This document shows positions 1-64,000 of a stretch of DNA of 64,000 bases, piece by piece. The notes under the pieces were generated by a model. That model made no database searches. It worked only from the letters and a program-made list of their open reading frames with translations, and was not told the DNA's origin. Position numbers and translations under genes: made by a program. The stretch covers positions 1,064-65,063 of the forward strand of contig CALWRK010000002.1 in the NCBI GenBank assembly GCA_944383935.1, in the 5' to 3' direction. This DNA comes from an uncultured Clostridia bacterium (GTDB lineage Bacteria > Bacillota > Clostridia > Christensenellales > UBA3700). Position 1 is the first letter of the stretch, and each line of letters begins with the position of its first letter.

Positions 1-684
1 GAACTTGTTTTTGAACCCCATCTTTTCCACTATCATTTCATCCAACTTTTTAACTTTTTCCTGGTCGCCGTCAAACAGTTGTAGGAAACTTGCCTGAGTG
101 CCCGTCGTACCCTTCGCGCCGCGCAGACGGGTGCCTGCGATGACATGATCGAGGTTTTCCATATCGAGCATCAGATCTTGGATCCAGAGCGCAGCCCTCT
201 TTCCAACCGTGACAAGCTGTGCGGGTTGAAGATGGGTAAAACCCAACGTGGGAAGCGCAGCGTATTTTTCCGCAAATTTGGAGAGTGCGTTTATGACGTT
301 GAGCACTTTTTTGCGCAACATCACCAGCCCATCGTGATATATTATTGCGTCGGAGTTATCCGTGACATAGCAGCTGGTTGCTCCAAGGTGTATGATGGGC
401 ATCGCGGCGGGACATTGCTGACCGTAGGCATATACATAAGCCATGACGTCGTGGCGGACTACTTTTTCTCTTGCGCGAGCCACATCGAAATTTATGTCGT
501 CTATGTGTGCTTTCATCTGAGAAATCTGCTCGTCGGTTATGTTGAGCCCCAATTCTTTTTCGCTTTCCGCCAAAGCTACCCAAAGTTTACGCCACAGCAC
601 CATACGATGCTCTTCGCTGAAATTTTCCAGCATGGGTTTAGTAGCGTAACGGGTTGTCAACGGATCTGTATAAGTCATAGTCAT
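1..684 (-). CDS. purB: adenylosuccinate lyase, N-terminal 228 codons (gene continues past window start)
   Basis: Not in the ORF track because there is no stop in the window. Hand translation from ATG 684 gives MTMTYTDPLTTRYATKPMLENF...HLGATSCYVTDN...GFTHLQPAQ...RGAKGTTGTQASF...KMGFKNKF, which are typical PurB motifs. SD agaggtg lies upstream. Confidence 0.85.
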   Translation of the reverse strand, partial: MTMTYTDPLTTRYATKPMLENFSEEHRMVLWRKLWVALAESEKELGLNITDEQISQMKAHIDDINFDVARAREKVVRHDVMAYVYAYGQQCPAAMPIIHLGATSCYVTDNSDAIIYHDGLVMLRKKVLNVINALSKFAEKYAALPTLGFTHLQPAQLVTVGKRAALWIQDLMLDMENLDHVIAGTRLRGAKGTTGTQASFLQLFDGDQEKVKKLDEMIVEKMGFKNKF

Positions 685-764
685 ATAGTCACCTCTGAAT
701 TTTATCTGCGTATATCTTACAATATCGCGCGGAAAAAAGCAACTTATTCCATATGGCTAAACTT

Positions 765-1889
765 TTATCTGTTCATCATCCATTCCGCATATATGCCATA
801 ACCCTTGGTGGGATCGTCTATCAGAACATGAGTGACGGCTCCCACCAGTTTTCCGTTCTGAATAATGGGACTGCCGCTCATCCCCTGAACTATTCCGCCC
901 GCCATAGCTAAAAGTTTTCTGTCGGTCACACGAATAACCATGCTTTTGTCCATGGGTGAATTTTGTCTTTCTGCCTTTATTATCTCTATTTCGTAAAGCC
1001 GCGGCTTTGTACCGTATAGTGTGGAATATATATATGCCTTGCCCGGTTGGACGCTCTCTCTTTCGCCCACTTGTATCTCTATGAGGTTGGAAGTGCTGCC
1101 CGTATATTCCCCGAAAATACCGAAGATATTGTCGGTATCTATGTCGCCGATATCTCCCGTTTCTTTGGAATATACTCCTTGCAATTCTCCTGCCTTTCCC
1201 TTTTCTCCCGGAATTACCCCTTTGATCATAGCGGGATATATATTTCCCGTTTCCGGTTCCACGGTATTTCCATATGCGTCCTTTACCGGGTGTCCCAGCG
1301 CCCCGTATCTGCCGCGACTGTCTACGAATGTCAAAGTGCCGATGCCGCTTATGCCGTCTTGAAGCATTATTCCCAGCTTTCGCTCCCCGTTTACCGAATC
1401 CACAGCGGGAGTTACCGTGTAATTGCTCCTGATCCCCGCATGGCTTACGGTTATTACTACATCTCCCGAACTGTCGCTTAAAATTTTTTGTATATCAGAG
1501 CTACTTCTAACTTGTATTCCGTTTATACTGCAAAGTAAATCGCCGGAAAAAATCTCTATGCCTTCAAGCGGTGTTACTACACCGTTTTTAGTGACAACAC
1601 CGACCCTAGAAGTGATAATAACCCCTTGGGGATGTATGTTTATACCTATTGGATATCCGCCCAAAAGTACAGTATTCCCGTCTTGCGGAAGGGCCGTTGC
1701 CAAGCGTTCCACGCTTGATAAATCGTCAGATTCGGATATGGCGGTTTCAGCTCCCTGCGCAAGGCACTCAGCAGCCGATACTTGCGGCGTATGCTTAAAA
1801 AGACAGCTGCCTGCTCCGATGAAGATGGCGCAAAGTAATATGAATGCGACCAGCGGAACAAGCAGCCCTGTATATAATCTTCTATTCAT
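765..1889 (-). CDS. spoIVB: SpoIVB peptidase (S55, PDZ + serine protease)
   Basis: C-terminal GMSGSPIIQNGKLVGAVTHV motif, a PDZ-like middle region and an N-terminal TM segment. Start moved to ATG 1889 (MNRRLY) because AGGAG lies 7 nt upstream of it. The gene sits next to recN as in Bacillus. Confidence 0.85.
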   Translation of the reverse strand: MNRRLYTGLLVPLVAFILLCAIFIGAGSCLFKHTPQVSAAECLAQGAETAISESDDLSSVERLATALPQDGNTVLLGGYPIGINIHPQGVIITSRVGVVTKNGVVTPLEGIEIFSGDLLCSINGIQVRSSSDIQKILSDSSGDVVITVSHAGIRSNYTVTPAVDSVNGERKLGIMLQDGISGIGTLTFVDSRGRYGALGHPVKDAYGNTVEPETGNIYPAMIKGVIPGEKGKAGELQGVYSKETGDIGDIDTDNIFGIFGEYTGSTSNLIEIQVGERESVQPGKAYIYSTLYGTKPRLYEIEIIKAERQNSPMDKSMVIRVTDRKLLAMAGGIVQGMSGSPIIQNGKLVGAVTHVLIDDPTKGYGIYAEWMMNR

Positions 1890-1933
1890 GCTGCTCTCCT
1901 TGCACATAGTGTAAGGAAAAGCAAATTATTTAT

Positions 1934-3622
1934 TCAGAAAAGCGATTTTTTATATTCGTCGGCGTAATCTTTCATTTCCGTGGCGTGCAAAAGAGCGTGC
2001 TTACTGTACTGCGAGCCGCCTATCAGTCTGGATATTTCCGCCAGCATACCCTCTCTGTCCAAATCGGTGAGCGTAGTATATGTATTGCCCTCTTGCACGG
2101 TTTTTGCTATCAAAAACTGTTTATCAGCCATGGCGGCGAGCTGCGGTAGATGCGTAACCGCCAGCACCTGTTTGCCGCGAGAGATATTATAAAGTTTTTC
2201 AGCCACTATTTGAGCAGTTTCGCCGCTTATACCCGTATCTATCTCGTCGAAAATCATGGTCTGAATGCCCAAACCGGAAGGCAGACAGTTTTTCATTGCG
2301 AGCATGAAACGAGAAAGTTCGCCGCCCGATATAATCTTGGACAGAGGTCGCGGGGGTTGCCCGCTGTTTGCGGAGAATAAAAACGCCACCTCGTCGCTTC
2401 CCGATGGAGAAAAAGATAACTCTTCTTTCTTTGCAATTTTGGCAAACTCCACGGTAAATTTAGCGTTTTTCATACCCAGAGAGGCGAGTTCTTTTGTAAC
2501 CATTTCCGAGAAGTTTTTAGCGGCTTTTTGACGTATATCGCTTATTTTCAGCGTATTATCATATAACTTGTCAGTCATTTCCGCAATTTTTTTATCAAAC
2601 TTCTCGCATTCGGCTACCGCAACATCGTATTTACTCGCTTTGTCTTTCAGCTCGTCCAACTCTCCGAGAATCTCATCAATGCTCGCACCATACTTGCGTT
2701 TGAGCAAATTTATCTTTGCTATCCTCTCTTCCACATACTTTGCCCTTTCCGCATCGAAATCGGAATCGTCCAGCAGGGAGCGCAGTTCGGAAGTTATGTC
2801 GTCGAGTTCTATGTTCACGGCTTCCAGTCTGTCGTTCAGTGAGGAGAGAGAAGGCTCATAGTCGGCAATCCTGGACAACTCTTTTATACCTGCGGATATG
2901 CGCTCCACCGCTCCGTCCTCGCCGTCTATTTCTTCCGCAGCGGTCTGCAATGCAGTGAGATACGCCTCATAATTATTCAATTTTCGCCTGGCGGCTAGCA
3001 ATTCTTCCTCCTCACCCGGCTGAAGTGCAGCCTCTTCTATCTCGTTTATCTTGAAGTCTAGATATTCCCTGTCCTCTCCCGCAAGTTTTTGGTATTCGGC
3101 TATTTCAGACTTATATCCGTAGTATTCTGCGCAAAGTTTGCTTTGCACCTCCAAAACCTTTTGCAGTTCATCTCCCGCAAAGGCGTCCACTATTCCCAAA
3201 TGATTGGAGGGATTTAGCAGACTTACCGACTCGTGCTGACCGTATATATCCGCAAGCAGAGAGGAAAGTCCTTTGAGCATATTTAACGTGACCTTGCGCC
3301 CATTTATGCGACATACTCCGGCTCCGTCCTCCGACATCGTCCTGGAAATCATGAGTTCGCCCTCGTCTTCTATGCCGTATTCTTCCAAAAGCTGCTTAAT
3401 ATCCGGTGTGATTTCGTCAAAATAAGCCGAAACTCTCGCACTCTTCTGCCCATAGCGAATGAGAGTCTTGTCCGCGCGCGTGCCCAAGACGAAATTTACG
3501 CTGTCTATTATAATGGATTTTCCCGCGCCCGTTTCACCGGAAAGAATATTCAGACCTCTTCCGAACTCCACTTCCAGCTTTCCTATAAGCGCTACGTTTT
3601 CTATTGATAAAGTGGTTAGCAT
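1934..3622 (-). CDS. recN: DNA repair protein RecN
   Basis: N-terminal MLTTLSIENVALIGKLEVEF...GETGAGKS Walker A, long coiled-coil middle, C-terminal ABC-type signature. Start ATG 3622 overlaps the argR stop (TAATG). Confidence 0.9.
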   Translation of the reverse strand: MLTTLSIENVALIGKLEVEFGRGLNILSGETGAGKSIIIDSVNFVLGTRADKTLIRYGQKSARVSAYFDEITPDIKQLLEEYGIEDEGELMISRTMSEDGAGVCRINGRKVTLNMLKGLSSLLADIYGQHESVSLLNPSNHLGIVDAFAGDELQKVLEVQSKLCAEYYGYKSEIAEYQKLAGEDREYLDFKINEIEEAALQPGEEEELLAARRKLNNYEAYLTALQTAAEEIDGEDGAVERISAGIKELSRIADYEPSLSSLNDRLEAVNIELDDITSELRSLLDDSDFDAERAKYVEERIAKINLLKRKYGASIDEILGELDELKDKASKYDVAVAECEKFDKKIAEMTDKLYDNTLKISDIRQKAAKNFSEMVTKELASLGMKNAKFTVEFAKIAKKEELSFSPSGSDEVAFLFSANSGQPPRPLSKIISGGELSRFMLAMKNCLPSGLGIQTMIFDEIDTGISGETAQIVAEKLYNISRGKQVLAVTHLPQLAAMADKQFLIAKTVQEGNTYTTLTDLDREGMLAEISRLIGGSQYSKHALLHATEMKDYADEYKKSLF

Positions 3623-4074
3623 TATTCCAAATTGCTCTCTAATTGCAACTTCACTTTTTCCGCATGAGATTCCGAATCGCATACGATCAAGATGGTGTCG
3701 TCGCCAGCGATGCTGCCCAATACGTTTTCATAGTTCATAGAGTCCACGAATGCGCCCACCGTGCCGCCGGTGCCGGTAACGGTGCGGATTACTATCAAAT
3801 TCCCCGCCCTGTTTATAGCCACCACTGCCTGACGGAACATCGTGCCGAACTTGCCCATGGTGTTGGGACGCGCGTTTTCCACAAGCGAATATTTATAGCT
3901 GCCGCCCGAACTCAGGCTTTTTATTATGCCCAAATCCTTGATATCCCTGGATACCGTGGCTTGCGTGACGTTATAACCCGACTCCTGTAACAGAGATACG
4001 AGTTCTTCCTGCGTTTCGATATCGAGCTCCTTTATTAGCTCGATAATTCTGCGTTGCCTTGCGTTTCTGCTCAT
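3622..4074 (-). CDS. argR: arginine repressor ArgR/AhrC
   Basis: 150 aa. Winged-helix N-terminus (QEELVSLLQESGYNVTQATVSRDIKDLG) and a C-terminal oligomerisation domain (GTIAGDDTILIV-like). Confidence 0.9.
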   Translation of the reverse strand: MSRNARQRRIIELIKELDIETQEELVSLLQESGYNVTQATVSRDIKDLGIIKSLSSGGSYKYSLVENARPNTMGKFGTMFRQAVVAINRAGNLIVIRTVTGTGGTVGAFVDSMNYENVLGSIAGDDTILIVCDSESHAEKVKLQLESNLE

Positions 4075-4075
4075 A

Positions 4076-4876
4076 TCAGCTCCAATTACTCAGCTTATGC
4101 AGAAGTCTGTTATAGAAATTCTGCTTACTGAATCTTATAAATTCGGCGTTCCTTGCCGCCCTGCATATCCTTATATCGGTGTTCTTTTTCCCACTCTCCG
4201 TCACATTGCCGTCTATGACGAGATTTAGCCCTTCACTGCCGCTTTTCAAGGTGATCTCGCTGCCGCTTCCCACGACTATCGGGCACGAATGCAGCGAATG
4301 CGGGCATATGGCATTTATGATAAAAGCCTCCACGTCTGGAGAAAGTACAGGTCCGTTACACGCCAGAGAGTACGCCGTGGAGCCGGTGGGAGTACTCACC
4401 AGCACTCCGTCCGCGCGCACATTGTCCGCCAGTGTACCGTCTATATTCACGGTTATCTCCGCCACTCTGCACAGAGAACCCGTCAACGCCGCCTCGTTGA
4501 GAGCATAATAACTCTTCCCTTCACTGTCTATCTTCAGCATGGTACGTTTTTCCACAAAATAGTCGCCCTCTATCAGCTTTTTTGCAGCTTCTGTGAGATT
4601 TTCACAGCCTATCTCCGTCAAAAAGCCCACCTTTCCCAAATTTACTCCGAGAATGGGGATACTCTTTTGGGCGCACTCGCTCACCGCGCGCAGCATCGTC
4701 CCGTCCCCGCCGAAAGCCACGACCACGTCGGGAACGAAAGAGGCACAGTCGAGCGTAAACTTATCGTTTTGACAGAGAAAATATTCAATGTTTTCCGCTG
4801 TGAGCAGTTCACACAACTGCTTTGCGTGTATTCCCTGTTTGTCCTTATGCGGATTGCTGTATATGCCGATTTTCAT
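4076..4876 (-). CDS. nadK: NAD kinase
   Basis: 266 aa with the GGDGTMLR motif and a conserved NAD kinase C-terminal half. Confidence 0.9.
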   Translation of the reverse strand: MKIGIYSNPHKDKQGIHAKQLCELLTAENIEYFLCQNDKFTLDCASFVPDVVVAFGGDGTMLRAVSECAQKSIPILGVNLGKVGFLTEIGCENLTEAAKKLIEGDYFVEKRTMLKIDSEGKSYYALNEAALTGSLCRVAEITVNIDGTLADNVRADGVLVSTPTGSTAYSLACNGPVLSPDVEAFIINAICPHSLHSCPIVVGSGSEITLKSGSEGLNLVIDGNVTESGKKNTDIRICRAARNAEFIRFSKQNFYNRLLHKLSNWS

Positions 4877-4885
4877 GGTATGAAT

Positions 4886-4914
4886 ATTATACTATAATAT
4901 TTTTATTTATACAA
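4886..4914 (-). promoter_or_regulatory. sigma-A-type promoter directly abutting the nadK ATG
   Basis: Minus strand reads TTGTAT-17 nt-TATAAT-attcatacc-ATG. No SD lies between the -10 box and the start codon. Confidence 0.45.
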
Positions 4915-5631
4915 TCACTTTTTACAAAAAAGTATTAAATATTCTATGTTTTTATTTTCATGTACAGGCGCGGTGGTGAAACCTTCTTCTTCAAGCCCGA
5001 GCGCCTTTCCCGCCGCGCGAATTTTGTCCGCCGCCTTTTGCCTGTCCGGCGCGCGCATGACTATGCCGCGCTTACTCAAAGCCTTTTTTCCCGCTTCGAA
5101 TTGCGGCTTTATAAGCGCAATGATATGCCCTCCTTTGCGCAATATGTCGCAAGCCGCCGGCAGTATGAGTTCCAGCGATATGAAGCTGACGTCTATACAT
5201 ACAAAGTCGCACTCTTCGCCCAACTTTTGAGGTGTGAGATAGCGCGCATTTGTTCTGTCCATGACTACCACTCGCTCATCATCTTTAAGTACCGGAGGCA
5301 AGGCGCATTCCCCAACGTCCACGGCAAACACCTTTTTTGCTCCGCGCATGACGAGGCAGGAGGTAAATCCTCCGTTAGACGCGCCTATGTCGGCACATAC
5401 ATACGAAGATACGTCAAAATGAAATTCATCCAACGCCTTAGCCAGCTTTTCGCCGCCGAAAGAGGCATATTCAGGCAATTTTTCCAATTCAAGTGCGTCA
5501 CTCCGGGTGACGTCGAAGGCGGGTTTGATCACCGTTTCTCCGTTGACCTTCACCCTGCCGCGCTCTATAAGCAACTTTGCCTTTGTACGCGTAAAGGAAA
5601 ATTTTTCGGAAAGATATTTATCCAATCTCAT
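4915..5631 (-). CDS. tlyA: TlyA-family rRNA 2'-O-methyltransferase (S4 + FtsJ domains)
   Basis: S4 motif MRLDKYLSEKF..RTKAKLLIERGRVKVNG and SAM-binding DIGASNGGFT. ATGA overlap with the dxs stop. Confidence 0.85.
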   Translation of the reverse strand: MRLDKYLSEKFSFTRTKAKLLIERGRVKVNGETVIKPAFDVTRSDALELEKLPEYASFGGEKLAKALDEFHFDVSSYVCADIGASNGGFTSCLVMRGAKKVFAVDVGECALPPVLKDDERVVVMDRTNARYLTPQKLGEECDFVCIDVSFISLELILPAACDILRKGGHIIALIKPQFEAGKKALSKRGIVMRAPDRQKAADKIRAAGKALGLEEEGFTTAPVHENKNIEYLILFCKK

Positions 5632-7322
5632 GACTTAAACGAAGAGATGTCTTTTTGCAATATTTCGGCGGTGAAACCGTTCAGCTGCATAAGTTCGGGC
5701 AGAGATGCGTGGGTAAGTTTACTTGCGTCAACCGCCTTGATCTTCATGGGGGGCACAGGTATGCCTGCCGAGATGTAATATTCCGCCACACCGCTTCCGA
5801 AACCGCCCTCGCGGACGTTGTCTTCAAGTGTAATTATCTTCTTGTTTGCAATGCTCTTCAGCAGCGCTCCGTCCATCGGCTTTACAAAGCGGGCGTTGAC
5901 TATATCAAAGCCTCCCGTCTTTTCGTGGAGGGATATTGCCAAGTCGTTCATAACGGCTCCGCAAGCCAGTACCACGACCTCATTGTCCTCGTGCGCCAGC
6001 CACTCCCACGAGCCCAAGGCTATCGGGGCGTGCGAAGAATATTTATGCACGGGCACATACTTGGGATAACGCATCGCGAGAGGATGATCGAAGTGTACGG
6101 ACCACTCCAACATATCCTGTGCTTCTTCAAAATCCTTGGGGGCGGCTATGGTCATGTTCTTCACGCTGCGCAGATAGGACAAATCGTATACGCCCTGATG
6201 CGTCTCCCCGTCTCCAGCTACGAGTCCCGCCCTGTCTATACACAGGGTTATGGCACAGTCATTCAGACACATATCGTGTATTATTTGGTCATAGGCGCGT
6301 TGTAAAAAAGAGGAATATACTGCAAAATAAGGCTTGGCTCCGCTAATAGCCATACCGCTTGCCATACACAAGGCGTGCTCTTCGGCTATGCCTACGTCCA
6401 CAAACTGCCCCGGCAATTCCCTTCTGATATAATCCAAACCCGTACCGTCAGCCATAGCGGCGGTGATGGCGAACGCTCTTTTATCTTTTTTGGCTATTTC
6501 GAGCAATTTCTTGCCCACGCAGGAACTGAACGACATACCGTCGGAATGGGAGGGCGAATAGCTGTGATATTTATCGGGGAATTTCTCCGCCTCTTCATAC
6601 CCCTTGCCCTTTTGCGTATGCACGTTTATTATTATGCTGTTCTTGCAGTCGCGCGCATATGTGAACGCCTTTATCAAATCTTGCAGATTGTGCCCGTCCA
6701 CCGAACCGTAGTATTTTATGCCGTATTCGCGGAAAGGCTGCCTAATCGAATCCAGATCGCGCAGATATTCCGCCACACTGCCTACATTTTTAGAGATGGA
6801 CATATCGTTATTATTGATTACGGCGATAAATTTTTTGCCTATCGTCTTTACGTCGTTGAAGGCTTCGTACACCAATCCGCCCGTCATAGCTCCGTCGCCT
6901 ATCAGCGCCACTATCTGAGCGCCGTCGTGTCCGTAGCGAAGCATTCCGCAGGCAAGGGACGCGGATGTGGAAGAATGTCCCGTATTTGCGGCGTCATATA
7001 TGCTCTCTTCGCGTTTTGGAAACCCCGCTATCCCACCCTTGCTGCGCAGAGTACCGAAGTTATCCTTTCTGCCCGTGAGAATTTTATGCGCATAACATTG
7101 ATGTCCCACGTCCAATATGAGCCTGTCTTTGTCAAAATCGAACACATAATGCAGGGCTATTGTGAGCTCCACAACACCCAGATTGGAAGAAAGATGTCCT
7201 CCTTTTTTAAGTACCACGTCGAGTATGCAATCGCGGATCTCCCGTGCCAGCTCTTGCAGCCGAGGCACATCGAAAGATTTGATATCCTTAGGTGAATTTA
7301 CCTGATCCAACAACTTACTCAT
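5628..7322 (-). CDS. dxs: 1-deoxy-D-xylulose-5-phosphate synthase
   Basis: GGHLSSNLGVVELTIALHYVF, DVGHQCYAHKILTGR, GDGAMTGG (TPP motif), IAEEHA. At 564 aa it is shorter than the usual ~620. Confidence 0.9.
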   Translation of the reverse strand: MSKLLDQVNSPKDIKSFDVPRLQELAREIRDCILDVVLKKGGHLSSNLGVVELTIALHYVFDFDKDRLILDVGHQCYAHKILTGRKDNFGTLRSKGGIAGFPKREESIYDAANTGHSSTSASLACGMLRYGHDGAQIVALIGDGAMTGGLVYEAFNDVKTIGKKFIAVINNNDMSISKNVGSVAEYLRDLDSIRQPFREYGIKYYGSVDGHNLQDLIKAFTYARDCKNSIIINVHTQKGKGYEEAEKFPDKYHSYSPSHSDGMSFSSCVGKKLLEIAKKDKRAFAITAAMADGTGLDYIRRELPGQFVDVGIAEEHALCMASGMAISGAKPYFAVYSSFLQRAYDQIIHDMCLNDCAITLCIDRAGLVAGDGETHQGVYDLSYLRSVKNMTIAAPKDFEEAQDMLEWSVHFDHPLAMRYPKYVPVHKYSSHAPIALGSWEWLAHEDNEVVVLACGAVMNDLAISLHEKTGGFDIVNARFVKPMDGALLKSIANKKIITLEDNVREGGFGSGVAEYYISAGIPVPPMKIKAVDASKLTHASLPELMQLNGFTAEILQKDISSFKS

Positions 7323-7921
7323 TTGCGCAATCCCTTCTTTTTCTTGTCCTTTGGTTTATATATCACAGACAGTGCCTTTGCCGTCTGCACCACATACTTG
7401 TCCGCATTTTTTACGGCTATACCCTTCATCAACGCCTTACCGCCCACTGTCGCCGCAGCAACCACCGCCGAGGTAAGTGTGGGAAGCCACGTTCCTCCCG
7501 TATTCGTCTGCGAAACAAGGTCGGCAGCCAACACCGCTCCGCAAGCTCCGCTGAGCACCCCGCATATGTCGCCTATAACGTCGGCGCATACGCTGTTCAC
7601 CTTTTCGGCGTTGGCAATAAGCCCCAATGCTATTTTAGCACGCTTTGCGTCATATTGCAAAAGTTTTTTTACCGCGACTTTATCGCACGAAGTAACCGAT
7701 ACTCCAATCCCGTCGAATACTACGGAAACGAGCATCATAAACAGCAGCAACATTACCGACGCCGTCAAGTCTGTGAACGTGGTCACCGCCTGGGAAAACC
7801 AGCTGCTTGCCAAGGACAGGCAGAAAGTTATCGGCATTATCTTCAACGCCCACGCAGTTGCGGTGGAACGCACCTTTTTTTGCTTTACTTTACCAGTAGG
7901 TCTACACCTGTTATCCCGCAT
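7319..7921 (-). CDS. multi-pass membrane protein of unknown function (loosely DUF21/CNNM-TM-like)
   Basis: 200-aa ORF with a basic N-terminus, several hydrophobic segments and a K-rich tail. ATGA-type coupling to dxs. No recognisable catalytic motif. Confidence 0.5.
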   Translation of the reverse strand: MRDNRCRPTGKVKQKKVRSTATAWALKIMPITFCLSLASSWFSQAVTTFTDLTASVMLLLFMMLVSVVFDGIGVSVTSCDKVAVKKLLQYDAKRAKIALGLIANAEKVNSVCADVIGDICGVLSGACGAVLAADLVSQTNTGGTWLPTLTSAVVAAATVGGKALMKGIAVKNADKYVVQTAKALSVIYKPKDKKKKGLRK

Positions 7922-7926
7922 AATTT

Positions 7927-7932
7927 ATTATA
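7927..7932 (-). promoter_or_regulatory. -10 box (TATAAT) 5 nt upstream of the ATG of the 7319..7921 gene
   Basis: Minus strand reads caaaTATAATaaattATG. No SD, and the -35 is poor (GTATAA). Confidence 0.3.
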
Positions 7933-7954
7933 TTTGCGGGATATTACGTTTATA

Positions 7955-8809
7955 CTATCTCACCCTATCTGCCAACTTGTCTGCCAAAGCAATAAGTTCA
8001 TCGGCAGCTTCGCCATATGGCATGAGAGTGCGCTTACTCTCTTCATTTATCTCAACCACCCTTTTACGCGCCTGTTCCACGCCCAAAAGGGACACATAGG
8101 TGACTTTTCCGTTCTTTTCGTCCTGACCTGCGCTCTTTCCCAGCGCATCGGAATCAGACAGGACGTCCAAAAGATCGTCCACTATCTGAAAGACTTTTCC
8201 CAATCCGTCGGCGAAATTTTCCAGCGCTGAGCACAGCTTATCGTCCGCACCGCATATCATGGCTCCGCCCACGAGCGCAGCCTTGAACAAAGCGGAGGTC
8301 TTTAAGCTGTTTATCTCGTCCAACTTGTCCGCTCCCTCTACGCCCGCGCCGCCCGTATTTGCCAAATCCAAGCACTGACCGCCCACCATGCCACGCATTC
8401 CCGACATGGCGGCTATATATCGCGAGGTATCCCCCTCTCCTCCTACGCACTCAAAAGCCATATTCAAGAGGGCGTCGCCCGCCAGGACGGCGATCCCCTC
8501 TCCGAAAGCCTTGTGCACAGTGGGACGTCCGCGGCGCAGATCGTCGTCGTCCATACAGGGCAAATCGTCGTGTATGAGAGAATAGTTGTGAATAAACTCC
8601 ACTCCCAACGCCACTTTATCCGCCTTTTCAAACTCTCCTCTGGCCATGCGTGCACCCATATAAGCCAAGGCGGGGCGCACCCTCTTTCCTCCGGCGGACA
8701 CGGCGTACACCACTGCATCCCACACGGGAGAGTATTTGACGGGATACGCTGTGAGATACTCGCTTAGCCGCTTTTCAAAGCGCTGTCTGTAAAATTCGAG
8801 GCTATTCAC
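7955..8809 (-). CDS. ispA: farnesyl diphosphate synthase (polyprenyl synthetase)
   Basis: First DDxxD region LIHDDLPCMDDDDLRRG and second motif QIVDDLLD. Confidence 0.9.
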   Translation of the reverse strand: MNSLEFYRQRFEKRLSEYLTAYPVKYSPVWDAVVYAVSAGGKRVRPALAYMGARMARGEFEKADKVALGVEFIHNYSLIHDDLPCMDDDDLRRGRPTVHKAFGEGIAVLAGDALLNMAFECVGGEGDTSRYIAAMSGMRGMVGGQCLDLANTGGAGVEGADKLDEINSLKTSALFKAALVGGAMICGADDKLCSALENFADGLGKVFQIVDDLLDVLSDSDALGKSAGQDEKNGKVTYVSLLGVEQARKRVVEINEESKRTLMPYGEAADELIALADKLADRVR

Positions 8810-9020
8810 CTTGCTTTTCTCCCTCTGTAACGCGCAATTTTTCCAGCCGAGCGGTAAGCTCAGTCACCTTTCCCGAACTTTCTTCCAGCTTTTTCATACA
8901 CTCCTGAGCTAGAAGCACTCCCTCGTCGAACAATTTCAAACCTTCATCCAAGGAGGTATCCTTATCCTCCATTTTCTCGGCTATCTGTTCCAGCTTTTTC
9001 AAACTTTGTTCAAACGTCAT
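8802..9020 (-). CDS. xseB: exodeoxyribonuclease VII small subunit
   Basis: 72 aa, MTFEQSLKKLEQIAEKMED...LDEGLKLFDEG. Overlaps xseA and ispA. Confidence 0.85.
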   Translation of the reverse strand: MTFEQSLKKLEQIAEKMEDKDTSLDEGLKLFDEGVLLAQECMKKLEESSGKVTELTARLEKLRVTEGEKQGE

Positions 9021-10197
9021 TTTTCACCTCTCTTACGACCGCACTCGCCCTGCCGTCCGCGCCGGTCAAAGTTATCTCCTCTCCTGCGCTCAGCCGCGAT
9101 ATGCGGTTTACTTCTCCGTCCTTATTGTGTATTATGAAATACCCACGTTTTAGCATATTCTCGGGATTTAACATATTCAGCTTTATCACCTGCGCCTCTA
9201 CGTCCGATTTGCGCTTTGCAAGCAACGCTTTTATTGAATATGCCATAGAGGAGGAAATACCGAGTATATCCGACTTTGCGGAGGCAATCCGCCCGCCCGA
9301 GCGTGAACTCATGCGCATACAAAGCTGATGCAGATCCGAACGCATACGCGATATTTTATCTTCAAGATATCGCTTACACGAGTATATTGTATCGTCGATA
9401 TAAGCCATAAGCTCGTTTGCGTCGAACGCAAGCATCTGTCCTGCTGCGGTGGGAGTGGGAGCGCGCTCGTCCGCAACCATGTCGCAAAGGGTGTAATCCG
9501 TTTCGTGTCCCACTGCGGAGATCACGGGCGTCTTGGCGGCGTATATCGCCTTTACCAGCCCCTCGTCATTAAAAGGCATCAACTCCTCCATGGAGCCTCC
9601 TCCTCTTGCGATGACTATCACGTCGTACCCCTGCTTATCCGCAAGAGCGAGCGCGTCGCATATCTTTGCCGCAGCTTGCGTCCCCTGTACGGGCACGTCG
9701 GCGAGATCTATGTCGGTGTAGGTGTTTCTCGCCCTCATCGTGGTGACTATATCACGTCTTACTGCGCCGGAGAGTGAGGTCAAAACGCACACCCGCTTGG
9801 GATATTTTGGTATGGGACGCTTGTGCGCATCGTCAAAATATCCTTCTTCGCGCAAACGCTTTTTCAACATTTCGAGTTTGATGGCGAGTGCGCCTTCTCC
9901 CAACGGTTTTATGCTGCGCACCACGAAAGACAGCTTGCCCATCTTGTGCCAATAATCCACGCTTCCGAACACGATGACGCTCTCCCCGTTCTTGGGGATA
10001 TATATGTTTTTCATGCCGAAACACGAACAGGCTATCTTGGACGTTTCGTCTTTCAAATCGAAGAACGCGTTTGTTCCCCTGAGTCCGAAACCGCTCACTT
10101 CTCCGCATACGGATATGTCGTGGAGCATCTCCTCCGCCGCAAAAACCCCTTTTATATATCCGTTTAAGACGGTTACGCTCAGAACGTTGTTATTCAT
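9010..10197 (-). CDS. xseA: exodeoxyribonuclease VII large subunit
   Basis: 395 aa. N-terminal OB fold, a central catalytic region (ARGGGSMEEL) and a conserved position upstream of xseB. Confidence 0.9.
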   Translation of the reverse strand: MNNNVLSVTVLNGYIKGVFAAEEMLHDISVCGEVSGFGLRGTNAFFDLKDETSKIACSCFGMKNIYIPKNGESVIVFGSVDYWHKMGKLSFVVRSIKPLGEGALAIKLEMLKKRLREEGYFDDAHKRPIPKYPKRVCVLTSLSGAVRRDIVTTMRARNTYTDIDLADVPVQGTQAAAKICDALALADKQGYDVIVIARGGGSMEELMPFNDEGLVKAIYAAKTPVISAVGHETDYTLCDMVADERAPTPTAAGQMLAFDANELMAYIDDTIYSCKRYLEDKISRMRSDLHQLCMRMSSRSGGRIASAKSDILGISSSMAYSIKALLAKRKSDVEAQVIKLNMLNPENMLKRGYFIIHNKDGEVNRISRLSAGEEITLTGADGRASAVVREVKNDV

Positions 10198-11042
10198 TTT
10201 TCAAGTCTATGCCTTGCCGCGCTCAATGTGTTCGCCAGCAACATGGTTATGGTCATCGGCCCCACTCCCCCAGGCACGGGAGTTATATACGAACAGCGGG
10301 GAGCAACTTCGTCAAAATCCACATCTCCCACAAGTTTGCCGTCCACTCTGTTTATGCCCACGTCTATGACTATGGCGCCGTCTTTTACCATGTCGCCCTT
10401 TAAGAACTTGGGTCTGCCTATCGCCACAACGACGATATCCGCCTTGCGGGTATATTCAGCCAAATTCACGGTCTTGCTGTGGCACACGGTCACCGTGCAA
10501 TCGGCATTTAACAAGAGCATTGCCATGGGCTTGCCTACGGTGTTGCTTCTGCCTATCACCACGGCGTCCTTCCCTTTCAACTCCACTCCAGTGGACTTCA
10601 AAAGGTGCATAATACCCAGCGGCGTGCAGGACACGGTATTGGGGCTGTTCATAGACAGCAAGCCCGTATTGGCGGGACTGAATCCGTCCACATCCTTACT
10701 GTCCGGGATGAGGGAAAGCAAGTATTTCTCGTCATAACCCTTGGGCAGAGGGAGTTGCACCAAAATTCCGTCCACGCTGTCGTCTTCCGCAAGAGATCTT
10801 ATGTATGAAGCTATCTCTTCCTGCGGCGTACCATTCTCGTATTTTTGACATATAGAGCGAAATCCCACCTGTGCACAGCCTTTAATCTTGTTGTTCACAT
10901 AGGTATGCGACGCCGGATCGTCACCCACTATTATCACCGCCAATGCGGGCGCTCTGCCGAATTCTCTTTCAAAATCCGCATTCTCTTGCGCCAATTTTTC
11001 TCTGATATCCGCCGATACCGCCTTTCCGCTTATAAGTTGCAT
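10194..11042 (-). CDS. folD: bifunctional methylenetetrahydrofolate dehydrogenase/cyclohydrolase
   Basis: 282 aa. PASHTYVNNK, ILVQLPLP, GRSNTVGKP and PVPGGVGPMT motifs. Confidence 0.92.
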   Translation of the reverse strand: MQLISGKAVSADIREKLAQENADFEREFGRAPALAVIIVGDDPASHTYVNNKIKGCAQVGFRSICQKYENGTPQEEIASYIRSLAEDDSVDGILVQLPLPKGYDEKYLLSLIPDSKDVDGFSPANTGLLSMNSPNTVSCTPLGIMHLLKSTGVELKGKDAVVIGRSNTVGKPMAMLLLNADCTVTVCHSKTVNLAEYTRKADIVVVAIGRPKFLKGDMVKDGAIVIDVGINRVDGKLVGDVDFDEVAPRCSYITPVPGGVGPMTITMLLANTLSAARHRLEK

Positions 11043-11045
11043 ATG

Positions 11046-11450
11046 CTACTCCTTTAATTTTTTATCCACGCCGGCAAGCACGCCGTTTACAAAGGACGCA
11101 CTACCCTCCGTAGAATAGCGCTTCACCAATTCCAAAACCTCGCTTATAGACACCGGAGTGGGAATATCGGGCATATATTTCATCTCGTATGCCGCTAAAA
11201 GCAACGCCGCCAAATCGGGTTTGAAGTACCTGTCGGGATTAAATCCCGTAGTGCTTTCGGAGATGAGCCTGACTATCTCGTCATAGTTGTCCACAACGCC
11301 GAAATACACCTTGGAAAGGTATTCTTTATCTGCCTGCGTCATGCCGTCCTGGCAACATACCATATCGAAACTGCCGCCGTCTCTGTCCTTGGAAAAGAGA
11401 TACTCGAATATAAGTTTATATGCTCCTTCTCTTGCCAATCTTCTACTCAT
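11046..11450 (-). CDS. nusB: transcription antitermination factor NusB
   Basis: 134 aa. MSRRLAREGAYKLIFEY N-terminus and nusB-folD synteny. Confidence 0.88.
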   Translation of the reverse strand: MSRRLAREGAYKLIFEYLFSKDRDGGSFDMVCCQDGMTQADKEYLSKVYFGVVDNYDEIVRLISESTTGFNPDRYFKPDLAALLLAAYEMKYMPDIPTPVSISEVLELVKRYSTEGSASFVNGVLAGVDKKLKE

Positions 11451-11466
11451 ATAGACCTCTCATGTA

Positions 11467-11498
11467 TAAAAAGCCCCGCCGCCGCTATTGCGGCAGCG
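11467..11498 (-). terminator. rho-independent terminator after asp23
   Basis: Minus-strand RNA cgcugccgc-aaua-gcggcggcg (9 bp including one G-U pair) followed by gggcuuuuua. Confidence 0.55.
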
Positions 11499-11504
11499 AG
11501 GATA

Positions 11505-11861
11505 TCAATCATTGAAAACCACGCCCGCGACAAATACGTTGATAGCTTTCACTTTGTAGTAAGTGGATTCCTCCACAGCCTGTTTGATCTTCTCCTGCAT
11601 ATCGCATACCACCTGCGGAATCACATACCCGTAGTAGACGTTTACGGCGATGTCTATAACCGCCTTGTCGTCCGCCAAGGACACGGTGATGGCGCTCGTT
11701 CTCTTCTTGCGCGAAGGGGTGAACGTGGGACCGTTGTATCCCACCTCATAGGACACAGACGCCACTCCTTCCACCTGAGAAGCCACGCCGCACGCTATGG
11801 ATGATATCACGCTTTGATAAGTATCTTTATTGGACAGATCCTGCTTATTGCTGCTTGTCAT
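11505..11861 (-). CDS. Asp23/Gls24-family envelope stress protein
   Basis: 118 aa with an Asp23-like pattern (IAGVASQVEGVASV...VNVYYGY.IPQV...). Sits at the yqhY position next to nusB. Confidence 0.8.
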   Translation of the reverse strand: MTSSNKQDLSNKDTYQSVISSIACGVASQVEGVASVSYEVGYNGPTFTPSRKKRTSAITVSLADDKAVIDIAVNVYYGYVIPQVVCDMQEKIKQAVEESTYYKVKAINVFVAGVVFND

Positions 11862-11948
11862 ATTTCCTCTCTCGGGTAGTATTATAATAATTATACCCTT
11901 ATTGTAATAAGTTTAGCACATACAAAAAGAAATTTCAACTGTTTGTGC

Positions 11949-12452
11949 TCATTCCTCGGAGTAAGGTACCACGACCACCTGCGTTGCGTTATATTCTGTT
12001 TCTTCCAGTATCACTGAAAGTATTGCCGACACTTGCTCGGAAGTGAGCTCGCTCTGAGATACGACTATGTTTATGTTGTCCTCGCTCATGGTGACGACGG
12101 CGTCTTCAAATCCCTGCGCTTTTACAAGTCCTTCAAGCACGAGTTCCCTCTCTATGGTGTCGATAAGTTCCAGCTTCTTTTCATTGGCGGACGCTATCAG
12201 TTCTTCGGTAGACGTATCGGAAGTGAGTATTGCGTCCAGCAGAGAAAATTCTTCCGCTCTGGCGGTTTCGCGCTCTGCCCTGCACGATGTGAAAAAGGTT
12301 TCGGAAGTGGACACCACCGTGCCGTCCGAGCCGGGCTGGGTCAGCTTGTCATTGAGTACGAAGTTGAGCGTTCCCGTCACGATGAGCAGCGCCACCATCG
12401 AGCACAGCACGATCACCTTCTTTGCGTTTGCCGAAAGTTTTTTAGTTTTCAT
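11949..12452 (-). CDS. spoIIIAH: stage III sporulation protein AH
   Basis: 167 aa. N-terminal TM, last gene of the 8-gene spoIIIA array, YscJ/RBM-like C-terminus, SD GGAGG upstream. Confidence 0.75.
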   Translation of the reverse strand: MKTKKLSANAKKVIVLCSMVALLIVTGTLNFVLNDKLTQPGSDGTVVSTSETFFTSCRAERETARAEEFSLLDAILTSDTSTEELIASANEKKLELIDTIERELVLEGLVKAQGFEDAVVTMSEDNINIVVSQSELTSEQVSAILSVILEETEYNATQVVVVPYSEE

Positions 12453-12472
12453 ATATTACCTCCGTTGGGTTG

Positions 12473-12859
12473 TTAATTTTTCTTATATACCTTTATCTTC
12501 CCGCCGTCCACATCCAAAAGAGTGCACACAACGTCTATAATCTTCAATTTTATCTTCATGTCGTCTGCGCCTTGGGCAGACACAACCACGCCTTCCGCAG
12601 TTCCGTCTTGCGAATAAGTTATCATTACGGAACACTCCCCCACTCCGCTTATGCTCTCCAAAAGCGATTGAAGCCGCTCTTCTTCCTCGGTGATACTCGC
12701 GCTTTCCGAATATGTGGGCGACGTCAATCCCCCCTCATCTTTTTCGCTTATTCCCAACCATACCAAAAGCGCAATACATATCACGCCTGCCAACACGATA
12801 AGTTCAATATGTTTTATCGTCTTCAGTTTTTCCGCAAATGCCTTGAATTTACCCTTCAT
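12473..12859 (-). CDS. spoIIIAG: stage III sporulation protein AG (short form)
   Basis: Positioned between AF and AH. TM segment plus C-terminal ISGVGECSVMI...EGVVVVSAQGADD...IKVYK ring-building-like motif. Start taken at ATG 12859 (ATGA overlap with the AF stop). Confidence 0.65.
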   Translation of the reverse strand: MKGKFKAFAEKLKTIKHIELIVLAGVICIALLVWLGISEKDEGGLTSPTYSESASITEEEERLQSLLESISGVGECSVMITYSQDGTAEGVVVSAQGADDMKIKLKIIDVVCTLLDVDGGKIKVYKKN

Positions 12860-13212
12860 TTCACGTCCTCGCACTCGCATGACAAGCAGTATATATCGCT
12901 TTCTGTAATATATATATTTGCCGAATTTTCAGGTATGACATATCTTTCTCCATTTATTGCGGCTTGCTCGCCCGTTATCTCTTCAAGTTTGTCCAGCAGT
13001 TCTTCGTCGGCGACGATGTCGTTCTGTCGTATCACTTGCTCCAAGTCCCATTCTCCGCTCAAAAACAGCGGAATGGGCGCAACTATCGCAGCCACAACGA
13101 ACACAGCCAAAAATCCTTTGATATATTTCGCGGTTTCCCCTTCCGGAAGCAGAATGTCCGCCAAAGTCGCCAAAGCTATAACGCCCACGATTCCCATTAT
13201 CCACCCACTCAT
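12856..13212 (-). CDS. spoIIIAF: stage III sporulation protein AF
   Basis: Start taken at MSGWIMGIVGVIALATLADILLP (ATGA overlap with the AE stop). Two N-terminal TM segments. Call rests mainly on position in the operon. Confidence 0.7.
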   Translation of the reverse strand: MSGWIMGIVGVIALATLADILLPEGETAKYIKGFLAVFVVAAIVAPIPLFLSGEWDLEQVIRQNDIVADEELLDKLEEITGEQAAINGERYVIPENSANIYITESDIYCLSCECEDVK

Positions 13213-14396
13213 AATACCCCCGCATTGCAAGTGCCTATGACAAGCATTACGATTATCACGAACATAAACGCCATTCCAGCCAGCGCCGCCGTAAGCAAAT
13301 TGGTGTTTTTTGACACCCCGTAGAGTAAATCGCTTATCCTCTTGTCCGAACAGATGGGCTCGCACAACCCCGCCGTAAGTTTTAATCCAAGAGTAAACAT
13401 TGCCGTGTGTATTATAGGTACCGCCACAGCCGCAACCAACAGCATAACGCTGACCATCCCGAGCGAATTTTTTATAAGAATAATGCCGGTCAAAGCCAAA
13501 TCCAGCCCGTCGGAGAGATAGCCTCCCAATATGGGAATATAGCTCTGGACGGCAAACTTAGCCGTTTTTATGGATATGGAATCGGCAAGTCCTCCCACCA
13601 GCCCCTGAATGGTGAGAAAGCCGGCGAACAGGGAAAAAGCCCCCGCCAGAATAAATACGGCGGCGGATTTGAAGAATTTGGTCAGTCTGCCCAATTTTAT
13701 GCCGGATGAGATATTTCCCACTATACTCAATACGACTGCTGCCACAAAACACGGTAACACTACGGAGGTTATTACGGAACCTATCGCCGTGGAGAGGATT
13801 GCCATTAGCGGAGAATACACTCCCGCGGCGGTGGACGATCCCAGAGCGGTGATAAGCGCCAAAAGAACGGGAAATACCGCCTGCATGAGAGAATTCATAC
13901 CCGATATCGTTTCCTTTACCTGCACAATTACGGATGTTATCTGTACCGATAAAATCACTATTATCGCTGCATAACAGGCAAAATGCACTATTTCGCGCGT
14001 GTTGTCTCGCAAAAATCCCGAAGAAAGCCCCTGCATCATACTCGTCATAACGGCTATGGCGAATATCGCCGCAAATGCGGGCACAATCCTCTTTATGCCG
14101 CCGGTGATCGCGTCGGTTATTACGGAAAAAAATTGCTCCGCCCCCGCGGAAAATTCTCCGTCCAGCACAGAATTTACCATATCTTTTACGCTTTGAGAAA
14201 ATGTAGCGTTCGCCCCGTACTCCTCCGCCCACTCCTCCAAAGCGGAAAAGTCTATGGCGTCCAAACTCTCATGCACCTTGTCTTCCAACTCTTGTACGGC
14301 GTCATTGCCTGCGGCATTATCTTCCGCGACCGCTGTAAAAGTGGAGAAAGTAACGAGGAAAAGTATTATGATTGACAATAGAATATACTTTTTCAT
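13209..14396 (-). CDS. spoIIIAE: stage III sporulation protein AE
   Basis: Signal-like MKKYILLSIIILFLV start (ATGA overlap with the AD stop), followed by a polytopic membrane protein of about 395 aa. Confidence 0.8.
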   Translation of the reverse strand: MKKYILLSIIILFLVTFSTFTAVAEDNAAGNDAVQELEDKVHESLDAIDFSALEEWAEEYGANATFSQSVKDMVNSVLDGEFSAGAEQFFSVITDAITGGIKRIVPAFAAIFAIAVMTSMMQGLSSGFLRDNTREIVHFACYAAIIVILSVQITSVIVQVKETISGMNSLMQAVFPVLLALITALGSSTAAGVYSPLMAILSTAIGSVITSVVLPCFVAAVVLSIVGNISSGIKLGRLTKFFKSAAVFILAGAFSLFAGFLTIQGLVGGLADSISIKTAKFAVQSYIPILGGYLSDGLDLALTGIILIKNSLGMVSVMLLVAAVAVPIIHTAMFTLGLKLTAGLCEPICSDKRISDLLYGVSKNTNLLTAALAGMAFMFVIIVMLVIGTCNAGVL

Positions 14397-14779
14397 GATA
14401 TGAGCGCCGCGATGGATTTGATTAGCCCGGTCACTATGGGCATTGCTGTGAGAAAGATGGTTATCTTTCCCGCCAAAGATATCTTCTTCCCGATAGAAGC
14501 CGCATCCATGTCGTTGCATAGGCTTACAGAGTACTCGGTAAGATAGCCTATCCCTATTATCTTTAACAGGGAAGTAAATAGCGATCTGTTTAGATTGGTC
14601 TTGTCCACAATCTCTTCAAACGCCACTATGACGTCGGATAGAGCGGAGAGAGTTATTATCAATATCACTATTCCCGCCGCTATCACAGCCATGGGCGCGT
14701 ATTCGCTGCGGGTGTGCCTCAATATGAGCGCAGACACTGCCCCCACTATGCCTATTCCTATCACCTTTACTATATCCAT
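14393..14779 (-). CDS. spoIIIAD: stage III sporulation protein AD
   Basis: 128-aa four-TM protein, MDIVKVIGIGIVGAV..., with operon position consistent with AD. Confidence 0.8.
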   Translation of the reverse strand: MDIVKVIGIGIVGAVSALILRHTRSEYAPMAVIAAGIVILIITLSALSDVIVAFEEIVDKTNLNRSLFTSLLKIIGIGYLTEYSVSLCNDMDAASIGKKISLAGKITIFLTAMPIVTGLIKSIAALIS

Positions 14780-14976
14780 CAGTACAGATTGAGCAAGGAG
14801 CGCAAGCTGTCAAAGAGTCCGCCCAGCATATCCAATATCATCACCAGCACTATGATAAGTCCCGCCAAGGTGACAAAAGTGGCTATCTCGTCCTTGTCAC
14901 TCTTTTTGAGTATGACGTTTATTATGGCGGTGAGTATGCCTACGCCCGCGATCTTGAATATAGCATCTATCTCCAT
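14779..14976 (-). CDS. spoIIIAC: stage III sporulation protein AC
   Basis: 65-aa two-TM protein, MEIDAIFKIAGVGILTAIINVILKKSDKDE, typical of SpoIIIAC. Confidence 0.8.
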   Translation of the reverse strand: MEIDAIFKIAGVGILTAIINVILKKSDKDEIATFVTLAGLIIVLVMILDMLGGLFDSLRSLLNLY

Positions 14977-14984
14977 TTCCCCTC

Positions 14985-15485
14985 CTATGCGGCAAGTATC
15001 ATGGCTGCGATCCCCAGCACCACGCCCAGCTTGAATGCCAATATGCCGGTCGTGTCGTATTTTTGTTTATAAAAGTTCATAGGTGCTTCTGCCGCCGCCC
15101 TAGCTTTTCTTAAATTCTCCAACTGGGTATCAGAGTCCACCTTTCCCAGCCCGTAAAATACGCTTTCCATCTCTCTTTTTTGCCGTTTGTCTATGTAGGG
15201 AGAAGATAGCATCTTGTCAAAGTCCTCCCTGTCCAATCGCCCCTCTTCCAGCATTTTTTTATAGGTGAGCAATATCTTTATAAAATCGCCCTTCTTGCCC
15301 TTGCAATACTCCCCCGTACTCTCCGCAAGAGGAGTTTTGAGAAAGCCTATATCTTCTTGCAGATAGTCTAAATATCCGGCATATTGCTTAAAAAGTTCTT
15401 TACGCCTGCGGTAATATGCGCGGATCCCCATACCCGTGTAGGCAAAGCAGGCAAAGAGTATTCCTCCTATCACCAATTCAAGCAT
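14985..15485 (-). CDS. spoIIIAB: stage III sporulation protein AB
   Basis: 166 aa with TM segments at both ends and a helical soluble middle. Operon position consistent with AB. Confidence 0.75.
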   Translation of the reverse strand: MLELVIGGILFACFAYTGMGIRAYYRRRKELFKQYAGYLDYLQEDIGFLKTPLAESTGEYCKGKKGDFIKILLTYKKMLEEGRLDREDFDKMLSSPYIDKRQKREMESVFYGLGKVDSDTQLENLRKARAAAEAPMNFYKQKYDTTGILAFKLGVVLGIAAMILAA

Positions 15486-16350
15486 TCCTTCGCCCCCTGT
15501 CGTATATTGCGCTCACCTTGCCTATTGCGCCAAGGACGACAAAGTATCTCATAACCTTGCACAGCGGCGAGTAAGTTTCGTCGGAAAATATATCGTTTAT
15601 GCCTGCGGCGTGAAGGGACGCGAATACATACACCCCGCACCGCGATATGTCCAGGATTGACCTGACTTCCTCTGCTCCGAAAACTTCGTCGGTGATTATT
15701 ATATCCGGGCGCATGGTGCGCACTAACGTGGCGTATGCCGTTATTTTTGGGATATTGCAAGCCACATCGCACATATCGCCCGTTTCCACCTGCATAATGC
15801 CTTCGTGGACGGGTATAAGCTCCCCGCGCTCGTCCAGCACGAGCACGTTATATCTTGACGAAAGTTCGCGGGCACACTCTCTCAGCATAGTGGTCTTACC
15901 CAGCCCGGGAGGGGAAATAATCAACGTATTGCCTATATTTTCTAATATGTTCTGCAATTTTTCACAGCACCCTTTCACCTCGTGCGGAATACGGATGCAC
16001 AGGGAAGTGACATTCTTTATGGTGAACAGCCTTCCGTTTTTCATCACCCCTTCTCCGCATATCCCTATCCTGTATCCCTTTCCGCACACGATATACCCGC
16101 GGGCGATACTGTCGTTTACGGCATACACGGAATGTCCCGTAGCCATTCCTATCACCCTCTCTATATCTTCCGCTGTAACGGGACAGTCGGGTAAAGAGTG
16201 ATATTTTCCACCGCACGCATATGAAACGGGCTTACCCGCGCGCAATCTGAGCTCGGTGATATCTTGCTCTCTCACGCGGGCAAATACGGCATTATATATG
16301 CTTTCTGTCAACAACTTGTCCAACATTCCTGTTTTAATATATTTGGACAA
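15478..16350 (-). CDS. spoIIIAA: stage III sporulation protein AA (secretion-type ATPase)
   Basis: Walker A ISPPGLGKTTMLRE and Walker B-like VLVLDE. First gene of the spoIIIA array. The start codon is uncertain (TTG 16350 or ATG 16326). Confidence 0.8.
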   Translation of the reverse strand: MSKYIKTGMLDKLLTESIYNAVFARVREQDITELRLRAGKPVSYACGGKYHSLPDCPVTAEDIERVIGMATGHSVYAVNDSIARGYIVCGKGYRIGICGEGVMKNGRLFTIKNVTSLCIRIPHEVKGCCEKLQNILENIGNTLIISPPGLGKTTMLRECARELSSRYNVLVLDERGELIPVHEGIMQVETGDMCDVACNIPKITAYATLVRTMRPDIIITDEVFGAEEVRSILDISRCGVYVFASLHAAGINDIFSDETYSPLCKVMRYFVVLGAIGKVSAIYDRGRRNA

Positions 16351-16367
16351 GCACGCCGATATGCCCT

Positions 16368-16571
16368 CTAAGTACGATTTTTTGATTTCCTCGATAAGAG
16401 TTTTTTGTGAATATTCCTAAGTTTTTCGTTTTTGATCTCTCTGCCCGCCTTGGTGTAGCAGTAAAGTGACAATATCAAAAACGGAGTTGTGGGAAGAAGC
16501 GGCATAACCACACCGATGGAACCTACCGCGAGAAACGCCGATGCCAAGATCGTGAGAAAGGTGTTGCACAT
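16368..16571 (-). CDS. short DUF454/YbaN-like membrane protein (N-terminal half only)
   Basis: From ATG 16571: MCNTFLTILASAFLAVGSIGVVMPLLPTTPFLILSLYCY, matching the YbaN-family LPLLPTTPF core. The longer track ORF (to 16748) would run through the efp terminator. Confidence 0.4.
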   Translation of the reverse strand: MCNTFLTILASAFLAVGSIGVVMPLLPTTPFLILSLYCYTKAGREIKNEKLRNIHKKLLSRKSKNRT

Positions 16572-16713
16572 CTTACGCTCTTTTGCGCCAAGTTCCGGCT
16601 CATTACGCGAATTTACCGAACCTACCCTCTTAACGGAGATATCTTGAATGCTTACTTGACGCGCAACTACCTTTCTCATAATAAAAAATATGTTTTTTAC
16701 GCGCATAAGTTGC

Positions 16714-16738
16714 AAAAAAAATCCGCCCGAAGGCGGAT
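16714..16738 (-). terminator. rho-independent terminator of efp
   Basis: Minus-strand AUCCGCC-uucg-GGCGGAU followed by UUUUUUUU, 22 nt after the efp stop. Confidence 0.85.
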
Positions 16739-16760
16739 AATTTTCCATGCGATATTGTAG

Positions 16761-17327
16761 TCAGACTCTGGACATATACGAGCCGGTACGGGTATCCACT
16801 CTTATTGTGTCTCCTTCGTTTACAAACAGCGGCACATTGAGGGTATAGCCTGTTTCCAGGGTGGCGGGCTTGGACGCACCGGTTGCGGTGTTGCCCTTCA
16901 CGCCGGGTTCGCTGTGCACTATCTTCAACTCCACAAAGTTGGGAGCGTCTACGGAGAAGGGGCTTCCGTTATAGAAGTTGATGGTCACTTCGCCGTTTTC
17001 GGGCACAAATTGAAGAGCTTCTTTACACACTTCGCCGTTGAGCGGGATCATATCGAACGTTTCGGGATCCATGAAATAGTACAGATCGCCGTCGTTGTAC
17101 GAATAAGTGTAAGTCTTGCGTTGAATATGGGCGGTGGGGAACTTGTCCGTAGGGTTGAAAGTCTTTTCGATCACGCCTCCGGAGATAACGTTGCGCAACT
17201 TCGTGCGTACGAACGCAGCGCCTTTACCGGGCTTGACGTGCAAAAAGTCCACTATCGTGTAGACCTTGCCGTCCATCTCAAAAGTAACGCCGTTCCTGAA
17301 ATCACCTGCCATTACGAAATCAGCCAT
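16761..17327 (-). CDS. efp: elongation factor P
   Basis: 188 aa. [16 protein letters not shown] motif. SD GGAGG upstream. Confidence 0.95.
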
Positions 17328-17347
17328 AAAAAACCTCCGATAATAGT

Positions 17348-18406
17348 CTACTTTATAATAATAAGCGATTTATCCGACTTTGTCAAATTATCCACGCCAT
17401 CTTGTGTAATTTTTACCATATCTTCTATACGAATACCGAAGCTGCCGTCAAAATACACTCCCGGTTCCACCGTTATTACCTGTCCCGCGCGCAAGGGCTC
17501 GGCATTATAATAAGGCTCCTCGTGTATGTCGATTCCCACGCCGTGACCGAGGGAATGCGTAAAATTTTTATCCATGCCGCAGTCGGAGAAAAATTTTTGT
17601 ATGTCCGCTTGAACTTCTGCGCCGATAACGCCTGCGTGCAAAGCGGAAATCCCGCGAATATTAGCCTGTAAGACGGTATTATACGCCTCCGCTTTGCGTC
17701 CGTCTATACTCTTATATGCCACAGTTCTGGTCATATCCGAGCAATATCCGTTCCATCTTGCGCCGAAATCCATCGTCACCAGATCGCCCTCTTTGAGCTC
17801 TCTGTCCGAATGATGGGCGTGCGGCTTGGCGCCGTTTTCTCCGAAAGCCATAATCGTATCGAAAGCAAGCCCCGCTCCTTTGGATTTGATGATATACTCC
17901 AAGCGGGCGGCAAGTTGCGTTTCTGTGACGCCCTCTTTGATAAAGGGGAGAATTTCCGTAAACGCGGCGTCTGTGATCGCCTGTGCATTTTTTATACACT
18001 CTATTTCATACGCGCTCTTCACCGAACGCATTTTACAAAGTACTCCCGATATGTCCTTTACTGCTCCGAACACCGTGCCGGGCTTATGCATATACCCCAG
18101 CGCACGATGATAGGTATTGTGCGGCATTTCCATTTCCACACCCACCCTAGCACAGCGTTTAAGCAGCTTACACGCCTGTTCAATGCTCCCTTCTCCTATC
18201 GTATAGTCGGAAGAGATACGCTCTCCCGCCTCGGAGAGATAGCGTTTATCGGTAAAGTAGAACGCGCCCTCTTTTGTAATGGCGATCGCCGCCTGTGTGG
18301 AAGCATAGCCCGTGAGATATATCCTGTTGGAGTCGGTAAATACAAGCGCTCCGTCCACTTTTGCCAAATCCAAGATTCGTCTGCACTCGTCAACGTTTAA
18401 CGGCAT
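17348..18406 (-). CDS. pepP: Xaa-Pro aminopeptidase (M24B)
   Basis: 352 aa. [27 protein letters not shown] and VEPGVY metal-ligand motifs. Sits at the yqhT position upstream of efp. Confidence 0.85.
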
Positions 18407-19247
18407 AGTAGCACCTCCTCATCAAGCTCGCATCGCGCGTCTGAGTACCCGCGCTTTCACAGATAACATACGGTTGGATATTAAATTCCGCAAACACCTC
18501 CATAAGCGGCTCGTATGGCGGTCCGTACTTATCGTCATCAAAAGTAAGATGACGCACTTCTCCCTTTGCGGAGTATTCTATTTTGGAAAAATGAACGTGC
18601 ATAATGTTCGTCTTTTCCTCTCCCACGCCTTTCATGAGCGATTCTATCACTCTCTTATAGTCGTCTTTTGTGAAGAAAACGCCTTGGTCGCGAGCATTAA
18701 GATGCCCGAAATCTATGCACGGAATAAAAGTTGCATCCAGCGAGCACATCTCTATTACTTCATTCAGCGTACCTATCTGCGCCTGTTTTCCCATCGTTTC
18801 CAAACACAGATATTTGTCGCCGTAACCGTACTCATCTTTTAGGCGCGCCACCCTTTCTAACCTACGCATGAGTATATCCATGGCATCTGCCCTGCTCAAT
18901 TTGAGCGGCGAACCGGGATGAACCACGCATCTGTTGCCTCCAAACCAAGTAAGCGCCGCGAGCGAATCGAATATGTAGCGGTGATTATTCTCCGCCTTTT
19001 CCTCTTCCTGCGTCGCCAAATTTATAAAATACGGCGCGTGCACGGAGATCTCTTTGCCATAGCGGCTAAATTCCTCACCTATCCCCCTAGCCGTACTCTC
19101 TTGTATTCTCACGCCTCTTCCAAATGAATATTCAAAGCAGTCCAACTCGTGTTCGGCAAGCCATGCAGGCACCTCTATCGTATGCGCATGACCCGCTTGC
19201 AAAAAATCTTCACTTGTTCCGCTGGGTCCGAATTTTATCATCTTCAA
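18390..19247 (-). CDS. endonuclease IV-family TIM-barrel protein (putative deoxyribonuclease IV)
   Basis: 285 aa. HAPYFINLA, LCLETMG, IDFGHLNA and HVHFSKIEY...RHLTF resemble the Nfo metal-binding blocks. Confidence 0.65.
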   Translation of the reverse strand: MKMIKFGPSGTSEDFLQAGHAHTIEVPAWLAEHELDCFEYSFGRGVRIQESTARGIGEEFSRYGKEISVHAPYFINLATQEEEKAENNHRYIFDSLAALTWFGGNRCVVHPGSPLKLSRADAMDILMRRLERVARLKDEYGYGDKYLCLETMGKQAQIGTLNEVIEMCSLDATFIPCIDFGHLNARDQGVFFTKDDYKRVIESLMKGVGEEKTNIMHVHFSKIEYSAKGEVRHLTFDDDKYGPPYEPLMEVFAEFNIQPYVICESAGTQTRDASLMRRCYYAVKR

Positions 19248-20157
19248 ATTTTCGCAGCGCGTATCCGACGTCCTTTGTCAGTTGCGCGGCTATTTCCTCC
19301 TTGGAATTGAATTTATATATATCTCTTATTTTGTCCATAAATTCTACGGTGATCGTTTTACCGTATAAGTCGCCGTCGAATCCTATGATATGCGTTTCCA
19401 CATTCTCCGAATAGTCAGAAAAGGTGGGATGAGTCCCCACATTGGTTATGCAGGGATAGCGCCTTTTGTACAGCACTACGTTGGTGTAATATACGCCGTT
19501 TGCGGGCTTTAACTTGTCCTTATTCAAATTTATGTTTGCAGTGGGAAAGCCCATCTTGTGCCCGTCGCATCTGCCGCGGACAACCTCTCCACGAATTATA
19601 TAAGGAAGTGGCAAGCAGGAATTTACCAAACATATATCTCCGATTTTCAGATATTGTCTTATCTTTCTGGAAGCTATTTTTTCGCCGTATAAATCGGTGA
19701 GAAGATTCATGGTATACAATTTTATCTCTTTTTTTTCACAATAGCTTTTCAATGAAGAAATATCGCCCGCTCCCATTGCGCCATAGGTATAATCGCTCCC
19801 GCACACAATCGCTTTAACATTAAACGAATTTGTTAAATTATCCAAAAATTTTTCGGGAGAAGTTGCGAGAAGCTTTTCGTCGGTATGTGCGACAATGGCG
19901 ATGTGTACTCCCAATTCGTCCATACGATATAACCGCTCTTCAAGCGTGAATATCTCGCCCTCGAAGTCTGCGTTCATGACTGTTGCGGGAGAGGGATCGA
20001 AGGTGAATATACCCGCCTCTATGCCGGTTTCGGCGGCAATATCCTTTGCCCTGTCCAGTAGGCGGACGTGCCCGAGGTGCAGGCAATCGAAAAAGCCCAG
20101 ACACAGCGCTATCGGCTGTGAGCTGCCAGTATTATAGTCAAAAACTTTTACGCCCAT
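19210..20157 (-). CDS. ribF: bifunctional riboflavin kinase / FMN adenylyltransferase
   Basis: LGFFDCLHLGH nucleotidyltransferase motif and a C-terminal riboflavin kinase domain (GFPTANI). Start taken at MGVKVFDY. Confidence 0.9.
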   Translation of the reverse strand: MGVKVFDYNTGSSQPIALCLGFFDCLHLGHVRLLDRAKDIAAETGIEAGIFTFDPSPATVMNADFEGEIFTLEERLYRMDELGVHIAIVAHTDEKLLATSPEKFLDNLTNSFNVKAIVCGSDYTYGAMGAGDISSLKSYCEKKEIKLYTMNLLTDLYGEKIASRKIRQYLKIGDICLVNSCLPLPYIIRGEVVRGRCDGHKMGFPTANINLNKDKLKPANGVYYTNVVLYKRRYPCITNVGTHPTFSDYSENVETHIIGFDGDLYGKTITVEFMDKIRDIYKFNSKEEIAAQLTKDVGYALRKFEDDKIRTQRNK

Positions 20158-21062
20158 AAATTTATTTTTGCCTTTATCTTCCCGCCGCGGCATTCCGCCA
20201 ACGCGTATTCCCTTCCGTCTATGGTTACCAAGACCTCTCCGTCACACTTATCCGTAAAAACCGAGATGCCGTTTGTAAACTTTTTTATCTGTTCTTTCGG
20301 CAGTTCAATCCTGTCGAACATTCCATCCAGCGCCTTTGTCACCGGTATCAGTTTATCGAGCGGCGCTGTACGCGCTTCTTCTATCGTACACGCTTCATTC
20401 AATGTAAAATTGCCGCTATATGTGCGTATCAATGAGGTCATCGTAGCCAAACTGTTACATGAATAAGCAATATCCCTGCACAGCGAACGAATATATGTGC
20501 CGCCGCCGCAATCGACTTGATAGGACATAGTGTAAACGGGTTCATTCTCTTCATATTCGCTCTTTCCGTTGACTTCGAGTACGCTCAGCGAATATATATG
20601 TACTCGCGCTGCGCGCATCTTCACTTCTTCCCCCGCCCGTGCCAGTTTGTACGCCTTTACTCCGCCCACGCTCTTTGCGCTGAATGCGGGCGGAATCTGC
20701 TCTATTTCGCCAATAAAATTCTTCATGGCGCCCTTAACTTCTGCCACGGAGGGATAAATAGAGTTGCTGCAAACCTCTTTGCCCTCGCCGTCCAGGGTAT
20801 CAGTTTCCCTTCCGAAAGCCATGGATGCAACATATCCCTTCTTCTTATTCATAAGAATATCGAAAAGTCTTGCCGCCTTGCCGGCAGCCACGACAAGCAC
20901 TCCCGTCGCCATGGGGTCGAGCGTCCCCATATGCCCCACCTTGACTTTATATCCCGCAACCTTGGACAGACTGCCGCGGACTACCGCAACTACGTCCGCA
21001 GAAGTCCAGCCGGCAGGTTTATCAATGCAGAAAAATCCGCTTATTCCAGATAATCCCTGCAT
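20148..21062 (-). CDS. truB: tRNA pseudouridine(55) synthase
   Basis: KPAGWTSADVV and GHMGTLDPMATGVL catalytic Asp motif. Confidence 0.9.
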   Translation of the reverse strand: MQGLSGISGFFCIDKPAGWTSADVVAVVRGSLSKVAGYKVKVGHMGTLDPMATGVLVVAAGKAARLFDILMNKKKGYVASMAFGRETDTLDGEGKEVCSNSIYPSVAEVKGAMKNFIGEIEQIPPAFSAKSVGGVKAYKLARAGEEVKMRAARVHIYSLSVLEVNGKSEYEENEPVYTMSYQVDCGGGTYIRSLCRDIAYSCNSLATMTSLIRTYSGNFTLNEACTIEEARTAPLDKLIPVTKALDGMFDRIELPKEQIKKFTNGISVFTDKCDGEVLVTIDGREYALAECRGGKIKAKINLWA

Positions 21063-22009
21063 ACTTTAAGCACCTTTTCTTTAACTTCTTCGTACGAGCC
21101 GAATATCCTGCACCCTGCGGCGCGTGCGTGTCCGCCTCCTCCGAATACGGAGGCGATACGATTGGCGTCCGCTCTTTCGTCCGTCCTGAAACTGACTTTA
21201 TACTCTCCGCCCGAAGCTATGGTCACGGACGCGGCAATATGCACGCCCTCAACTTGGCGTATGCTGTTTATTATTCCCGTGGTATCGGATATAGATGTGC
21301 CCGTTTCTTCGAAATCCTCCGCATTAAAGTGAATATAGCCAATACTACCTCCTTCGAAAAATTCCGCTTTGGACAGCACCCTCGTCTTTAAGGCGAATAC
21401 CGCCGGGGTGACGTCTTGCATAAAATACTCCACTATCTTATGCCCCTGAACGCCCAGATCCAGCAACTCGCCGGCGATGCGCATAGTCTCGCCCGTAACA
21501 GAGGAAAAACCGAATGCGCCGCTATCGGTTACAAGCGCGGTATACAGCAATCCCGCGATGTCGGAATCAATGGGTTTTGAGGCATAAATATGCTTTATAA
21601 GTTTGAATACCGGCTGGGCAGCCGCCGCCACGCCCCTTTCCACATATGTATAATCGGCATAATCGTTATTGCTGACATGATGGTCCACGCAGGCACTTAT
21701 GCGTGCCCGGCGAAGTATATTCGCGTGTCCGGCAAGTAAATTGATGTCAGAACAGTCCACTGCTATCGCCAACTCGTAGCGCTCTTTGGGTATATCCTGC
21801 CTGAGCTCTTCTGCGGAATAAAGCGTGCTCAGCTTTGTTCCGGGCTTATCCGCGCAAAAGACGTCTGTGCTTCTGCCCGTCCGCTTTATGGCGTTATATA
21901 GTGCAAGCCCCGAACCGAGAGTGTCTCCGTCGGGGTTGGCGTGGCATATGATCGCAATCTTTTTTGCCCTTATTATAAGTTGATAAATCTTCTCTTCGCC
22001 GCAGATCAT
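21041..22009 (-). CDS. nrnA: DHH/DHHA1 phosphoesterase (NrnA-type oligoribonuclease/pAp phosphatase)
   Basis: HANPDGDTLGS, VDHHVSN (DHH) and GGGHARAAG (DHHA1) motifs. Confidence 0.85.
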   Translation of the reverse strand: MICGEEKIYQLIIRAKKIAIICHANPDGDTLGSGLALYNAIKRTGRSTDVFCADKPGTKLSTLYSAEELRQDIPKERYELAIAVDCSDINLLAGHANILRRARISACVDHHVSNNDYADYTYVERGVAAAAQPVFKLIKHIYASKPIDSDIAGLLYTALVTDSGAFGFSSVTGETMRIAGELLDLGVQGHKIVEYFMQDVTPAVFALKTRVLSKAEFFEGGSIGYIHFNAEDFEETGTSISDTTGIINSIRQVEGVHIAASVTIASGGEYKVSFRTDERADANRIASVFGGGGHARAAGCRIFGSYEEVKEKVLKVCRDYLE

Positions 22010-22347
22010 GAATCCGTCCTTATCTTTTTCAATATCGCCTCTATTTCGGCGGCGTATTCTGCGCCCCTGTCCAACACGAATTTGAGCGCGGGCATGGTGC
22101 GGATATCCATAAGCTCTTTCAAACGCGAGCGCAAAAATCCCGCCGAGTGATTAAGTCCGTTCACCGCCTGTTCTCCGTCTCCGCCGAATACGCTCACGCT
22201 GACGAGTGCGCGTGACAGTTCACTGTCCACCTTCACGTCCGTAATGCCTATTATACATTCGGATACGCGAGGGTCGCGCACATTGTCCTTGATGAGCACG
22301 GACAGCCGCTTCATTATCTCCGACTGTATCCTCTCCGTCTTGTTCAT
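22006..22347 (-). CDS. rbfA: ribosome-binding factor A
   Basis: 113 aa. RIQSEIMKRLSVLI..VRDPR pattern. Located downstream of infB. Confidence 0.88.
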   Translation of the reverse strand: MNKTERIQSEIMKRLSVLIKDNVRDPRVSECIIGITDVKVDSELSRALVSVSVFGGDGEQAVNGLNHSAGFLRSRLKELMDIRTMPALKFVLDRGAEYAAEIEAILKKIRTDS

Positions 22348-24857
22348 TATTCATTCACCTGTTTAAGCAGATATGCCTCTATCGTGTCGCCCTTCTTGAT
22401 ATCTCCCCACTTTTGCAGACCTACGCCGCATTCATAGCCGTGAGCGACCTCTTTAGCGTCGTCTTTTTCCCTTTTGAGCGAGTTGAGTACGCCGTTGTAG
22501 ATGATGATATTATCGCGCACAAGCCTTATCTTGCAGCCGCGCTGGAGCTTTCCGTCCGTGACATAGCAGCCGGCGATATTGCCTACGCCGGTAATTCTAA
22601 ACACCTCTCGAACCTCCGCGTGACCGATGATCTCCTCTTCGTAGATAGGCTCTACCATGCCGCTGAGGATATTTGTCACCTCGTCTATGGCGTCATAAAT
22701 TACAGAGTATGTGCGTATTTCCACGCCCGTCCTGTCCGCCATGGCGCGAGCCTTGGCATCAGCCTTCACGTTGAATCCGATAATTATAGCCCCGGAAGTG
22801 TCTGCAAGCATAACGTCCGATTCGTTTATCGCGCCCGCAGCGCTGTGTATCACGCGGATTTCTATGTTCTTGGAAGCCATCTCGTCGCCCAATTTTAACA
22901 TAGCTTGCTTGACCGCCTCTACGGAGCCTTGGACGTCGCCCTTTATTATCATTGCCAGGCGTTTGACTTCCGTGCCGTCTGTATTCTTGAACAGCTCTTC
23001 CAAGCTGCCGCGCTGACCCACCGATTTAAGCGCCTGTGCTGCTTTTTCCTTGGCAATACGCTCTTCCGCAACCAGCTTTGCCAATGCCGAGTCCTTGACG
23101 GCAACCAAATTATCGCCCGCATTGGGAACGGCGGTAAAGCCCTGAACCTGTACTGCGTATGAAGGACCCGCCTCTTTCACTCTCTTGCCGTTGAAATCGG
23201 TCATCGCCCTTATTCTGCCCACGCAAGTTCCCGCTATGACGTGGTCGGCTACGCGCAAGGTGCCGTTCTGTACCAGCACTGTCGCCACGGGACCCAATCC
23301 CTTATCAAGTCTTGCTTCGATGATGGAGCCGCTCGCCATGCAATCTTTATCCGCTTTGAGTTCCATGATATCCGCCACAAGCAATACGCATTCCAGCAGT
23401 TCATGAACACCCGTGCCTAATTTTGCACTTACGGGACAGACATAAACGTCACCGCCCCAATCCTCGGGGACAAGTCCGTAGGTGCCTATTTGGTTCTTTA
23501 CCCTGTCTATGTTAGCACCTGGTTTATCTATCTTGTTGACGGCTATTATTATCTGAACGCCGGCGTTTTTCGCATGGTTGATCGCCTCCACCGTCTGAGG
23601 CATGATTCCGTCGTCTGCCGCCACGACTATTATTGCGATATCGGTGACCTGTGCGCCGCGCTGACGCATCGCCGTAAACGCCTCGTGACCGGGAGTATCC
23701 AAGAAAGTTATGGGCTTTCCGTCCAAATCTATGGTATAAGCGCCGATATGCTGCGTGATGCCGCCCGCTTCGCCCTTAACCACGTTGGTCTTGCGTATAT
23801 AGTCGAGAAGGGACGTCTTTCCGTGGTCGACATGACCCATAATCGCCACGACGGGAGGACGGGGCACGAGATGTGCATTCTCCTTTTCCTCGCGCTCTAT
23901 CTCCGCCAGTTTATCCTCCGCGGTGACGTCGGGGACATAGGTGAGAGTGATGTCGTAGTCGATGGCGATAAGCTCTGCGGTTTCAAAATCTATGGAGTCG
24001 TTAATCGTGCACATCTTGCCCATGTCGAACAACTTTTTGACTATCTCCGCGGCGGACTTACCTATCTTCTCGCTGAACACCTTTATGGGAATTATGTCCG
24101 TGCTCACCTCGGCATGGTCTATCTTGGTGACGGACTGAGATACGTCGCGCTGCGCTTTGCGCTGCTTTTTATACCTCACATCGCCGTCATCTTCTCCGTT
24201 ATCGTCATATACATAGCCTTTTTTGATCAAATCACGCTTTGAAAGCGCCTTTTTCTGTTCATCTTTCTGAACAAAGCCGCTCTTTTTCTTCTTGTCCGCT
24301 CCTCCCTTGACGTTGGATATGGGAGCGGGCGGAGGCGCGATAACCGTTCCCCTGCTTTGAGAAGGACGTCTGTCCGAAACGGGCTTTTGATCGCGAGGAG
24401 GAAACTTCCTCTCACCGACGCCGCCAGTACGCTTCCTGTCCGCATTTAAGAACTCGGGATTTATATACGTCGTCTTAGATTTGGATTCCGCAGTGGGCTT
24501 GGGCGCTTCCGTCTTAGGCTGTACGGGAGAAGCCTTCTTTTCCTCTTTTACAGGCTCGGGGGCGGGTTTTTCTTTCTCCTCCAAGGGAGCTTTTTCCTCC
24601 TTTTTAACCTGTACTTCCGCCTGCTCCTTAGGCACAATCTCTTGGGCTTTGGCTCTGTTCTCCTCTTCTTTTTTTGCGTGCTCCGCAGCCAGCTGGGCTT
24701 CCACCAGCCGGCGTTTTATGCCTTGAATCTTCTCCGCGAGAGCGGGAATCCCGGAGCGCTTCTCCTTCACGCTGCGAAGGAGAGGAGCGACCTTTCCGCC
24801 CAAAACCGCGTCGATGTCCTTTATAAACTTGGTTATATCCACATTCTCGTTACTCAT
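22347..24857 (-). CDS. infB: translation initiation factor IF-2
   Basis: 836 aa. K/E/P-rich N-terminus and a GTPase domain with VAIMGHVDHGKTSLLD, DTPGHEAF and NKIDK. Confidence 0.95.
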   Translation of the reverse strand: MSNENVDITKFIKDIDAVLGGKVAPLLRSVKEKRSGIPALAEKIQGIKRRLVEAQLAAEHAKKEEENRAKAQEIVPKEQAEVQVKKEEKAPLEEKEKPAPEPVKEEKKASPVQPKTEAPKPTAESKSKTTYINPEFLNADRKRTGGVGERKFPPRDQKPVSDRRPSQSRGTVIAPPPAPISNVKGGADKKKKSGFVQKDEQKKALSKRDLIKKGYVYDDNGEDDGDVRYKKQRKAQRDVSQSVTKIDHAEVSTDIIPIKVFSEKIGKSAAEIVKKLFDMGKMCTINDSIDFETAELIAIDYDITLTYVPDVTAEDKLAEIEREEKENAHLVPRPPVVAIMGHVDHGKTSLLDYIRKTNVVKGEAGGITQHIGAYTIDLDGKPITFLDTPGHEAFTAMRQRGAQVTDIAIIVVAADDGIMPQTVEAINHAKNAGVQIIIAVNKIDKPGANIDRVKNQIGTYGLVPEDWGGDVYVCPVSAKLGTGVHELLECVLLVADIMELKADKDCMASGSIIEARLDKGLGPVATVLVQNGTLRVADHVIAGTCVGRIRAMTDFNGKRVKEAGPSYAVQVQGFTAVPNAGDNLVAVKDSALAKLVAEERIAKEKAAQALKSVGQRGSLEELFKNTDGTEVKRLAMIIKGDVQGSVEAVKQAMLKLGDEMASKNIEIRVIHSAAGAINESDVMLADTSGAIIIGFNVKADAKARAMADRTGVEIRTYSVIYDAIDEVTNILSGMVEPIYEEEIIGHAEVREVFRITGVGNIAGCYVTDGKLQRGCKIRLVRDNIIIYNGVLNSLKREKDDAKEVAHGYECGVGLQKWGDIKKGDTIEAYLLKQVNE

Positions 24858-25172
24858 TTATACCTCCGTTATTATGCCCAATTCGTCCGATTGCAATATT
24901 GCGCTCGCCAAACTTTCATTGGTTATGGCGATAAGTTTTACCTTTTCCCGGTGTACCGCGCCGGCGATATATCCGCTTTTACACTTTATCAACCGAATAT
25001 CCTCCCCTTGAAGGAAGTTATTCAGCTTGCGCTTTGTGGCATCTCCGATATTTGCGTCGCATAGCACCAGCTTTATCCGTTTTTTTTCTTTGGGCAGGCT
25101 GTCCATACCGAACACGACCGCCCTCGATCGGAGTGCAAATCCTATATATGAGTCAATTTTTTGACTTTGCAT
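24858..25172 (-). CDS. ylxQ: L7Ae-family RNA-binding protein YlxQ
   Basis: YIGFALRSRAVVFG...KLVLCDANIG pattern between ylxR and infB. The start is ambiguous (ATG 25172 or 25193). Confidence 0.7.
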   Translation of the reverse strand: MQSQKIDSYIGFALRSRAVVFGMDSLPKEKKRIKLVLCDANIGDATKRKLNNFLQGEDIRLIKCKSGYIAGAVHREKVKLIAITNESLASAILQSDELGIITEV

Positions 25173-25419
25173 ATTCCGTTGCAATGTACTCATACACCTC
25201 GTCGGACACGTTGGCGTCAAGTGCCCTGCCTATCAGCTTATTCTTCACGCACTTTTTTATGCACTCGGGATTGTCGCATATATAAGCGCCTCTTCCCGAC
25301 GCCTTACCCGTAAAATCCAGCTTTATATTGCCGTCTTTATCGCGGACTATGCGCAGCATATCCTTTTTCTCTTTTGCCTGACGGCAAGCGATACACGTCC
25401 TGACTACCGGTTTTTTCAT
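25153..25419 (-). CDS. ylxR: YlxR-family (DUF448) RNA-binding protein
   Basis: 88 aa. RTCIACRQAKEKKDMLRIV and GRGAYIC motifs. Confidence 0.85.
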   Translation of the reverse strand: MKKPVVRTCIACRQAKEKKDMLRIVRDKDGNIKLDFTGKASGRGAYICDNPECIKKCVKNKLIGRALDANVSDEVYEYIATEYAKSKN

Positions 25420-25420
25420 A

Positions 25421-26497
25421 TCAGTTTTCGAATACGTCGCCCACGATCCCGCTCACTTCGGAGTAAGGCTTTACGTCTATCTTCCATTCGGTGAGTTTGG
25501 CCGCCAGCCTGACATTTTGTCCCGCCTTGCCTATCGCGAGAGAGAGTTTGTCGTCGGGAACTATGGCGGTCGCCTTCTTCTCTTCCTCGTTTATCTGCAC
25601 CATCATCGCCTTTGCTGGGCTGAGCGCACGGGCGATGAATTCGCTTATGTCCGAGCACCACTCGATGACGTCTATCTTCTCCCCGTCCAGCTCGTGGACG
25701 ATATTATTGATACGCATTCCGCGGGGACCGACACAGCTGCCTACGCAGTCGAGCGAAGGATCGTCCGATGTGACCGCCATCTTGGTCCTGTAACCCGCTT
25801 CGCGCACTATCTTCTTGATTACAACGAGATTGGACCTGATTTCGGGCACTTCCATTTCGAAAAGCCTCTTTACAAATCCAACGCAAGAACGGGAAACTAT
25901 CACCTGAGAGTTGCCTCTTGCGGAGGTGCGCACACTCTTGACGTATACCTTTATTATCTCGTTTACCGCATATTTCTCACCGCGAATCTGGTCGGAAGGC
26001 ATCATTATGCCCTCCATCTGAGATCCACTTATTTCCACATATACGTTATTGTTTTCTATTCTGCGGATGATGGCGGTGACTATTTCGCCCTCTTTTTCGT
26101 TCATCTCGTTCAAGACCATATTCTTGCGTTCATCGTTTATGCGCTGCATGATAACTTGCTTTGCTGTTTGGGCGGCGATGCGGGTGAATAGCTTTGTAGA
26201 CAGCTCTTCATCAATAAAATGATCCCCGATATTGTATATCTCCTTGACCTTGCGAGCGTCTTCCAGCGAGACCTCCTTTTCTTCGTCCGTAACCTCATCC
26301 ACGACAGTCCTGTAAGCGAACACTCTTATGGTGTACTTTGCGGGATTGAGCTGCACGTCGATGCCGCGGTTTAAGCCCGTTTCCTTCTTATAAGCGGAGC
26401 TTATGCCCGCTTCGAGGGATTTGATAAACGAATCCTTACTTATCTTCCTTTCCTTTTCAAGCAAATCGAGCGCCTGAAAGAAATCCTTGTTGACCAT
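25421..26497 (-). CDS. nusA: transcription termination/antitermination factor NusA
   Basis: 358 aa with an N-terminal domain, an S1 domain and two KH domains (CVGPRGMRI, AIGKAGQNVRLA). Confidence 0.95.
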   Translation of the reverse strand: MVNKDFFQALDLLEKERKISKDSFIKSLEAGISSAYKKETGLNRGIDVQLNPAKYTIRVFAYRTVVDEVTDEEKEVSLEDARKVKEIYNIGDHFIDEELSTKLFTRIAAQTAKQVIMQRINDERKNMVLNEMNEKEGEIVTAIIRRIENNNVYVEISGSQMEGIMMPSDQIRGEKYAVNEIIKVYVKSVRTSARGNSQVIVSRSCVGFVKRLFEMEVPEIRSNLVVIKKIVREAGYRTKMAVTSDDPSLDCVGSCVGPRGMRINNIVHELDGEKIDVIEWCSDISEFIARALSPAKAMMVQINEEEKKATAIVPDDKLSLAIGKAGQNVRLAAKLTEWKIDVKPYSEVSGIVGDVFEN

Positions 26498-26506
26498 TTT
26501 ATCCTC

Positions 26507-26965
26507 CTAAAATTCGATGTACGGCTTTGCCGCCGCAATCTGCTTTAATTGTATTTTTATGGTTTTGTCGCCCTCTTTGAGCGTTATCTCCTCTCCTTCG
26601 ATGCCGTCGAGTATGGCAATGAACTTCTTTTTACCGTCCACGGGCGCGTAGAGGGAAACCTCCACTTTTTCCCCTATTTTGCGCTTGAAGTCGCGCTCTG
26701 TTTTCAGCGGCCTGTCCAAACCGGGAGAAGAAACGTTCAAATTGTATGCCACTCCGTCTGTGGGGTCCAACTCATCCATCGGCTCGTCTATCAGCCTGTG
26801 TATCTTTTCACAGTCGTCCAAACTTACACCGCCTTCCTTATCTATATATATGGTGAGCGTGGGGGTGCCGTACTGTTTTTTATACTCCACTTCCACAAGC
26901 TCCATACCTGCCGCCTCCACTATGGGACGCACCAATGCCTCTGCCGCATCCGCTATCTTTGACAT
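26507..26965 (-). CDS. rimP: ribosome maturation factor RimP
   Basis: 152 aa. LVEVEY...TLTIYIDKEGGVSLDDCEKI pattern. Located upstream of nusA. Confidence 0.9.
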   Translation of the reverse strand: MSKIADAAEALVRPIVEAAGMELVEVEYKKQYGTPTLTIYIDKEGGVSLDDCEKIHRLIDEPMDELDPTDGVAYNLNVSSPGLDRPLKTERDFKRKIGEKVEVSLYAPVDGKKKFIAILDGIEGEEITLKEGDKTIKIQLKQIAAAKPYIEF

Positions 26966-26983
26966 ACTCCCTCCTTATAGCAT

Positions 26984-27012
26984 TTGAGCGACCGATTTGC
27001 TCGGTCGCTCAA
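26984..27012 (-). promoter_or_regulatory. perfect 12-bp stem-loop in the rimP-nusA-infB leader
   Basis: UUGAGCGACCGA-gcaaa-UCGGUCGCUCAA lies between the predicted promoter (27039..27067) and the rimP SD. It is followed by augcuauaAGGAGGgagu-AUG, with no U-tract. Confidence 0.6.
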
Positions 27013-27038
27013 ATAAATTTCTTTATTCTTGCACATAT

Positions 27039-27067
27039 ATTATAGCAAGTCCGCAATCAAAACGCAA
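27039..27067 (-). promoter_or_regulatory. sigma-A promoter of the rimP-nusA-infB operon (extended -10)
   Basis: Minus strand reads TTGCGT-17 nt-(TGc)TATAAT, about 70 nt upstream of the rimP ATG. Confidence 0.6.
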
Positions 27068-27085
27068 CTGTTTGCGACAATATTT

Positions 27086-28624
27086 TTACGCCTTTCTGCC
27101 CTCCTCATATCTCACCAGCGCGGCGTACAGCTTTGCAGTGGCAATACAGTCGGCATATGCGCGGTGCGCGTTGAGCAGCGGAATATGGAAGTATGTGCAC
27201 AAATCCGAGAGGTTATGCCTGCCCGGGATATGCAGATCGTTAGCTATTTGCAACGTATCTATCAGCTTGCTTTTTATACTCATACCCGTGTTTTTAAGCA
27301 CTCTCGCCAAAATAAGATAGTCGTATTCATTGCCGTTATGCGCTATGAGAGGCACGTCGCCGATGAATTCCATCACCTGTGGGAGTACCTCTTCTATACG
27401 CGGCGCGTCCTTTACGTCTGCGTCGAATATGTGGTTCACTCTGGACGCATCCGGAGGAATCGGGATTCCCGGGTTTACGAATGTGTCGAAATATTCCGTC
27501 ACCTTCCCGTCCACCATGCGCGCCATGCCTATTTCTATGATACTGCACAGGGAGGGGTTCTTGCCCGTGGTTTCAAAGTCTATGGCGATATACGTCTTGC
27601 CTGCGATCAGCGGATTTGTGTCGGAGAGTACCTGTTCCAGGCTGTCTGCGGAATCTTGATAAGGTATAACGGGCACGGGCGTGACGGATGTTCGTTCCGT
27701 CTTGGGATCGGAATTATCCACAGCTGAATAATCTATATTGCATATAGTGACGTCGGACACTATGAATTTGGGCTGACCGGAAGAATAGCCGTCCTCTTCG
27801 AAAGAGCCTTTCACCTTTATAGTCATGCCGTTGGTTATGGCTCCGAGCACGCCGCCTTTTTTCCTGCGCGTAAACTTAATACACTCCACGCTTCCGGTGG
27901 TATCGTCCAGTTTGAAAGTGTGAAAATAGTATCCCTTCTTACTTACCCTCTCCTGCATATCCGACACGGTGCCGGCAATACATACATCAAAGGCATTTTT
28001 CTTCACGCGGGCTATATATACGGCGGATTCGGTTATCTTATCCCCGATAAAAGCCATCTCTTCGCCGGTGGAATGAAAGTACTGTTTTACGGGCGCTGCC
28101 TCCAGCTTGGGCGCAGAAGATATGTAAAACGCGTTGGCGGAGTGTTGCTTTACCACTATTTCGGAATCCACGCCGTAAAGCTCGCTGATATAATCCTTTA
28201 TAGAACCGGTGATATCCGCCGAAATGAATGCGGAGGCTATAAAATCGGGCAGATCGAGTGTGATTATCGGAATGCCTTCCTCCACGGTGGCGGAGATGGA
28301 ATCTTCGGGAATTTGAGAGCAGTACGCCCCGTACTGTTCGCTTAGGAACTTCTCCACCAAGCGCTTTATGATGTCCGCGTTAAAATATACCTTTTTGAAT
28401 ACCGTAGTCACGGGCAGAGAGATATCGTGTTCTTTGAAGATGTCGCAAATTATGCCGGATATCTCCTCCGTTTCGCCGCTTGCAGACAGAGCATCGCACC
28501 TCTCGTACGGCGCAGACAGCGTGACGCATACCGTGCCCGACGTCTTGTCAACCGTCACGTCTTTGAATCTGATGTAGGGATACTTCCCTTCCGTTATCTG
28601 TTTGAACTTTTCTTCCAGTACCAT
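27086..28624 (-). CDS. PolC-N-terminus-like / OB-fold / DEDDh 3'-5' exonuclease protein (no PHP or polymerase domain)
   Basis: C-terminal ~180 aa carry Exo I AIDFETTG, Exo II LIAHNGNEYDYLIL and Exo III HRAYADCIATAKLY. An OB-like block (CIAGTVSDMQER..HTFKLDDTTGSVECIKF..IKVKGSFEED) precedes them. The gene occupies the ispG-[polC]-rimP slot. Confidence 0.75.
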   Translation of the reverse strand: MVLEEKFKQITEGKYPYIRFKDVTVDKTSGTVCVTLSAPYERCDALSASGETEEISGIICDIFKEHDISLPVTTVFKKVYFNADIIKRLVEKFLSEQYGAYCSQIPEDSISATVEEGIPIITLDLPDFIASAFISADITGSIKDYISELYGVDSEIVVKQHSANAFYISSAPKLEAAPVKQYFHSTGEEMAFIGDKITESAVYIARVKKNAFDVCIAGTVSDMQERVSKKGYYFHTFKLDDTTGSVECIKFTRRKKGGVLGAITNGMTIKVKGSFEEDGYSSGQPKFIVSDVTICNIDYSAVDNSDPKTERTSVTPVPVIPYQDSADSLEQVLSDTNPLIAGKTYIAIDFETTGKNPSLCSIIEIGMARMVDGKVTEYFDTFVNPGIPIPPDASRVNHIFDADVKDAPRIEEVLPQVMEFIGDVPLIAHNGNEYDYLILARVLKNTGMSIKSKLIDTLQIANDLHIPGRHNLSDLCTYFHIPLLNAHRAYADCIATAKLYAALVRYEEGRKA

Positions 28625-28625
28625 C

Positions 28626-29657
28626 TTACAGTTTGTCTATCTCTTCCAAAAGCGCCTTCATCAAATTCTCGTTGGGCACCATTGCGAGTATTTTACCGTC
28701 CTTGAACAGGGCGGATCTATCCTTACCTCCCGCAACGCCGATGTCACAGTGCGCGGACTCTCCTATGCCGTTTACAATACAGCCCATAACGGCAATTTGT
28801 AAATATTTATTCACTCCCATTGTATATTCTCTCACCTTTTCGGCAAGCTCTTTCACGTTTATCTCCGTCCTGGCGCAAGTGGGACATGAGATTATCTCCA
28901 CATACGGCTTAGAGTATTTCCCTATTGCCTTCAATATCTCCGCGGCTGCATCCACTTCCTTTACCGGATCGTCGGTGAGCGAAACTCTGATGGTGTCGCC
29001 TATACCGTCCAACAGGAGCGCGCCTATTCCTATTGCGGATTTGACCAATCCCTGCGTATAAAGCCCCGCCTCAGTTACGCCCAAATGGAGCGGATAATCA
29101 CAGCGCTTATTGAGCAGTCTGTTGCACTCCACCATGGCTTTTACATCGGACGACTTCACGGATATGACGATGTCTTGCACCCCATGTCTTTCCAGCATGG
29201 AGCAGTATTCCAAGGCGCTTTCGCACATCGCTTCGGGCAGAGGCATCCCTAAGTATTTTTTGTCCAAAGACCCGCCGTTTACTCCAACCCTCACCGGAAT
29301 GTGGTGAGATTTAAGGCAGTCGGCTACCGGCTTGAGCTTGCTTTCCCCTCCCAAATTGCCGGGATTTATCCTGATTTTCGCCGCGCCGTTTTCTATGGCG
29401 GCTATCGCCAATTTATAGTCGAAATGTATGTCCGCCACCACGGGGATGGGAGATTTAGCGCATATTTCCTTGAATGCCACGGCAGATTGGCTGTCCGGCA
29501 CGGACGCGCGAACGATATCGCAACCGCAGGCGGCAAGCCTGCCTATCTGTTCCAAGGTGGCTTGCGCGTCTTTGGTGGGAGTGTTGGTCATCGACTGAAC
29601 GGCAATCGCCTCCCCTCCGCCTATTGTCACATTTCCAATACGAACTTTCTTACTCAT
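28626..29657 (-). CDS. ispG: 4-hydroxy-3-methylbut-2-en-1-yl diphosphate synthase
   Basis: 343 aa. IAVQSMTNT, DIVRASVP, and C-terminal CPTCAR...GCIVNGIGE Fe-S cysteines. Confidence 0.93.
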   Translation of the reverse strand: MSKKVRIGNVTIGGGEAIAVQSMTNTPTKDAQATLEQIGRLAACGCDIVRASVPDSQSAVAFKEICAKSPIPVVADIHFDYKLAIAAIENGAAKIRINPGNLGGESKLKPVADCLKSHHIPVRVGVNGGSLDKKYLGMPLPEAMCESALEYCSMLERHGVQDIVISVKSSDVKAMVECNRLLNKRCDYPLHLGVTEAGLYTQGLVKSAIGIGALLLDGIGDTIRVSLTDDPVKEVDAAAEILKAIGKYSKPYVEIISCPTCARTEINVKELAEKVREYTMGVNKYLQIAVMGCIVNGIGESAHCDIGVAGGKDRSALFKDGKILAMVPNENLMKALLEEIDKL

Positions 29658-29658
29658 A

Positions 29659-30759
29659 TCACGCCAAAAAATGTACGAGATCCAATATTATCGCCAATAG
29701 CAGCAGGAATATCAGTCCCGCAAAGTGTATTATGTTTTCTATTTTTCTGTTTATCGGCTTTCCCCTTATCCACTCTATCAAGCAGAATATCACCTTGCAC
29801 CCGTCCAGCGCGGGAAACGGCAGTATATTCATGATGGCCACGGACGCGGAGAGTACGCATACCCCATACATTATCGCATAAAATCCGATTTGTGTCAATT
29901 CCGCGAGCGATTGCACCGCGCTAACCGTGCCTCCCAACGTTTCGCTTACCTTGGCGTCGCCCGTAAACAGCTGCCCGACAGAGGTGAATATCAGCTTTAC
30001 AACGTCCCCCACAAACTCGAAAGCGTGCCCCAGAGAAGGGAAAAATCCGAGTTTATACTGTGCATAATTATACGCAATACCCAAGCCGTAAGCGGAACCT
30101 CCTTCGGCGGCGTCGTCGGCATAATATACCTTTTTTATATTCAAGGTGACCTGCTCTCCGTCCCTGACCACTACGGCAGAAAAAGAATCCTTATCGCCTA
30201 TGGCGTCGGCAAAGGCGTTGACATCTATGAGAGAGTAAACTTTCTCCCCGTCTATGCTCAGCACCAAATCGCCCTCTTGAAAGTATTGCTCCGCGCTCAC
30301 GGTCATCTGTTTATCCGAATATACCTCATGAGTTTCGGCTATATGCGGCAGTACATCTCCGAATGCCATGAAAAACACGGCTATCACTATAATGGCGCTG
30401 ATAAAGTTGAACAGTGCCCCCGATATAAGCACTATTATCCTCTGCCATGGCGGTTTTGAATAGTACGAACCTTCACCGGGCGCAGCCTTTTCCTCTTCAT
30501 CTTCTCCGTCAAAGGCGCAATATCCGCCCAAGGGAATACAGCGTATGGCGAACAACTCGCCCGTCTTTTTGCTTTTATGTTTGACTATCGCAGGTCCGAA
30601 CCCTATCGAGAACTCGTTTATCTTAAACTTGAATATCTTGCCCGCCACATAGTGACCGAATTCGTGAACGACTATGATAAACATTAGACAGAGCAACGCC
30701 ACAAGCACATACCCTATCCATTCGAGTACCTCTACAAAGGTCGCACTCAACAAAAACAT
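29659..30759 (-). CDS. rseP: RIP metalloprotease RseP/RasP (site-2 protease, M50)
   Basis: HEFGHY zinc motif, an internal PDZ-like segment and a C-terminal NILPFPALDG motif. Start taken at MFLLSATF (ATG 30759). Confidence 0.88.
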   Translation of the reverse strand: MFLLSATFVEVLEWIGYVLVALLCLMFIIVVHEFGHYVAGKIFKFKINEFSIGFGPAIVKHKSKKTGELFAIRCIPLGGYCAFDGEDEEEKAAPGEGSYYSKPPWQRIIVLISGALFNFISAIIVIAVFFMAFGDVLPHIAETHEVYSDKQMTVSAEQYFQEGDLVLSIDGEKVYSLIDVNAFADAIGDKDSFSAVVVRDGEQVTLNIKKVYYADDAAEGGSAYGLGIAYNYAQYKLGFFPSLGHAFEFVGDVVKLIFTSVGQLFTGDAKVSETLGGTVSAVQSLAELTQIGFYAIMYGVCVLSASVAIMNILPFPALDGCKVIFCLIEWIRGKPINRKIENIIHFAGLIFLLLLAIILDLVHFLA

Positions 30760-30761
30760 CT

Positions 30762-31898
30762 CTACCTCCCGGGAAGGCAACCTTTCAGATAACTGCGACA
30801 ACGCGCGTCCATATCGCGGATGGCTTCCGGGCTGAAATCAAAATCCGCCCCCGCCAGGTTATCCACCGCCTTATAAATATAATATGGCACGTCGTAAAAT
30901 TTTATAAGTCCGCGGTAAAAATAATCTACCAACACCTCATCGGCGGCATTTAGAATTACGGGAGCGGCTCCCCCGGCGCGGGCACATTCCACCGCTATTT
31001 TAAGGCAGGGAAAAACTTTCGTATCCGGACGCTCGAACGTGAGCGGTTCAGCCGTGAGATCGAGAGGCGAAAATTGCACATCTCCCCTATCGGGATAATT
31101 CAATGCGACTTGAATGGGCAGTTTCATATCGGGATAACTGAGCTGAGCAAGTATACTGCCGTCGGAAAATTTGACCATGGAATGCACTATACTCTGCCTG
31201 TGAATAAGCACTTTTATCCTATCTGCCGGCATATCGAACAGGTGCATCGCCTCTATCACCTCAAAGCCCTTGTTCATGAGCGTGGCGGAATCTATCGTCA
31301 CCTTTACGCCCATATCCCAGGTTGGATGTTTAAGAGCTTGCGCTGCCGTGACATTTTCCAGCATTTCGCGCGTATATCCGCGAAAAGCGCCGCCGCTCGC
31401 CGTAAGAATAATCTCGCTGCACTCCTTATCTCCATTCAAGCACTGCCATATGGCGGAGTGTTCACTGTCTACGGGGAGCATATTCACCCCCTTGTCCGCA
31501 GCCGCTTTCATGACCAACCTGCCGCCCGTCACGAGCGTTTCTTTATTCGCCAAAGCTATGTCGTTGCCGGCGGCTATTGCGGCGAGCGTAGGTTCCAAAC
31601 CGTCTATCCCCACAAGGGCATTCAGAGTTATATCCGCACTCATAGCGGCGACTTGCATAACTCCGCTTCTGCCTTCCAGTACGGGGATTTTTACCAGCCC
31701 GCGCAAAGCCTTAGCAGCGCGCACGTCCTCTACAGCCACGACTTCGGGACGGAAGCGATCCGCTTGCTCTTTCATCAAGTGAATATTGCGCGCGCATACG
31801 AGTGCTTTTACTTTGAATTTTTCGGGATATGCGGCGATCACATCCAGCGTCTGCGTGCCGATGGACCCCGTACTTCCCAGCAATACAATGCTCTTCAT
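30762..31898 (-). CDS. dxr: 1-deoxy-D-xylulose 5-phosphate reductoisomerase
   Basis: LGSTGSIGTQTLDV NADPH motif, LANKE, PVDSEHSAI and KHPTWDMG. Confidence 0.95.
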   Translation of the reverse strand: MKSIVLLGSTGSIGTQTLDVIAAYPEKFKVKALVCARNIHLMKEQADRFRPEVVAVEDVRAAKALRGLVKIPVLEGRSGVMQVAAMSADITLNALVGIDGLEPTLAAIAAGNDIALANKETLVTGGRLVMKAAADKGVNMLPVDSEHSAIWQCLNGDKECSEIILTASGGAFRGYTREMLENVTAAQALKHPTWDMGVKVTIDSATLMNKGFEVIEAMHLFDMPADRIKVLIHRQSIVHSMVKFSDGSILAQLSYPDMKLPIQVALNYPDRGDVQFSPLDLTAEPLTFERPDTKVFPCLKIAVECARAGGAAPVILNAADEVLVDYFYRGLIKFYDVPYYIYKAVDNLAGADFDFSPEAIRDMDARCRSYLKGCLPGR

Positions 31899-32824
31899 AT
31901 CAATATACCGCTTGCGGCAAATACCAAATATACAAGAGGAAGCATAAATAAAATGCTGTCCAATCTATCCATTATGCCGCCGTGACCGGGGAAAATTTTG
32001 CCAAAATCCTTTATACCCGCCTTTCTCTTTATCCAAGAAGCCGCCAAGTCGCCGAGCTCTCCCAAAATGCCGCCTACCACGCCCAGGGCGATATATAAGC
32101 CCAGCGAAGCGTAGATATTGCCCGTGGAGATAATCTGCGTACTTCCGGAATTGGGAAGTGCGGAGAATGCCGAGCTGAAATCAAACAGCAAGAATACGAT
32201 AACCGCGCCCATTACGCCGCCTATCACTCCGCCTACGGCTCCCGCAACCGTCTTTTTGGGACTTATCTGCGGGCAAAGTTTCCGCTTACCAAGCGCACGA
32301 CCGGTGAAGTATGCCATAGTATCCGCCATGACGGGAACGGCTATGGTGAGCATAATTCCCAGCAGTCCCGCTTCAGAATGGTTTATAGGCAAAAACAGCA
32401 AAAACAGCGCCATGGGATATATGGCGATAAAAACGGTGGCGAACATATCATTGAGCGCATATCCCTTCTTTTCCGCAGCCGCGCCTTCCTCGCCGTCGGG
32501 TTGAGGATTTGCCTCTCCCAAATTATGTTTCAACGTGAACACGATCAATGCGGAGATAACCGTAACCGCCAAGGTGAGCGCAATGCCGTCCGCCATTAAA
32601 AAATATGTTAGAGGGAACGCCGCGACGCATCCGATAATCAGCGCGGACGGTATGGGACGATAGCCGGCGAGTTTGAATGCGTGATACATCTCGTACACAC
32701 CCATGAACATGAGCAAAATCAAGATGTCCGCAAGCTGAAAGTAGATGGATCTCAGTCCGAACACGCACCCGAACAGTACCGCCAAAAGACAAACCGCAGT
32801 TATTATCCTTTTTAACATATGCAC
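31895..32824 (-). CDS. cdsA: phosphatidate cytidylyltransferase
   Basis: Polytopic membrane protein with the C-terminal CTP-transferase signature SWIKRKAGIKDFGKIFPGHGGIMDRLDS. Confidence 0.9.
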   Translation of the reverse strand: MHMLKRIITAVCLLAVLFGCVFGLRSIYFQLADILILLMFMGVYEMYHAFKLAGYRPIPSALIIGCVAAFPLTYFLMADGIALTLAVTVISALIVFTLKHNLGEANPQPDGEEGAAAEKKGYALNDMFATVFIAIYPMALFLLFLPINHSEAGLLGIMLTIAVPVMADTMAYFTGRALGKRKLCPQISPKKTVAGAVGGVIGGVMGAVIVFLLFDFSSAFSALPNSGSTQIISTGNIYASLGLYIALGVVGGILGELGDLAASWIKRKAGIKDFGKIFPGHGGIMDRLDSILFMLPLVYLVFAASGILI

Positions 32825-32825
32825 C

Positions 32826-33518
32826 TCATTTTAAGCCGCCGAATCTGCGCTCTCTTCCGGAAAATTCCCTGATTATCCCAATCACGGTGTCCTTATCGAA
32901 ATCAGGCCAAAAATCGTCTATAAACACAAATTCCGAATAAGCGCTCTGCCAAAGCATAAAGTTGGACAGCCTCTTTTCTCCCGCGCAGCGCACGATTATG
33001 TCCGGGTCGTGCATACCCGCGGTATCTATGGCGGAGTTCATGTTTTCGATATTTATCTCCTTGCCCGCAGCCGCCAGTTTGCCCGCAGCCCGCACAATCT
33101 CGTCCCTTCCGCCGTAATTAAGACCTATATTTACCACAATGCCGGTATTGCCTTTTGCGGCAGACTCAACCTTTTCCAGCGCCGACATGGTTTCCTTTGG
33201 CAATCTGTGTAACTCCCCCATGAAACGAATGCGATAGTTTTTATTTACATAATCCTGCATCTCTTCATCGGCAAACTTCTTTATCATCGCCAAAAGAGCG
33301 TCTATTTCGTCTTGGGGGCGCGACCAATTCTCTGTGGAGAGGGCGTAAAAAGACACCTCTTTCACGCCCAATTCATCGCAGGCGGCAACCACCCTTTTCA
33401 AAGCCTCCACTCCCATCTTGTGCCCGTACTTGCGCGGCATAAGGCGGCGCTTTGCCCATCGGCCGTTACCGTCCATGATAAATGCGATATGTGTAGGTAT
33501 TTTAAGTTCTTCCGCCAT
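32826..33518 (-). CDS. uppS: isoprenyl transferase (undecaprenyl diphosphate synthase)
   Basis: HIAFIMDGNGRWA, FYALSTENW and RLSNFMLWQSAYSE motifs. The track ORF begins at TTG 33533; ATG 33518 (MAEELKIP) is preferred. Confidence 0.92.
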   Translation of the reverse strand: MAEELKIPTHIAFIMDGNGRWAKRRLMPRKYGHKMGVEALKRVVAACDELGVKEVSFYALSTENWSRPQDEIDALLAMIKKFADEEMQDYVNKNYRIRFMGELHRLPKETMSALEKVESAAKGNTGIVVNIGLNYGGRDEIVRAAGKLAAAGKEINIENMNSAIDTAGMHDPDIIVRCAGEKRLSNFMLWQSAYSEFVFIDDFWPDFDKDTVIGIIREFSGRERRFGGLK

Positions 33519-33587
33519 AGTCACTCTATTCAAATGGCAAGTAAGACTTACGCCCTACTTGCCATAAACAGACATATATATGTTATT

Positions 33588-34166
33588 TCAGACATTCATG
33601 ATATCCGCTTCCTTGTCCTTGACCATCTTGTCCACCCTAGATACGGCATCGTTGAGTTTTTTGTCCACATCCTTTTCAAGAGAGGAGAGATCGTCTTCCG
33701 TGATAGCGGAATCTTTCTTCATCTTTTTGAGTTCGTCGTTTATGTCGCGGCGAGCGTTGCGAAGAGCCACTTTACAATTTTCCGCAAGTGCCTTCATCTG
33801 CTTCACATACTCGCGTCGGCGTTCTTCTGTAAGTTCGGGGAATACAAGCCTGATCACCTTGCCGTCGTTTGTGGGAGTGACGCCTATATTGGCGGCGAGA
33901 ATCGCCTTTTCCACGTTCTTCAACATACTCACGTCCCAAACGTTGACCACCAGCATCCTGGCTTCCGGAGCGGAGACATTGCCCACCTGATTCAAGGGCG
34001 TGGGACAACCGTAATAATCCACCATTATCCTATCCAGCATATGCGGATTCGCTTTGCCCGCCTTGATACCGGCAAACTCGTGCTTCAAACCTTCCACACT
34101 CTTTTCCAGCCTGCTTTCGAAATCATCAAACAGCAGGAGTACGTCTTCATTATCGTATGCAGCCAT
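33588..34166 (-). CDS. frr: ribosome recycling factor
   Basis: 192 aa. AGIKAGKANPHMLDRIMVDYYG and VWDVSML motifs. SD GGAG upstream. Confidence 0.93.
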   Translation of the reverse strand: MAAYDNEDVLLLFDDFESRLEKSVEGLKHEFAGIKAGKANPHMLDRIMVDYYGCPTPLNQVGNVSAPEARMLVVNVWDVSMLKNVEKAILAANIGVTPTNDGKVIRLVFPELTEERRREYVKQMKALAENCKVALRNARRDINDELKKMKKDSAITEDDLSSLEKDVDKKLNDAVSRVDKMVKDKEADIMNV

Positions 34167-34195
34167 AATACTCTCCTATTTTGCTTTATAAAATA

Positions 34196-34224
34196 ATTAT
34201 ATCAAAATGCGGCGCGATAATCAA
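34196..34224 (-). promoter_or_regulatory. sigma-A promoter upstream of frr
   Basis: Minus strand reads TTGATT-17 nt-TATAAT, about 29 nt upstream of the frr ATG, with SD GGAG in the leader. Confidence 0.6.
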
Positions 34225-34229
34225 TACTT

Positions 34230-34931
34230 TCAATGAATTATTGTGCCTATTCTTTCACCGTTGACCACTCTGACTATACTGTCTTTTTCTTTCAAAGCGA
34301 ACGCTATGATGGGTATCTTATTTTCCATGCACAATGAAATCGCCGTGGTATCCATCGCGTGCAGTCCCTTCTGAATCACGTCCAAATAGCTGAGCTCATC
34401 GAACTTTTTCGCATTGGGATTGATCTTAGGGTCGCTGTCATAAATTCCATCCACGTTTTTGGCAAGCAGCAACACTTCCGCGTTTATCTCCGCAGCGCGC
34501 AGCGCCGCTCCCGTATCCGTACTGAAAAAAGGATTTCCCGTACCGCAGGCAAATATAACTATCCTGCCCTTTTCAAAGTGATGGAGGGCTTTGCGCAATA
34601 TATAAGGTTCGGCTACTCTGGTGATCGTGAGCGCCGTCTGCACCCTTGTGGGGATGCCGTGCGCTTCCAGGGCGTCTTGTAAGGCGATGGAATTCATAAC
34701 GGTTGCGAGCATACCCATATGGTCGGCAGCCGACTTTTCCATATTCAGCGCCTGTCTGCCGCGCCAAAAATTGCCGCCGCCTATGATAATGCCTATCTCT
34801 ACGTTTTCTTCCCTGACCTTTTTGATCTGCTCAACGATATATTCCAGCATAGACTCGTCTATACCGAACCCCTTGGCTCCCGCCAAAGCCTCTCCGCTGA
34901 GTTTGATTATAACTCTCTTATATATCGCCAT
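34230..34931 (-). CDS. pyrH: UMP kinase
   Basis: 233 aa. [21 protein letters not shown] and [11 protein letters not shown] motifs. Confidence 0.95.
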
Positions 34932-34946
34932 AACTCCCTCCTATAT

Positions 34947-34974
34947 AAAAAAAGGGAAACGCAACGCGTTTCCC
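34947..34974 (-). terminator. rho-independent terminator after tsf
   Basis: Minus strand GGGAAACGC-guu-GCGUUUCCC followed by UUUUUUU. Confidence 0.85.
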
Positions 34975-34981
34975 TATTCGA

Positions 34982-35866
34982 TCAGTTGCCGGATTTTGCT
35001 TTGTTTATCTGAGCTTCAACTTCCGCCGCCAAATCTTCCGTCTTCTTTTCAAGACCTTCGCCCATCGTATAACGGGTGAACTTTACGACGGCAGCGCCGC
35101 CATTTTCTTTAAGCAGCTGAGCTATGCTCTTGTCCGCGTCCTTTACGAAAGGCTGCTCCATAAGGCAAACTTCCTTATAGAACTTATGGATTCTGCCCTC
35201 CACCATCTTTTCGATGATGGCTACGGGCTTGGGCTTGGGCTCGTTGAGCGCCTGCGCTTTAAGAATCTCTTTTTCGTGCTCTATCTCTTCGGAAGGAACT
35301 TCCGCGGGAGTCACATATTTGGGGCTTGCCGCGGCGATCTGCAAAGCCACGTCGTGAATTATCTCTGCGCTTGCATTTGCGCTCATCTCCACCAAAACGC
35401 CTATCTTGCCGCCCATATGGATATAGGAGTCCACCTTGTGAGCGTCGTCTATTACATACTTGGCAAAGCGCCTGACTTCTATCTTCTCGCCTATTTTGGC
35501 AACGGTGTCGTGGAGAAGATCTTGGTTTGCGGCGACAACTTCTGCCACATCGTTCACATTGTTATCCGCAATATATTCGGCTATCTTGTTCACGAACTCC
35601 TTGAACTGATCGCCCCTTGCCACGAAGTCGGATTCGCAGTTGACTTCCACCAGCACGCCGATATTGCCCTTTATGCAAGAACTCACCACGCCCTGAGAAG
35701 CCACTTTATCCGCCCTCTTTGCACTGGTGGCGACGCCCTTCTTGCGGAGAATCTCCACCGCCTGCTCCATATCGCCGTCGGCTTCGGTGAGCGCCTTTTT
35801 GCAGTCCATCATGCCGACACCCGTCTGCTCGCGCAGCTTCATTACGTCTTTAGCTGTAAAACTCAT
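34982..35866 (-). CDS. tsf: elongation factor Ts
   Basis: 294 aa. VMKLREQTGVGMMDCKKAL UBA-like N-terminus. Confidence 0.95.
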   Translation of the reverse strand: MSFTAKDVMKLREQTGVGMMDCKKALTEADGDMEQAVEILRKKGVATSAKRADKVASQGVVSSCIKGNIGVLVEVNCESDFVARGDQFKEFVNKIAEYIADNNVNDVAEVVAANQDLLHDTVAKIGEKIEVRRFAKYVIDDAHKVDSYIHMGGKIGVLVEMSANASAEIIHDVALQIAAASPKYVTPAEVPSEEIEHEKEILKAQALNEPKPKPVAIIEKMVEGRIHKFYKEVCLMEQPFVKDADKSIAQLLKENGGAAVVKFTRYTMGEGLEKKTEDLAAEVEAQINKAKSGN

Positions 35867-35877
35867 CTTTCTTCTCC

Positions 35878-36645
35878 TTATTCTTTATCCTCGGCGGGAG
35901 CTTCTTCCGTCTGCTCCTCGGCTTCGGCGTCCTTATCCTCTTCTTCGTCTACGGAATATGCCACGCCTTCTTTTGCCTCTATAACCGCATTTGCGATGAT
36001 ACCGGCAATCAGCTTGATCGCTCTTATGGCGTCGTCGTTACCGGGAATGACGTAATCCACCATATCGGGATCGCAGTTGGTATCCACAAGTCCCACTACG
36101 GGGATTCCCAGCTTGCGGGCTTCCTTAACGGCTATCTCTTCGTTTTTGATGTCCACTACGAACATAACTCCGGGAAGAGAGGTCATGTTCTTTATACCGC
36201 CCAGGTTGGCGTCCAGCTTTGCCCTTTCGGCTTTGAGTGCGGCAACTTCCTTTTTGGGGAGCAGGTCGAACTCGCCGATTATCTCCATTTGATTGATCTT
36301 ATTCAGGCGATCTATGCGACTGCGGATGGTCTTGAAATTGGTCAAAGTGCCGCCCAGCCAACGCTGGTTGATGTAATACATTCCGCACCTGGTAGCCTCT
36401 TCCTTGATGGCGTCCTGAGCCTGCTTTTTGGTTCCCACGAAGAGAACGGTCTTGCCCGCTTTGACGGAGTCGCGGACGAAAGCATATGCCTTTTCCACTT
36501 CCTGAACGGAAACTTCCAGGTTGATGATGTGGATGTCGTTGCGTGCCTGATAGATGTACTTTTGCATCTTGGGATTCCACTTTTTTGTCTGATGACCGAA
36601 GTGGACGCCTGCTTCGAGCAGGTTTTTCATTGTTACTACTGCCAT
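35878..36645 (-). CDS. rpsB: 30S ribosomal protein S2
   Basis: 255 aa. [19 protein letters not shown] and an acidic C-terminal tail. Confidence 0.96.
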
Positions 36646-36751
36646 AAAAAACTCCTTTTGTTTTATTCACCCCCGACGTTTTGCATTGAAGGCAACTACA
36701 AAAAGCAGCAACTACCGTCAACTGTGCGTCAGGTGTTTATTTTCTTATGCG

Positions 36752-36780
36752 ATTATAGCACAGCAATGGCGTAAAAGCAA
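36752..36780 (-). promoter_or_regulatory. sigma-A promoter of rpsB-tsf (extended -10)
   Basis: Minus strand reads TTGCTT-17 nt-(TGc)TATAAT, about 100 nt upstream of the rpsB ATG. Confidence 0.55.
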
Positions 36781-36847
36781 ATGTTTTTACGCTATTTGTC
36801 ATATCTTTCCGGCGAAAGACGGATTATATAAGCAGAAACCTTGAAAA

Positions 36848-37204
36848 TTACTTTTCGTTTGCGTCGTGATGATGTCCGCAATCGTGATCGCAGCAATCGC
36901 AGTCATCTTCGCACGCCCCTGCTTCTTCCAAATATACATTGTATACGCCCTGCAAAGTCTCTTCGTCTTCTACGGGTACGAAGAGGTCGTTGCCATCCAT
37001 ATCAGTGCCTATCTTGAATATGAACATCTCGTCTTCGTCCATATCGTCCTCCAAGACGACGGGTTGAAGCAAGATATACCACTCGTCCTTATAATCCAAA
37101 GTGGCGATATGTTCGAACTTCGTATACTTTCCGTCCTCGTCCACGAGTTCTATAACGCTGTCTTCTTCTTCGTCATATTCTTCATTCATCTTTTCGTCAG
37201 CCAT
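36848..37204 (-). CDS. DUF1292-family protein with a Cys/His-rich C-terminal tail
   Basis: DSVIELVDEDGKYTKFEHIATLDYKDEWYILLQPV is the DUF1292 core. Start taken at ATG 37204 (GGAGG 8 nt upstream). The tail reads ACEDDCDCCDHDCGHHHD. Confidence 0.8.
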   Translation of the reverse strand: MADEKMNEEYDEEEDSVIELVDEDGKYTKFEHIATLDYKDEWYILLQPVVLEDDMDEDEMFIFKIGTDMDGNDLFVPVEDEETLQGVYNVYLEEAGACEDDCDCCDHDCGHHHDANEK

Positions 37205-37325
37205 TTTGAGCACCTCCGTTATCGTATCCCGCCTCTTGCAGGACGCGACTTACGCCTAAGTATCCTGCGCAAGCATTTATATCATATTATAAAAATTCCC
37301 GCCCGTCAAGCGGTTTTCACTTCTC

Positions 37326-37757
37326 TTAAAGGGGGAGTTTGCGAGGATTGTCCAAATATGTCTGCAATATCACGGTGGCAGCCACCCTATCTATCACGTC
37401 CTTTCTCTTTTCCCTTCTCATTCCCGATTCTATGAGCACTCTTTCGGACGTGACGGTGGTGAGGCGCTCGTCCTGGAAAACCACCCTCGCCTGCGTGAGC
37501 TCGGCGAGTTTGCCGCCCCACTCTTCAGCCGCCAAAGCGCGGGGACCTTTGCTCCCGTCCATATTCAGCGGAAGCCCGACTACCACGACGCCCGCGTTTT
37601 GTTCTCGTATAAGTTTCAGAATATGGGCGAAATCCTCTTCGTCATTTTTTCTATAATACGTTTCCAATGCGTTTGCGACTATACCCATCATGTCGCTCAC
37701 GGCTATACCCACGCGTACGTCGCCCAAATCTATCGCCATATATCTCTTTCCCGTCAT
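37326..37757 (-). CDS. ruvX: Holliday junction resolvase-like RuvX/YqgF
   Basis: 143 aa. YMAIDLGDVRVGIAVSD and VVVGLPLNMDGS motifs. Confidence 0.9.
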   Translation of the reverse strand: MTGKRYMAIDLGDVRVGIAVSDMMGIVANALETYYRKNDEEDFAHILKLIREQNAGVVVVGLPLNMDGSKGPRALAAEEWGGKLAELTQARVVFQDERLTTVTSERVLIESGMRREKRKDVIDRVAATVILQTYLDNPRKLPL

Positions 37758-37765
37758 ATCTCCTC

Positions 37766-39496
37766 CTATTCTATCCTTTCAATCCCTTCGCTCATGCGCT
37801 TTACGCTGTTTATGCGGAAAACACAGAACACTATTATCGCAAACGCCGTCATTGCTCCCCATATGGCTGCGGACGCGGCGTATTTTTCCAGTCCCGCAAA
37901 GGGGATGCCGATGTAAAGCGCCAGCCCCACTATTGCCACGACGAGCGAAATCAGCATGGACATGAGCGTCTTGGACGAGGATTTGACCAGTTCCCGTATG
38001 TTGTTATAGATAAGTTTGGGCTGTTTGATATCTCTCCACACCGAAAATGTGTTTATTCCCATATTTATCAAGGTTACGGATATGAGCGCGCCGAAGAAGT
38101 CCACGACGTTGAACACGGATAGCGACAGGAGAACTATATCGTCCACCAATATGCAGATAAAGGAGAATATATCCGCAAGTATCAACTTGGATATTACTAT
38201 GTCCCTGCCCGACACGGGCATGAAGCGCACTATCTTAAAACTCTGCCCCTCTCGTGAAACGGCTATCGACGCCAAAAGATTGGTACCGCAGGTGAAGAGA
38301 ATAAGCAGCAGTAGCGAAGTGGCGCCGTTTATAACGGGATACATATCCTCCGTGCCCTCTGCCGCGCCCATGGGGAGCGCGATGTTTATTATCAGCAACA
38401 TTATGGGACCCAATATCAGCCCCGAAAGCGACTGGAATGCCAGCTGAGGTTCCCTGAGCAATGTAATAAAATCCTTTTTTATGAGTGCAAGCCTTACGCC
38501 GGCGCTTTTGATATGCCTTTCTTTTTCCTGCTGCTTTTTCTTACCGGTGCTCACCACCGCCCTTGTATCCGCCAAGGTGAAGAACACCCTGCTGCCGATA
38601 ATGGTGAGCGCGGCGCAGCCTATTATAACCGCAACGTAGATGAGAGAACTTTCCCACTCTCCGCACATCCCCGCAGCCGCGAAGTAGGACGGATAGACGT
38701 AACGGGTAAAGCCGCACATACTCTCCATGAGCGCGCCTACCATCTCAAAACTCACCTGACTGCCGTCTATTACTATCCCTGACATACCGTTTTGCAGGGC
38801 GAAATACCCGACATAGATGAGAGCGAAAAATGCGCCGTACGCCAGCATCATGATCACCGTCTTTACCGCCGAAGTGCGCTTAAAATAGGAGATTATCTTC
38901 ATGAGCGGAAAGGACAAGACCGCCATAATAAAGAGGGGCAGTACGGGAAGCGTGAGTCCCGCCACTATCATCATGATATAATATTCCGCAGTACCGGATA
39001 TCGCCGTCTGCGCCGTGGGAGTGACGATTCCCTGCGCAATCAGTTCCGCATACATGACCTCAGCCGACGCACTGCCCGCGGCGATCACTGCGCCGCCGAT
39101 CACAGACAAGACAACGCTTATGAGCGCGGTGGATATGTAGATGATGAGCATCCTGGATACAAACACCGCACTGCCGCCTATCGGCATGGACGATAACAGT
39201 TGTCTGTCCTTTGAAAACCATACGGTATTCACATAGGACGGCAGGAAAAATACCAAAATTATAAGCTGTATCGCCGTAAATACCAAATTGATAAGCTCGT
39301 CTGCAAAGCCTCCGAATAATACCGCCACCTGCGCCATGAAATATAGCATGACGAATATCAGGGCGAGAGGAATGGCAAACGCCACCAATAGCAGAACCAA
39401 AAGCCCTATCCTCTTTGCCATTTTACTCTTATCGCCCAAAAGCGACTGGAAGTTTAATTTTAGATCCAGCTTGAATACGGAAAGAAAATTCGTCAT
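37766..39496 (-). CDS. large polytopic ABC transporter permease (unknown substrate)
   Basis: 576 aa, hydrophobic almost throughout (more than 10 predicted TM segments). Its start overlaps the stop of the upstream ABC ATPase (translational coupling). Confidence 0.6.
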   Translation of the reverse strand: MTNFLSVFKLDLKLNFQSLLGDKSKMAKRIGLLVLLLVAFAIPLALIFVMLYFMAQVAVLFGGFADELINLVFTAIQLIILVFFLPSYVNTVWFSKDRQLLSSMPIGGSAVFVSRMLIIYISTALISVVLSVIGGAVIAAGSASAEVMYAELIAQGIVTPTAQTAISGTAEYYIMMIVAGLTLPVLPLFIMAVLSFPLMKIISYFKRTSAVKTVIMMLAYGAFFALIYVGYFALQNGMSGIVIDGSQVSFEMVGALMESMCGFTRYVYPSYFAAAGMCGEWESSLIYVAVIIGCAALTIIGSRVFFTLADTRAVVSTGKKKQQEKERHIKSAGVRLALIKKDFITLLREPQLAFQSLSGLILGPIMLLIINIALPMGAAEGTEDMYPVINGATSLLLLILFTCGTNLLASIAVSREGQSFKIVRFMPVSGRDIVISKLILADIFSFICILVDDIVLLSLSVFNVVDFFGALISVTLINMGINTFSVWRDIKQPKLIYNNIRELVKSSSKTLMSMLISLVVAIVGLALYIGIPFAGLEKYAASAAIWGAMTAFAIIVFCVFRINSVKRMSEGIERIE

Positions 39497-40251
39497 ACGC
39501 CCTCTTCTCCATCCGCAAGACTCCCTTCTCCCGTGACGGAAAGGAAGAAGTCTTCCAAGGACGCATCCTCATACACTTCCTTCAACTCCGAAGTGCTGAG
39601 AGATCTGATTATACTGCCGCGGTTGATTATGAGCACCCTGTCGCACAGCTTCTCCACCACTTCCAAAACGTGTGAGGAAAAAAATACGCAGTTGCCCTCT
39701 TCGCAGTGCTTTTTCATCAGCTGTTTAAGCATATGCGAAGAACGAGGATCCAGCCCCGTCATAGGCTCATCCAAAATCCACACCTTAGGTCTGTGCACAA
39801 GCGCGGCTATGATACATATCTTCTGTTTCATGCCGTGCGAATAGGTATTTATCTGCTTGGAAAGCGCGTCCGTCAATTCCAACATCTCAGCGAGTTCTTC
39901 TATCCTCGCTTTGCGCTCCGCCGCAGGTACTCGATACACGTTGCATACAAAGCCCAAGTAGTCGTAACCCGTGAGATTTTCATACGTCGCATGGTCATCG
40001 GAAACATAGCCTACGTTCATCTTTGCGTTTATGGGATCTCTCTTTAAGTCGTAGCCGCATATCTCCACGCTACCGCCGTCATACGGCTGAATGCCCGTAA
40101 TGCACTTAATGGTGGTGGACTTACCCGCTCCGTTCGGCCCCACAAAAGCCACTATCTCCCCTCCGTTGACCTCGAAATTTATGTCGGACACGGCGGTTGT
40201 TGCCTGTCCTTTGTATATCTTGGTCAGATTTTTGACTGAAATCATTGCCAT
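39493..40251 (-). CDS. ABC transporter ATP-binding protein
   Basis: Walker A GPNGAGKST, signature-like YSHGMKQK, Walker B VWILDEP. Confidence 0.88.
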   Translation of the reverse strand: MAMISVKNLTKIYKGQATTAVSDINFEVNGGEIVAFVGPNGAGKSTTIKCITGIQPYDGGSVEICGYDLKRDPINAKMNVGYVSDDHATYENLTGYDYLGFVCNVYRVPAAERKARIEELAEMLELTDALSKQINTYSHGMKQKICIIAALVHRPKVWILDEPMTGLDPRSSHMLKQLMKKHCEEGNCVFFSSHVLEVVEKLCDRVLIINRGSIIRSLSTSELKEVYEDASLEDFFLSVTGEGSLADGEEGV

Positions 40252-40254
40252 AAC

Positions 40255-41547
40255 TTACCCCTTGTTTCTCCTTATATTTTTTGCCCTTACAAGCATTTTT
40301 TCATATCCGTTGGACGAGGGCGTGTAGAACCGGCTTTCTTTGAGCTTATCAGGCAGATATTGCTGATCCACCCAACCGCCGTAGTCGTGCGGATATTTAT
40401 ATCCGCCCGCGTGCACTCCTGAGTAATGATCGTCCCTTAAATGCGGAGGAACGTTGTCGTCCTTCACCTGCTCCACCGCCTTGGAAACGCGCTCCATTGC
40501 CTGCACCACGGAGGGAGATTTGGACGCTTCGCACACATAGATAATCGCATTATAGAGGGGAATTTTCCCTTCAGGCATACCTATATGTTCATACGCCGTC
40601 ATCGCGGACACCGCGATAACAAGCGCCTGCGGGTCTGCCATGCCTACATCTTCTGACGAATGCACCACCACTCTCCTGGCTATCAACATGGGATCGCACC
40701 CCGCCTTAATCAGTCTCTCCGCCCAATAGAGGGCCGCGTCGCTGTCACTGCCGCGCAGCGACTTGCAGAAAGCGCTGAGCATATCATAATACATATTCTC
40801 GTCCACGCTCAAAGACTTCTTTTGAATGGACTGCTCCGCCGTCTTCAAATCTATATGCACGACGTTATCCGCTCCCGCCTGAGTTGTGAGAAACGCCAGT
40901 TCCAAAGCGTTGAGCGCTGTGCGAACATCTCCGTCGCTCGCCCAGATCAGATGCTCCATCGCGTCCTTATCCAGCTTTATCTTGTATTCGCCCAATCCGT
41001 TCTCCTTATCGGTAAGCGCATGGGATATGGCGTCTTGCATATCCTTTTTCTCCAACTTGTGAAACTCAAATATCCTGCATCTGGACACGATTGCCCTGGT
41101 CATGGCTATATACGGATTTTCCGTAGTGGAGCCTATAAAAATGATGTACCCCTCTTCTATTGCCGAAAGCACGCAATCGCTCTGCGCCTTGTTCCAGCGA
41201 TGACACTCGTCCAAAAGAAGATATGTCTTTACGCCGTCCGTCATTCTGCGCCTGCGGGCGTCGTCTATCACCTTCTTCGCGTCCGCAACTCCGCTGGACA
41301 CCGCGTTCAGCTTTACAAATGCACCGCCGGTAGTGTTTGCTATTATGTTGGCAAGAGTCGTCTTTCCGCACCCGGGAGGTCCGTAAAAAATACAGCTACC
41401 CAAAGTGTCCGTCTTTATCGCTCTGCGGAGCAATGTCCCCTCGCCCACAATGTGCTCTTGACCGTAAAAATCGTCCAACGTCGTAGGGCGCATTCTCTCC
41501 GCAAGCGGCTTGCCTTTATTCATATTCATGTCAAACAATGTCTGCAT
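40255..41547 (-). CDS. rarA: replication-associated recombination protein A (AAA+ MgsA/RarA)
   Basis: PLAERMRPTTLDDFYGQEHIVG, Walker A GPPGCGKTT, LLDECHRWNK and a C-terminal MgsA domain. Start set at ATG 41547 because the track start (TTG 41583) is the -35 box of a consensus promoter. Confidence 0.88.
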   Translation of the reverse strand: MQTLFDMNMNKGKPLAERMRPTTLDDFYGQEHIVGEGTLLRRAIKTDTLGSCIFYGPPGCGKTTLANIIANTTGGAFVKLNAVSSGVADAKKVIDDARRRRMTDGVKTYLLLDECHRWNKAQSDCVLSAIEEGYIIFIGSTTENPYIAMTRAIVSRCRIFEFHKLEKKDMQDAISHALTDKENGLGEYKIKLDKDAMEHLIWASDGDVRTALNALELAFLTTQAGADNVVHIDLKTAEQSIQKKSLSVDENMYYDMLSAFCKSLRGSDSDAALYWAERLIKAGCDPMLIARRVVVHSSEDVGMADPQALVIAVSAMTAYEHIGMPEGKIPLYNAIIYVCEASKSPSVVQAMERVSKAVEQVKDDNVPPHLRDDHYSGVHAGGYKYPHDYGGWVDQQYLPDKLKESRFYTPSSNGYEKMLVRAKNIRRNKG

Positions 41548-41553
41548 ATGCTT

Positions 41554-41583
41554 ATTATACAGGAAACGGCGCGAGCCTGTCAA
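41554..41583 (-). promoter_or_regulatory. perfect-consensus sigma-A promoter abutting the rarA ATG (leaderless configuration)
   Basis: Minus strand reads TTGACA-ggctcgcgccgtttcctg (18)-TATAAT-aagcat-ATG. An A/T-rich stretch lies upstream of the -35. Confidence 0.65.
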
Positions 41584-41704
41584 TTATTAAATATTGCGCT
41601 ACTCCGCACCCACCCACATAAACATCATACAAGATTACCCCCGTCAAGTAAACGGAGGGGAAAATACTTTGTCGATTATTTTTTATGTTATTGCGATAGT
41701 TTGA

Positions 41705-42151
41705 TTACATTACATAAGGAGCGTTAAAAGTGTAAGTTTCATCTTCCAAAACGACTATCAACTTATATTCAGGAGCCGCGTTCGCATATTCGGCTATGCT
41801 CACAATGGCATATCCCAAGCGGTTTTCGCACATCAAATCGTAATAGGTTGTGCGGTAATCAATCTGCTCGCTGCCCTTTATCTCAAAATATTTGCGCTCC
41901 CCGTTAAAAGTATCCAATATGGTAAAACCGTCTTTCCCTGTAATCACGTCCATGTCGCGCTCTATCGCAAAAGGGTATTCGTCGGAAAACTCCTCGCCGC
42001 AATATCCGGTTATACCGCTCTTATACTGCAAGGAGTAAAATCTCCAATCCTTTCCCTCTATGGTCGGAGAGTCTGCGCAGCTTGCTACCGAAACGGATAT
42101 CGCGACAATAACGATAAGCATCGCCGCAATTACGATCAACCTCTTTTTCAT
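41705..42151 (-). CDS. small lipoprotein of unknown function
   Basis: 148 aa. Signal peptide plus lipobox MKKRLIVIAAMLIVIVAISVSVAS-C. SD AAGGAG upstream. I recognise no family. Confidence 0.7.
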   Translation of the reverse strand: MKKRLIVIAAMLIVIVAISVSVASCADSPTIEGKDWRFYSLQYKSGITGYCGEEFSDEYPFAIERDMDVITGKDGFTILDTFNGERKYFEIKGSEQIDYRTTYYDLMCENRLGYAIVSIAEYANAAPEYKLIVVLEDETYTFNAPYVM

Positions 42152-42169
42152 TTGTGCTCCTTTATCAAA

Positions 42170-42198
42170 AGTATATCATTCGTTTATGGCTGAGTCAA
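42170..42198 (-). promoter_or_regulatory. sigma-A promoter of the lipoprotein gene
   Basis: Minus strand reads TTGACT-17 nt-TATACT, 18 nt upstream of the ATG, with AAGGAG in between. Confidence 0.6.
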
Positions 42199-42257
42199 CG
42201 ACTTTTTATCATTTGTTAATGTCTTTTTAATTTGGTCGACAGATCACTACATTTTTG

Positions 42258-45200
42258 TCAGTTTTCTTTCCTCTTAAATATGAAAGTAATCTCATATCTT
42301 CCCTTGGCACGATCTATACTCACGGGAACGCCGGTGAGCATAACTCCGTTTTCAATTACGCAATCCCTATCTCCGTAATCGTATCTTACGCAAAACTCCG
42401 CTTCTTTATGCGTAAACGTTATAATAGGTCTTACATCCCGCGCTATCGGACGGCGGCATTCTATGGCTCCGTTTCTTATGCGAAAGCCGAGGTAATCTTC
42501 CAAATAGGTCTTGTAATACCATGCCGCGCTGCCCGTATACCAGCTCCATCCCGCTCTGCCCTTCATGTCCTTGTTGTAATATACGTCTGCGGCGATGACG
42601 TAAGGTTCCGCACAATACCTATCCTTACCGTCCCCCTCGCAAAGATATATAGGATTTAGTATTTTAGCGAGCTTTTGAGCATACTCTGCGTCCCCCGCCA
42701 TGCAAAATGCCTTAAACAGCCATATGGCTCCGTGCGTATACTGTCCCCCGTTCTCCCTCACCCCCTTGGGATATGCCGAAATATACCCGCAGTCAAAAGT
42801 CTTTTCAAACGGCGGCGCCAAAAGTCTGACGACTCCCGCATCTTCGTCTATCAGTTTTTTAGCGTGAGCCATGCAGGATTTTATCCGCTCCGTGTTCGCT
42901 ATTCCGGAAATAACCGCCCACGCCTGGGAGATAATATCCACTTTGCACGCTGGGGAATTATCTCTGCCCAGCCACACTCCTCCGTCAGTGAACGCACGGG
43001 CGTATCTGCCGTCGAAGTAGGCGTTGTTCACCGCGTCGGACAGTTCCGCAACCAAGCGGATGTAATCCCCCCGCATACCGACATCCATGAGCGGCAAGAT
43101 CTTTTTGATCACACACACGGCAAATTCCGTGAGCCACACGCTTTCTCCGCGCCCGCCCAAACCTATGCCGTTGAGAGCGTCGTTCCAATCTCCGCCGCCT
43201 ATTAAAAGAAGTCCGTGCTCTCCCCTGTTGGCGGCACTGTCCACCGCGCGCAAAATATGGTCTGATAACGTGCCTTTTTCTCCCGCATACACTCCCGTTT
43301 CCAGGCGCGATTCTTCCCCGTCTTTCAATATAGCCGAATGAAGATAGGGAATCTCTCTATCCAAAATTCCCTTATCGCCTGTATGCTCGATATACTCGGC
43401 TGTAACATATCCCAAAAACAACCTGTCATCCGTTATCCGTGTGCGCACTCCCAGACACGGACGATGCCACCAATGCATTACGTCGCCCTCCTCGTATTGA
43501 TGCGCCGCACACTCGACAATCATATCCGCGACATAGTCGGGGTCGGAATAGATATGCGCCAAACAATCTTGCAGCTGATCGCGAAACCCTATCGCTCCCC
43601 CTGCCTGATAATATCCGCACCTGCCGCTCAAACGAGAGGAATATACCTGATAAGGCAAGAGTTCCATGAGCAATTTTTCTTCCGCAGGAACGCCTTCAAA
43701 TCGTATTTTACATATGTTCTCAAACTTACGGAGCTGTTTTTTCCATTCATCATTCACATCATCGGCAGACATGGATAAAAGGGTATTTCCCTCTGCACCG
43801 ATTAAAAAATCCACTTCGGCGCACTCTCCCACGGGCAAGATAAGGCTCTTTACTATCTGCGCGCAGGGCACGTTGTATTTCCCCATTCCAACTTCTTCAT
43901 AATATATACTTCCGCTCTTAGCGCACATATAGCTATGAAAAACTTGGACCTTGCCGCCCTGCAAACATCTGACGAATGCACGCTTGCCCGTAACCAGGTT
44001 TTCCGCGGCAATGCACCCTCCTCTCTCGAATATATTCAATCCCCACGGGTCGTATATCCTGCCCAGCAGAAAATCCATGTCAAAGATAATATCCGCACTT
44101 TCCTTGCCGTGTACGTTTTTGATGAGCAGGCGATATACCCGGCACTCTCCGTTGCGGATAATGCCCGTCTGTAATAGATATCTGAACCCTTCCGCCATCC
44201 CCTCAAAACAGGTGAATCCCCTGCCGTGTTCGACATATCCGCCGGCTTGAATGCGATTGACCTGCGTCAAACTGTCATCCACCGCAAGATATATCCGCTC
44301 GGATGGCACATCTTCCGCCGGGTCGTTGTTCCATACGCTGAGTTTTTCTTCACAAGCGTTTTCGCCGAATGTGAACCCGCCGCCCATCTCCGTAACCACG
44401 CAACCGCCCTTTTCATCGGCAATAACGTTGGAATACGGCAGAGGAGTAGGCGAAGATATCACATAGTTTTCTCCTACCGTGAAATATCCATACCCGCTTT
44501 TTAACGCGATTTTCGGTTTATAGATATGCTCGCTTATGCCTTTTCTGAATTTTTTAACAGAGGCAAATATATGGATATCTTGGGAATCTTCTTCTATATT
44601 CTCCTCAAAATAATTATCAAGGCTCGGCTCGTAACCGTCTTTAATAACGTCTCCTATTGCACCGCGCGACACATCTTGCCCGTTGCCGTAACCCAGGCTG
44701 TTATCCTCGCTTTCTCTCCGGACATTTCCATAAAGCAAATCGGTAAAATACACTATAGGTCGGGGAAGTTCGGATTCTATCTGTAATATGTCTTTTATAT
44801 GCACTATATTTAACTTTTCAATATTGCCGGCACAAGTGGCATGGAGCACATAATCGCGCTTATGCGGATAATATCTGTCCGATTTATCTAAAACTACATA
44901 GAGTTTGCAGGACAATCCGCACAAATTCATATATAAAATTGCGCAAATCGCGCTCTCCAACAGATGGAAATCTCTTTCATAATCTATTACGAATATCTTG
45001 CCGAGGGAGGTTAAATTATATGGTTGTATTTTTTGTGCACTTTGAACATTATACACCATTACGGGGGCAAGTTCATCTATCAACTCGTTTACCGCACCGA
45101 ATGAGCGATATTTTGAAGTGCGCAAAGAATACATACTTGCACATCTTTCACAGTATGCGTAATAATTTTCTTCATCCATGTCGGCAATATACTTTTCCAG

Positions 45201-48200
45201 TTCCTCTTTGTCATTTGAAAAAGCCTTCAGAATATATACATCTTTACTCTCTCCGGGCGATATCGTGAGTTTGCATTTTATGGATATTATGGGATATAGC
45301 ACATCGTTAAATTCATAACCTGTACCTCTGTATTCCTTGGCGGCATTGCAATTATATCGCACATCTTTTGCCCCGTGCAATTTCACTGCGGCATAGAAAT
45401 CTTTTTCCTCTCCCCTTCCTCTCTTTTCCAGTATGACTCCGCTTTCCGTTCTTTGCGCGGATACGAACATATCCGAATATACGGGATGTGACAGATACTC
45501 TTCCTCCCTTGCCATGCTCAGGCGCTCTGAGTAGGATATATCGTACTCTTTCACTTTATCGGAAGAATTTTTCACTGTAAGTTTTCTCATTTCCCCTACC
45601 GCGCCCGTGAGCAAAAATACTTTCATTTTACAACTTCTGCTTATATTTTCATATTCTGCGCTTTCGGTATTATATGTGAATGTATATTTTTCCTCCTCTG
45701 ATTTTTGCGGGATATATGTGGGAGAATACTCATCCGCCCCATCCGTTACAATAAAGAACCCTCCGTCTGCCCTCTTAGGGTCTTTACGCCACCTGTTCAC
45801 CATATATCCGTTATAGATCGCATAGCCGCATCCGCTCTCCGTAAACGCCGCGGAATATTTATCTTCCGACAAGAGGGCGACTTTCAAATCTCCCGCGCCG
45901 TCCGACGTGCGGAAAAATGAAGACGCTGCCGAGTTTGCATATACAAAGTCCGCCTTGGGTTTTCTTGCGCTTACGGTGCGGGGAAGCCTCTCTTCCAGCA
46001 TAAGTTCTCCTCCGCGCATATAATCGTCGGACATAAACAAGCGGGAGATTACATTCCCTTTTAAGGCGTTTGTTATAGCGGCAAGCAACATTCCCTGATG
46101 ATGGGTCATGTAGCTGCAAACCAGCTTCCCGCCTGCGGAATAATCCACCGCTTCACAAAATCCGAACTTCCCGTAAACTCCGCGCTTTTTCAATTTTTTT
46201 AGATTGGCAGCCGCCCTATGAGGCTTATATTTCAGCATAAGTGCGGAAGAATAGGGAGATATGACACATCTGTTCTCTCCCGATTTCAAAGCCAGCTCCT
46301 CCAATCCCCACTGACCGTATCTGTAATTACCTCTGTCGTCAAAGGCATAATAGCCGCTCTCGCTTATTCCGAATACCCCATTACACGCCGATGCGGACAT
46401 AATAGAACACGCGCTTGCACACGAGTGCGTAAGCAGTGAATACGGCACGTCGGAAAAGAATATCTGCGGCATGAGATATTCAAACGCGGTCCCTGCCCAC
46501 GATACAAGCATATTTCCCCGCTCACCTATTATATCCCTGCGCAAATTCTCCCACGCATTTATATTACGACAAGAGGCGATATACGCCAGGATTCTCGCTT
46601 CCGACGCCAGCATATCGTAGTGCCCTTCATATATTCCGCTGTCCTTATTATAGCCAATATAAAATCTCCCGTTATGCTTATCTAGCAGCGCTTCGAGTTT
46701 CATTGCGTCCAGTATCCTGTCGATATCGGCAAAATCACAGCCGTGCCTTCGCAAAAACGCCCTTGCCGTAATCAGGCACGCCGCCAAATTCCCGTTATCC
46801 ACGCTGGATATGAATGCGGGGTGCTTGACCTCTCCGCTTGAAGAGTACCAATTATAAAAATTTCCTCTCCATGTCTTTAATTTTCCCAATCTTGCCACGT
46901 CCTCGTCTATCCTCTTCACAGCGGTTGCAATATCCGTGATTCCGCATTCCGCCGCGCAGACATGGGCGAGAACTCCCATTCCCAAATTTGTAGGCGAAGT
47001 CATATCCGCTATCCTGCCGCCCGTTTCAAAGGAATAATTGTCGGCTATAAGCGGAGTTTTCTCCCGCATATAGGAAAAATAAGAATATGTGTCCGTAGCT
47101 ACCCCTCTCAAAAATGCGTCTGAATTGCATTTATGCCCTTTTAAGCGGATATTCCCGACAGCCGTAAGACAGGCATATGCTATACCGACTGCCGCGTAGA
47201 CGAGCACCGCCGTGTGCATATATAGCGTACCGGCAAGTACGGCAAGCAGCAATATCCCCGGGAATATCGCAGCAAAGTGCGCGCTCAAAGGCTCGTGCAT
47301 CGTCCCCGCAAACGTGCGCCATTCAAGCAGGTTCTTGCGAAATATACATCTATATAGCGTTTTTATCACCACAATAATACTCGACGTCGCATAAAAAGGC
47401 AGCATGACTATGCCTTCCATCCCGCCTAATATCGCAAAGATGAACTCCGACAAGGCATATCTCAGCCTCACTCCGCTCGCAAGAGAATAGAGGGCAAAGC
47501 CCGCCTGTATGAGCGGCACCGCCAAAAGGCATATCCCGACGACCGCCGCGAGAGGCACGCTTCCCAATACAAGGGCTGCGATAAGTGCGGCAAGCATTGC
47601 GACGGGTGAGAACACCCTTATCGCATTTCTCAAAATTATATATCTGTAAAGCGGATGCACTCTGTTTGCGGAAAATGCCAGCGGCAACAGCAACAGATCT
47701 CCCCTATGCCAGCGCTCCGTGCGCGCCGCCTCCGCAGCAAAAGTGGGCGGAATGTCCTCATACACAAAATCCCCCGCTGCGGCGCAGTTCGTTAGCGCTC
47801 CCTCGGCTATATCGTGGCTGAGTACTTTGCCTTGCGGCAGTACGCCGCGCAATTTTTTATCGAACCTCTTCAAATTATATATACCTTTGCCGCAAAACAC
47901 GCTCTGTTTGCACAAATTGTAGTAAAAATCCGAATAACTGCAATACTCCTCCGTTCCGCTTTCCCTAAGATAGCGCAGTGAATATAGCGTCTTTACGGAC
48001 GACAAATTGTACCTGCATCCGAAAGAGAGTATGTCGTACTTGCTTGCCAAAGGATGAATAGCCGCACCCACCGCTCTCTTCACTCCGCCCACTCCCAACT
48101 TCGAATCGCTGTCCAAAAGTATGACAAATACGGGTGTGAACGGCGTGCTGCTTATATATTCGAATGCGGAGGAATCTCCCCTAAGCAGAAGGGAATTCAA

Positions 48201-49769
48201 GTCCTCTATCGCTCCGCGCTTGCGCTCCCTTCCGCACCATGTTCCGCCGCACTTCGTGCGCCTGCGGACCAATACGAATATGTCCTTTTCTTCTTCCGCT
48301 TCAGACAATATATCCAATACCGCCGCATCATCTTCCGAGCGCTCATTGTCTGCCTTTTTCAAATCCGCCAGCAGTACAAAGCCCGCGTTTTCGTCTTTAT
48401 TTGCACAGCGCAGCGCCCTGATATTGCACAAGGCATTTACGGCAGACTCTTTACTCGTGATAAGCTCGGACACCACGGTGAGCACCCTGCCTTGCTCGGG
48501 AATTTTGTCCAGCTTCAATCTGGGAACGGGTCGCGTAGGCAAAAAAGTGCCCAATGTGCGCACGATTAGATATTCCACAGGTATAAGCGCACCGAAAAAT
48601 GTTGCGAAAAACACGCCCGCCGACAATGCCGCAGATGGCATCAATACCGCCGCCACACAGGACAATGCCAAATCCAAGGCAAATACCGCGGCAAAAAAGA
48701 ATGCCGCTCTGTTCCTCCCTCCCGACGGCGGCAGATTCTTGCCTTTTAACAAGCGGTACAGCACTTTCCTGCTTTCAAAAAGCAATGTGCCGAAATGCAC
48801 TTCGCGTTTGCGCGCCTGTTCAAGCACTCTCTCCGCCACATTCCTTTCCGACATATTCGCATAGCGTGCGAACGCCCCCGTTGCGGTGAGATACAGTTTC
48901 TTGGATGTTTCATCCATATTGCGATAGGTTTCGTCGGAACGGTATATTTCATCTACGGGGGACATTTCCAGTAAAGTGGGCAAAGTAACGTCCGCAAGCG
49001 TCTTTAACGACTTAATCGCGCCTGCCAGCAAGAGGGCGGTATCCGCGATATACACGCCGAAAGTCACTTCCGCGCTCTCCCTCCCGGTTTCGATATCCTC
49101 TTCTCCCGTGAGTTTCCCCGACAACTTGCAGTAATAAGTATATCCCGGCAATGCGGAGTGCGATGGCTGAAAACTCTCGTCTTTTTCGGCAAAATATGCC
49201 GCCTTGTGCATTTTAACTATGCGCTTGCACATACGGGAGATATGTCTTAAAAGAGAGTATTCAAATGCCGCAGGCAGCGAAAATATCTCTTCTTCCGTAA
49301 GCGGAGCGTATTTATTGAACAGCTTTACGCCGCTTGTACATCTGTCTATATCCACCTCGCATCTATCCAAGGAGGTTAGCAGATGTGTGAGCGCTACCGC
49401 CCTTATCTTTCCCCTGCTTCTAGGGAGGAGATTGAGGGACAAAAGCCGCTTTTTCACGACGGAGGATAAGATAAAATTGCCGTTTTCATACAGCCATTTT
49501 TCACATTCGTTCAGCCTTTTCCCCTGTCTTACACTCTTTTTTACCAACCGAAATGCGCGCTTAATCTCGTGCAGAGTTTCATGCAGAGGGATTCCCACGC
49601 CCGCCCTGTCGCGTACGGTCATCGACTGGGCGAGAGTTACCACATTCAAATCCAAATCTTCTTCATCCGCGCGGGCGATGACCGCAAAATGTCTTCTGCG
49701 TCTGAGCGACATGAGCGCAGGAAGCATAAAGCCAAGTACCAGCGCGGCGATTATCAAATAATATACCAT
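42258..49769 (-). CDS. cyclic beta-1,2-glucan synthase-type multidomain enzyme (TM + GT84-like glycosyltransferase, cyclization domain, GH94-like phosphorylase)
   Basis: GT84-type motifs ILLDSDS, LSHDIAEG and ERWHRGD are flanked by TM helices. Cyclase-type blocks are TSPTNLG, FYNWY, SSVDNGNLAACL, WAGTAFEYLMPQ, GISESGYYAFD and MTHHQGM. GH94 blocks are GFRDQLQD, GGGDWNDALN and GGQYTHGAIW. Start set at ATG 49769 (GAGG 5 nt upstream); the track ORF starts at GTG 49799. Confidence 0.8.
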   Translation of the reverse strand: MVYYLIIAALVLGFMLPALMSLRRRRHFAVIARADEEDLDLNVVTLAQSMTVRDRAGVGIPLHETLHEIKRAFRLVKKSVRQGKRLNECEKWLYENGNFILSSVVKKRLLSLNLLPRSRGKIRAVALTHLLTSLDRCEVDIDRCTSGVKLFNKYAPLTEEEIFSLPAAFEYSLLRHISRMCKRIVKMHKAAYFAEKDESFQPSHSALPGYTYYCKLSGKLTGEEDIETGRESAEVTFGVYIADTALLLAGAIKSLKTLADVTLPTLLEMSPVDEIYRSDETYRNMDETSKKLYLTATGAFARYANMSERNVAERVLEQARKREVHFGTLLFESRKVLYRLLKGKNLPPSGGRNRAAFFFAAVFALDLALSCVAAVLMPSAALSAGVFFATFFGALIPVEYLIVRTLGTFLPTRPVPRLKLDKIPEQGRVLTVVSELITSKESAVNALCNIRALRCANKDENAGFVLLADLKKADNERSEDDAAVLDILSEAEEEKDIFVLVRRRTKCGGTWCGRERKRGAIEDLNSLLLRGDSSAFEYISSTPFTPVFVILLDSDSKLGVGGVKRAVGAAIHPLASKYDILSFGCRYNLSSVKTLYSLRYLRESGTEEYCSYSDFYYNLCKQSVFCGKGIYNLKRFDKKLRGVLPQGKVLSHDIAEGALTNCAAAGDFVYEDIPPTFAAEAARTERWHRGDLLLLPLAFSANRVHPLYRYIILRNAIRVFSPVAMLAALIAALVLGSVPLAAVVGICLLAVPLIQAGFALYSLASGVRLRYALSEFIFAILGGMEGIVMLPFYATSSIIVVIKTLYRCIFRKNLLEWRTFAGTMHEPLSAHFAAIFPGILLLAVLAGTLYMHTAVLVYAAVGIAYACLTAVGNIRLKGHKCNSDAFLRGVATDTYSYFSYMREKTPLIADNYSFETGGRIADMTSPTNLGMGVLAHVCAAECGITDIATAVKRIDEDVARLGKLKTWRGNFYNWYSSSGEVKHPAFISSVDNGNLAACLITARAFLRRHGCDFADIDRILDAMKLEALLDKHNGRFYIGYNKDSGIYEGHYDMLASEARILAYIASCRNINAWENLRRDIIGERGNMLVSWAGTAFEYLMPQIFFSDVPYSLLTHSCASACSIMSASACNGVFGISESGYYAFDDRGNYRYGQWGLEELALKSGENRCVISPYSSALMLKYKPHRAAANLKKLKKRGVYGKFGFCEAVDYSAGGKLVCSYMTHHQGMLLAAITNALKGNVISRLFMSDDYMRGGELMLEERLPRTVSARKPKADFVYANSAASSFFRTSDGAGDLKVALLSEDKYSAAFTESGCGYAIYNGYMVNRWRKDPKRADGGFFIVTDGADEYSPTYIPQKSEEEKYTFTYNTESAEYENISRSCKMKVFLLTGAVGEMRKLTVKNSSDKVKEYDISYSERLSMAREEEYLSHPVYSDMFVSAQRTESGVILEKRGRGEEKDFYAAVKLHGAKDVRYNCNAAKEYRGTGYEFNDVLYPIISIKCKLTISPGESKDVYILKAFSNDKEELEKYIADMDEENYYAYCERCASMYSLRTSKYRSFGAVNELIDELAPVMVYNVQSAQKIQPYNLTSLGKIFVIDYERDFHLLESAICAILYMNLCGLSCKLYVVLDKSDRYYPHKRDYVLHATCAGNIEKLNIVHIKDILQIESELPRPIVYFTDLLYGNVRRESEDNSLGYGNGQDVSRGAIGDVIKDGYEPSLDNYFEENIEEDSQDIHIFASVKKFRKGISEHIYKPKIALKSGYGYFTVGENYVISSPTPLPYSNVIADEKGGCVVTEMGGGFTFGENACEEKLSVWNNDPAEDVPSERIYLAVDDSLTQVNRIQAGGYVEHGRGFTCFEGMAEGFRYLLQTGIIRNGECRVYRLLIKNVHGKESADIIFDMDFLLGRIYDPWGLNIFERGGCIAAENLVTGKRAFVRCLQGGKVQVFHSYMCAKSGSIYYEEVGMGKYNVPCAQIVKSLILPVGECAEVDFLIGAEGNTLLSMSADDVNDEWKKQLRKFENICKIRFEGVPAEEKLLMELLPYQVYSSRLSGRCGYYQAGGAIGFRDQLQDCLAHIYSDPDYVADMIVECAAHQYEEGDVMHWWHRPCLGVRTRITDDRLFLGYVTAEYIEHTGDKGILDREIPYLHSAILKDGEESRLETGVYAGEKGTLSDHILRAVDSAANRGEHGLLLIGGGDWNDALNGIGLGGRGESVWLTEFAVCVIKKILPLMDVGMRGDYIRLVAELSDAVNNAYFDGRYARAFTDGGVWLGRDNSPACKVDIISQAWAVISGIANTERIKSCMAHAKKLIDEDAGVVRLLAPPFEKTFDCGYISAYPKGVRENGGQYTHGAIWLFKAFCMAGDAEYAQKLAKILNPIYLCEGDGKDRYCAEPYVIAADVYYNKDMKGRAGWSWYTGSAAWYYKTYLEDYLGFRIRNGAIECRRPIARDVRPIITFTHKEAEFCVRYDYGDRDCVIENGVMLTGVPVSIDRAKGRYEITFIFKRKEN

Positions 49770-49820
49770 AATTGCCTCAGAGCAATTATTGCCCCGCACG
49801 GCGCACTTATACCGATAAAT

Positions 49821-49842
49821 AAAAAAGGCGGCAACGCCGCCT
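49821..49842 (-). terminator. rho-independent terminator after the RNase P RNA
   Basis: Minus strand AGGCGGC-guu-GCCGCCU followed by UUUUUUAUUU. Confidence 0.8.
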
Positions 49843-49851
49843 ATACTAAAT

Positions 49852-50170
49852 CCCCAAATGATCCGTAAGCCGGATTCTGTTTACGATGACCATCTATCCA
49901 GGCGCGGCGTTACCGACGCGCTCAAGCGATTTTCCGACGCGGCAGGCTACCGCATAATGTCGTTTTCTCTTGCACCGAGTGGGGTTTACAGGGCATTCCG
50001 CGTTACCGCAGAATCGGTGAGCTCTTACCTCGCCTTTCCATCCTTACCCGTGAGGGCGGTCTATTTCTGTTGCACTTTCCTTTAAGTCGCCTTAACCGGT
50101 AATTAGCCGGCACTCTGCCTTGCGGTGTCCGGACTTTCCTCACATAATGTGCGGTCATCCGATCATTTGG
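49852..50170 (-). ncRNA. rnpB: RNase P RNA (bacterial type A, compact, ~320 nt)
   Basis: Minus strand contains the P4 halves GAGGAAAGUCCGGAC and ACAGAAUCCGGCUUA, plus GGUAAGAGCUCACC, GUAAACCCCACUCGGUGCAAG and GCCUGGAUAGAUGG blocks. The P1 helix CCAAAUGAUC/GAUCAUUUGG closes the molecule. Confidence 0.88.
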
Positions 50171-50176
50171 GCTTTC

Positions 50177-50205
50177 AATATAACACCAACGCCGTTAAAA
50201 GTCAA
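50177..50205 (-). promoter_or_regulatory. sigma-A promoter of rnpB overlapping the 3' end of sigK
   Basis: Minus strand reads TTGACT-17 nt-TATATT. The predicted TSS coincides with the first P1 nucleotide (about 50170). The -35 box lies in the last sigK codons. Confidence 0.6.
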
Positions 50206-50893
50206 GTCCGTTGCATTGAATATACTTCCTCAACTTCTCTATCGCCTTCTTTTCTATCCTGGATATGTACGAGCGCGATATACCGAACTTTTCCGCCACT
50301 TGCAACTGCGTGTGCGCGGGGGTATTGTCCAACCCGTATCTCATTTTGATAATCTCATATTCCCTTCCGTCCAAAGCGGCTTTGACCACCTCTTTCAGCT
50401 TTTCGCGCACAAGAGAGTTCTCTACCTCGTCTATCACGTCGGTGCTGTCTTCCAACAAGTCCATGAGGGTAACTTCGTTGCCGTCCTTATCGCTGCTGAC
50501 CGGTTCGAAGAGAGAACGGGTACCCTTGTATTTCTTGCTCGCGCGCAGCGTCATAAGTATCTCATTTTCTATACACTTACTGGCATATGTGGCAAACTGA
50601 GTCCCCCTGCCCGGTGAATATGTGTTTACCGCCTTTATCAATCCTATCGAGCCCACCGATATGAGTTCGTCGTTATCGTTGTATCCGGAGTATTTCTTTA
50701 CTATATGCACGACAAGGCGCATATTATGCCCCACTAGCTCATCTCTTGCGCTCTTATCGCCCTTCCACATTCGCTCTATCAGCTGTTTTTCCTTTTCTTC
50801 CGATAGCGGAAGAGGAAAACTGTTCTTATTCTTCACATAGCCCGTAAAGAAAAATATATTGCCCAATAGTGCAAAAAGTCCGCCTAAAAACAT
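50195..50893 (-). CDS. sigK: sporulation sigma factor SigK (pro-sigma-K, uninterrupted)
   Basis: The pro-sequence junction FFFTGYVKNKNSFPLPLSEEKEKQL parallels B. subtilis LVSYVKNNAFPQPLS. Regions 2-4 are conserved ([27 protein letters not shown]). Confidence 0.88.
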   Translation of the reverse strand: MFLGGLFALLGNIFFFTGYVKNKNSFPLPLSEEKEKQLIERMWKGDKSARDELVGHNMRLVVHIVKKYSGYNDNDELISVGSIGLIKAVNTYSPGRGTQFATYASKCIENEILMTLRASKKYKGTRSLFEPVSSDKDGNEVTLMDLLEDSTDVIDEVENSLVREKLKEVVKAALDGREYEIIKMRYGLDNTPAHTQLQVAEKFGISRSYISRIEKKAIEKLRKYIQCNGLDF

Positions 50894-50961
50894 ATATTCA
50901 CCGCCTTTTATCCCTTATTAAAGCGCTTTATACGCATTTTTTCGGGATATGTTCTGAAATA

Positions 50962-50969
50962 TATGTATG
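50962..50969 (-). promoter_or_regulatory. candidate mother-cell (sigma-E/K type) -10 element upstream of sigK
   Basis: Minus strand CATACATA (consensus CATACA-T) lies about 70 nt upstream of the sigK ATG. GTACAAGC, resembling a SpoIIID box (GGACAAG), sits about 10 nt further upstream. Confidence 0.35.
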
Positions 50970-51016
50970 AACTTTACGGCTTGTACAATTCCCGAGCGCA
51001 AAATTTTGCGCCGTAA

Positions 51017-51043
51017 AATAAAAAAGCGGCTTATAAAAGCCGC
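51017..51043 (-). terminator. rho-independent terminator of nrdR
   Basis: Minus strand GCGGCUU-uuau-AAGCCGC followed by UUUUUUAUUUU. Confidence 0.85.
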
Positions 51044-51064
51044 AATGTTATACTGTCTGTCAAA

Positions 51065-51529
51065 TTATTTTTCCTGCTTGTTTTTAAGCACTTGGTTTAT
51101 TTCGTCCAGCCAGCTGTTTATGTCCTTAAATTGACGGTGAACGGCGGCGAAACGAACATACGCCACATCGTCTATCTCTTTAAGTCCGTCCATGACCATC
51201 TCTCCTATCTCGTCTGAGGTTATCTCCTGATCGAGGTGGTTTGCCACGCGCTTTTCTATGTCCGACACCAGATTGTCTATCTGCTGCATTGCCACCGGAC
51301 GTTTCTCGCACGCTTTCATTATTCCCTGCCTCACCTTCTGGGCGGAAAAGGCCTGCCTGCACCCATTCTTCTTCACCACCATGACGGGAGTGAACTCCAC
51401 CGTTTCATATGTGGTGAATCTCCTTCCGCACGCGGTGCATTCGCGCCTGCGGCGGATGGATGTTCCGTCCTCGTTGACGCGCGAATCTATAACTTTGCTG
51501 TCCATGCAACCGCAATATATACATTTCAT
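51065..51529 (-). CDS. nrdR: transcriptional repressor NrdR
   Basis: MKCIYCGCMDSKVIDSR...CTACGRRFTTYE zinc ribbon plus an ATP-cone. Start at ATG 51529; the track ORF extension overlaps the promoter. Confidence 0.92.
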   Translation of the reverse strand: MKCIYCGCMDSKVIDSRVNEDGTSIRRRRECTACGRRFTTYETVEFTPVMVVKKNGCRQAFSAQKVRQGIMKACEKRPVAMQQIDNLVSDIEKRVANHLDQEITSDEIGEMVMDGLKEIDDVAYVRFAAVHRQFKDINSWLDEINQVLKNKQEK

Positions 51530-51553
51530 ATGTCTGCCCCGTGGTTTTTTCTT

Positions 51554-51582
51554 TATTATACCACGCCATATGAAAATATGCA
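51554..51582 (-). promoter_or_regulatory. sigma-A promoter of nrdR (extended -10)
   Basis: Minus strand reads TTGCAT-17 nt-(TGg)TATAAT, about 24 nt upstream of the nrdR ATG. Confidence 0.6.
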
Positions 51583-51589
51583 AATATTT

Positions 51590-51865
51590 TCAACAATCGC
51601 GCGGACACGCGGGCGAATTTACCCTTTCCCCCAACTCTATGAGAATGGCATCTTCGCCTATCTTGATTATGTTTTTCCACGGGACAAAGATACTCTCGTC
51701 TCCCGATATGTTCTTGAAAAACTTTTTTTCACCAGGCACGATTATCCCCACGACGTTTCCGCTGCAAGTCAATGCGATGTCCAAAATACGCCCCAGTTTC
51801 TTTCCGTCAGTGATGTTTACCACCTCTTTTTCCCTGAGTTCGCAAAATGTAAGATCGGATATCAT
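51590..51865 (-). CDS. ylmC: YlmC/YmxH-family sporulation protein (PRC barrel)
   Basis: 91 aa. CELREKEVVNITDGKKLGRILDI...VPWKNIIKIGEDAILIE is typical of YlmC/YmxH. Confidence 0.85.
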   Translation of the reverse strand: MISDLTFCELREKEVVNITDGKKLGRILDIALTCSGNVVGIIVPGEKKFFKNISGDESIFVPWKNIIKIGEDAILIELGERVNSPACPRDC

Positions 51866-51866
51866 A

Positions 51867-51900
51867 AAAGCCCTCCGACATATCTTATGCGGAAGGCTTT
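51867..51900 (-). terminator. stem-loop between sigG and ylmC (terminator-like; its 3' arm contains the ylmC SD)
   Basis: Minus-strand RNA GCCUUCCG-cauaagauaugu-CGGAGGGC (one G-U pair) followed by UUUU and then AUG of ylmC. Confidence 0.5.
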
Positions 51901-51907
51901 GCTTTAA

Positions 51908-52675
51908 TTACAGCGTCACGAATTCTTTGATATACGCCAACGCGCCCTTTTCCAGCCTGCTCACCTGAGCTTGCGATATACCCATGATGCGCGATATCTC
52001 CGTCTGAGTTTTTCCCTTGAAATATCTGAGCGTTATAATTCTCCTCTCCCTCTCGGGCAGATCTTTCAGCGCGGATTTAATGGAGATGTCGTCTATCCAC
52101 TTTTCTTCGCAGCAGCGCTCGTCTCCCAGCTGTTCCAAAAGACTTACGCTGTCGTCCCCCTCTCCGTATACGCACTCTTGAAGGGATATGGGTTCGCTTA
52201 CCGCATCCAGCGCCGCCACCACGTCCTTATACGGCACATCTATCTCCGCCGCCACCTCCATCAGTGAAGGCTCGCTCCTGCCTACCGACATCTCCTCCCT
52301 TGCTTTCAGCGTCTTATATGCGATATCTCGCATACTTCTGCTCACCTTAATAGAGGTGCCTTCTTTGATAAATCTGCGTATTTCACCTATGATCATGGGC
52401 ACGGCATAGGTGGAAAACCGCACGTTAAAGGAGCTGTCAAAGCCGTCTATCGCCTTCATAAGTCCTACTATGCCCACTTGAAAGAGATCGTCGCTGCACG
52501 CCTTTCCCTTAAAACGCTGTACGATGGATAAAACGAGCCGAATATTCGCCATAACCAGCCTTTCTCTTGCCGCGCCATCTCCGTCTGCGGATTTTTTCAG
52601 CAACTCTTCGCACTCTTCGTTGCTTATGCGCGGCAGAGTGCTTGTGTCACAGTTACATAAGTTTACCTTGTACAT
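51908..52675 (-). CDS. sigG: sporulation sigma factor SigG
   Basis: VNLCNCDTSTLPRISNEE, DLFQVGIVGLMKAIDGFD, FSTYAVPMIIGEIRRF and GISQAQVSRLEK closely parallel B. subtilis SigG. Confidence 0.9.
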   Translation of the reverse strand: MYKVNLCNCDTSTLPRISNEECEELLKKSADGDGAARERLVMANIRLVLSIVQRFKGKACSDDLFQVGIVGLMKAIDGFDSSFNVRFSTYAVPMIIGEIRRFIKEGTSIKVSRSMRDIAYKTLKAREEMSVGRSEPSLMEVAAEIDVPYKDVVAALDAVSEPISLQECVYGEGDDSVSLLEQLGDERCCEEKWIDDISIKSALKDLPERERRIITLRYFKGKTQTEISRIMGISQAQVSRLEKGALAYIKEFVTL

Positions 52676-52726
52676 AATCCCTCCTTATGTATCGCAACAT
52701 GAGAAATTATGCGCAATATATTAAAC

Positions 52727-52756
52727 TTTTATTCCCCGCTTATAATATCGGCATAC
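52727..52756 (-). promoter_or_regulatory. candidate forespore (sigma-F/G type) promoter upstream of sigG
   Basis: Minus strand reads GTATG-15 nt-GGGAATAAAA, resembling the sigma-F consensus GYATA-N15-GGnnAnAHTR. It lies about 50 nt upstream of the sigG ATG. Confidence 0.4.
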
Positions 52757-52759
52757 GCC

Positions 52760-53470
52760 CTAGTATTGCTCTAATTTGGCTATCTCCTTGCGCAGCTTCT
52801 TCATCACCTTCTTTTCTAAGCGCGATATGTACGACTGCGATATTCCCATTATATCGGCTATTTCCTTTTGAGTTTTCTTCTTGGCTCCCAGCAACCCGAA
52901 ACGCATTTTCACTATCTCTTTTTCTCTGGGGGAAAGTTTTTCAAAACACGCGAGCAATATATCCCGCTCCGCCTCGTTCTCCACATCCTTGTATATCACG
53001 TCGCTGTCCGTCCCCAAGACGTCGGAAAGAAGAAGCACGTTTCCCTCCCAATCCACATTGAGAGGTTCGTCCAAAGACATCTCGCTTCTGGTCTTTGACG
53101 TCTTTCTCAAAAACATGAGTATTTCGTTTTCTATACACCTGCTGGCATATGTAGCCATCTTTATCTGTTTGCTCCCGTCAAAAGAATTCACCGCCTTGAT
53201 AAGCCCTATCGTGCCTACCGATATTAGGTCTTCTATATCCGATCCGGTATTGTCAAACTTTTTGGCTATGTACACCACAAGGCGTAAATTTCGCTCTATA
53301 AGTTCGTTTTTTGCCGCTTCATCATTCTCTCCCAACTTTATAATCAGCTGCTTTTCCTCCTCGGGAGTAAGCGGTGCGGGCAGAGCTTCTCCCCCGCCGA
53401 TAAAATCCGCCCGATTGTCGGAGTACAGATTGAGAACACTCAATATTTTTGCCAAAAGTCTTCTTATCAT
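52760..53470 (-). CDS. sigE: sporulation sigma factor SigE (pro-sigma-E)
   Basis: [50 protein letters not shown] and [13 protein letters not shown] are near-identical in pattern to B. subtilis SigE. Confidence 0.92.
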
Positions 53471-53478
53471 ACCTCACC

Positions 53479-54258
53479 TCATATACCCGCAGGCAGGATC
53501 ACGCGAAATTCGCCAGTTCCGGTTTTACTTACCGCCGCTGTGACGTCTTTAACGCTTCTCCCCTTTTCCTGAGGAAAATTTACGCTGTCGATTTTTATAG
53601 CCGGCAGATAGCATTCGCCGGATACCGTCTTTACCCATATGCCGCCCGTGCGCAATGCGCCCTTTTTTATAAGTTTATCCGCAAGTTTCCTGTCAATTAC
53701 TATCACGCCTCTTCCGCCGCGTATCAGCGTGTTTCCCGTGTCGATAAAGCCCTCGCAAGCTATCTCTCCTCCCCCTACGACAAGCACCACCTTGCACTCT
53801 CTGCTGCCTGTGGCGCGCTTCTTTGCGATATATCCGCCGGTTTGTCGAACTATGTATAAGAGCACTATCGCAGCCGCGGCAATATATGCGCCCGTGAGGT
53901 TGCCGGGATAATACATGGCGTTGATTATATCGGAAACGGTCAGGCTGTTCAGCGCAATGACTACGCCGCCCAACGCCGCCGTAAATGCAAAATATAAGAG
54001 CGTTGCCAAAATGTATCTCTTTATAGACGGATATCTGCTCATTACGGCGGTCATGATGAAGAGCATGATCACTTTCACCACGCCTGCCGCGGCAAAGTTT
54101 ATGTAGGGAACAACTGCCGCGAATCCGCTCCCCGCCAATGCGGCGAGCGATATTCTCCACCCCGACACCTTCATCTTTAATAGGGTGAGCGTTAAATATG
54201 CCACAAAGGCGTCTATAAAAAAATTGCCGAGTATCACATACTCCACATATATGACCAT
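53479..54258 (-). CDS. spoIIGA: sigma-E processing peptidase SpoIIGA
   Basis: N-terminus MVIYVEYVILGNFFIDAF parallels B. subtilis MKIYLDVIWLLNFCFDAL. Five TM segments. Aspartic protease motif GFIDTGN. Confidence 0.88.
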   Translation of the reverse strand: MVIYVEYVILGNFFIDAFVAYLTLTLLKMKVSGWRISLAALAGSGFAAVVPYINFAAAGVVKVIMLFIMTAVMSRYPSIKRYILATLLYFAFTAALGGVVIALNSLTVSDIINAMYYPGNLTGAYIAAAAIVLLYIVRQTGGYIAKKRATGSRECKVVLVVGGGEIACEGFIDTGNTLIRGGRGVIVIDRKLADKLIKKGALRTGGIWVKTVSGECYLPAIKIDSVNFPQEKGRSVKDVTAAVSKTGTGEFRVILPAGI

Positions 54259-54264
54259 ATCCGA

Positions 54265-54270
54265 ATTATA
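54265..54270 (-). promoter_or_regulatory. -10 box (TATAAT) 6 nt upstream of the spoIIGA ATG
   Basis: Minus strand reads aagtTATAATtcggatATG. No SD, and no canonical -35 at 17 nt. Confidence 0.45.
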
Positions 54271-54292
54271 ACTTAGACGGGCTGCAAAAAGT

Positions 54293-54308
54293 TTCCGAAT
54301 ACGTCGAA
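54293..54308. promoter_or_regulatory. two tandem Spo0A-box-like heptamers upstream of spoIIGA
   Basis: + strand TTCCGAAtaCGTCGAA (0A box consensus TGNCGAA), centred about 35-50 nt upstream of the predicted TSS. Confidence 0.3.
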
Positions 54309-54334
54309 TGAGAAATTTTACATATCAAACGGAA

Positions 54335-54363
54335 TAAAAATATCCGCTCCGAAAAGAGCGGAT
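54335..54363 (-). terminator. rho-independent terminator of ftsZ
   Basis: Minus strand AUCCGCUC-uuuucg-GAGCGGAU followed by AUUUUUAUU. Confidence 0.8.
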
Positions 54364-54385
54364 ATGTGTGTGATTTACTCCTATT

Positions 54386-55864
54386 TTAATCGTTATCGTC
54401 GTTGCGGCTTCTGCGCAAGCGCTCCAAGAATTTGGGCATGGGACGCCTGTCAGTCTGCTCGCGTTCGGGCTGCTGTGTTCCCGCATTCTGCCTGGGTGCA
54501 AAGCCCGACGGAGGATAATTGTTATATCCCTCCCTATACCTGTTGTCGTAACGCTCGCTCCCTCCGGAATAACGATTGTCGTAGTCGGAGGGCTGGCGAG
54601 AAGCGGTGCGTCCGGGCTGGTAACCGCTGTACCCGTTTTCCCTGCCGTAAGAGGAACTGTCCCTCAACGTGCCGCCGTCCCTGCCGTAATCGGCACTCCT
54701 CCCCTGCGAGGAGTAGCCATCCCTTGCCGTATCGGTACGTCTTATATTCGAAAAATCGGGAGTTTTGAAATCGGGCGCGGACGAAGGTCTGGCTTCCTGA
54801 CGAGCAGAAGTACGACTTCCCTGCTCTCTTTCCCGTCCGCCCTTTCCGTTTTCGCGTTCATAGTCGTCCATTCTGCCCACCACGCTGTCGTAGCTGCTCG
54901 TGCCGTCCGATTCGTGAGGCAGATCGTTAAAGCCTGTGGCTATGACGGTGACTTGAACCTTGTTTTTCTGTGTTTCGTCCAGCCCCGCGCCCCATATTAT
55001 GTTGGCGTCGGGATCGGCTATGGATTGCACCAGCTCGCAAGCGTAATTCATCTCGCTCAAAGTCATATCGCTGCCGCCCTGGAAGTTGATTATTACATTT
55101 TTTGCGCCCTCTATGTTGGTTTCAAGCAGAGGGGACGCCACCGCAAGGCGGATTGCCTTAATCGCCTTATCAGGTCCGCTTCCCTCGCCTATGCCCATGT
55201 GGGCTATGCCTTGGTCGCGCATAACGGTACTTACGTCGGCAAAGTCCAAATTGACGTAGGAAGGAGTGGCTATCAAGTCGCTTATGGATTGCACCGCCTG
55301 GCGCAGTACCTCGTCCGCTTCCATAAATGCCTTCAATATAGGCGTATCTGCAGGAAGCACATCGTTCAGCTTTTCATTGGGGATTACCAAAAGAGTATCC
55401 ACGTTTTTCTTGAGTTTTTCCAGTCCTTCTATGGCGTTTATCATGCGCTTCTTCCCTTCGAATTTGAAGGGAGTGGTCACCACAGCCACCGTGAGAATGT
55501 TCTTATTCTTCGCAAGAGAAGCTATCACCGGAGCCGCACCCGTGCCCGTACCGCCGCCCATACCTGCGGTGATAAACAGCATATCCACGTTTTTCAGCTC
55601 GTCTTCTATCTCCTCTCTGGACTCCATTGCAGCCTTTTCGCCCTTTTCCGGACGCGCGCCTGCGCCCAATCCCTGAGTAAGATTGGCTCCTATTTGCAAC
55701 TTAGTGGGGGCAAGGGATGCCATAAGCGCCTGCTTGTCCGTATTCACAGCTACGAACTCCGCGCTCTTAATCCCCGCTCTTACCATTTGATTTACAGCGT
55801 TACAGCCACCGCCGCCTACGCCGAGAACTTTTATCTTTGCCGCTCCCGTCATCAGATCAGCCAT
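54386..55864 (-). CDS. ftsZ: cell division protein FtsZ (long disordered C-terminal linker)
   Basis: [11 protein letters not shown] and [15 protein letters not shown] tubulin signature. 492 aa with a ~170-aa R/S/Y/G/D-rich linker and a terminal [10 protein letters not shown] peptide. Confidence 0.95.
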
Positions 55865-55867
55865 GCT

Positions 55868-57019
55868 CTACACCCTCCTGAGTTTGTTAATAAATCGACT
55901 GAAAAGTCCGCTTTCGTTTCTTTTCAGCTGCGCCTGTCTCAATAGAGAGACCAGCGACGAGTATTGCGTTTTATCATATCCCGGCACATTGGGCGCAAGC
56001 GGCGTAATCGCCTTTCCCATACTCTTTGCCAGATATTTTATTGCCCCTTTTATATTAAAAAATGCATCTCCCGTGGCGAATATACGCCGTGTGGACTCCT
56101 CATCTGCCACTTCCGAAAGCGCCTGCGACAATTTCACGGCTTGCTCTCTGAGACTGCTTTTTACTATGTCGTTTATCTCAGAAGCGCGATATTTCAGCAC
56201 CTCTCCGTCCTTTGGTACGCTGTAATAAGTGACTTGCTCGAACTCGTTTGTGAGGTCTATCTGCCCCAGCAGTGACAGCGCGGAATAAAAATCCACATCC
56301 AAACTGTCCGTCAAGTCGGCGGCTACGACCGCCGATCCTCCGGTTACGGAGGTAAGACCTTGCAGCCCCTCTCCCCGCACTCCCGCAAGAGAACACTCCA
56401 AAAAACCGAAGTCCGCAAGCACCTCTCCGCCCGCGCGATAAGAATAATCCATCAACGTCATCGCCTCTGCGTACATTGTGGGGATATACTCCGTATCGGG
56501 GATGCCCAAGGCGGCGGTCAACTTGTCCACCGCGGCAGAAAACCCCGGCTTGCAGGAGATATAGGTGTTATACGTTTCCAGCGTCTTGCCGGAAACTCCG
56601 ACGGGATTGAAGATGACTTCTCCGCCGTCAACGCGATACCCTATGGGGCAATGCTCTATGACATTGCGCGTTTTTTGAATGGCGTCAAGTCCGCGCCTGC
56701 CCGCCTTATCCGCAATACTGCGAGTGATAACGCTGTCTTCGTTTATCGCGGTCATGTCGACTTCCGCATAGAAGTCGCAAAAGGCGGCGGGAACACCCGT
56801 ATAAAGCACGTCGAAACTGCCATGGGAAGGGAGCTTGCTGTATGCCTTTATCACGGCATCTTCCAAAGAGGCTGTGTTCAGCCATTGGCCGTCGAAATAT
56901 CCATCGTAATTTTCGACTGTCATCCCCGCGATATCCACGATTCCCTTGCCCGCGGCAGAGCCGAAAGCCACCGTGACCGTATTCGACCTAATGTCGAGAA
57001 CGCAAATATCTTTTCCCAT
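55868..57019 (-). CDS. ftsA: FtsA-like actin-fold cell division protein (divergent, degenerate nucleotide-binding motifs)
   Basis: Sits between ftsQ and ftsZ and is collinear with FtsA, with a C-terminal amphipathic GLFSRFINKLRRV. Start set at ATG 57019 (MGKDICVLDIRS) because upstream codons of the track ORF form a consensus promoter. Confidence 0.65.
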   Translation of the reverse strand: MGKDICVLDIRSNTVTVAFGSAAGKGIVDIAGMTVENYDGYFDGQWLNTASLEDAVIKAYSKLPSHGSFDVLYTGVPAAFCDFYAEVDMTAINEDSVITRSIADKAGRRGLDAIQKTRNVIEHCPIGYRVDGGEVIFNPVGVSGKTLETYNTYISCKPGFSAAVDKLTAALGIPDTEYIPTMYAEAMTLMDYSYRAGGEVLADFGFLECSLAGVRGEGLQGLTSVTGGSAVVAADLTDSLDVDFYSALSLLGQIDLTNEFEQVTYYSVPKDGEVLKYRASEINDIVKSSLREQAVKLSQALSEVADEESTRRIFATGDAFFNIKGAIKYLAKSMGKAITPLAPNVPGYDKTQYSSLVSLLRQAQLKRNESGLFSRFINKLRRV

Positions 57020-57026
57020 ATTTAAC

Positions 57027-57055
57027 ATTATAATGCAAATATCGTCTGCTGTCAA
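57027..57055 (-). promoter_or_regulatory. perfect-consensus sigma-A promoter abutting the ftsA ATG (leaderless configuration)
   Basis: Minus strand reads TTGACA-gcagacgatatttgcat (17)-TATAAT-gttaaat-ATG. An A/T-rich UP-like tract lies at 57056..57085. Confidence 0.65.
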
Positions 57056-57146
57056 TAATTTCATTAAATATTATAATAAAATAATGCGCGTAACGCGCGC
57101 GAGAACTTTTTCGGCACGCGAATATACATCGAAAAACAAGTCGATT

Positions 57147-57935
57147 TTACAATGGGGAGTTGGGAAAAGGAAATTCGAGCGAATATTTTATCTCCACTCT
57201 TCCCTCGCCGTCGGCGGCGGGATAGAACCAGCCGCGCTCTGCCATTGCGAAGTTTTGATTGAGCATGGCTTCCAGCAGATACCCTTGATATACGGCGGAA
57301 AACATATAGTCCATATCCCCTTCCGCATATATTAGCAGGTGCGCTCCGGTATTGGTAAGCATATCCAGATAGGGGCTGTCCGCATCATAGTAAGTGACGG
57401 ATTGCAGAAAATATGCCAATCTAACGTCTACCAGAAAGTTGGAATCTCCGCCCGCTATTATATCCGAAAGCCACGGAATATCCGCAAACGCTCCCTCCTC
57501 GGCGCCGATGAGAGTGTAGCCGCCTATTTCGATATACTCCCCCTGAGGCACGGCGTCCGCCACGGATAAAATTTTCAATTCCCTGTCCATAAGCGCGAAC
57601 TGCCCTCCCGCGGTAGGAACGGCGATGAACGAAGTGCGCAACATACAGTTTATCGAAACCGTCCCGGGAAAGCTGCGCTCCACCGTGATGACCTTGACGT
57701 TGGGATATGCCGCTTCGACATTGGATCTTACCGCGTTTTCGTCTATGGAAAATATGCTGCCGCCTTTTTTAATGCCGCTTGCCTGTACGATACCTTCGGA
57801 CAGCTCTTCGCTCAAAGTAATATCGGCAGTGGTCACCGTACGCACCTCGCCCACTGCAAAAATACTGCACGCGAGTACCACCGTGACCACCACGACGCAA
57901 AGTACTATTATTAAAATTGCGGCTCTTTTGTTCAT
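57147..57935 (-). CDS. ftsQ: cell division protein FtsQ/DivIB (POTRA)
   Basis: N-terminal TM followed by a POTRA-like EGIVQASGIKKGGSIFSIDENAVRSNVEAAYPNVKVITVERSFPGTV. Confidence 0.8.
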   Translation of the reverse strand: MNKRAAILIIVLCVVVVTVVLACSIFAVGEVRTVTTADITLSEELSEGIVQASGIKKGGSIFSIDENAVRSNVEAAYPNVKVITVERSFPGTVSINCMLRTSFIAVPTAGGQFALMDRELKILSVADAVPQGEYIEIGGYTLIGAEEGAFADIPWLSDIIAGGDSNFLVDVRLAYFLQSVTYYDADSPYLDMLTNTGAHLLIYAEGDMDYMFSAVYQGYLLEAMLNQNFAMAERGWFYPAADGEGRVEIKYSLEFPFPNSPL

Positions 57936-59188
57936 ATCTGTCTGATTATATTCGCTCCCAACCCGCTGAGAATGGGCGCCATATCCTCATATCCCCTATC
58001 TATATGGTAAATTTCTCTCACTTCCGTCCTCCCCTCAGCCGCAAGACCCGCCAGTACCAGGGACGCGCCTCCGCGCAAATCGGTGGCGCTCACCTGTGCT
58101 CCGTGCAGTCCGGGGACCCCCCTGACCACGGCGGTCCTGTCCCGTACGGTGATATCCGCGCCCATCTTGATGAGCTGGGGAACCGTTTTGAAGCGCGTTT
58201 CGAAGATGTTTTCCGCTATCACCGAAGTGCCGCGCGATATCGTTTGAAGCGCCATGATCTGCGTCTGCAAATCGGTGGGGAATCCGGGATAGTACATGGT
58301 ATCTATCCGTTCGAGCGATTTGAGTCTGCCCTTGCTTCTTATCGTTATTTTATCATTCTTACATACTATTTTGCAAGTGGTTTTGGATAATTTCGCTATA
58401 AGCGAAGATATATGTTCGGGAATCACCCCTTCCAGCGTGATATTGCCCCCGCACATGGCGGCGGCTATCATATATGTTCCGGCTATGATTCTGTCGGGAA
58501 TGGGAGTATACGTCACTCCGTGTAACTTCTCAACCCCCTCTATTATTATCATACTGCTCCCCGCCCCAGAAACTCTGGCTCCCATGGCGTTCAGAAAGTT
58601 CTGCAAGTCGGCTATTTCCGGCTCTTTGGCACAGTTTCTAAGCACTGTTACGCCTTTTGTAAAGACGCTTGCCATAATCAAATTTTCCGTCGCGCCCACA
58701 CTGGGCAAATCCAAAAGTATCTGGGCGGAATGGGCGCCGGATGCGTCGCAATCCAGATATCCGCTCTCTTCGTCTATCGTTATGCCCAACTCTCTGAGTC
58801 CGGCAAGGTGTATGTCTATGGGGCGCATTCCTATCTCGCAACCGCCGGGATAGGATATCTTCGCCTTTTTCATGCGCGATAGCATGGGACCCATCAAGAA
58901 TACGGAAGAGCGAAGCTCTTTTGCCAGTACGCAGGGAATCTGACCGCAATACAGATCTTTCGAATCTATAGTTATATTGCCCTCGTCGTCTCTTGTGACG
59001 ACGCAGCCTATGCTGGTCAGGATTTTAAGCATATTTCTTATATCGGAAATTTCGGGACAGTTTTGCAGGGTAACTTTTTCCTGCGTCAATATACTTGCTG
59101 CCAGAAGAGGCAGGACGCTGTTCTTCGCCGCTTTCACCCTAAGGCAGCCTTCCAAGGGTCTGCCGCCCTCTATTATGTATCTGCTCAT
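57932..59188 (-). CDS. murA: UDP-N-acetylglucosamine 1-carboxyvinyltransferase
   Basis: IEGGRPLEG..RVKAAKNSVLPLLAASIL, catalytic Cys in YPGGCEIGMRPID. Start taken at MSRYIIEG with SD GGAGAG. Confidence 0.93.
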   Translation of the reverse strand: MSRYIIEGGRPLEGCLRVKAAKNSVLPLLAASILTQEKVTLQNCPEISDIRNMLKILTSIGCVVTRDDEGNITIDSKDLYCGQIPCVLAKELRSSVFLMGPMLSRMKKAKISYPGGCEIGMRPIDIHLAGLRELGITIDEESGYLDCDASGAHSAQILLDLPSVGATENLIMASVFTKGVTVLRNCAKEPEIADLQNFLNAMGARVSGAGSSMIIIEGVEKLHGVTYTPIPDRIIAGTYMIAAAMCGGNITLEGVIPEHISSLIAKLSKTTCKIVCKNDKITIRSKGRLKSLERIDTMYYPGFPTDLQTQIMALQTISRGTSVIAENIFETRFKTVPQLIKMGADITVRDRTAVVRGVPGLHGAQVSATDLRGGASLVLAGLAAEGRTEVREIYHIDRGYEDMAPILSGLGANIIRQI

Positions 59189-59229
59189 ATTTTCTCTCCA
59201 CACCGTAGCGGCAATAAGCCGTTATGTAT

Positions 59230-60354
59230 TCAATACATTTTATGGTCAAACCCGTTTGTTTGTGATTTTGCCGCTATGCGTTGAAGAATTGCCACCGCGC
59301 AGTTGAACATCAATAAAGACGTGCCTCCCGCGCTCACGAAAGGAAGAGGAAGTCCCGTGGGCGGAATACTCCCCGTTACGACCGCCACGTTCAAAAGAGT
59401 TTGTACGCCTATCACCGCAGTTATCCCCGCCGCAAGATAGCAATCAAATCTGGTCGGCGCGCGCATGGATATGAGCATCCCCCGCCACACGATCATCGCA
59501 AATACCGCAAGAATTACGATGCAGCCGAAAAATCCCAATTCCTCGCCTATTACGGAAAAGATAAAATCGCTCTCCGCAAAAGGCAGAAACATATATTTTT
59601 GTCGGGAATTGAACAGGCCCACTCCGAAGAAACCGCCCGAACCCAGCGCATAGTAGGATTGGATCAGCTGATATCCTTCCCCAAGCGGCGATGACCACGG
59701 ATCCAAAAAGGCGGCTATCCTCTTCAATCTGTACGGTTCGGCGGCTATGAGCGCTATGACCAGCGCGAGCGCCGGCACGCCCAACAAAGCGAAATGCTTT
59801 GCCTTGGCTCCGCCCAAAAAGAGCATGATAACCGTGGTAAGCCCGACGCACATGGTTATGGACATATTCGGTTCCGCCATGATAAGCGCACACGTCGCCC
59901 CGCACGCGATAAGGATGAGCGCCATTGATTTGAATGTAACGCTGCTTTTTTTTGCAAGACAGCCGGAGATGAATATCACTAACGTGAATTTGGCTATATC
60001 CGACGGCTGAAAGGTGGTGAATCCCAAATTTATCCACCTTGTGGCGCCGTAATTTTCCACGCCTACGCCCGGGATAAACACGAGCGCCAAGAGTATGAGT
60101 CCGAGCGCAAATAGGATATGGCGCAGCTTCATATATATCTTCGTGTCCAGTTTGAACACAAAGGGAAATACCGCCGCGGCAAAAGCGAGCGCCGCTGCCT
60201 GCTTTTTCACATAGAAGAACGCATCTCCCGTTTCGTTAAGGGCGGCATAACTGCTTGCGCTGTATTGCATAACCAACCCGAACAGCGCTAAAAATGCCGT
60301 ACCGGCGAGCAGTGCCTTGTCCGGAATTATCTTGCGCCCTACTCTCGTGAGCAT
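59230..60354 (-). CDS. ftsW: SEDS-family peptidoglycan polymerase FtsW/SpoVE
   Basis: 374-aa polytopic protein with FQPSDIAKF, SDFIFSVIGEELGF and PLPFVSAGGTS motifs. Located between murD and murA. Confidence 0.85.
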   Translation of the reverse strand: MLTRVGRKIIPDKALLAGTAFLALFGLVMQYSASSYAALNETGDAFFYVKKQAAALAFAAAVFPFVFKLDTKIYMKLRHILFALGLILLALVFIPGVGVENYGATRWINLGFTTFQPSDIAKFTLVIFISGCLAKKSSVTFKSMALILIACGATCALIMAEPNMSITMCVGLTTVIMLFLGGAKAKHFALLGVPALALVIALIAAEPYRLKRIAAFLDPWSSPLGEGYQLIQSYYALGSGGFFGVGLFNSRQKYMFLPFAESDFIFSVIGEELGFFGCIVILAVFAMIVWRGMLISMRAPTRFDCYLAAGITAVIGVQTLLNVAVVTGSIPPTGLPLPFVSAGGTSLLMFNCAVAILQRIAAKSQTNGFDHKMY

Positions 60355-61655
60355 CCCGCCGCCTTTACGATACAGTCGAACGCCTCCCCGCGCTCTTCGA
60401 AATCAGCATACCTGTCAAAGCTGGAAGTGGAAGGGGAAAACAAGATATTCTCTTCATCTCCCTCCATTGCCCGCATCACTGCGTTGTAGAGTGAGGGAAG
60501 AATCTCAAAGGAAAACGCCCTTTCTTCCGGCAGTGCGTCCTTTATGCTTTGCGCGTTATCTCCCGTGACGATTATCCTCTTTACACACTTGGGAAGAGAG
60601 GAGAAAAACCTCTCGTAGGATATCCCCTTATCGTATCCTCCCATAATCAGTGCCGTGCCGCCTTTCATAGCTCTGCACGCTTTAAGCGTGGAATCTATAT
60701 TCGTGGCTTTACTGTCGTTATATATGCGTTTTCCCCCTACCTGTCCGCAATATTGCATCCTAAACCTGGGTGCGGAGAACTCTTTCAGCGCGGCAGCGAT
60801 CGCCGCGTTGTCTATACCCATCAGTTTCGCCACCGTCACGCAAGCCAAGGCGTTGGCGATATTGTGCTCTCCTTTTATACGCATATCCCGCGTATCGGCT
60901 ATGTATTCGATGTTCTCATCGCAAAAGTATATCTTCCCTCGCTCGACATAGCTTCCCTTGACCTTTTGATTTAGCGAAAAGAAATATACGCGCGACGCCA
61001 CATCTCGTTCAAAAGACCTAACCGTATCGTCGTCATAGTTGAGTATCGCAAAATCGTCCCGCCGCTGGTTGAGAAATATTTTCCGCTTTGCGTCGGTGTA
61101 TTCGGCAAAGGAACCGTGGCGTTCATAGTGGTCGGGAGTTATATTCAGACATACCGCATAGCGGGATCGGAAGCGGGATATGCTCTCCAACTGAAAGCTG
61201 GACAATTCCAACACTACCACTGCGCCCTCTTCCGCGCCATCCGCGGCGGCACTGAAAGACGCCCCGATATTGCCGAGCGCGTAGCTTTTTATCCCCGCTT
61301 TTTCCAAAATGCTCTTCATCAGCAGCGTGACGGTGGTCTTTCCGTTCGTACCCGTGACGGCAATGATATCGCCCTTGCAATAGCGATACCCTAGCTCTAT
61401 TTCGCCTATCACCTCCACGCCGCAAAGACAAGCATAACTCACCATCTTGTCGCTCATGGGTATGCCCGGACTGAGCACGAGCAGATCCACTCCTCTCAGC
61501 GCCTGTTCGGGAGGCATATTGCTCCTATCCTCATAGCCTTCCGCACGCGTACCCGATTTATCGTATACGCATACGCGCCAGCCCTTGCGTCTTAAAAGCC
61601 CCGCGGCGCCGCTGCCGCTGACTCCCATGCCCATTACCAATGCCGTCTTATTCAT
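60339..61655 (-). CDS. murD: UDP-N-acetylmuramoylalanine--D-glutamate ligase
   Basis: 438 aa. VTGTNGKTT P-loop and a Mur ligase C-terminal domain. Confidence 0.92.
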   Translation of the reverse strand: MNKTALVMGMGVSGSGAAGLLRRKGWRVCVYDKSGTRAEGYEDRSNMPPEQALRGVDLLVLSPGIPMSDKMVSYACLCGVEVIGEIELGYRYCKGDIIAVTGTNGKTTVTLLMKSILEKAGIKSYALGNIGASFSAAADGAEEGAVVVLELSSFQLESISRFRSRYAVCLNITPDHYERHGSFAEYTDAKRKIFLNQRRDDFAILNYDDDTVRSFERDVASRVYFFSLNQKVKGSYVERGKIYFCDENIEYIADTRDMRIKGEHNIANALACVTVAKLMGIDNAAIAAALKEFSAPRFRMQYCGQVGGKRIYNDSKATNIDSTLKACRAMKGGTALIMGGYDKGISYERFFSSLPKCVKRIIVTGDNAQSIKDALPEERAFSFEILPSLYNAVMRAMEGDEENILFSPSTSSFDRYADFEERGEAFDCIVKAAGCSRE

Positions 61656-62667
61656 AACTCGCCGCCATGCAGCTTATCAACCCTATTACTCCCGCAACCG
61701 AAGTTATAAGAGTGTAATAGGTGACAATCTTGCTCTCCTTTATGCCTTTATATTCCAGATGATGGTGGAAGGGAGCCATTAGAAATACCCTCCTGCCCTT
61801 TGTCTTATAGACAAGCACCTGCACTATTACGGATATGCAGGATACGATATACATTATTCCGATAAACAGATTGAGAAGAGGAATTTTCAAAAATACCGTG
61901 GCGCAAGCCAGCGCCCCTCCAAGTGCGAGCGACCCGGTATCCCCCATAAATATGCCGGCGGGAGAGGCATTGAGCCAGATGAACGCCATTAACGCTCCCG
62001 CCATGGAAGCGCAGAATATACCTATCGACCTCACCTGTCCGCGATAAAGCACATCCCCTTCCGGCACGACCTCCGTAAGCATATATAGCACGACTGAGGC
62101 GATGACGATAAACCCGGACGCGGAGCACTTTGCCACCAAGCCGTCCAGTCCGTCGGTGAGATTCACCGCATTGGTGATGCCTATGAACAGTATCATGCAA
62201 AAAGGTATAAACGCCCACCCCATATCCCAAACGACGGTGGTGAACGGCAGCTTTATAGAGGTGGAGATATATGAATTTCGGTAACAAAACACGGTGACCA
62301 ATACGGCTATGCCCGCCTGTCCTATTATCTTCTGATATGCTTTAAGCCCCTGATTGTGCTTGTACCGCACCTTTATGAAGTCGTCCAAAAAGCCCAGCAA
62401 TCCGTATGCGGCGGTAACTGAGCAGGCTACGGCGCAAAAGGAGTACTCAACCGCCCCGAACGCCGCCGCGGCAATAGTTGCGGCTATGATGAATATGATC
62501 CCGCCCATGGTGGGCGTACCGCTCTTGCCCGAATGCTTGTCCACATACACAAGTACCGTCTGTCCCGCTTTAAGTTTGCGCATCAGTGCGAGCACGGGAT
62601 AAGCTATTACCGCCGCGACGGCGAACGCCGTCAATGCCGCGGAGGGTATTTCCACGAATATGTTCAT
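61648..62667 (-). CDS. mraY: phospho-N-acetylmuramoyl-pentapeptide transferase
   Basis: 339 aa. KSGTPTMGG, NLTDGLDGL, MGDTGSLALGG and APFHHHLE motifs. Confidence 0.95.
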   Translation of the reverse strand: MNIFVEIPSAALTAFAVAAVIAYPVLALMRKLKAGQTVLVYVDKHSGKSGTPTMGGIIFIIAATIAAAAFGAVEYSFCAVACSVTAAYGLLGFLDDFIKVRYKHNQGLKAYQKIIGQAGIAVLVTVFCYRNSYISTSIKLPFTTVVWDMGWAFIPFCMILFIGITNAVNLTDGLDGLVAKCSASGFIVIASVVLYMLTEVVPEGDVLYRGQVRSIGIFCASMAGALMAFIWLNASPAGIFMGDTGSLALGGALACATVFLKIPLLNLFIGIMYIVSCISVIVQVLVYKTKGRRVFLMAPFHHHLEYKGIKESKIVTYYTLITSVAGVIGLISCMAASYE

Positions 62668-64000
62668 CTATCCAATACCTTAAACAGTTCTTCTCTGTCG
62701 CTGTACAAAGTTTTGACGCCTCCCGCGTCGATATACCCTTCGCTGCCCTTTCCGGCTATAAGCACCACGTCGCCTTCTTTCGCCATGGAACAGGCAAGCG
62801 CCACAGCCTCTTTCCTGTCATCAATGCAAACTGCCCTCCCGTCTATTCCCTGCATGATGTCCTTAGCTATATCCGACTGCTCTTCCATGCGCGGATTGTC
62901 CTCGGTAATTATCACTTCGTCGGCAAGGCGCGATGCTATCTTCCCCATCACTGCTCTCTTTCCCTTATCCCTGTCGCCTCCGCAGCCGAACACCAGGATC
63001 AGCTCCCCTTTGCACAGTTTCCTAGCCTGTGTGAGCACATTCTCCAAACCGTCCGGAGTATGGGCAAAATCTATGATATATGTCTTTCCGTCCCTTTTAT
63101 ACACGTTAAATCTCCCCTCAGGCGCGGGAGTTGAATTCATGGCGCGGGCTATATTTGCACAATCTGCGCCCAACTCCCCTACGCAAGCTATCGCGGCGAG
63201 GGAGTTACTCACGTTGAACTCCCCGTGCAGTTTCGAACGTATCTCCATAAGGCAATCCCTGTCGTTTACCACATATCCGCACTTGTCCCCTTGGACTATG
63301 TTCACCGCGAACACGTCCGCCGGATTGTATAGCCCATATGTAACTACGGGCACCTTGACAGAGTTGATGAGCCTTACTCCCTCCGCACTATCCGAATTTA
63401 TCACAGCTTTTTTTATGTGTTCGGACGTAAAAAAGGAAAATTTTGTCTGCCCATACTCCTCCATATCTTTGAAAAAGTCCAGGTGATCGCGTGTGAGATT
63501 GGTAAATACCCCCATATCGAACACTATTCCGTCCGTCTTATGCCAATAAAGCGCGTGCGCAGACACCTCCATGGCGGCGGCCTTACATCCGCAATCTGCA
63601 AAATGCGCGAGTATTTTATTGAGTTCGTAGGGGTCGGGAGTTGTGAGCATGGACGGCGATTTCTCGCACCCGTCGTGAATATACATAGTCCCGATAAGTC
63701 CGCACCGAATTCCGCACTTGCAAGCTATTTTATGGATCAGATACGCCACGGTGGATTTGCCGTTCGTGCCGGTAACTCCGATGAGTTTGAGCTTGCGCGC
63801 GGGATTGGAGAAAAAATTCTCGCATACTCTCGCATACGCGCCGCGCACGTCTCCCGTAATTATCTGCGCCGCATTGTCTTTAAGCGGCGTATCCGTAAGT
63901 ATCGCGCGCGCACCCTTTTCCAAAGCCTCGCGGACGAACCTCTTTCCGTCACTCTTTGTGCCCGTTAATGCCACAAACAGATCCCCCGGGCGCACATCTC
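62664..64000 (-). CDS. murE: UDP-N-acetylmuramoyl-L-alanyl-D-glutamate--2,6-diaminopimelate ligase (5' end beyond window)
   Basis: GVTGTNGKST P-loop, DNPR motif (ITEDNPRMEE), FGCGGDRD. The frame stays open to the window edge, so the track's Met at 63995 is internal. Confidence 0.9.
   Translation of the reverse strand, partial: DVRPGDLFVALTGTKSDGKRFVREALEKGARAILTDTPLKDNAAQIITGDVRGAYARVCENFFSNPARKLKLIGVTGTNGKSTVAYLIHKIACKCGIRCGLIGTMYIHDGCEKSPSMLTTPDPYELNKILAHFADCGCKAAAMEVSAHALYWHKTDGIVFDMGVFTNLTRDHLDFFKDMEEYGQTKFSFFTSEHIKKAVINSDSAEGVRLINSVKVPVVTYGLYNPADVFAVNIVQGDKCGYVVNDRDCLMEIRSKLHGEFNVSNSLAAIACVGELGADCANIARAMNSTPAPEGRFNVYKRDGKTYIIDFAHTPDGLENVLTQARKLCKGELILVFGCGGDRDKGKRAVMGKIASRLADEVIITEDNPRMEEQSDIAKDIMQGIDGRAVCIDDRKEAVALACSMAKEGDVVLIAGKGSEGYIDAGGVKTLYSDREELFKVLDR

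Follow-up and report, generated by a model that had tools for sequence, protein, structure and literature searches.

Work on cyclic β-1,2-glucans has so far treated them as osmoprotectants in the periplasm and as factors for virulence or symbiosis in Proteobacteria. The cyclic glucan synthase (Cgs) of Brucella abortus is a further close counterpart of the enzyme described here, and Thermoanaerobacter italicus, whose Cgs lies outside the Proteobacteria, belongs to the Bacillota. The cyclisation domain of the T. italicus enzyme (TiCGSCy; GH189, PDB 8wy1) was characterized biochemically and structurally in 2024, as an isolated domain only (PMC10834661); no link to sporulation has been reported for TiCGS, and a review labels the organism Gram-negative (PMC11842490). 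In the A. tumefaciens Cgs (ChvB; PDB 8rf0 and 8rf9; PMC10901819), an N-terminal domain is followed by a membrane-embedded GT84 glycosyltransferase, a cyclisation domain (CY) and a GH94 half with a Rossmann-like insert. The cgs gene analyzed here, which lies in a 64-kb stretch of DNA from an uncultured Clostridia bacterium (the window), encodes a protein of the same order. An earlier reading of the sequence implied that a Cgs outside the Proteobacteria is new, which the 2024 work on T. italicus does not support. What is new here is a conserved forespore-type promoter motif before cgs.

The cgs gene occupies 42258..49769 on the minus strand. It had been described as a single ORF of about 2,500 codons, and both its integrity and its coordinates held, giving a protein of 2,503 aa. 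The longest ORF at this position (42258..49799, minus strand, 2513 aa) starts at an upstream GTG, and the ATG at 49769 is preceded by a GAGG Shine-Dalgarno sequence 5 nt upstream and matches M1 in all close homologues. In phmmer searches of PDB sequences, the A. tumefaciens Cgs (8rf9/8rf0) aligned with aa 244-2442 in three collinear pieces (E 2.9e-216), and TiCGSCy was matched with an E-value of 1.4e-56. The protein was covered over 100% of its length by its clade homologues (P0002-P0008), and the pairwise global alignment with Neorhizobium Cgs was collinear end to end. Unlike these similarities in layout, identity to the Agrobacterium enzyme is only about 29%, and the window protein is about 330 aa shorter. 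Pfam identified the GH94 catalytic domain (E 3e-76), the GH94 supersandwich and a Glycoamylase domain. Each of the motifs quoted in the sequence-only reading (ILLDSDS, LSHDIAEG, ERWHRGD, TSPTNLG, FYNWY, SSVDNGNLAACL, WAGTAFEYLMPQ, GISESGYYAFD, MTHHQGM, GFRDQLQD, GGGDWNDALN and GGQYTHGAIW) was found in the translation, and their joint presence far exceeds chance. All 19 key residues mapped from known Cgs, including the tyrosine glucan-primer site, were present in the window protein. Eighteen of the 19 columns were invariant among 71 Cgs; the D672 column held D in 51 of the 71, and the deviation in the other 20 perhaps came from local misalignment. The AF2 models of aa 1-900 (E 2e-22) and aa 1290-1800 (E 1e-21) both matched 8rf9 best in fold. 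The proposed order of GT84, cyclase and GH94 with intact catalytic blocks was thus borne out by phmmer, alignment, residue mapping and fold matches, with GH94 recognized by Pfam HMMs and both the N-terminal half and the GH94 segment placed with Cgs by structure prediction.

The protein begins with an extra hydrophobic helix (49698..49769, minus strand; aa 1-24, followed by RRRRH; Kyte-Doolittle 2.31), which the AF2 model placed at aa 3-22 with low confidence and which the Agrobacterium enzyme does not have. It is followed by a scaffold domain (aa ~25-350; 48720..49697, minus strand) that was all-helical in the AF2 model, had 8rf9 as its best PDB fold match and lies mostly ahead of the first residue aligned by phmmer (aa 244). 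The membrane-embedded GT84 glycosyltransferase (47148..48710, minus strand) was delimited by residue mapping, TM prediction and the fold match to 8rf9, after which BcsA, CesA and HAS were the next fold matches. Its catalytic core (aa ~415-700) lies between two TM helices at aa 354-404 and four at aa 715-874. The six-helix membrane domain around the glycosyltransferase is therefore present (2 + 4), as had been estimated from the sequence; that estimate missed a further helix at the N-terminus, which brings the total to seven. The soluble domains were all predicted to be cytoplasmic, as in Agrobacterium Cgs. Mapping of D527, D624/D626, Y694, D739 and R773 of the Agrobacterium enzyme gave a complete active site, with the UDP-binding Asp (D469), the DxD motif (D553xD555), the catalytic base (D672, in E671-D672) and the RW motif (R686-W687). 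Y609 corresponded by alignment to the primer tyrosine Y694 in the IF1h loop and was invariant in 71/71 sequences. OpgH/MdoH is likewise a membrane GT2-like glucosyltransferase using UDP-glucose, and a weak local similarity was seen near the ED and RW motifs (E 2e-4); however, OpgH/MdoH has no cyclase or GH94 modules, and membership of that family was rejected because the window protein scored 19.4 bits against an NCBIfam equivalog cutoff of 419.

The cyclisation domain (GH189-type, α/α-6; aa ~885-1270; 45960..47117, minus strand) carries S988, D991, E1057 (acid/base), E1097, E1137 (nucleophile) and H1223-H1224, with the catalytic residues assigned from PMC10834661. E1356, E1442, E1400 and H1536/H1537 of TiCGS correspond to E1057, E1137, E1097 and H1223/H1224, all of which were invariant in the 71 Cgs. 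In contrast, a motif of four helices and about 120 aa, present in the Agrobacterium domain, was found in none of 51 short forms, the window Cgs included. The insert at this point is 31 aa in the window Cgs and 146-214 aa in the long forms, and TiCGS retains its additional α-helices, with about 170 residues between the aligned blocks compared with about 10 in the window protein. The extra N-terminal helix was found in 41 of the 51 short forms and in 0 of 20 long forms. On these sequence features the window Cgs falls within an uncharacterised short-form class. Both the absence of the four-helix motif and the extra helix had been overlooked in the earlier reading, as had the forespore-type promoter described below. 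Since the four-helix motif is not catalytic, its absence marks a variant and does not exclude the protein from the Cgs. Without the dimerisation motif and with an added membrane anchor, the short form would lend itself, as a naturally minimal Cgs, to structural studies and to the enzymatic synthesis of cyclic glucans.

The GH94 phosphorylase half (aa ~1290-2503; 42261..45902, minus strand), supported by Pfam, PDB GH94 matches and the AF2 model, consists of a supersandwich (1297-1513), an α/β Rossmann-like subdomain (~1585-1685), a disordered acidic linker (~1682-1760) and the catalytic barrel (2039-2428). The Rossmann-like subdomain was seen in the AF2 model with pLDDT of about 80-90. The linker before the barrel is a further difference from Agrobacterium Cgs, and aa 1452-1758 were left unaligned by phmmer, with about 80 aa of this region predicted to be disordered. 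In the barrel, R2063-D2064, the catalytic acid D2194 and the phosphate-site His H2346 were identified; the D2194, D2064 and H2346 columns were invariant among the 71 Cgs, and the reference residues in the Agrobacterium enzyme were D2528 (catalytic Asp) and D2393. The supersandwich and (α/α)6 fold, the catalytic Asp and the phosphate site are shared with the GH94 1,2-β-oligoglucan phosphorylases (Listeria innocua, Lachnoclostridium phytofermentans SOGP) and with cellobiose phosphorylases. However, those enzymes are soluble, stand-alone and catabolic, whereas the GH94 half here shares one polypeptide with a synthase and a cyclase and contains the Rossmann-like insert.

The position of cgs between rnpB/sigK and rarA, described from the sequence, was confirmed by Rfam, NCBIfam and Pfam placements. 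The class A RNase P RNA gene rnpB (49850..50170; Rfam RF00010, 266.6 bits), sigK (50195..50893; NCBIfam SigK subfamily, 291 bits, above cutoff) and rarA (40255-41547; Pfam, NCBIfam) all lie on the minus strand, and the terminator scan found a terminator-like hairpin after rnpB (49826-49842, minus strand). The host had been taken to be a sporulating member of the Clostridia, in agreement with the sigE, sigG, sigK, spoIIGA, spoIIIA and spoIVB genes in the window; because the organism is known from metagenomes alone, its sporulation is inferred from these genes. The sigF/spoIIA operon is located outside the 64-kb window. On the other hand, cgs is not the only clearly non-housekeeping gene, as had been claimed, since the window also contains spoIVB, spoIIIAA/AE, spoIIGA, sigE, sigG, a small lipoprotein gene and an ABC pair.

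The same reading regarded cgs as inserted in the core genome; on this view a proteobacterial-type gene would have been acquired recently by horizontal transfer. The closest characterized homologues are indeed proteobacterial, at about 29% identity, and the neighbours of cgs are all core genes. However, the order sigG-nrdR-sigK-rnpB-cgs-rarA-ABC was found in about 40 Christensenellales-type species-level genomes, in which Cgs identity falls as low as about 28%. When RarA homologues were chosen irrespective of cgs, the gene was at the same site in 3/3 contexts, and no lineage without cgs was met among the three. The divergence of Cgs parallels that of the flanking housekeeping genes (Spearman rho of identities 0.83-0.94), the G+C content of cgs is unremarkable, the architecture is clade-specific, and in an NJ tree the short forms were in their own groups, separate from the long forms. 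The insertion claim is contradicted by the synteny, the correlated divergence and the normal G+C, and we consider a recent horizontal origin extremely improbable. From the shared site, the divergence that tracks the neighbours and the normal composition, cgs is to be read as a long-established gene of Christensenellales-type Clostridia that has been passed on vertically and always sits between sigK/rnpB and rarA.

For the sequence upstream of cgs, the reference for the sigma-F motif was the set of C. difficile promoters with mapped TSS listed by Saujet 2013 (Table S6). A predicted sigma-F-type forespore promoter, GTATA-N14-GGCAATAAT, was found at 49785..49812 on the minus strand, with its -10 box ending just 16 nt before the ATG, which makes the predicted leader unusually short. 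It was the sole match in the 64-kb window on both strands, where 0.09 were expected. Boxes and spacing agreed with the TSS-mapped C. difficile promoters of spoIIQ (GTATA-N15-GTCAATAAT), CD1229 and sigG, that is, a -35 GTATA, a 14-15-nt spacer and a -10 G(T/G)(C/A)AATAAT; the upstream G that distinguishes sigma-F is present, and the downstream A typical of sigma-G is not. Unlike the C. difficile promoters, the cgs promoter was matched from sequence alone in an uncultured organism, its -10 box is very near the start codon, and the 3' half of this box also forms the 5' arm of a conserved hairpin.

The motif is common upstream of cgs in related genomes. Both boxes were found within 100 nt of the start in 26 of 49 Clostridia-type cgs loci, compared with 0.2% of random 100-nt windows, and the -10 box in 33 of the 49, compared with a background of 2.4%; no -10 match was seen in 16 of these loci and no recognisable -35 in 23. 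Among cgs loci outside the Clostridia, none of 19 had both boxes. In 3.4 Mb from 70 related loci there were 24 motif matches, 18 of them before cgs and two before sigG (L017 and L025), and the enrichment over background was more than 100-fold. The sigG gene is a classic sigma-F target. In the window, a sigma-F-like promoter with one mismatch (GTATG-N15-GGGAATAAA; 52728..52756, minus strand) lies 53 nt before sigG and served as a positive control; with the relaxed pattern the only two intergenic matches were those before sigG and before cgs. The conserved boxes might have belonged to the 3' processing or terminator region of rnpB; this was rejected because the motif also precedes cgs in three loci that lack rnpB (L046, L047 and L052). 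A sigma-A reading was rejected because the spacer has no TTGACA-like -35, and the interval from rnpB to cgs yielded no sigma-A-like promoter. Sigma-E and sigma-K readings were rejected as well, as CAATAAT is unlike the CATA-type -10 boxes. Most likely cgs is transcribed from a sigma-F-type promoter, which would place its expression in the forespore during early sporulation.

A hairpin, AUAAUUGCU/GGCAAUUAU (49768..49789, minus strand; dG -8.1, z -3.4), spans the end of this promoter and the start codon. Its 5' arm overlaps the 3' half of the -10 box, and its 3' arm covers part of GAGG (49775-49778, whose first two bases fall within the loop) as well as the A and U of AUG, so that the hairpin can form solely in RNA begun upstream. 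Across species the stem sequences vary and pairing is kept, with z at or below -1.9 in 12 of 20 leaders. Conservation was judged by these per-sequence z-scores; MAFFT put a length-variable gap inside the 3' arm, and the covariation count was dropped. Lying within the promoter, such a Shine-Dalgarno-masking hairpin would keep vegetative read-through RNA from rnpB untranslated.

Taken together, we are inclined to regard cgs as a forespore-expressed cyclic glucan synthase, a reading to which we give somewhat better than even chances. Judging from the homologous Agrobacterium enzyme, the GT84 domain would dock beneath the membrane helices, autoglucosylate Tyr609 and, on the cytoplasmic side, use UDP-glucose to lengthen a β-1,2-glucan; the GH94 half would bind the chain and trim it with phosphate; and the GH189-type domain, with nucleophile E1137 and acid/base E1057, would transglycosylate the chain onto itself, freeing a ring of ~17-25 glucoses and regenerating the primer. 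The sigma-F transcript would have a 9-15-nt leader beginning at the Shine-Dalgarno sequence, and glucan synthesis would take place within the developing spore. The glucan might stay in the spore core or, given an exporter, pass into the intermembrane space of the forespore, which would be the monoderm counterpart of the periplasm. The same enzyme and product might instead have a vegetative role, in osmoadaptation, biofilm or host interaction. The gene would then be expressed from a different promoter or through transcription running on from rnpB, and the sigma-F-like motif would be non-functional or one input among several. In every case studied, cyclic glucans act in osmoprotection and host interaction (PMC10901819), the highly expressed rnpB lies directly upstream on the same strand, the -10 match is missing in 16/49 loci, and the predicted leader is very short. 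We nevertheless think a vegetative role unlikely, at about one chance in a small handful, in view of the terminator-like hairpin after rnpB, the conserved hairpin that would mask the Shine-Dalgarno sequence and AUG in read-through RNA, the lack of a detected sigma-A-like promoter between rnpB and cgs, and a motif that is strongly enriched and common to sigG in the same genomes.

The window protein could also differ in what it makes. With the four-helix motif missing and the region between supersandwich and GH94 barrel divergent, a Cgs relative of this kind might give linear β-1,2-glucan or rings of another size, or act chiefly in degradation or phosphorolysis. Tanaka et al. called the additional α-helices unique to CGSs among related enzymes, and the stretch that phmmer left unaligned points the same way; loss of the motif could alter the behaviour of short-form Cgs. 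However, in Agrobacterium the four-helix motif serves back-to-back dimerisation and not catalysis (PMC10901819), the cyclisation nucleophile, acid/base residue and His pair are invariant, the Rossmann-like subdomain is still predicted in a segment whose best fold match is Cgs, and the primer tyrosine and GT motifs point to synthesis. Another output of this sort therefore seems improbable to us, clearly more so than a vegetative role.

A forespore-expressed synthase in sporulating Clostridia would be a new cellular setting for cyclic β-1,2-glucans, set apart from Agrobacterium by a monoderm-lineage host and by a predicted forespore-type, not vegetative, promoter. More tentatively, and with the balance somewhat against it, cyclic β-1,2-glucan may be an endospore constituent across the whole order of these gut Clostridia. 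If so, it would be a new compound class in spore biology beside dipicolinate and the small acid-soluble proteins, and the ring could serve spore osmotic balance, dehydration, storage, or host signalling on germination. Our literature search returned no paper joining cyclic β-1,2-glucan with the forespore or sporulation, or with Christensenella. The hosts of cgs are Christensenellales-type gut bacteria. Brucella cyclic glucans are potent immune modulators, and since the cgs hosts live in the gut, a spore-borne glucan could bear on host-microbe interaction.

As the earlier reading stated, no fused ABC exporter of the NdvA/ChvA type adjoins cgs, another difference from Agrobacterium; no Cgt/ChvA/NdvA-type exporter was found within the 64-kb window, whose sole ABC system consists of a DrrA-type ATPase (39493-40251, minus strand; Pfam, NCBIfam) and a 12TM_1 permease (37766-39496, minus strand; PF09847). 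We examined this pair as a candidate glucan exporter and judged it a poor one, with slim odds at best: it differs in type from NdvA/Cgt, the ATPase gene begins 3 nt past rarA, the pair lies behind a perfect sigma-A promoter sequence, and it is absent at this position in two loci that have cgs (L018 and L039). Between cgs and rarA lies a gene for a small lipoprotein of 148 aa with a VASC lipobox (41705..42151, minus strand, from the translation). It had no Pfam or NCBIfam match and no homologue in the related loci, where cgs adjoins rarA directly, and by this comparison it is classed as species-specific. A perfect TTGACA-18-TATAAT was found at 41554-41583, ahead of the rarA-ABC genes (37766..41547), and rarA and the ABC pair probably form a sigma-A operon that is syntenic with cgs, with no demonstrable link to it.

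The cgs gene occupies a single uninterrupted frame in the ORF listing of the window (42258..49799, minus strand). The ATG at 49769 is the real start: GAGG stands before it, Met1 of every close homologue aligns with it, and it yields 2,503 aa and the coordinates given in the sequence-only reading, whose quoted motifs were all found in the translation. A phmmer search against all PDB chains matched the cryo-EM structures of Agrobacterium tumefaciens Cgs (Atu; E 2.9e-216) in three collinear pieces spanning aa 244-2442, the crystal structure of the Thermoanaerobacter italicus Cgs (TiCGS) cyclisation domain (E 1.4e-56) and GH94 cellobiose phosphorylases (about 1e-35). Pfam assigned GH94 catalytic, GH94 supersandwich and Glycoamylase domains, and NCBIfam gave no model, with only sub-threshold MdoH similarity. 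As far as sequence searches can tell, family membership is beyond doubt.

The AlphaFold model of aa 1-900 (pLDDT 67) had Agrobacterium Cgs as its best fold match (E 2e-22), followed by the membrane GT2 synthases BcsA, CesA and HAS. The model of aa 1290-1800 (pLDDT 68) again matched Cgs best (E 1e-21) and showed the supersandwich and a helical linker, with a small alpha/beta subdomain where the Rossmann-like insert was expected. Between this subdomain and the GH94 barrel lie some 80 aa of acidic, low-complexity sequence (aa ~1682-1760; window 44490-44725, minus strand). This segment is predicted to be disordered (pLDDT 23-45) and is poorly conserved in the clade, and the local G+C dip (0.44) falls in this part of cgs.

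Essential residues from two 2024 structural papers were placed on the window protein by the phmmer alignment and, independently, by aligning it globally with a Neorhizobium Cgs. In the GT84 module, Atu D527, D624/D626, the primer tyrosine Y694, the catalytic base D739 and the RW motif at R773 corresponded to D469, D553/D555, Y609, D672 and R686-W687. In the cyclase, Atu S1101/D1104 corresponded to S988/D991, and TiCGS E1356 (acid/base), E1400, E1442 (nucleophile) and H1536/H1537 to E1057, E1097, E1137 and H1223/H1224. In the GH94 module, Atu D2393 and the catalytic acid D2528 corresponded to D2064 and D2194, and the conserved phosphate-site histidine to H2346. When 71 full-length Cgs recovered in the genome scan were aligned, all but one of the 19 mapped columns were invariant; the exception, the D672 column, held D in just 51 of the 71, possibly because of local misalignment. 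The proposed GT84-like N-terminal half and GH94 C-terminus were thus borne out by sequence searches, residues and AlphaFold models alike, and the protein is very probably a working cyclic glucan synthase.

Proteobacterial Cgs exceed the window protein in length by about 330 aa. What is mainly missing from the window protein is the cyclase domain's four-helix motif of about 120 aa, which makes a back-to-back dimer in Cgs (Sedzicki et al., PMC10901819) and has been described as unique to CGSs (Tanaka et al.). The stretch at residues 1001-1030 measured 31 aa in the window protein and 29-44 aa across the full set of 51 Clostridia-type sequences, whereas its equivalent measured 146-214 aa in the 20 long forms, which came from Proteobacteria, Chloroflexota, Planctomycetota and one Desulfitobacteriaceae genome. 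TiCGS, unlike the window protein, also carries the insert. The window Cgs also has an additional hydrophobic helix at its N-terminus, with RRRRH after it; a helix of this kind was present in 41 of the 51 short forms but absent from every long form. If its N-terminus lies outside the cell, this helix would keep the scaffold domain cytoplasmic, as it is in Agrobacterium. The window Cgs is a distinct short form. A second group of short forms, from Oscillospiraceae-like MAGs (loci L029, L030, L032, L034, L041, L043, L044, L052 and L053), lacked both the four-helix motif and the N-terminal helix, lay outside the sigK-rarA locus and fell nearer the long forms in an NJ tree.

The neighbours named in the sequence-only reading, RNase P RNA (rnpB, 49850-50170), sigK and rarA, were found around cgs. 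The 5' side carries sigK, nrdR, sigG, sigE, spoIIGA, ftsZ and ftsA; the 3' side carries a small lipoprotein gene, rarA, an ABC ATPase and a 12-TM permease; and elsewhere in the window are genes of the dcw cluster and for translation and isoprenoids, together with spoIVB and the spoIIIA operon. The same reading regarded cgs as inserted in this core genome. However, when one genome per GTDB species was scanned, about 50 Clostridia-type cgs loci were recovered. Most come from gut MAGs of chicken, mouse or human that bear the labels Christensenellaceae, Christensenella or Clostridia; Candidatus Alloclostridium intestinigallinarum was the closest (61% identity). In about 40 of these, tblastn of the window neighbours recovered the order ftsA-ftsZ-spoIIGA-sigE-sigG-...-sigK-cgs-rarA-ABC-12TM-...-rpsB-tsf-pyrH, with Cgs identity down to about 28%. 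Cgs identity to the window protein tracked that of RarA, SigK, SigG, RpsB and PyrH (Spearman 0.83-0.94), all three RarA homologues of about 70% identity, picked regardless of cgs, had cgs immediately upstream in the same arrangement, and G+C was ordinary over the gene. Together these data refute the proposed insertion, and synteny, correlated divergence and G+C rule out a recent one. As judged from these comparisons, cgs is an ancient, vertically inherited piece of the chromosomal region.

In this region the lipoprotein gene between cgs and rarA (41705-42151, minus strand) is the sole species-specific piece; in the relatives, cgs abuts rarA. The 148-aa product of the lipoprotein gene has a predicted signal peptide and the lipobox VASC, matches no family and lacks a counterpart in related loci, and the gene has its own sigma-A-like promoter (TTGACT-17-TATACT, 42170-42198). 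A perfect sigma-A consensus (TTGACA-18-TATAAT, 41554-41583, minus strand) lies inside the longest rarA ORF, which places the rarA start at about 41547 (430 aa), as on public contigs. Directly after rarA, the DrrA-type ABC ATPase and 576-aa 12TM_1 (PF09847) permease (37766-40251, minus strand) are syntenic in about 35 species, the permease being only 24-28% identical. This pair was considered as a Cgs partner but judged an unlikely one, since it is probably part of the sigma-A rarA operon and two cgs-bearing loci lack it at this position. No NdvA/Cgt-type exporter was found near cgs in the window. In the sigG-nrdR interval, a 91-aa ORF (51590-51865, minus strand) occupies the position of a PRC-barrel protein of the YlmC/YmxH type in related contigs.

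When the short rnpB-cgs spacers of seven species were aligned, two blocks stood out as conserved amid freely varying sequence: GTATAA and, after a further 14-15 nt, G(G/T)CAATAATTGC. The Shine-Dalgarno sequence and ATG come next. In the window the two blocks form a sigma-F-type element, GTATA-N14-GGCAATAAT (49785-49812, minus strand), 16 nt before cgs. The TSS-mapped sigma-F promoters of C. difficile include GTATA-N15-GTCAATAAT for spoIIQ, GTATT-N15-GTCAATAAT for CD1229 and GTATA-N15-GTAAATAAT for sigG (Saujet 2013, Table S6). A G upstream of the -10 box marks sigma-F and an A downstream of it marks sigma-G (Saujet 2013); the window element shares the upstream G but lacks the downstream A.

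The pattern GYWTA-N14-15-GKNRAYAMTW matched only once in the 64-kb window, both strands taken together (0.09 expected from shuffles). A relaxed pattern matched four times, and only two matches were intergenic, 16 nt before cgs and 53 nt before sigG, a textbook sigma-F target. In 33 of 49 Clostridia-type loci the -10 box lay no more than 100 nt from the start of cgs (random 100-nt windows of the loci, 2.4%), and in 26 both boxes did (random windows, 0.2%); both boxes occurred in none of 19 non-Clostridia loci. Across 70 loci (3.4 Mb, both strands) there were 24 matches, 18 before cgs and 2 before sigG. The motif goes with cgs rather than with rnpB, since three loci (L046, L047 and L052) retain it ahead of cgs with no RNase P RNA in the locus. 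A geometric caveat on the sigma-F reading is the short leader: a start placed as in spoIIQ, some 7 nt past the -10 box, gives only 9 nt in the window (GAGGCAAUU); for the Christensenella-like subclade the figure is about 15 nt, the predicted leaders beginning at the Shine-Dalgarno sequence in each case. From this promoter evidence, cgs is probably a forespore gene.

A hairpin takes in the -10 box's 3' half and extends as far as the AUG (49768-49789, minus strand), with arms AUAAUUGCU and GGCAAUUAU (dG -8.1, z -3.4). The equivalent leaders of seven related loci also have such a hairpin (L004, L009, L017, L022, L025, L033 and L050). The stem letters vary by species and pairing is kept (AAUCGCAU/GUGCGAUU, AUCGUAC/GUACGAU, AUCGCGC/GUGCGAU, AAUCUGCCUAUAU/AUAUAGGGGGAU), and z was -1.9 or lower in 12 of 20 leaders. 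The predicted sigma-F start is downstream of the 5' arm, so the hairpin would form only in RNA from upstream, that is, rnpB read-through, where it would hide the Shine-Dalgarno sequence and AUG. It may plausibly keep read-through RNA untranslated and leave the forespore transcript open.

By homology, the window Cgs would prime itself on Tyr609 and polymerise beta-1,2-glucan from UDP-glucose beneath the membrane; the GH94 half would gauge and trim the chain, which would then be cyclised by transglycosylation. All soluble domains are placed in the cytoplasm, so the ring would be released within the expressing cell; if sigma-F drives cgs, that cell is the forespore, where the ring may stay in the core or may reach the intermembrane space. 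The chance that cgs is both a working cyclic glucan synthase gene and a forespore gene is somewhat better than even. In the literature collection that was searched, no paper linked cyclic beta-1,2-glucan with sporulation or Christensenella. A Cgs in Bacillota, which include T. italicus, is not new in itself, since TiCGS is already characterised. What appears to be new is the compact short form, its fixed position in an order-level lineage and, above all, the conserved forespore-type promoter. In a single case among the 24 motif matches (locus L015, 832-859, plus strand), the motif lies 61 nt upstream of a gene for a GalU/GtaB-type UTP-glucose-1-phosphate uridylyltransferase, the product of which, UDP-glucose, is the Cgs substrate.
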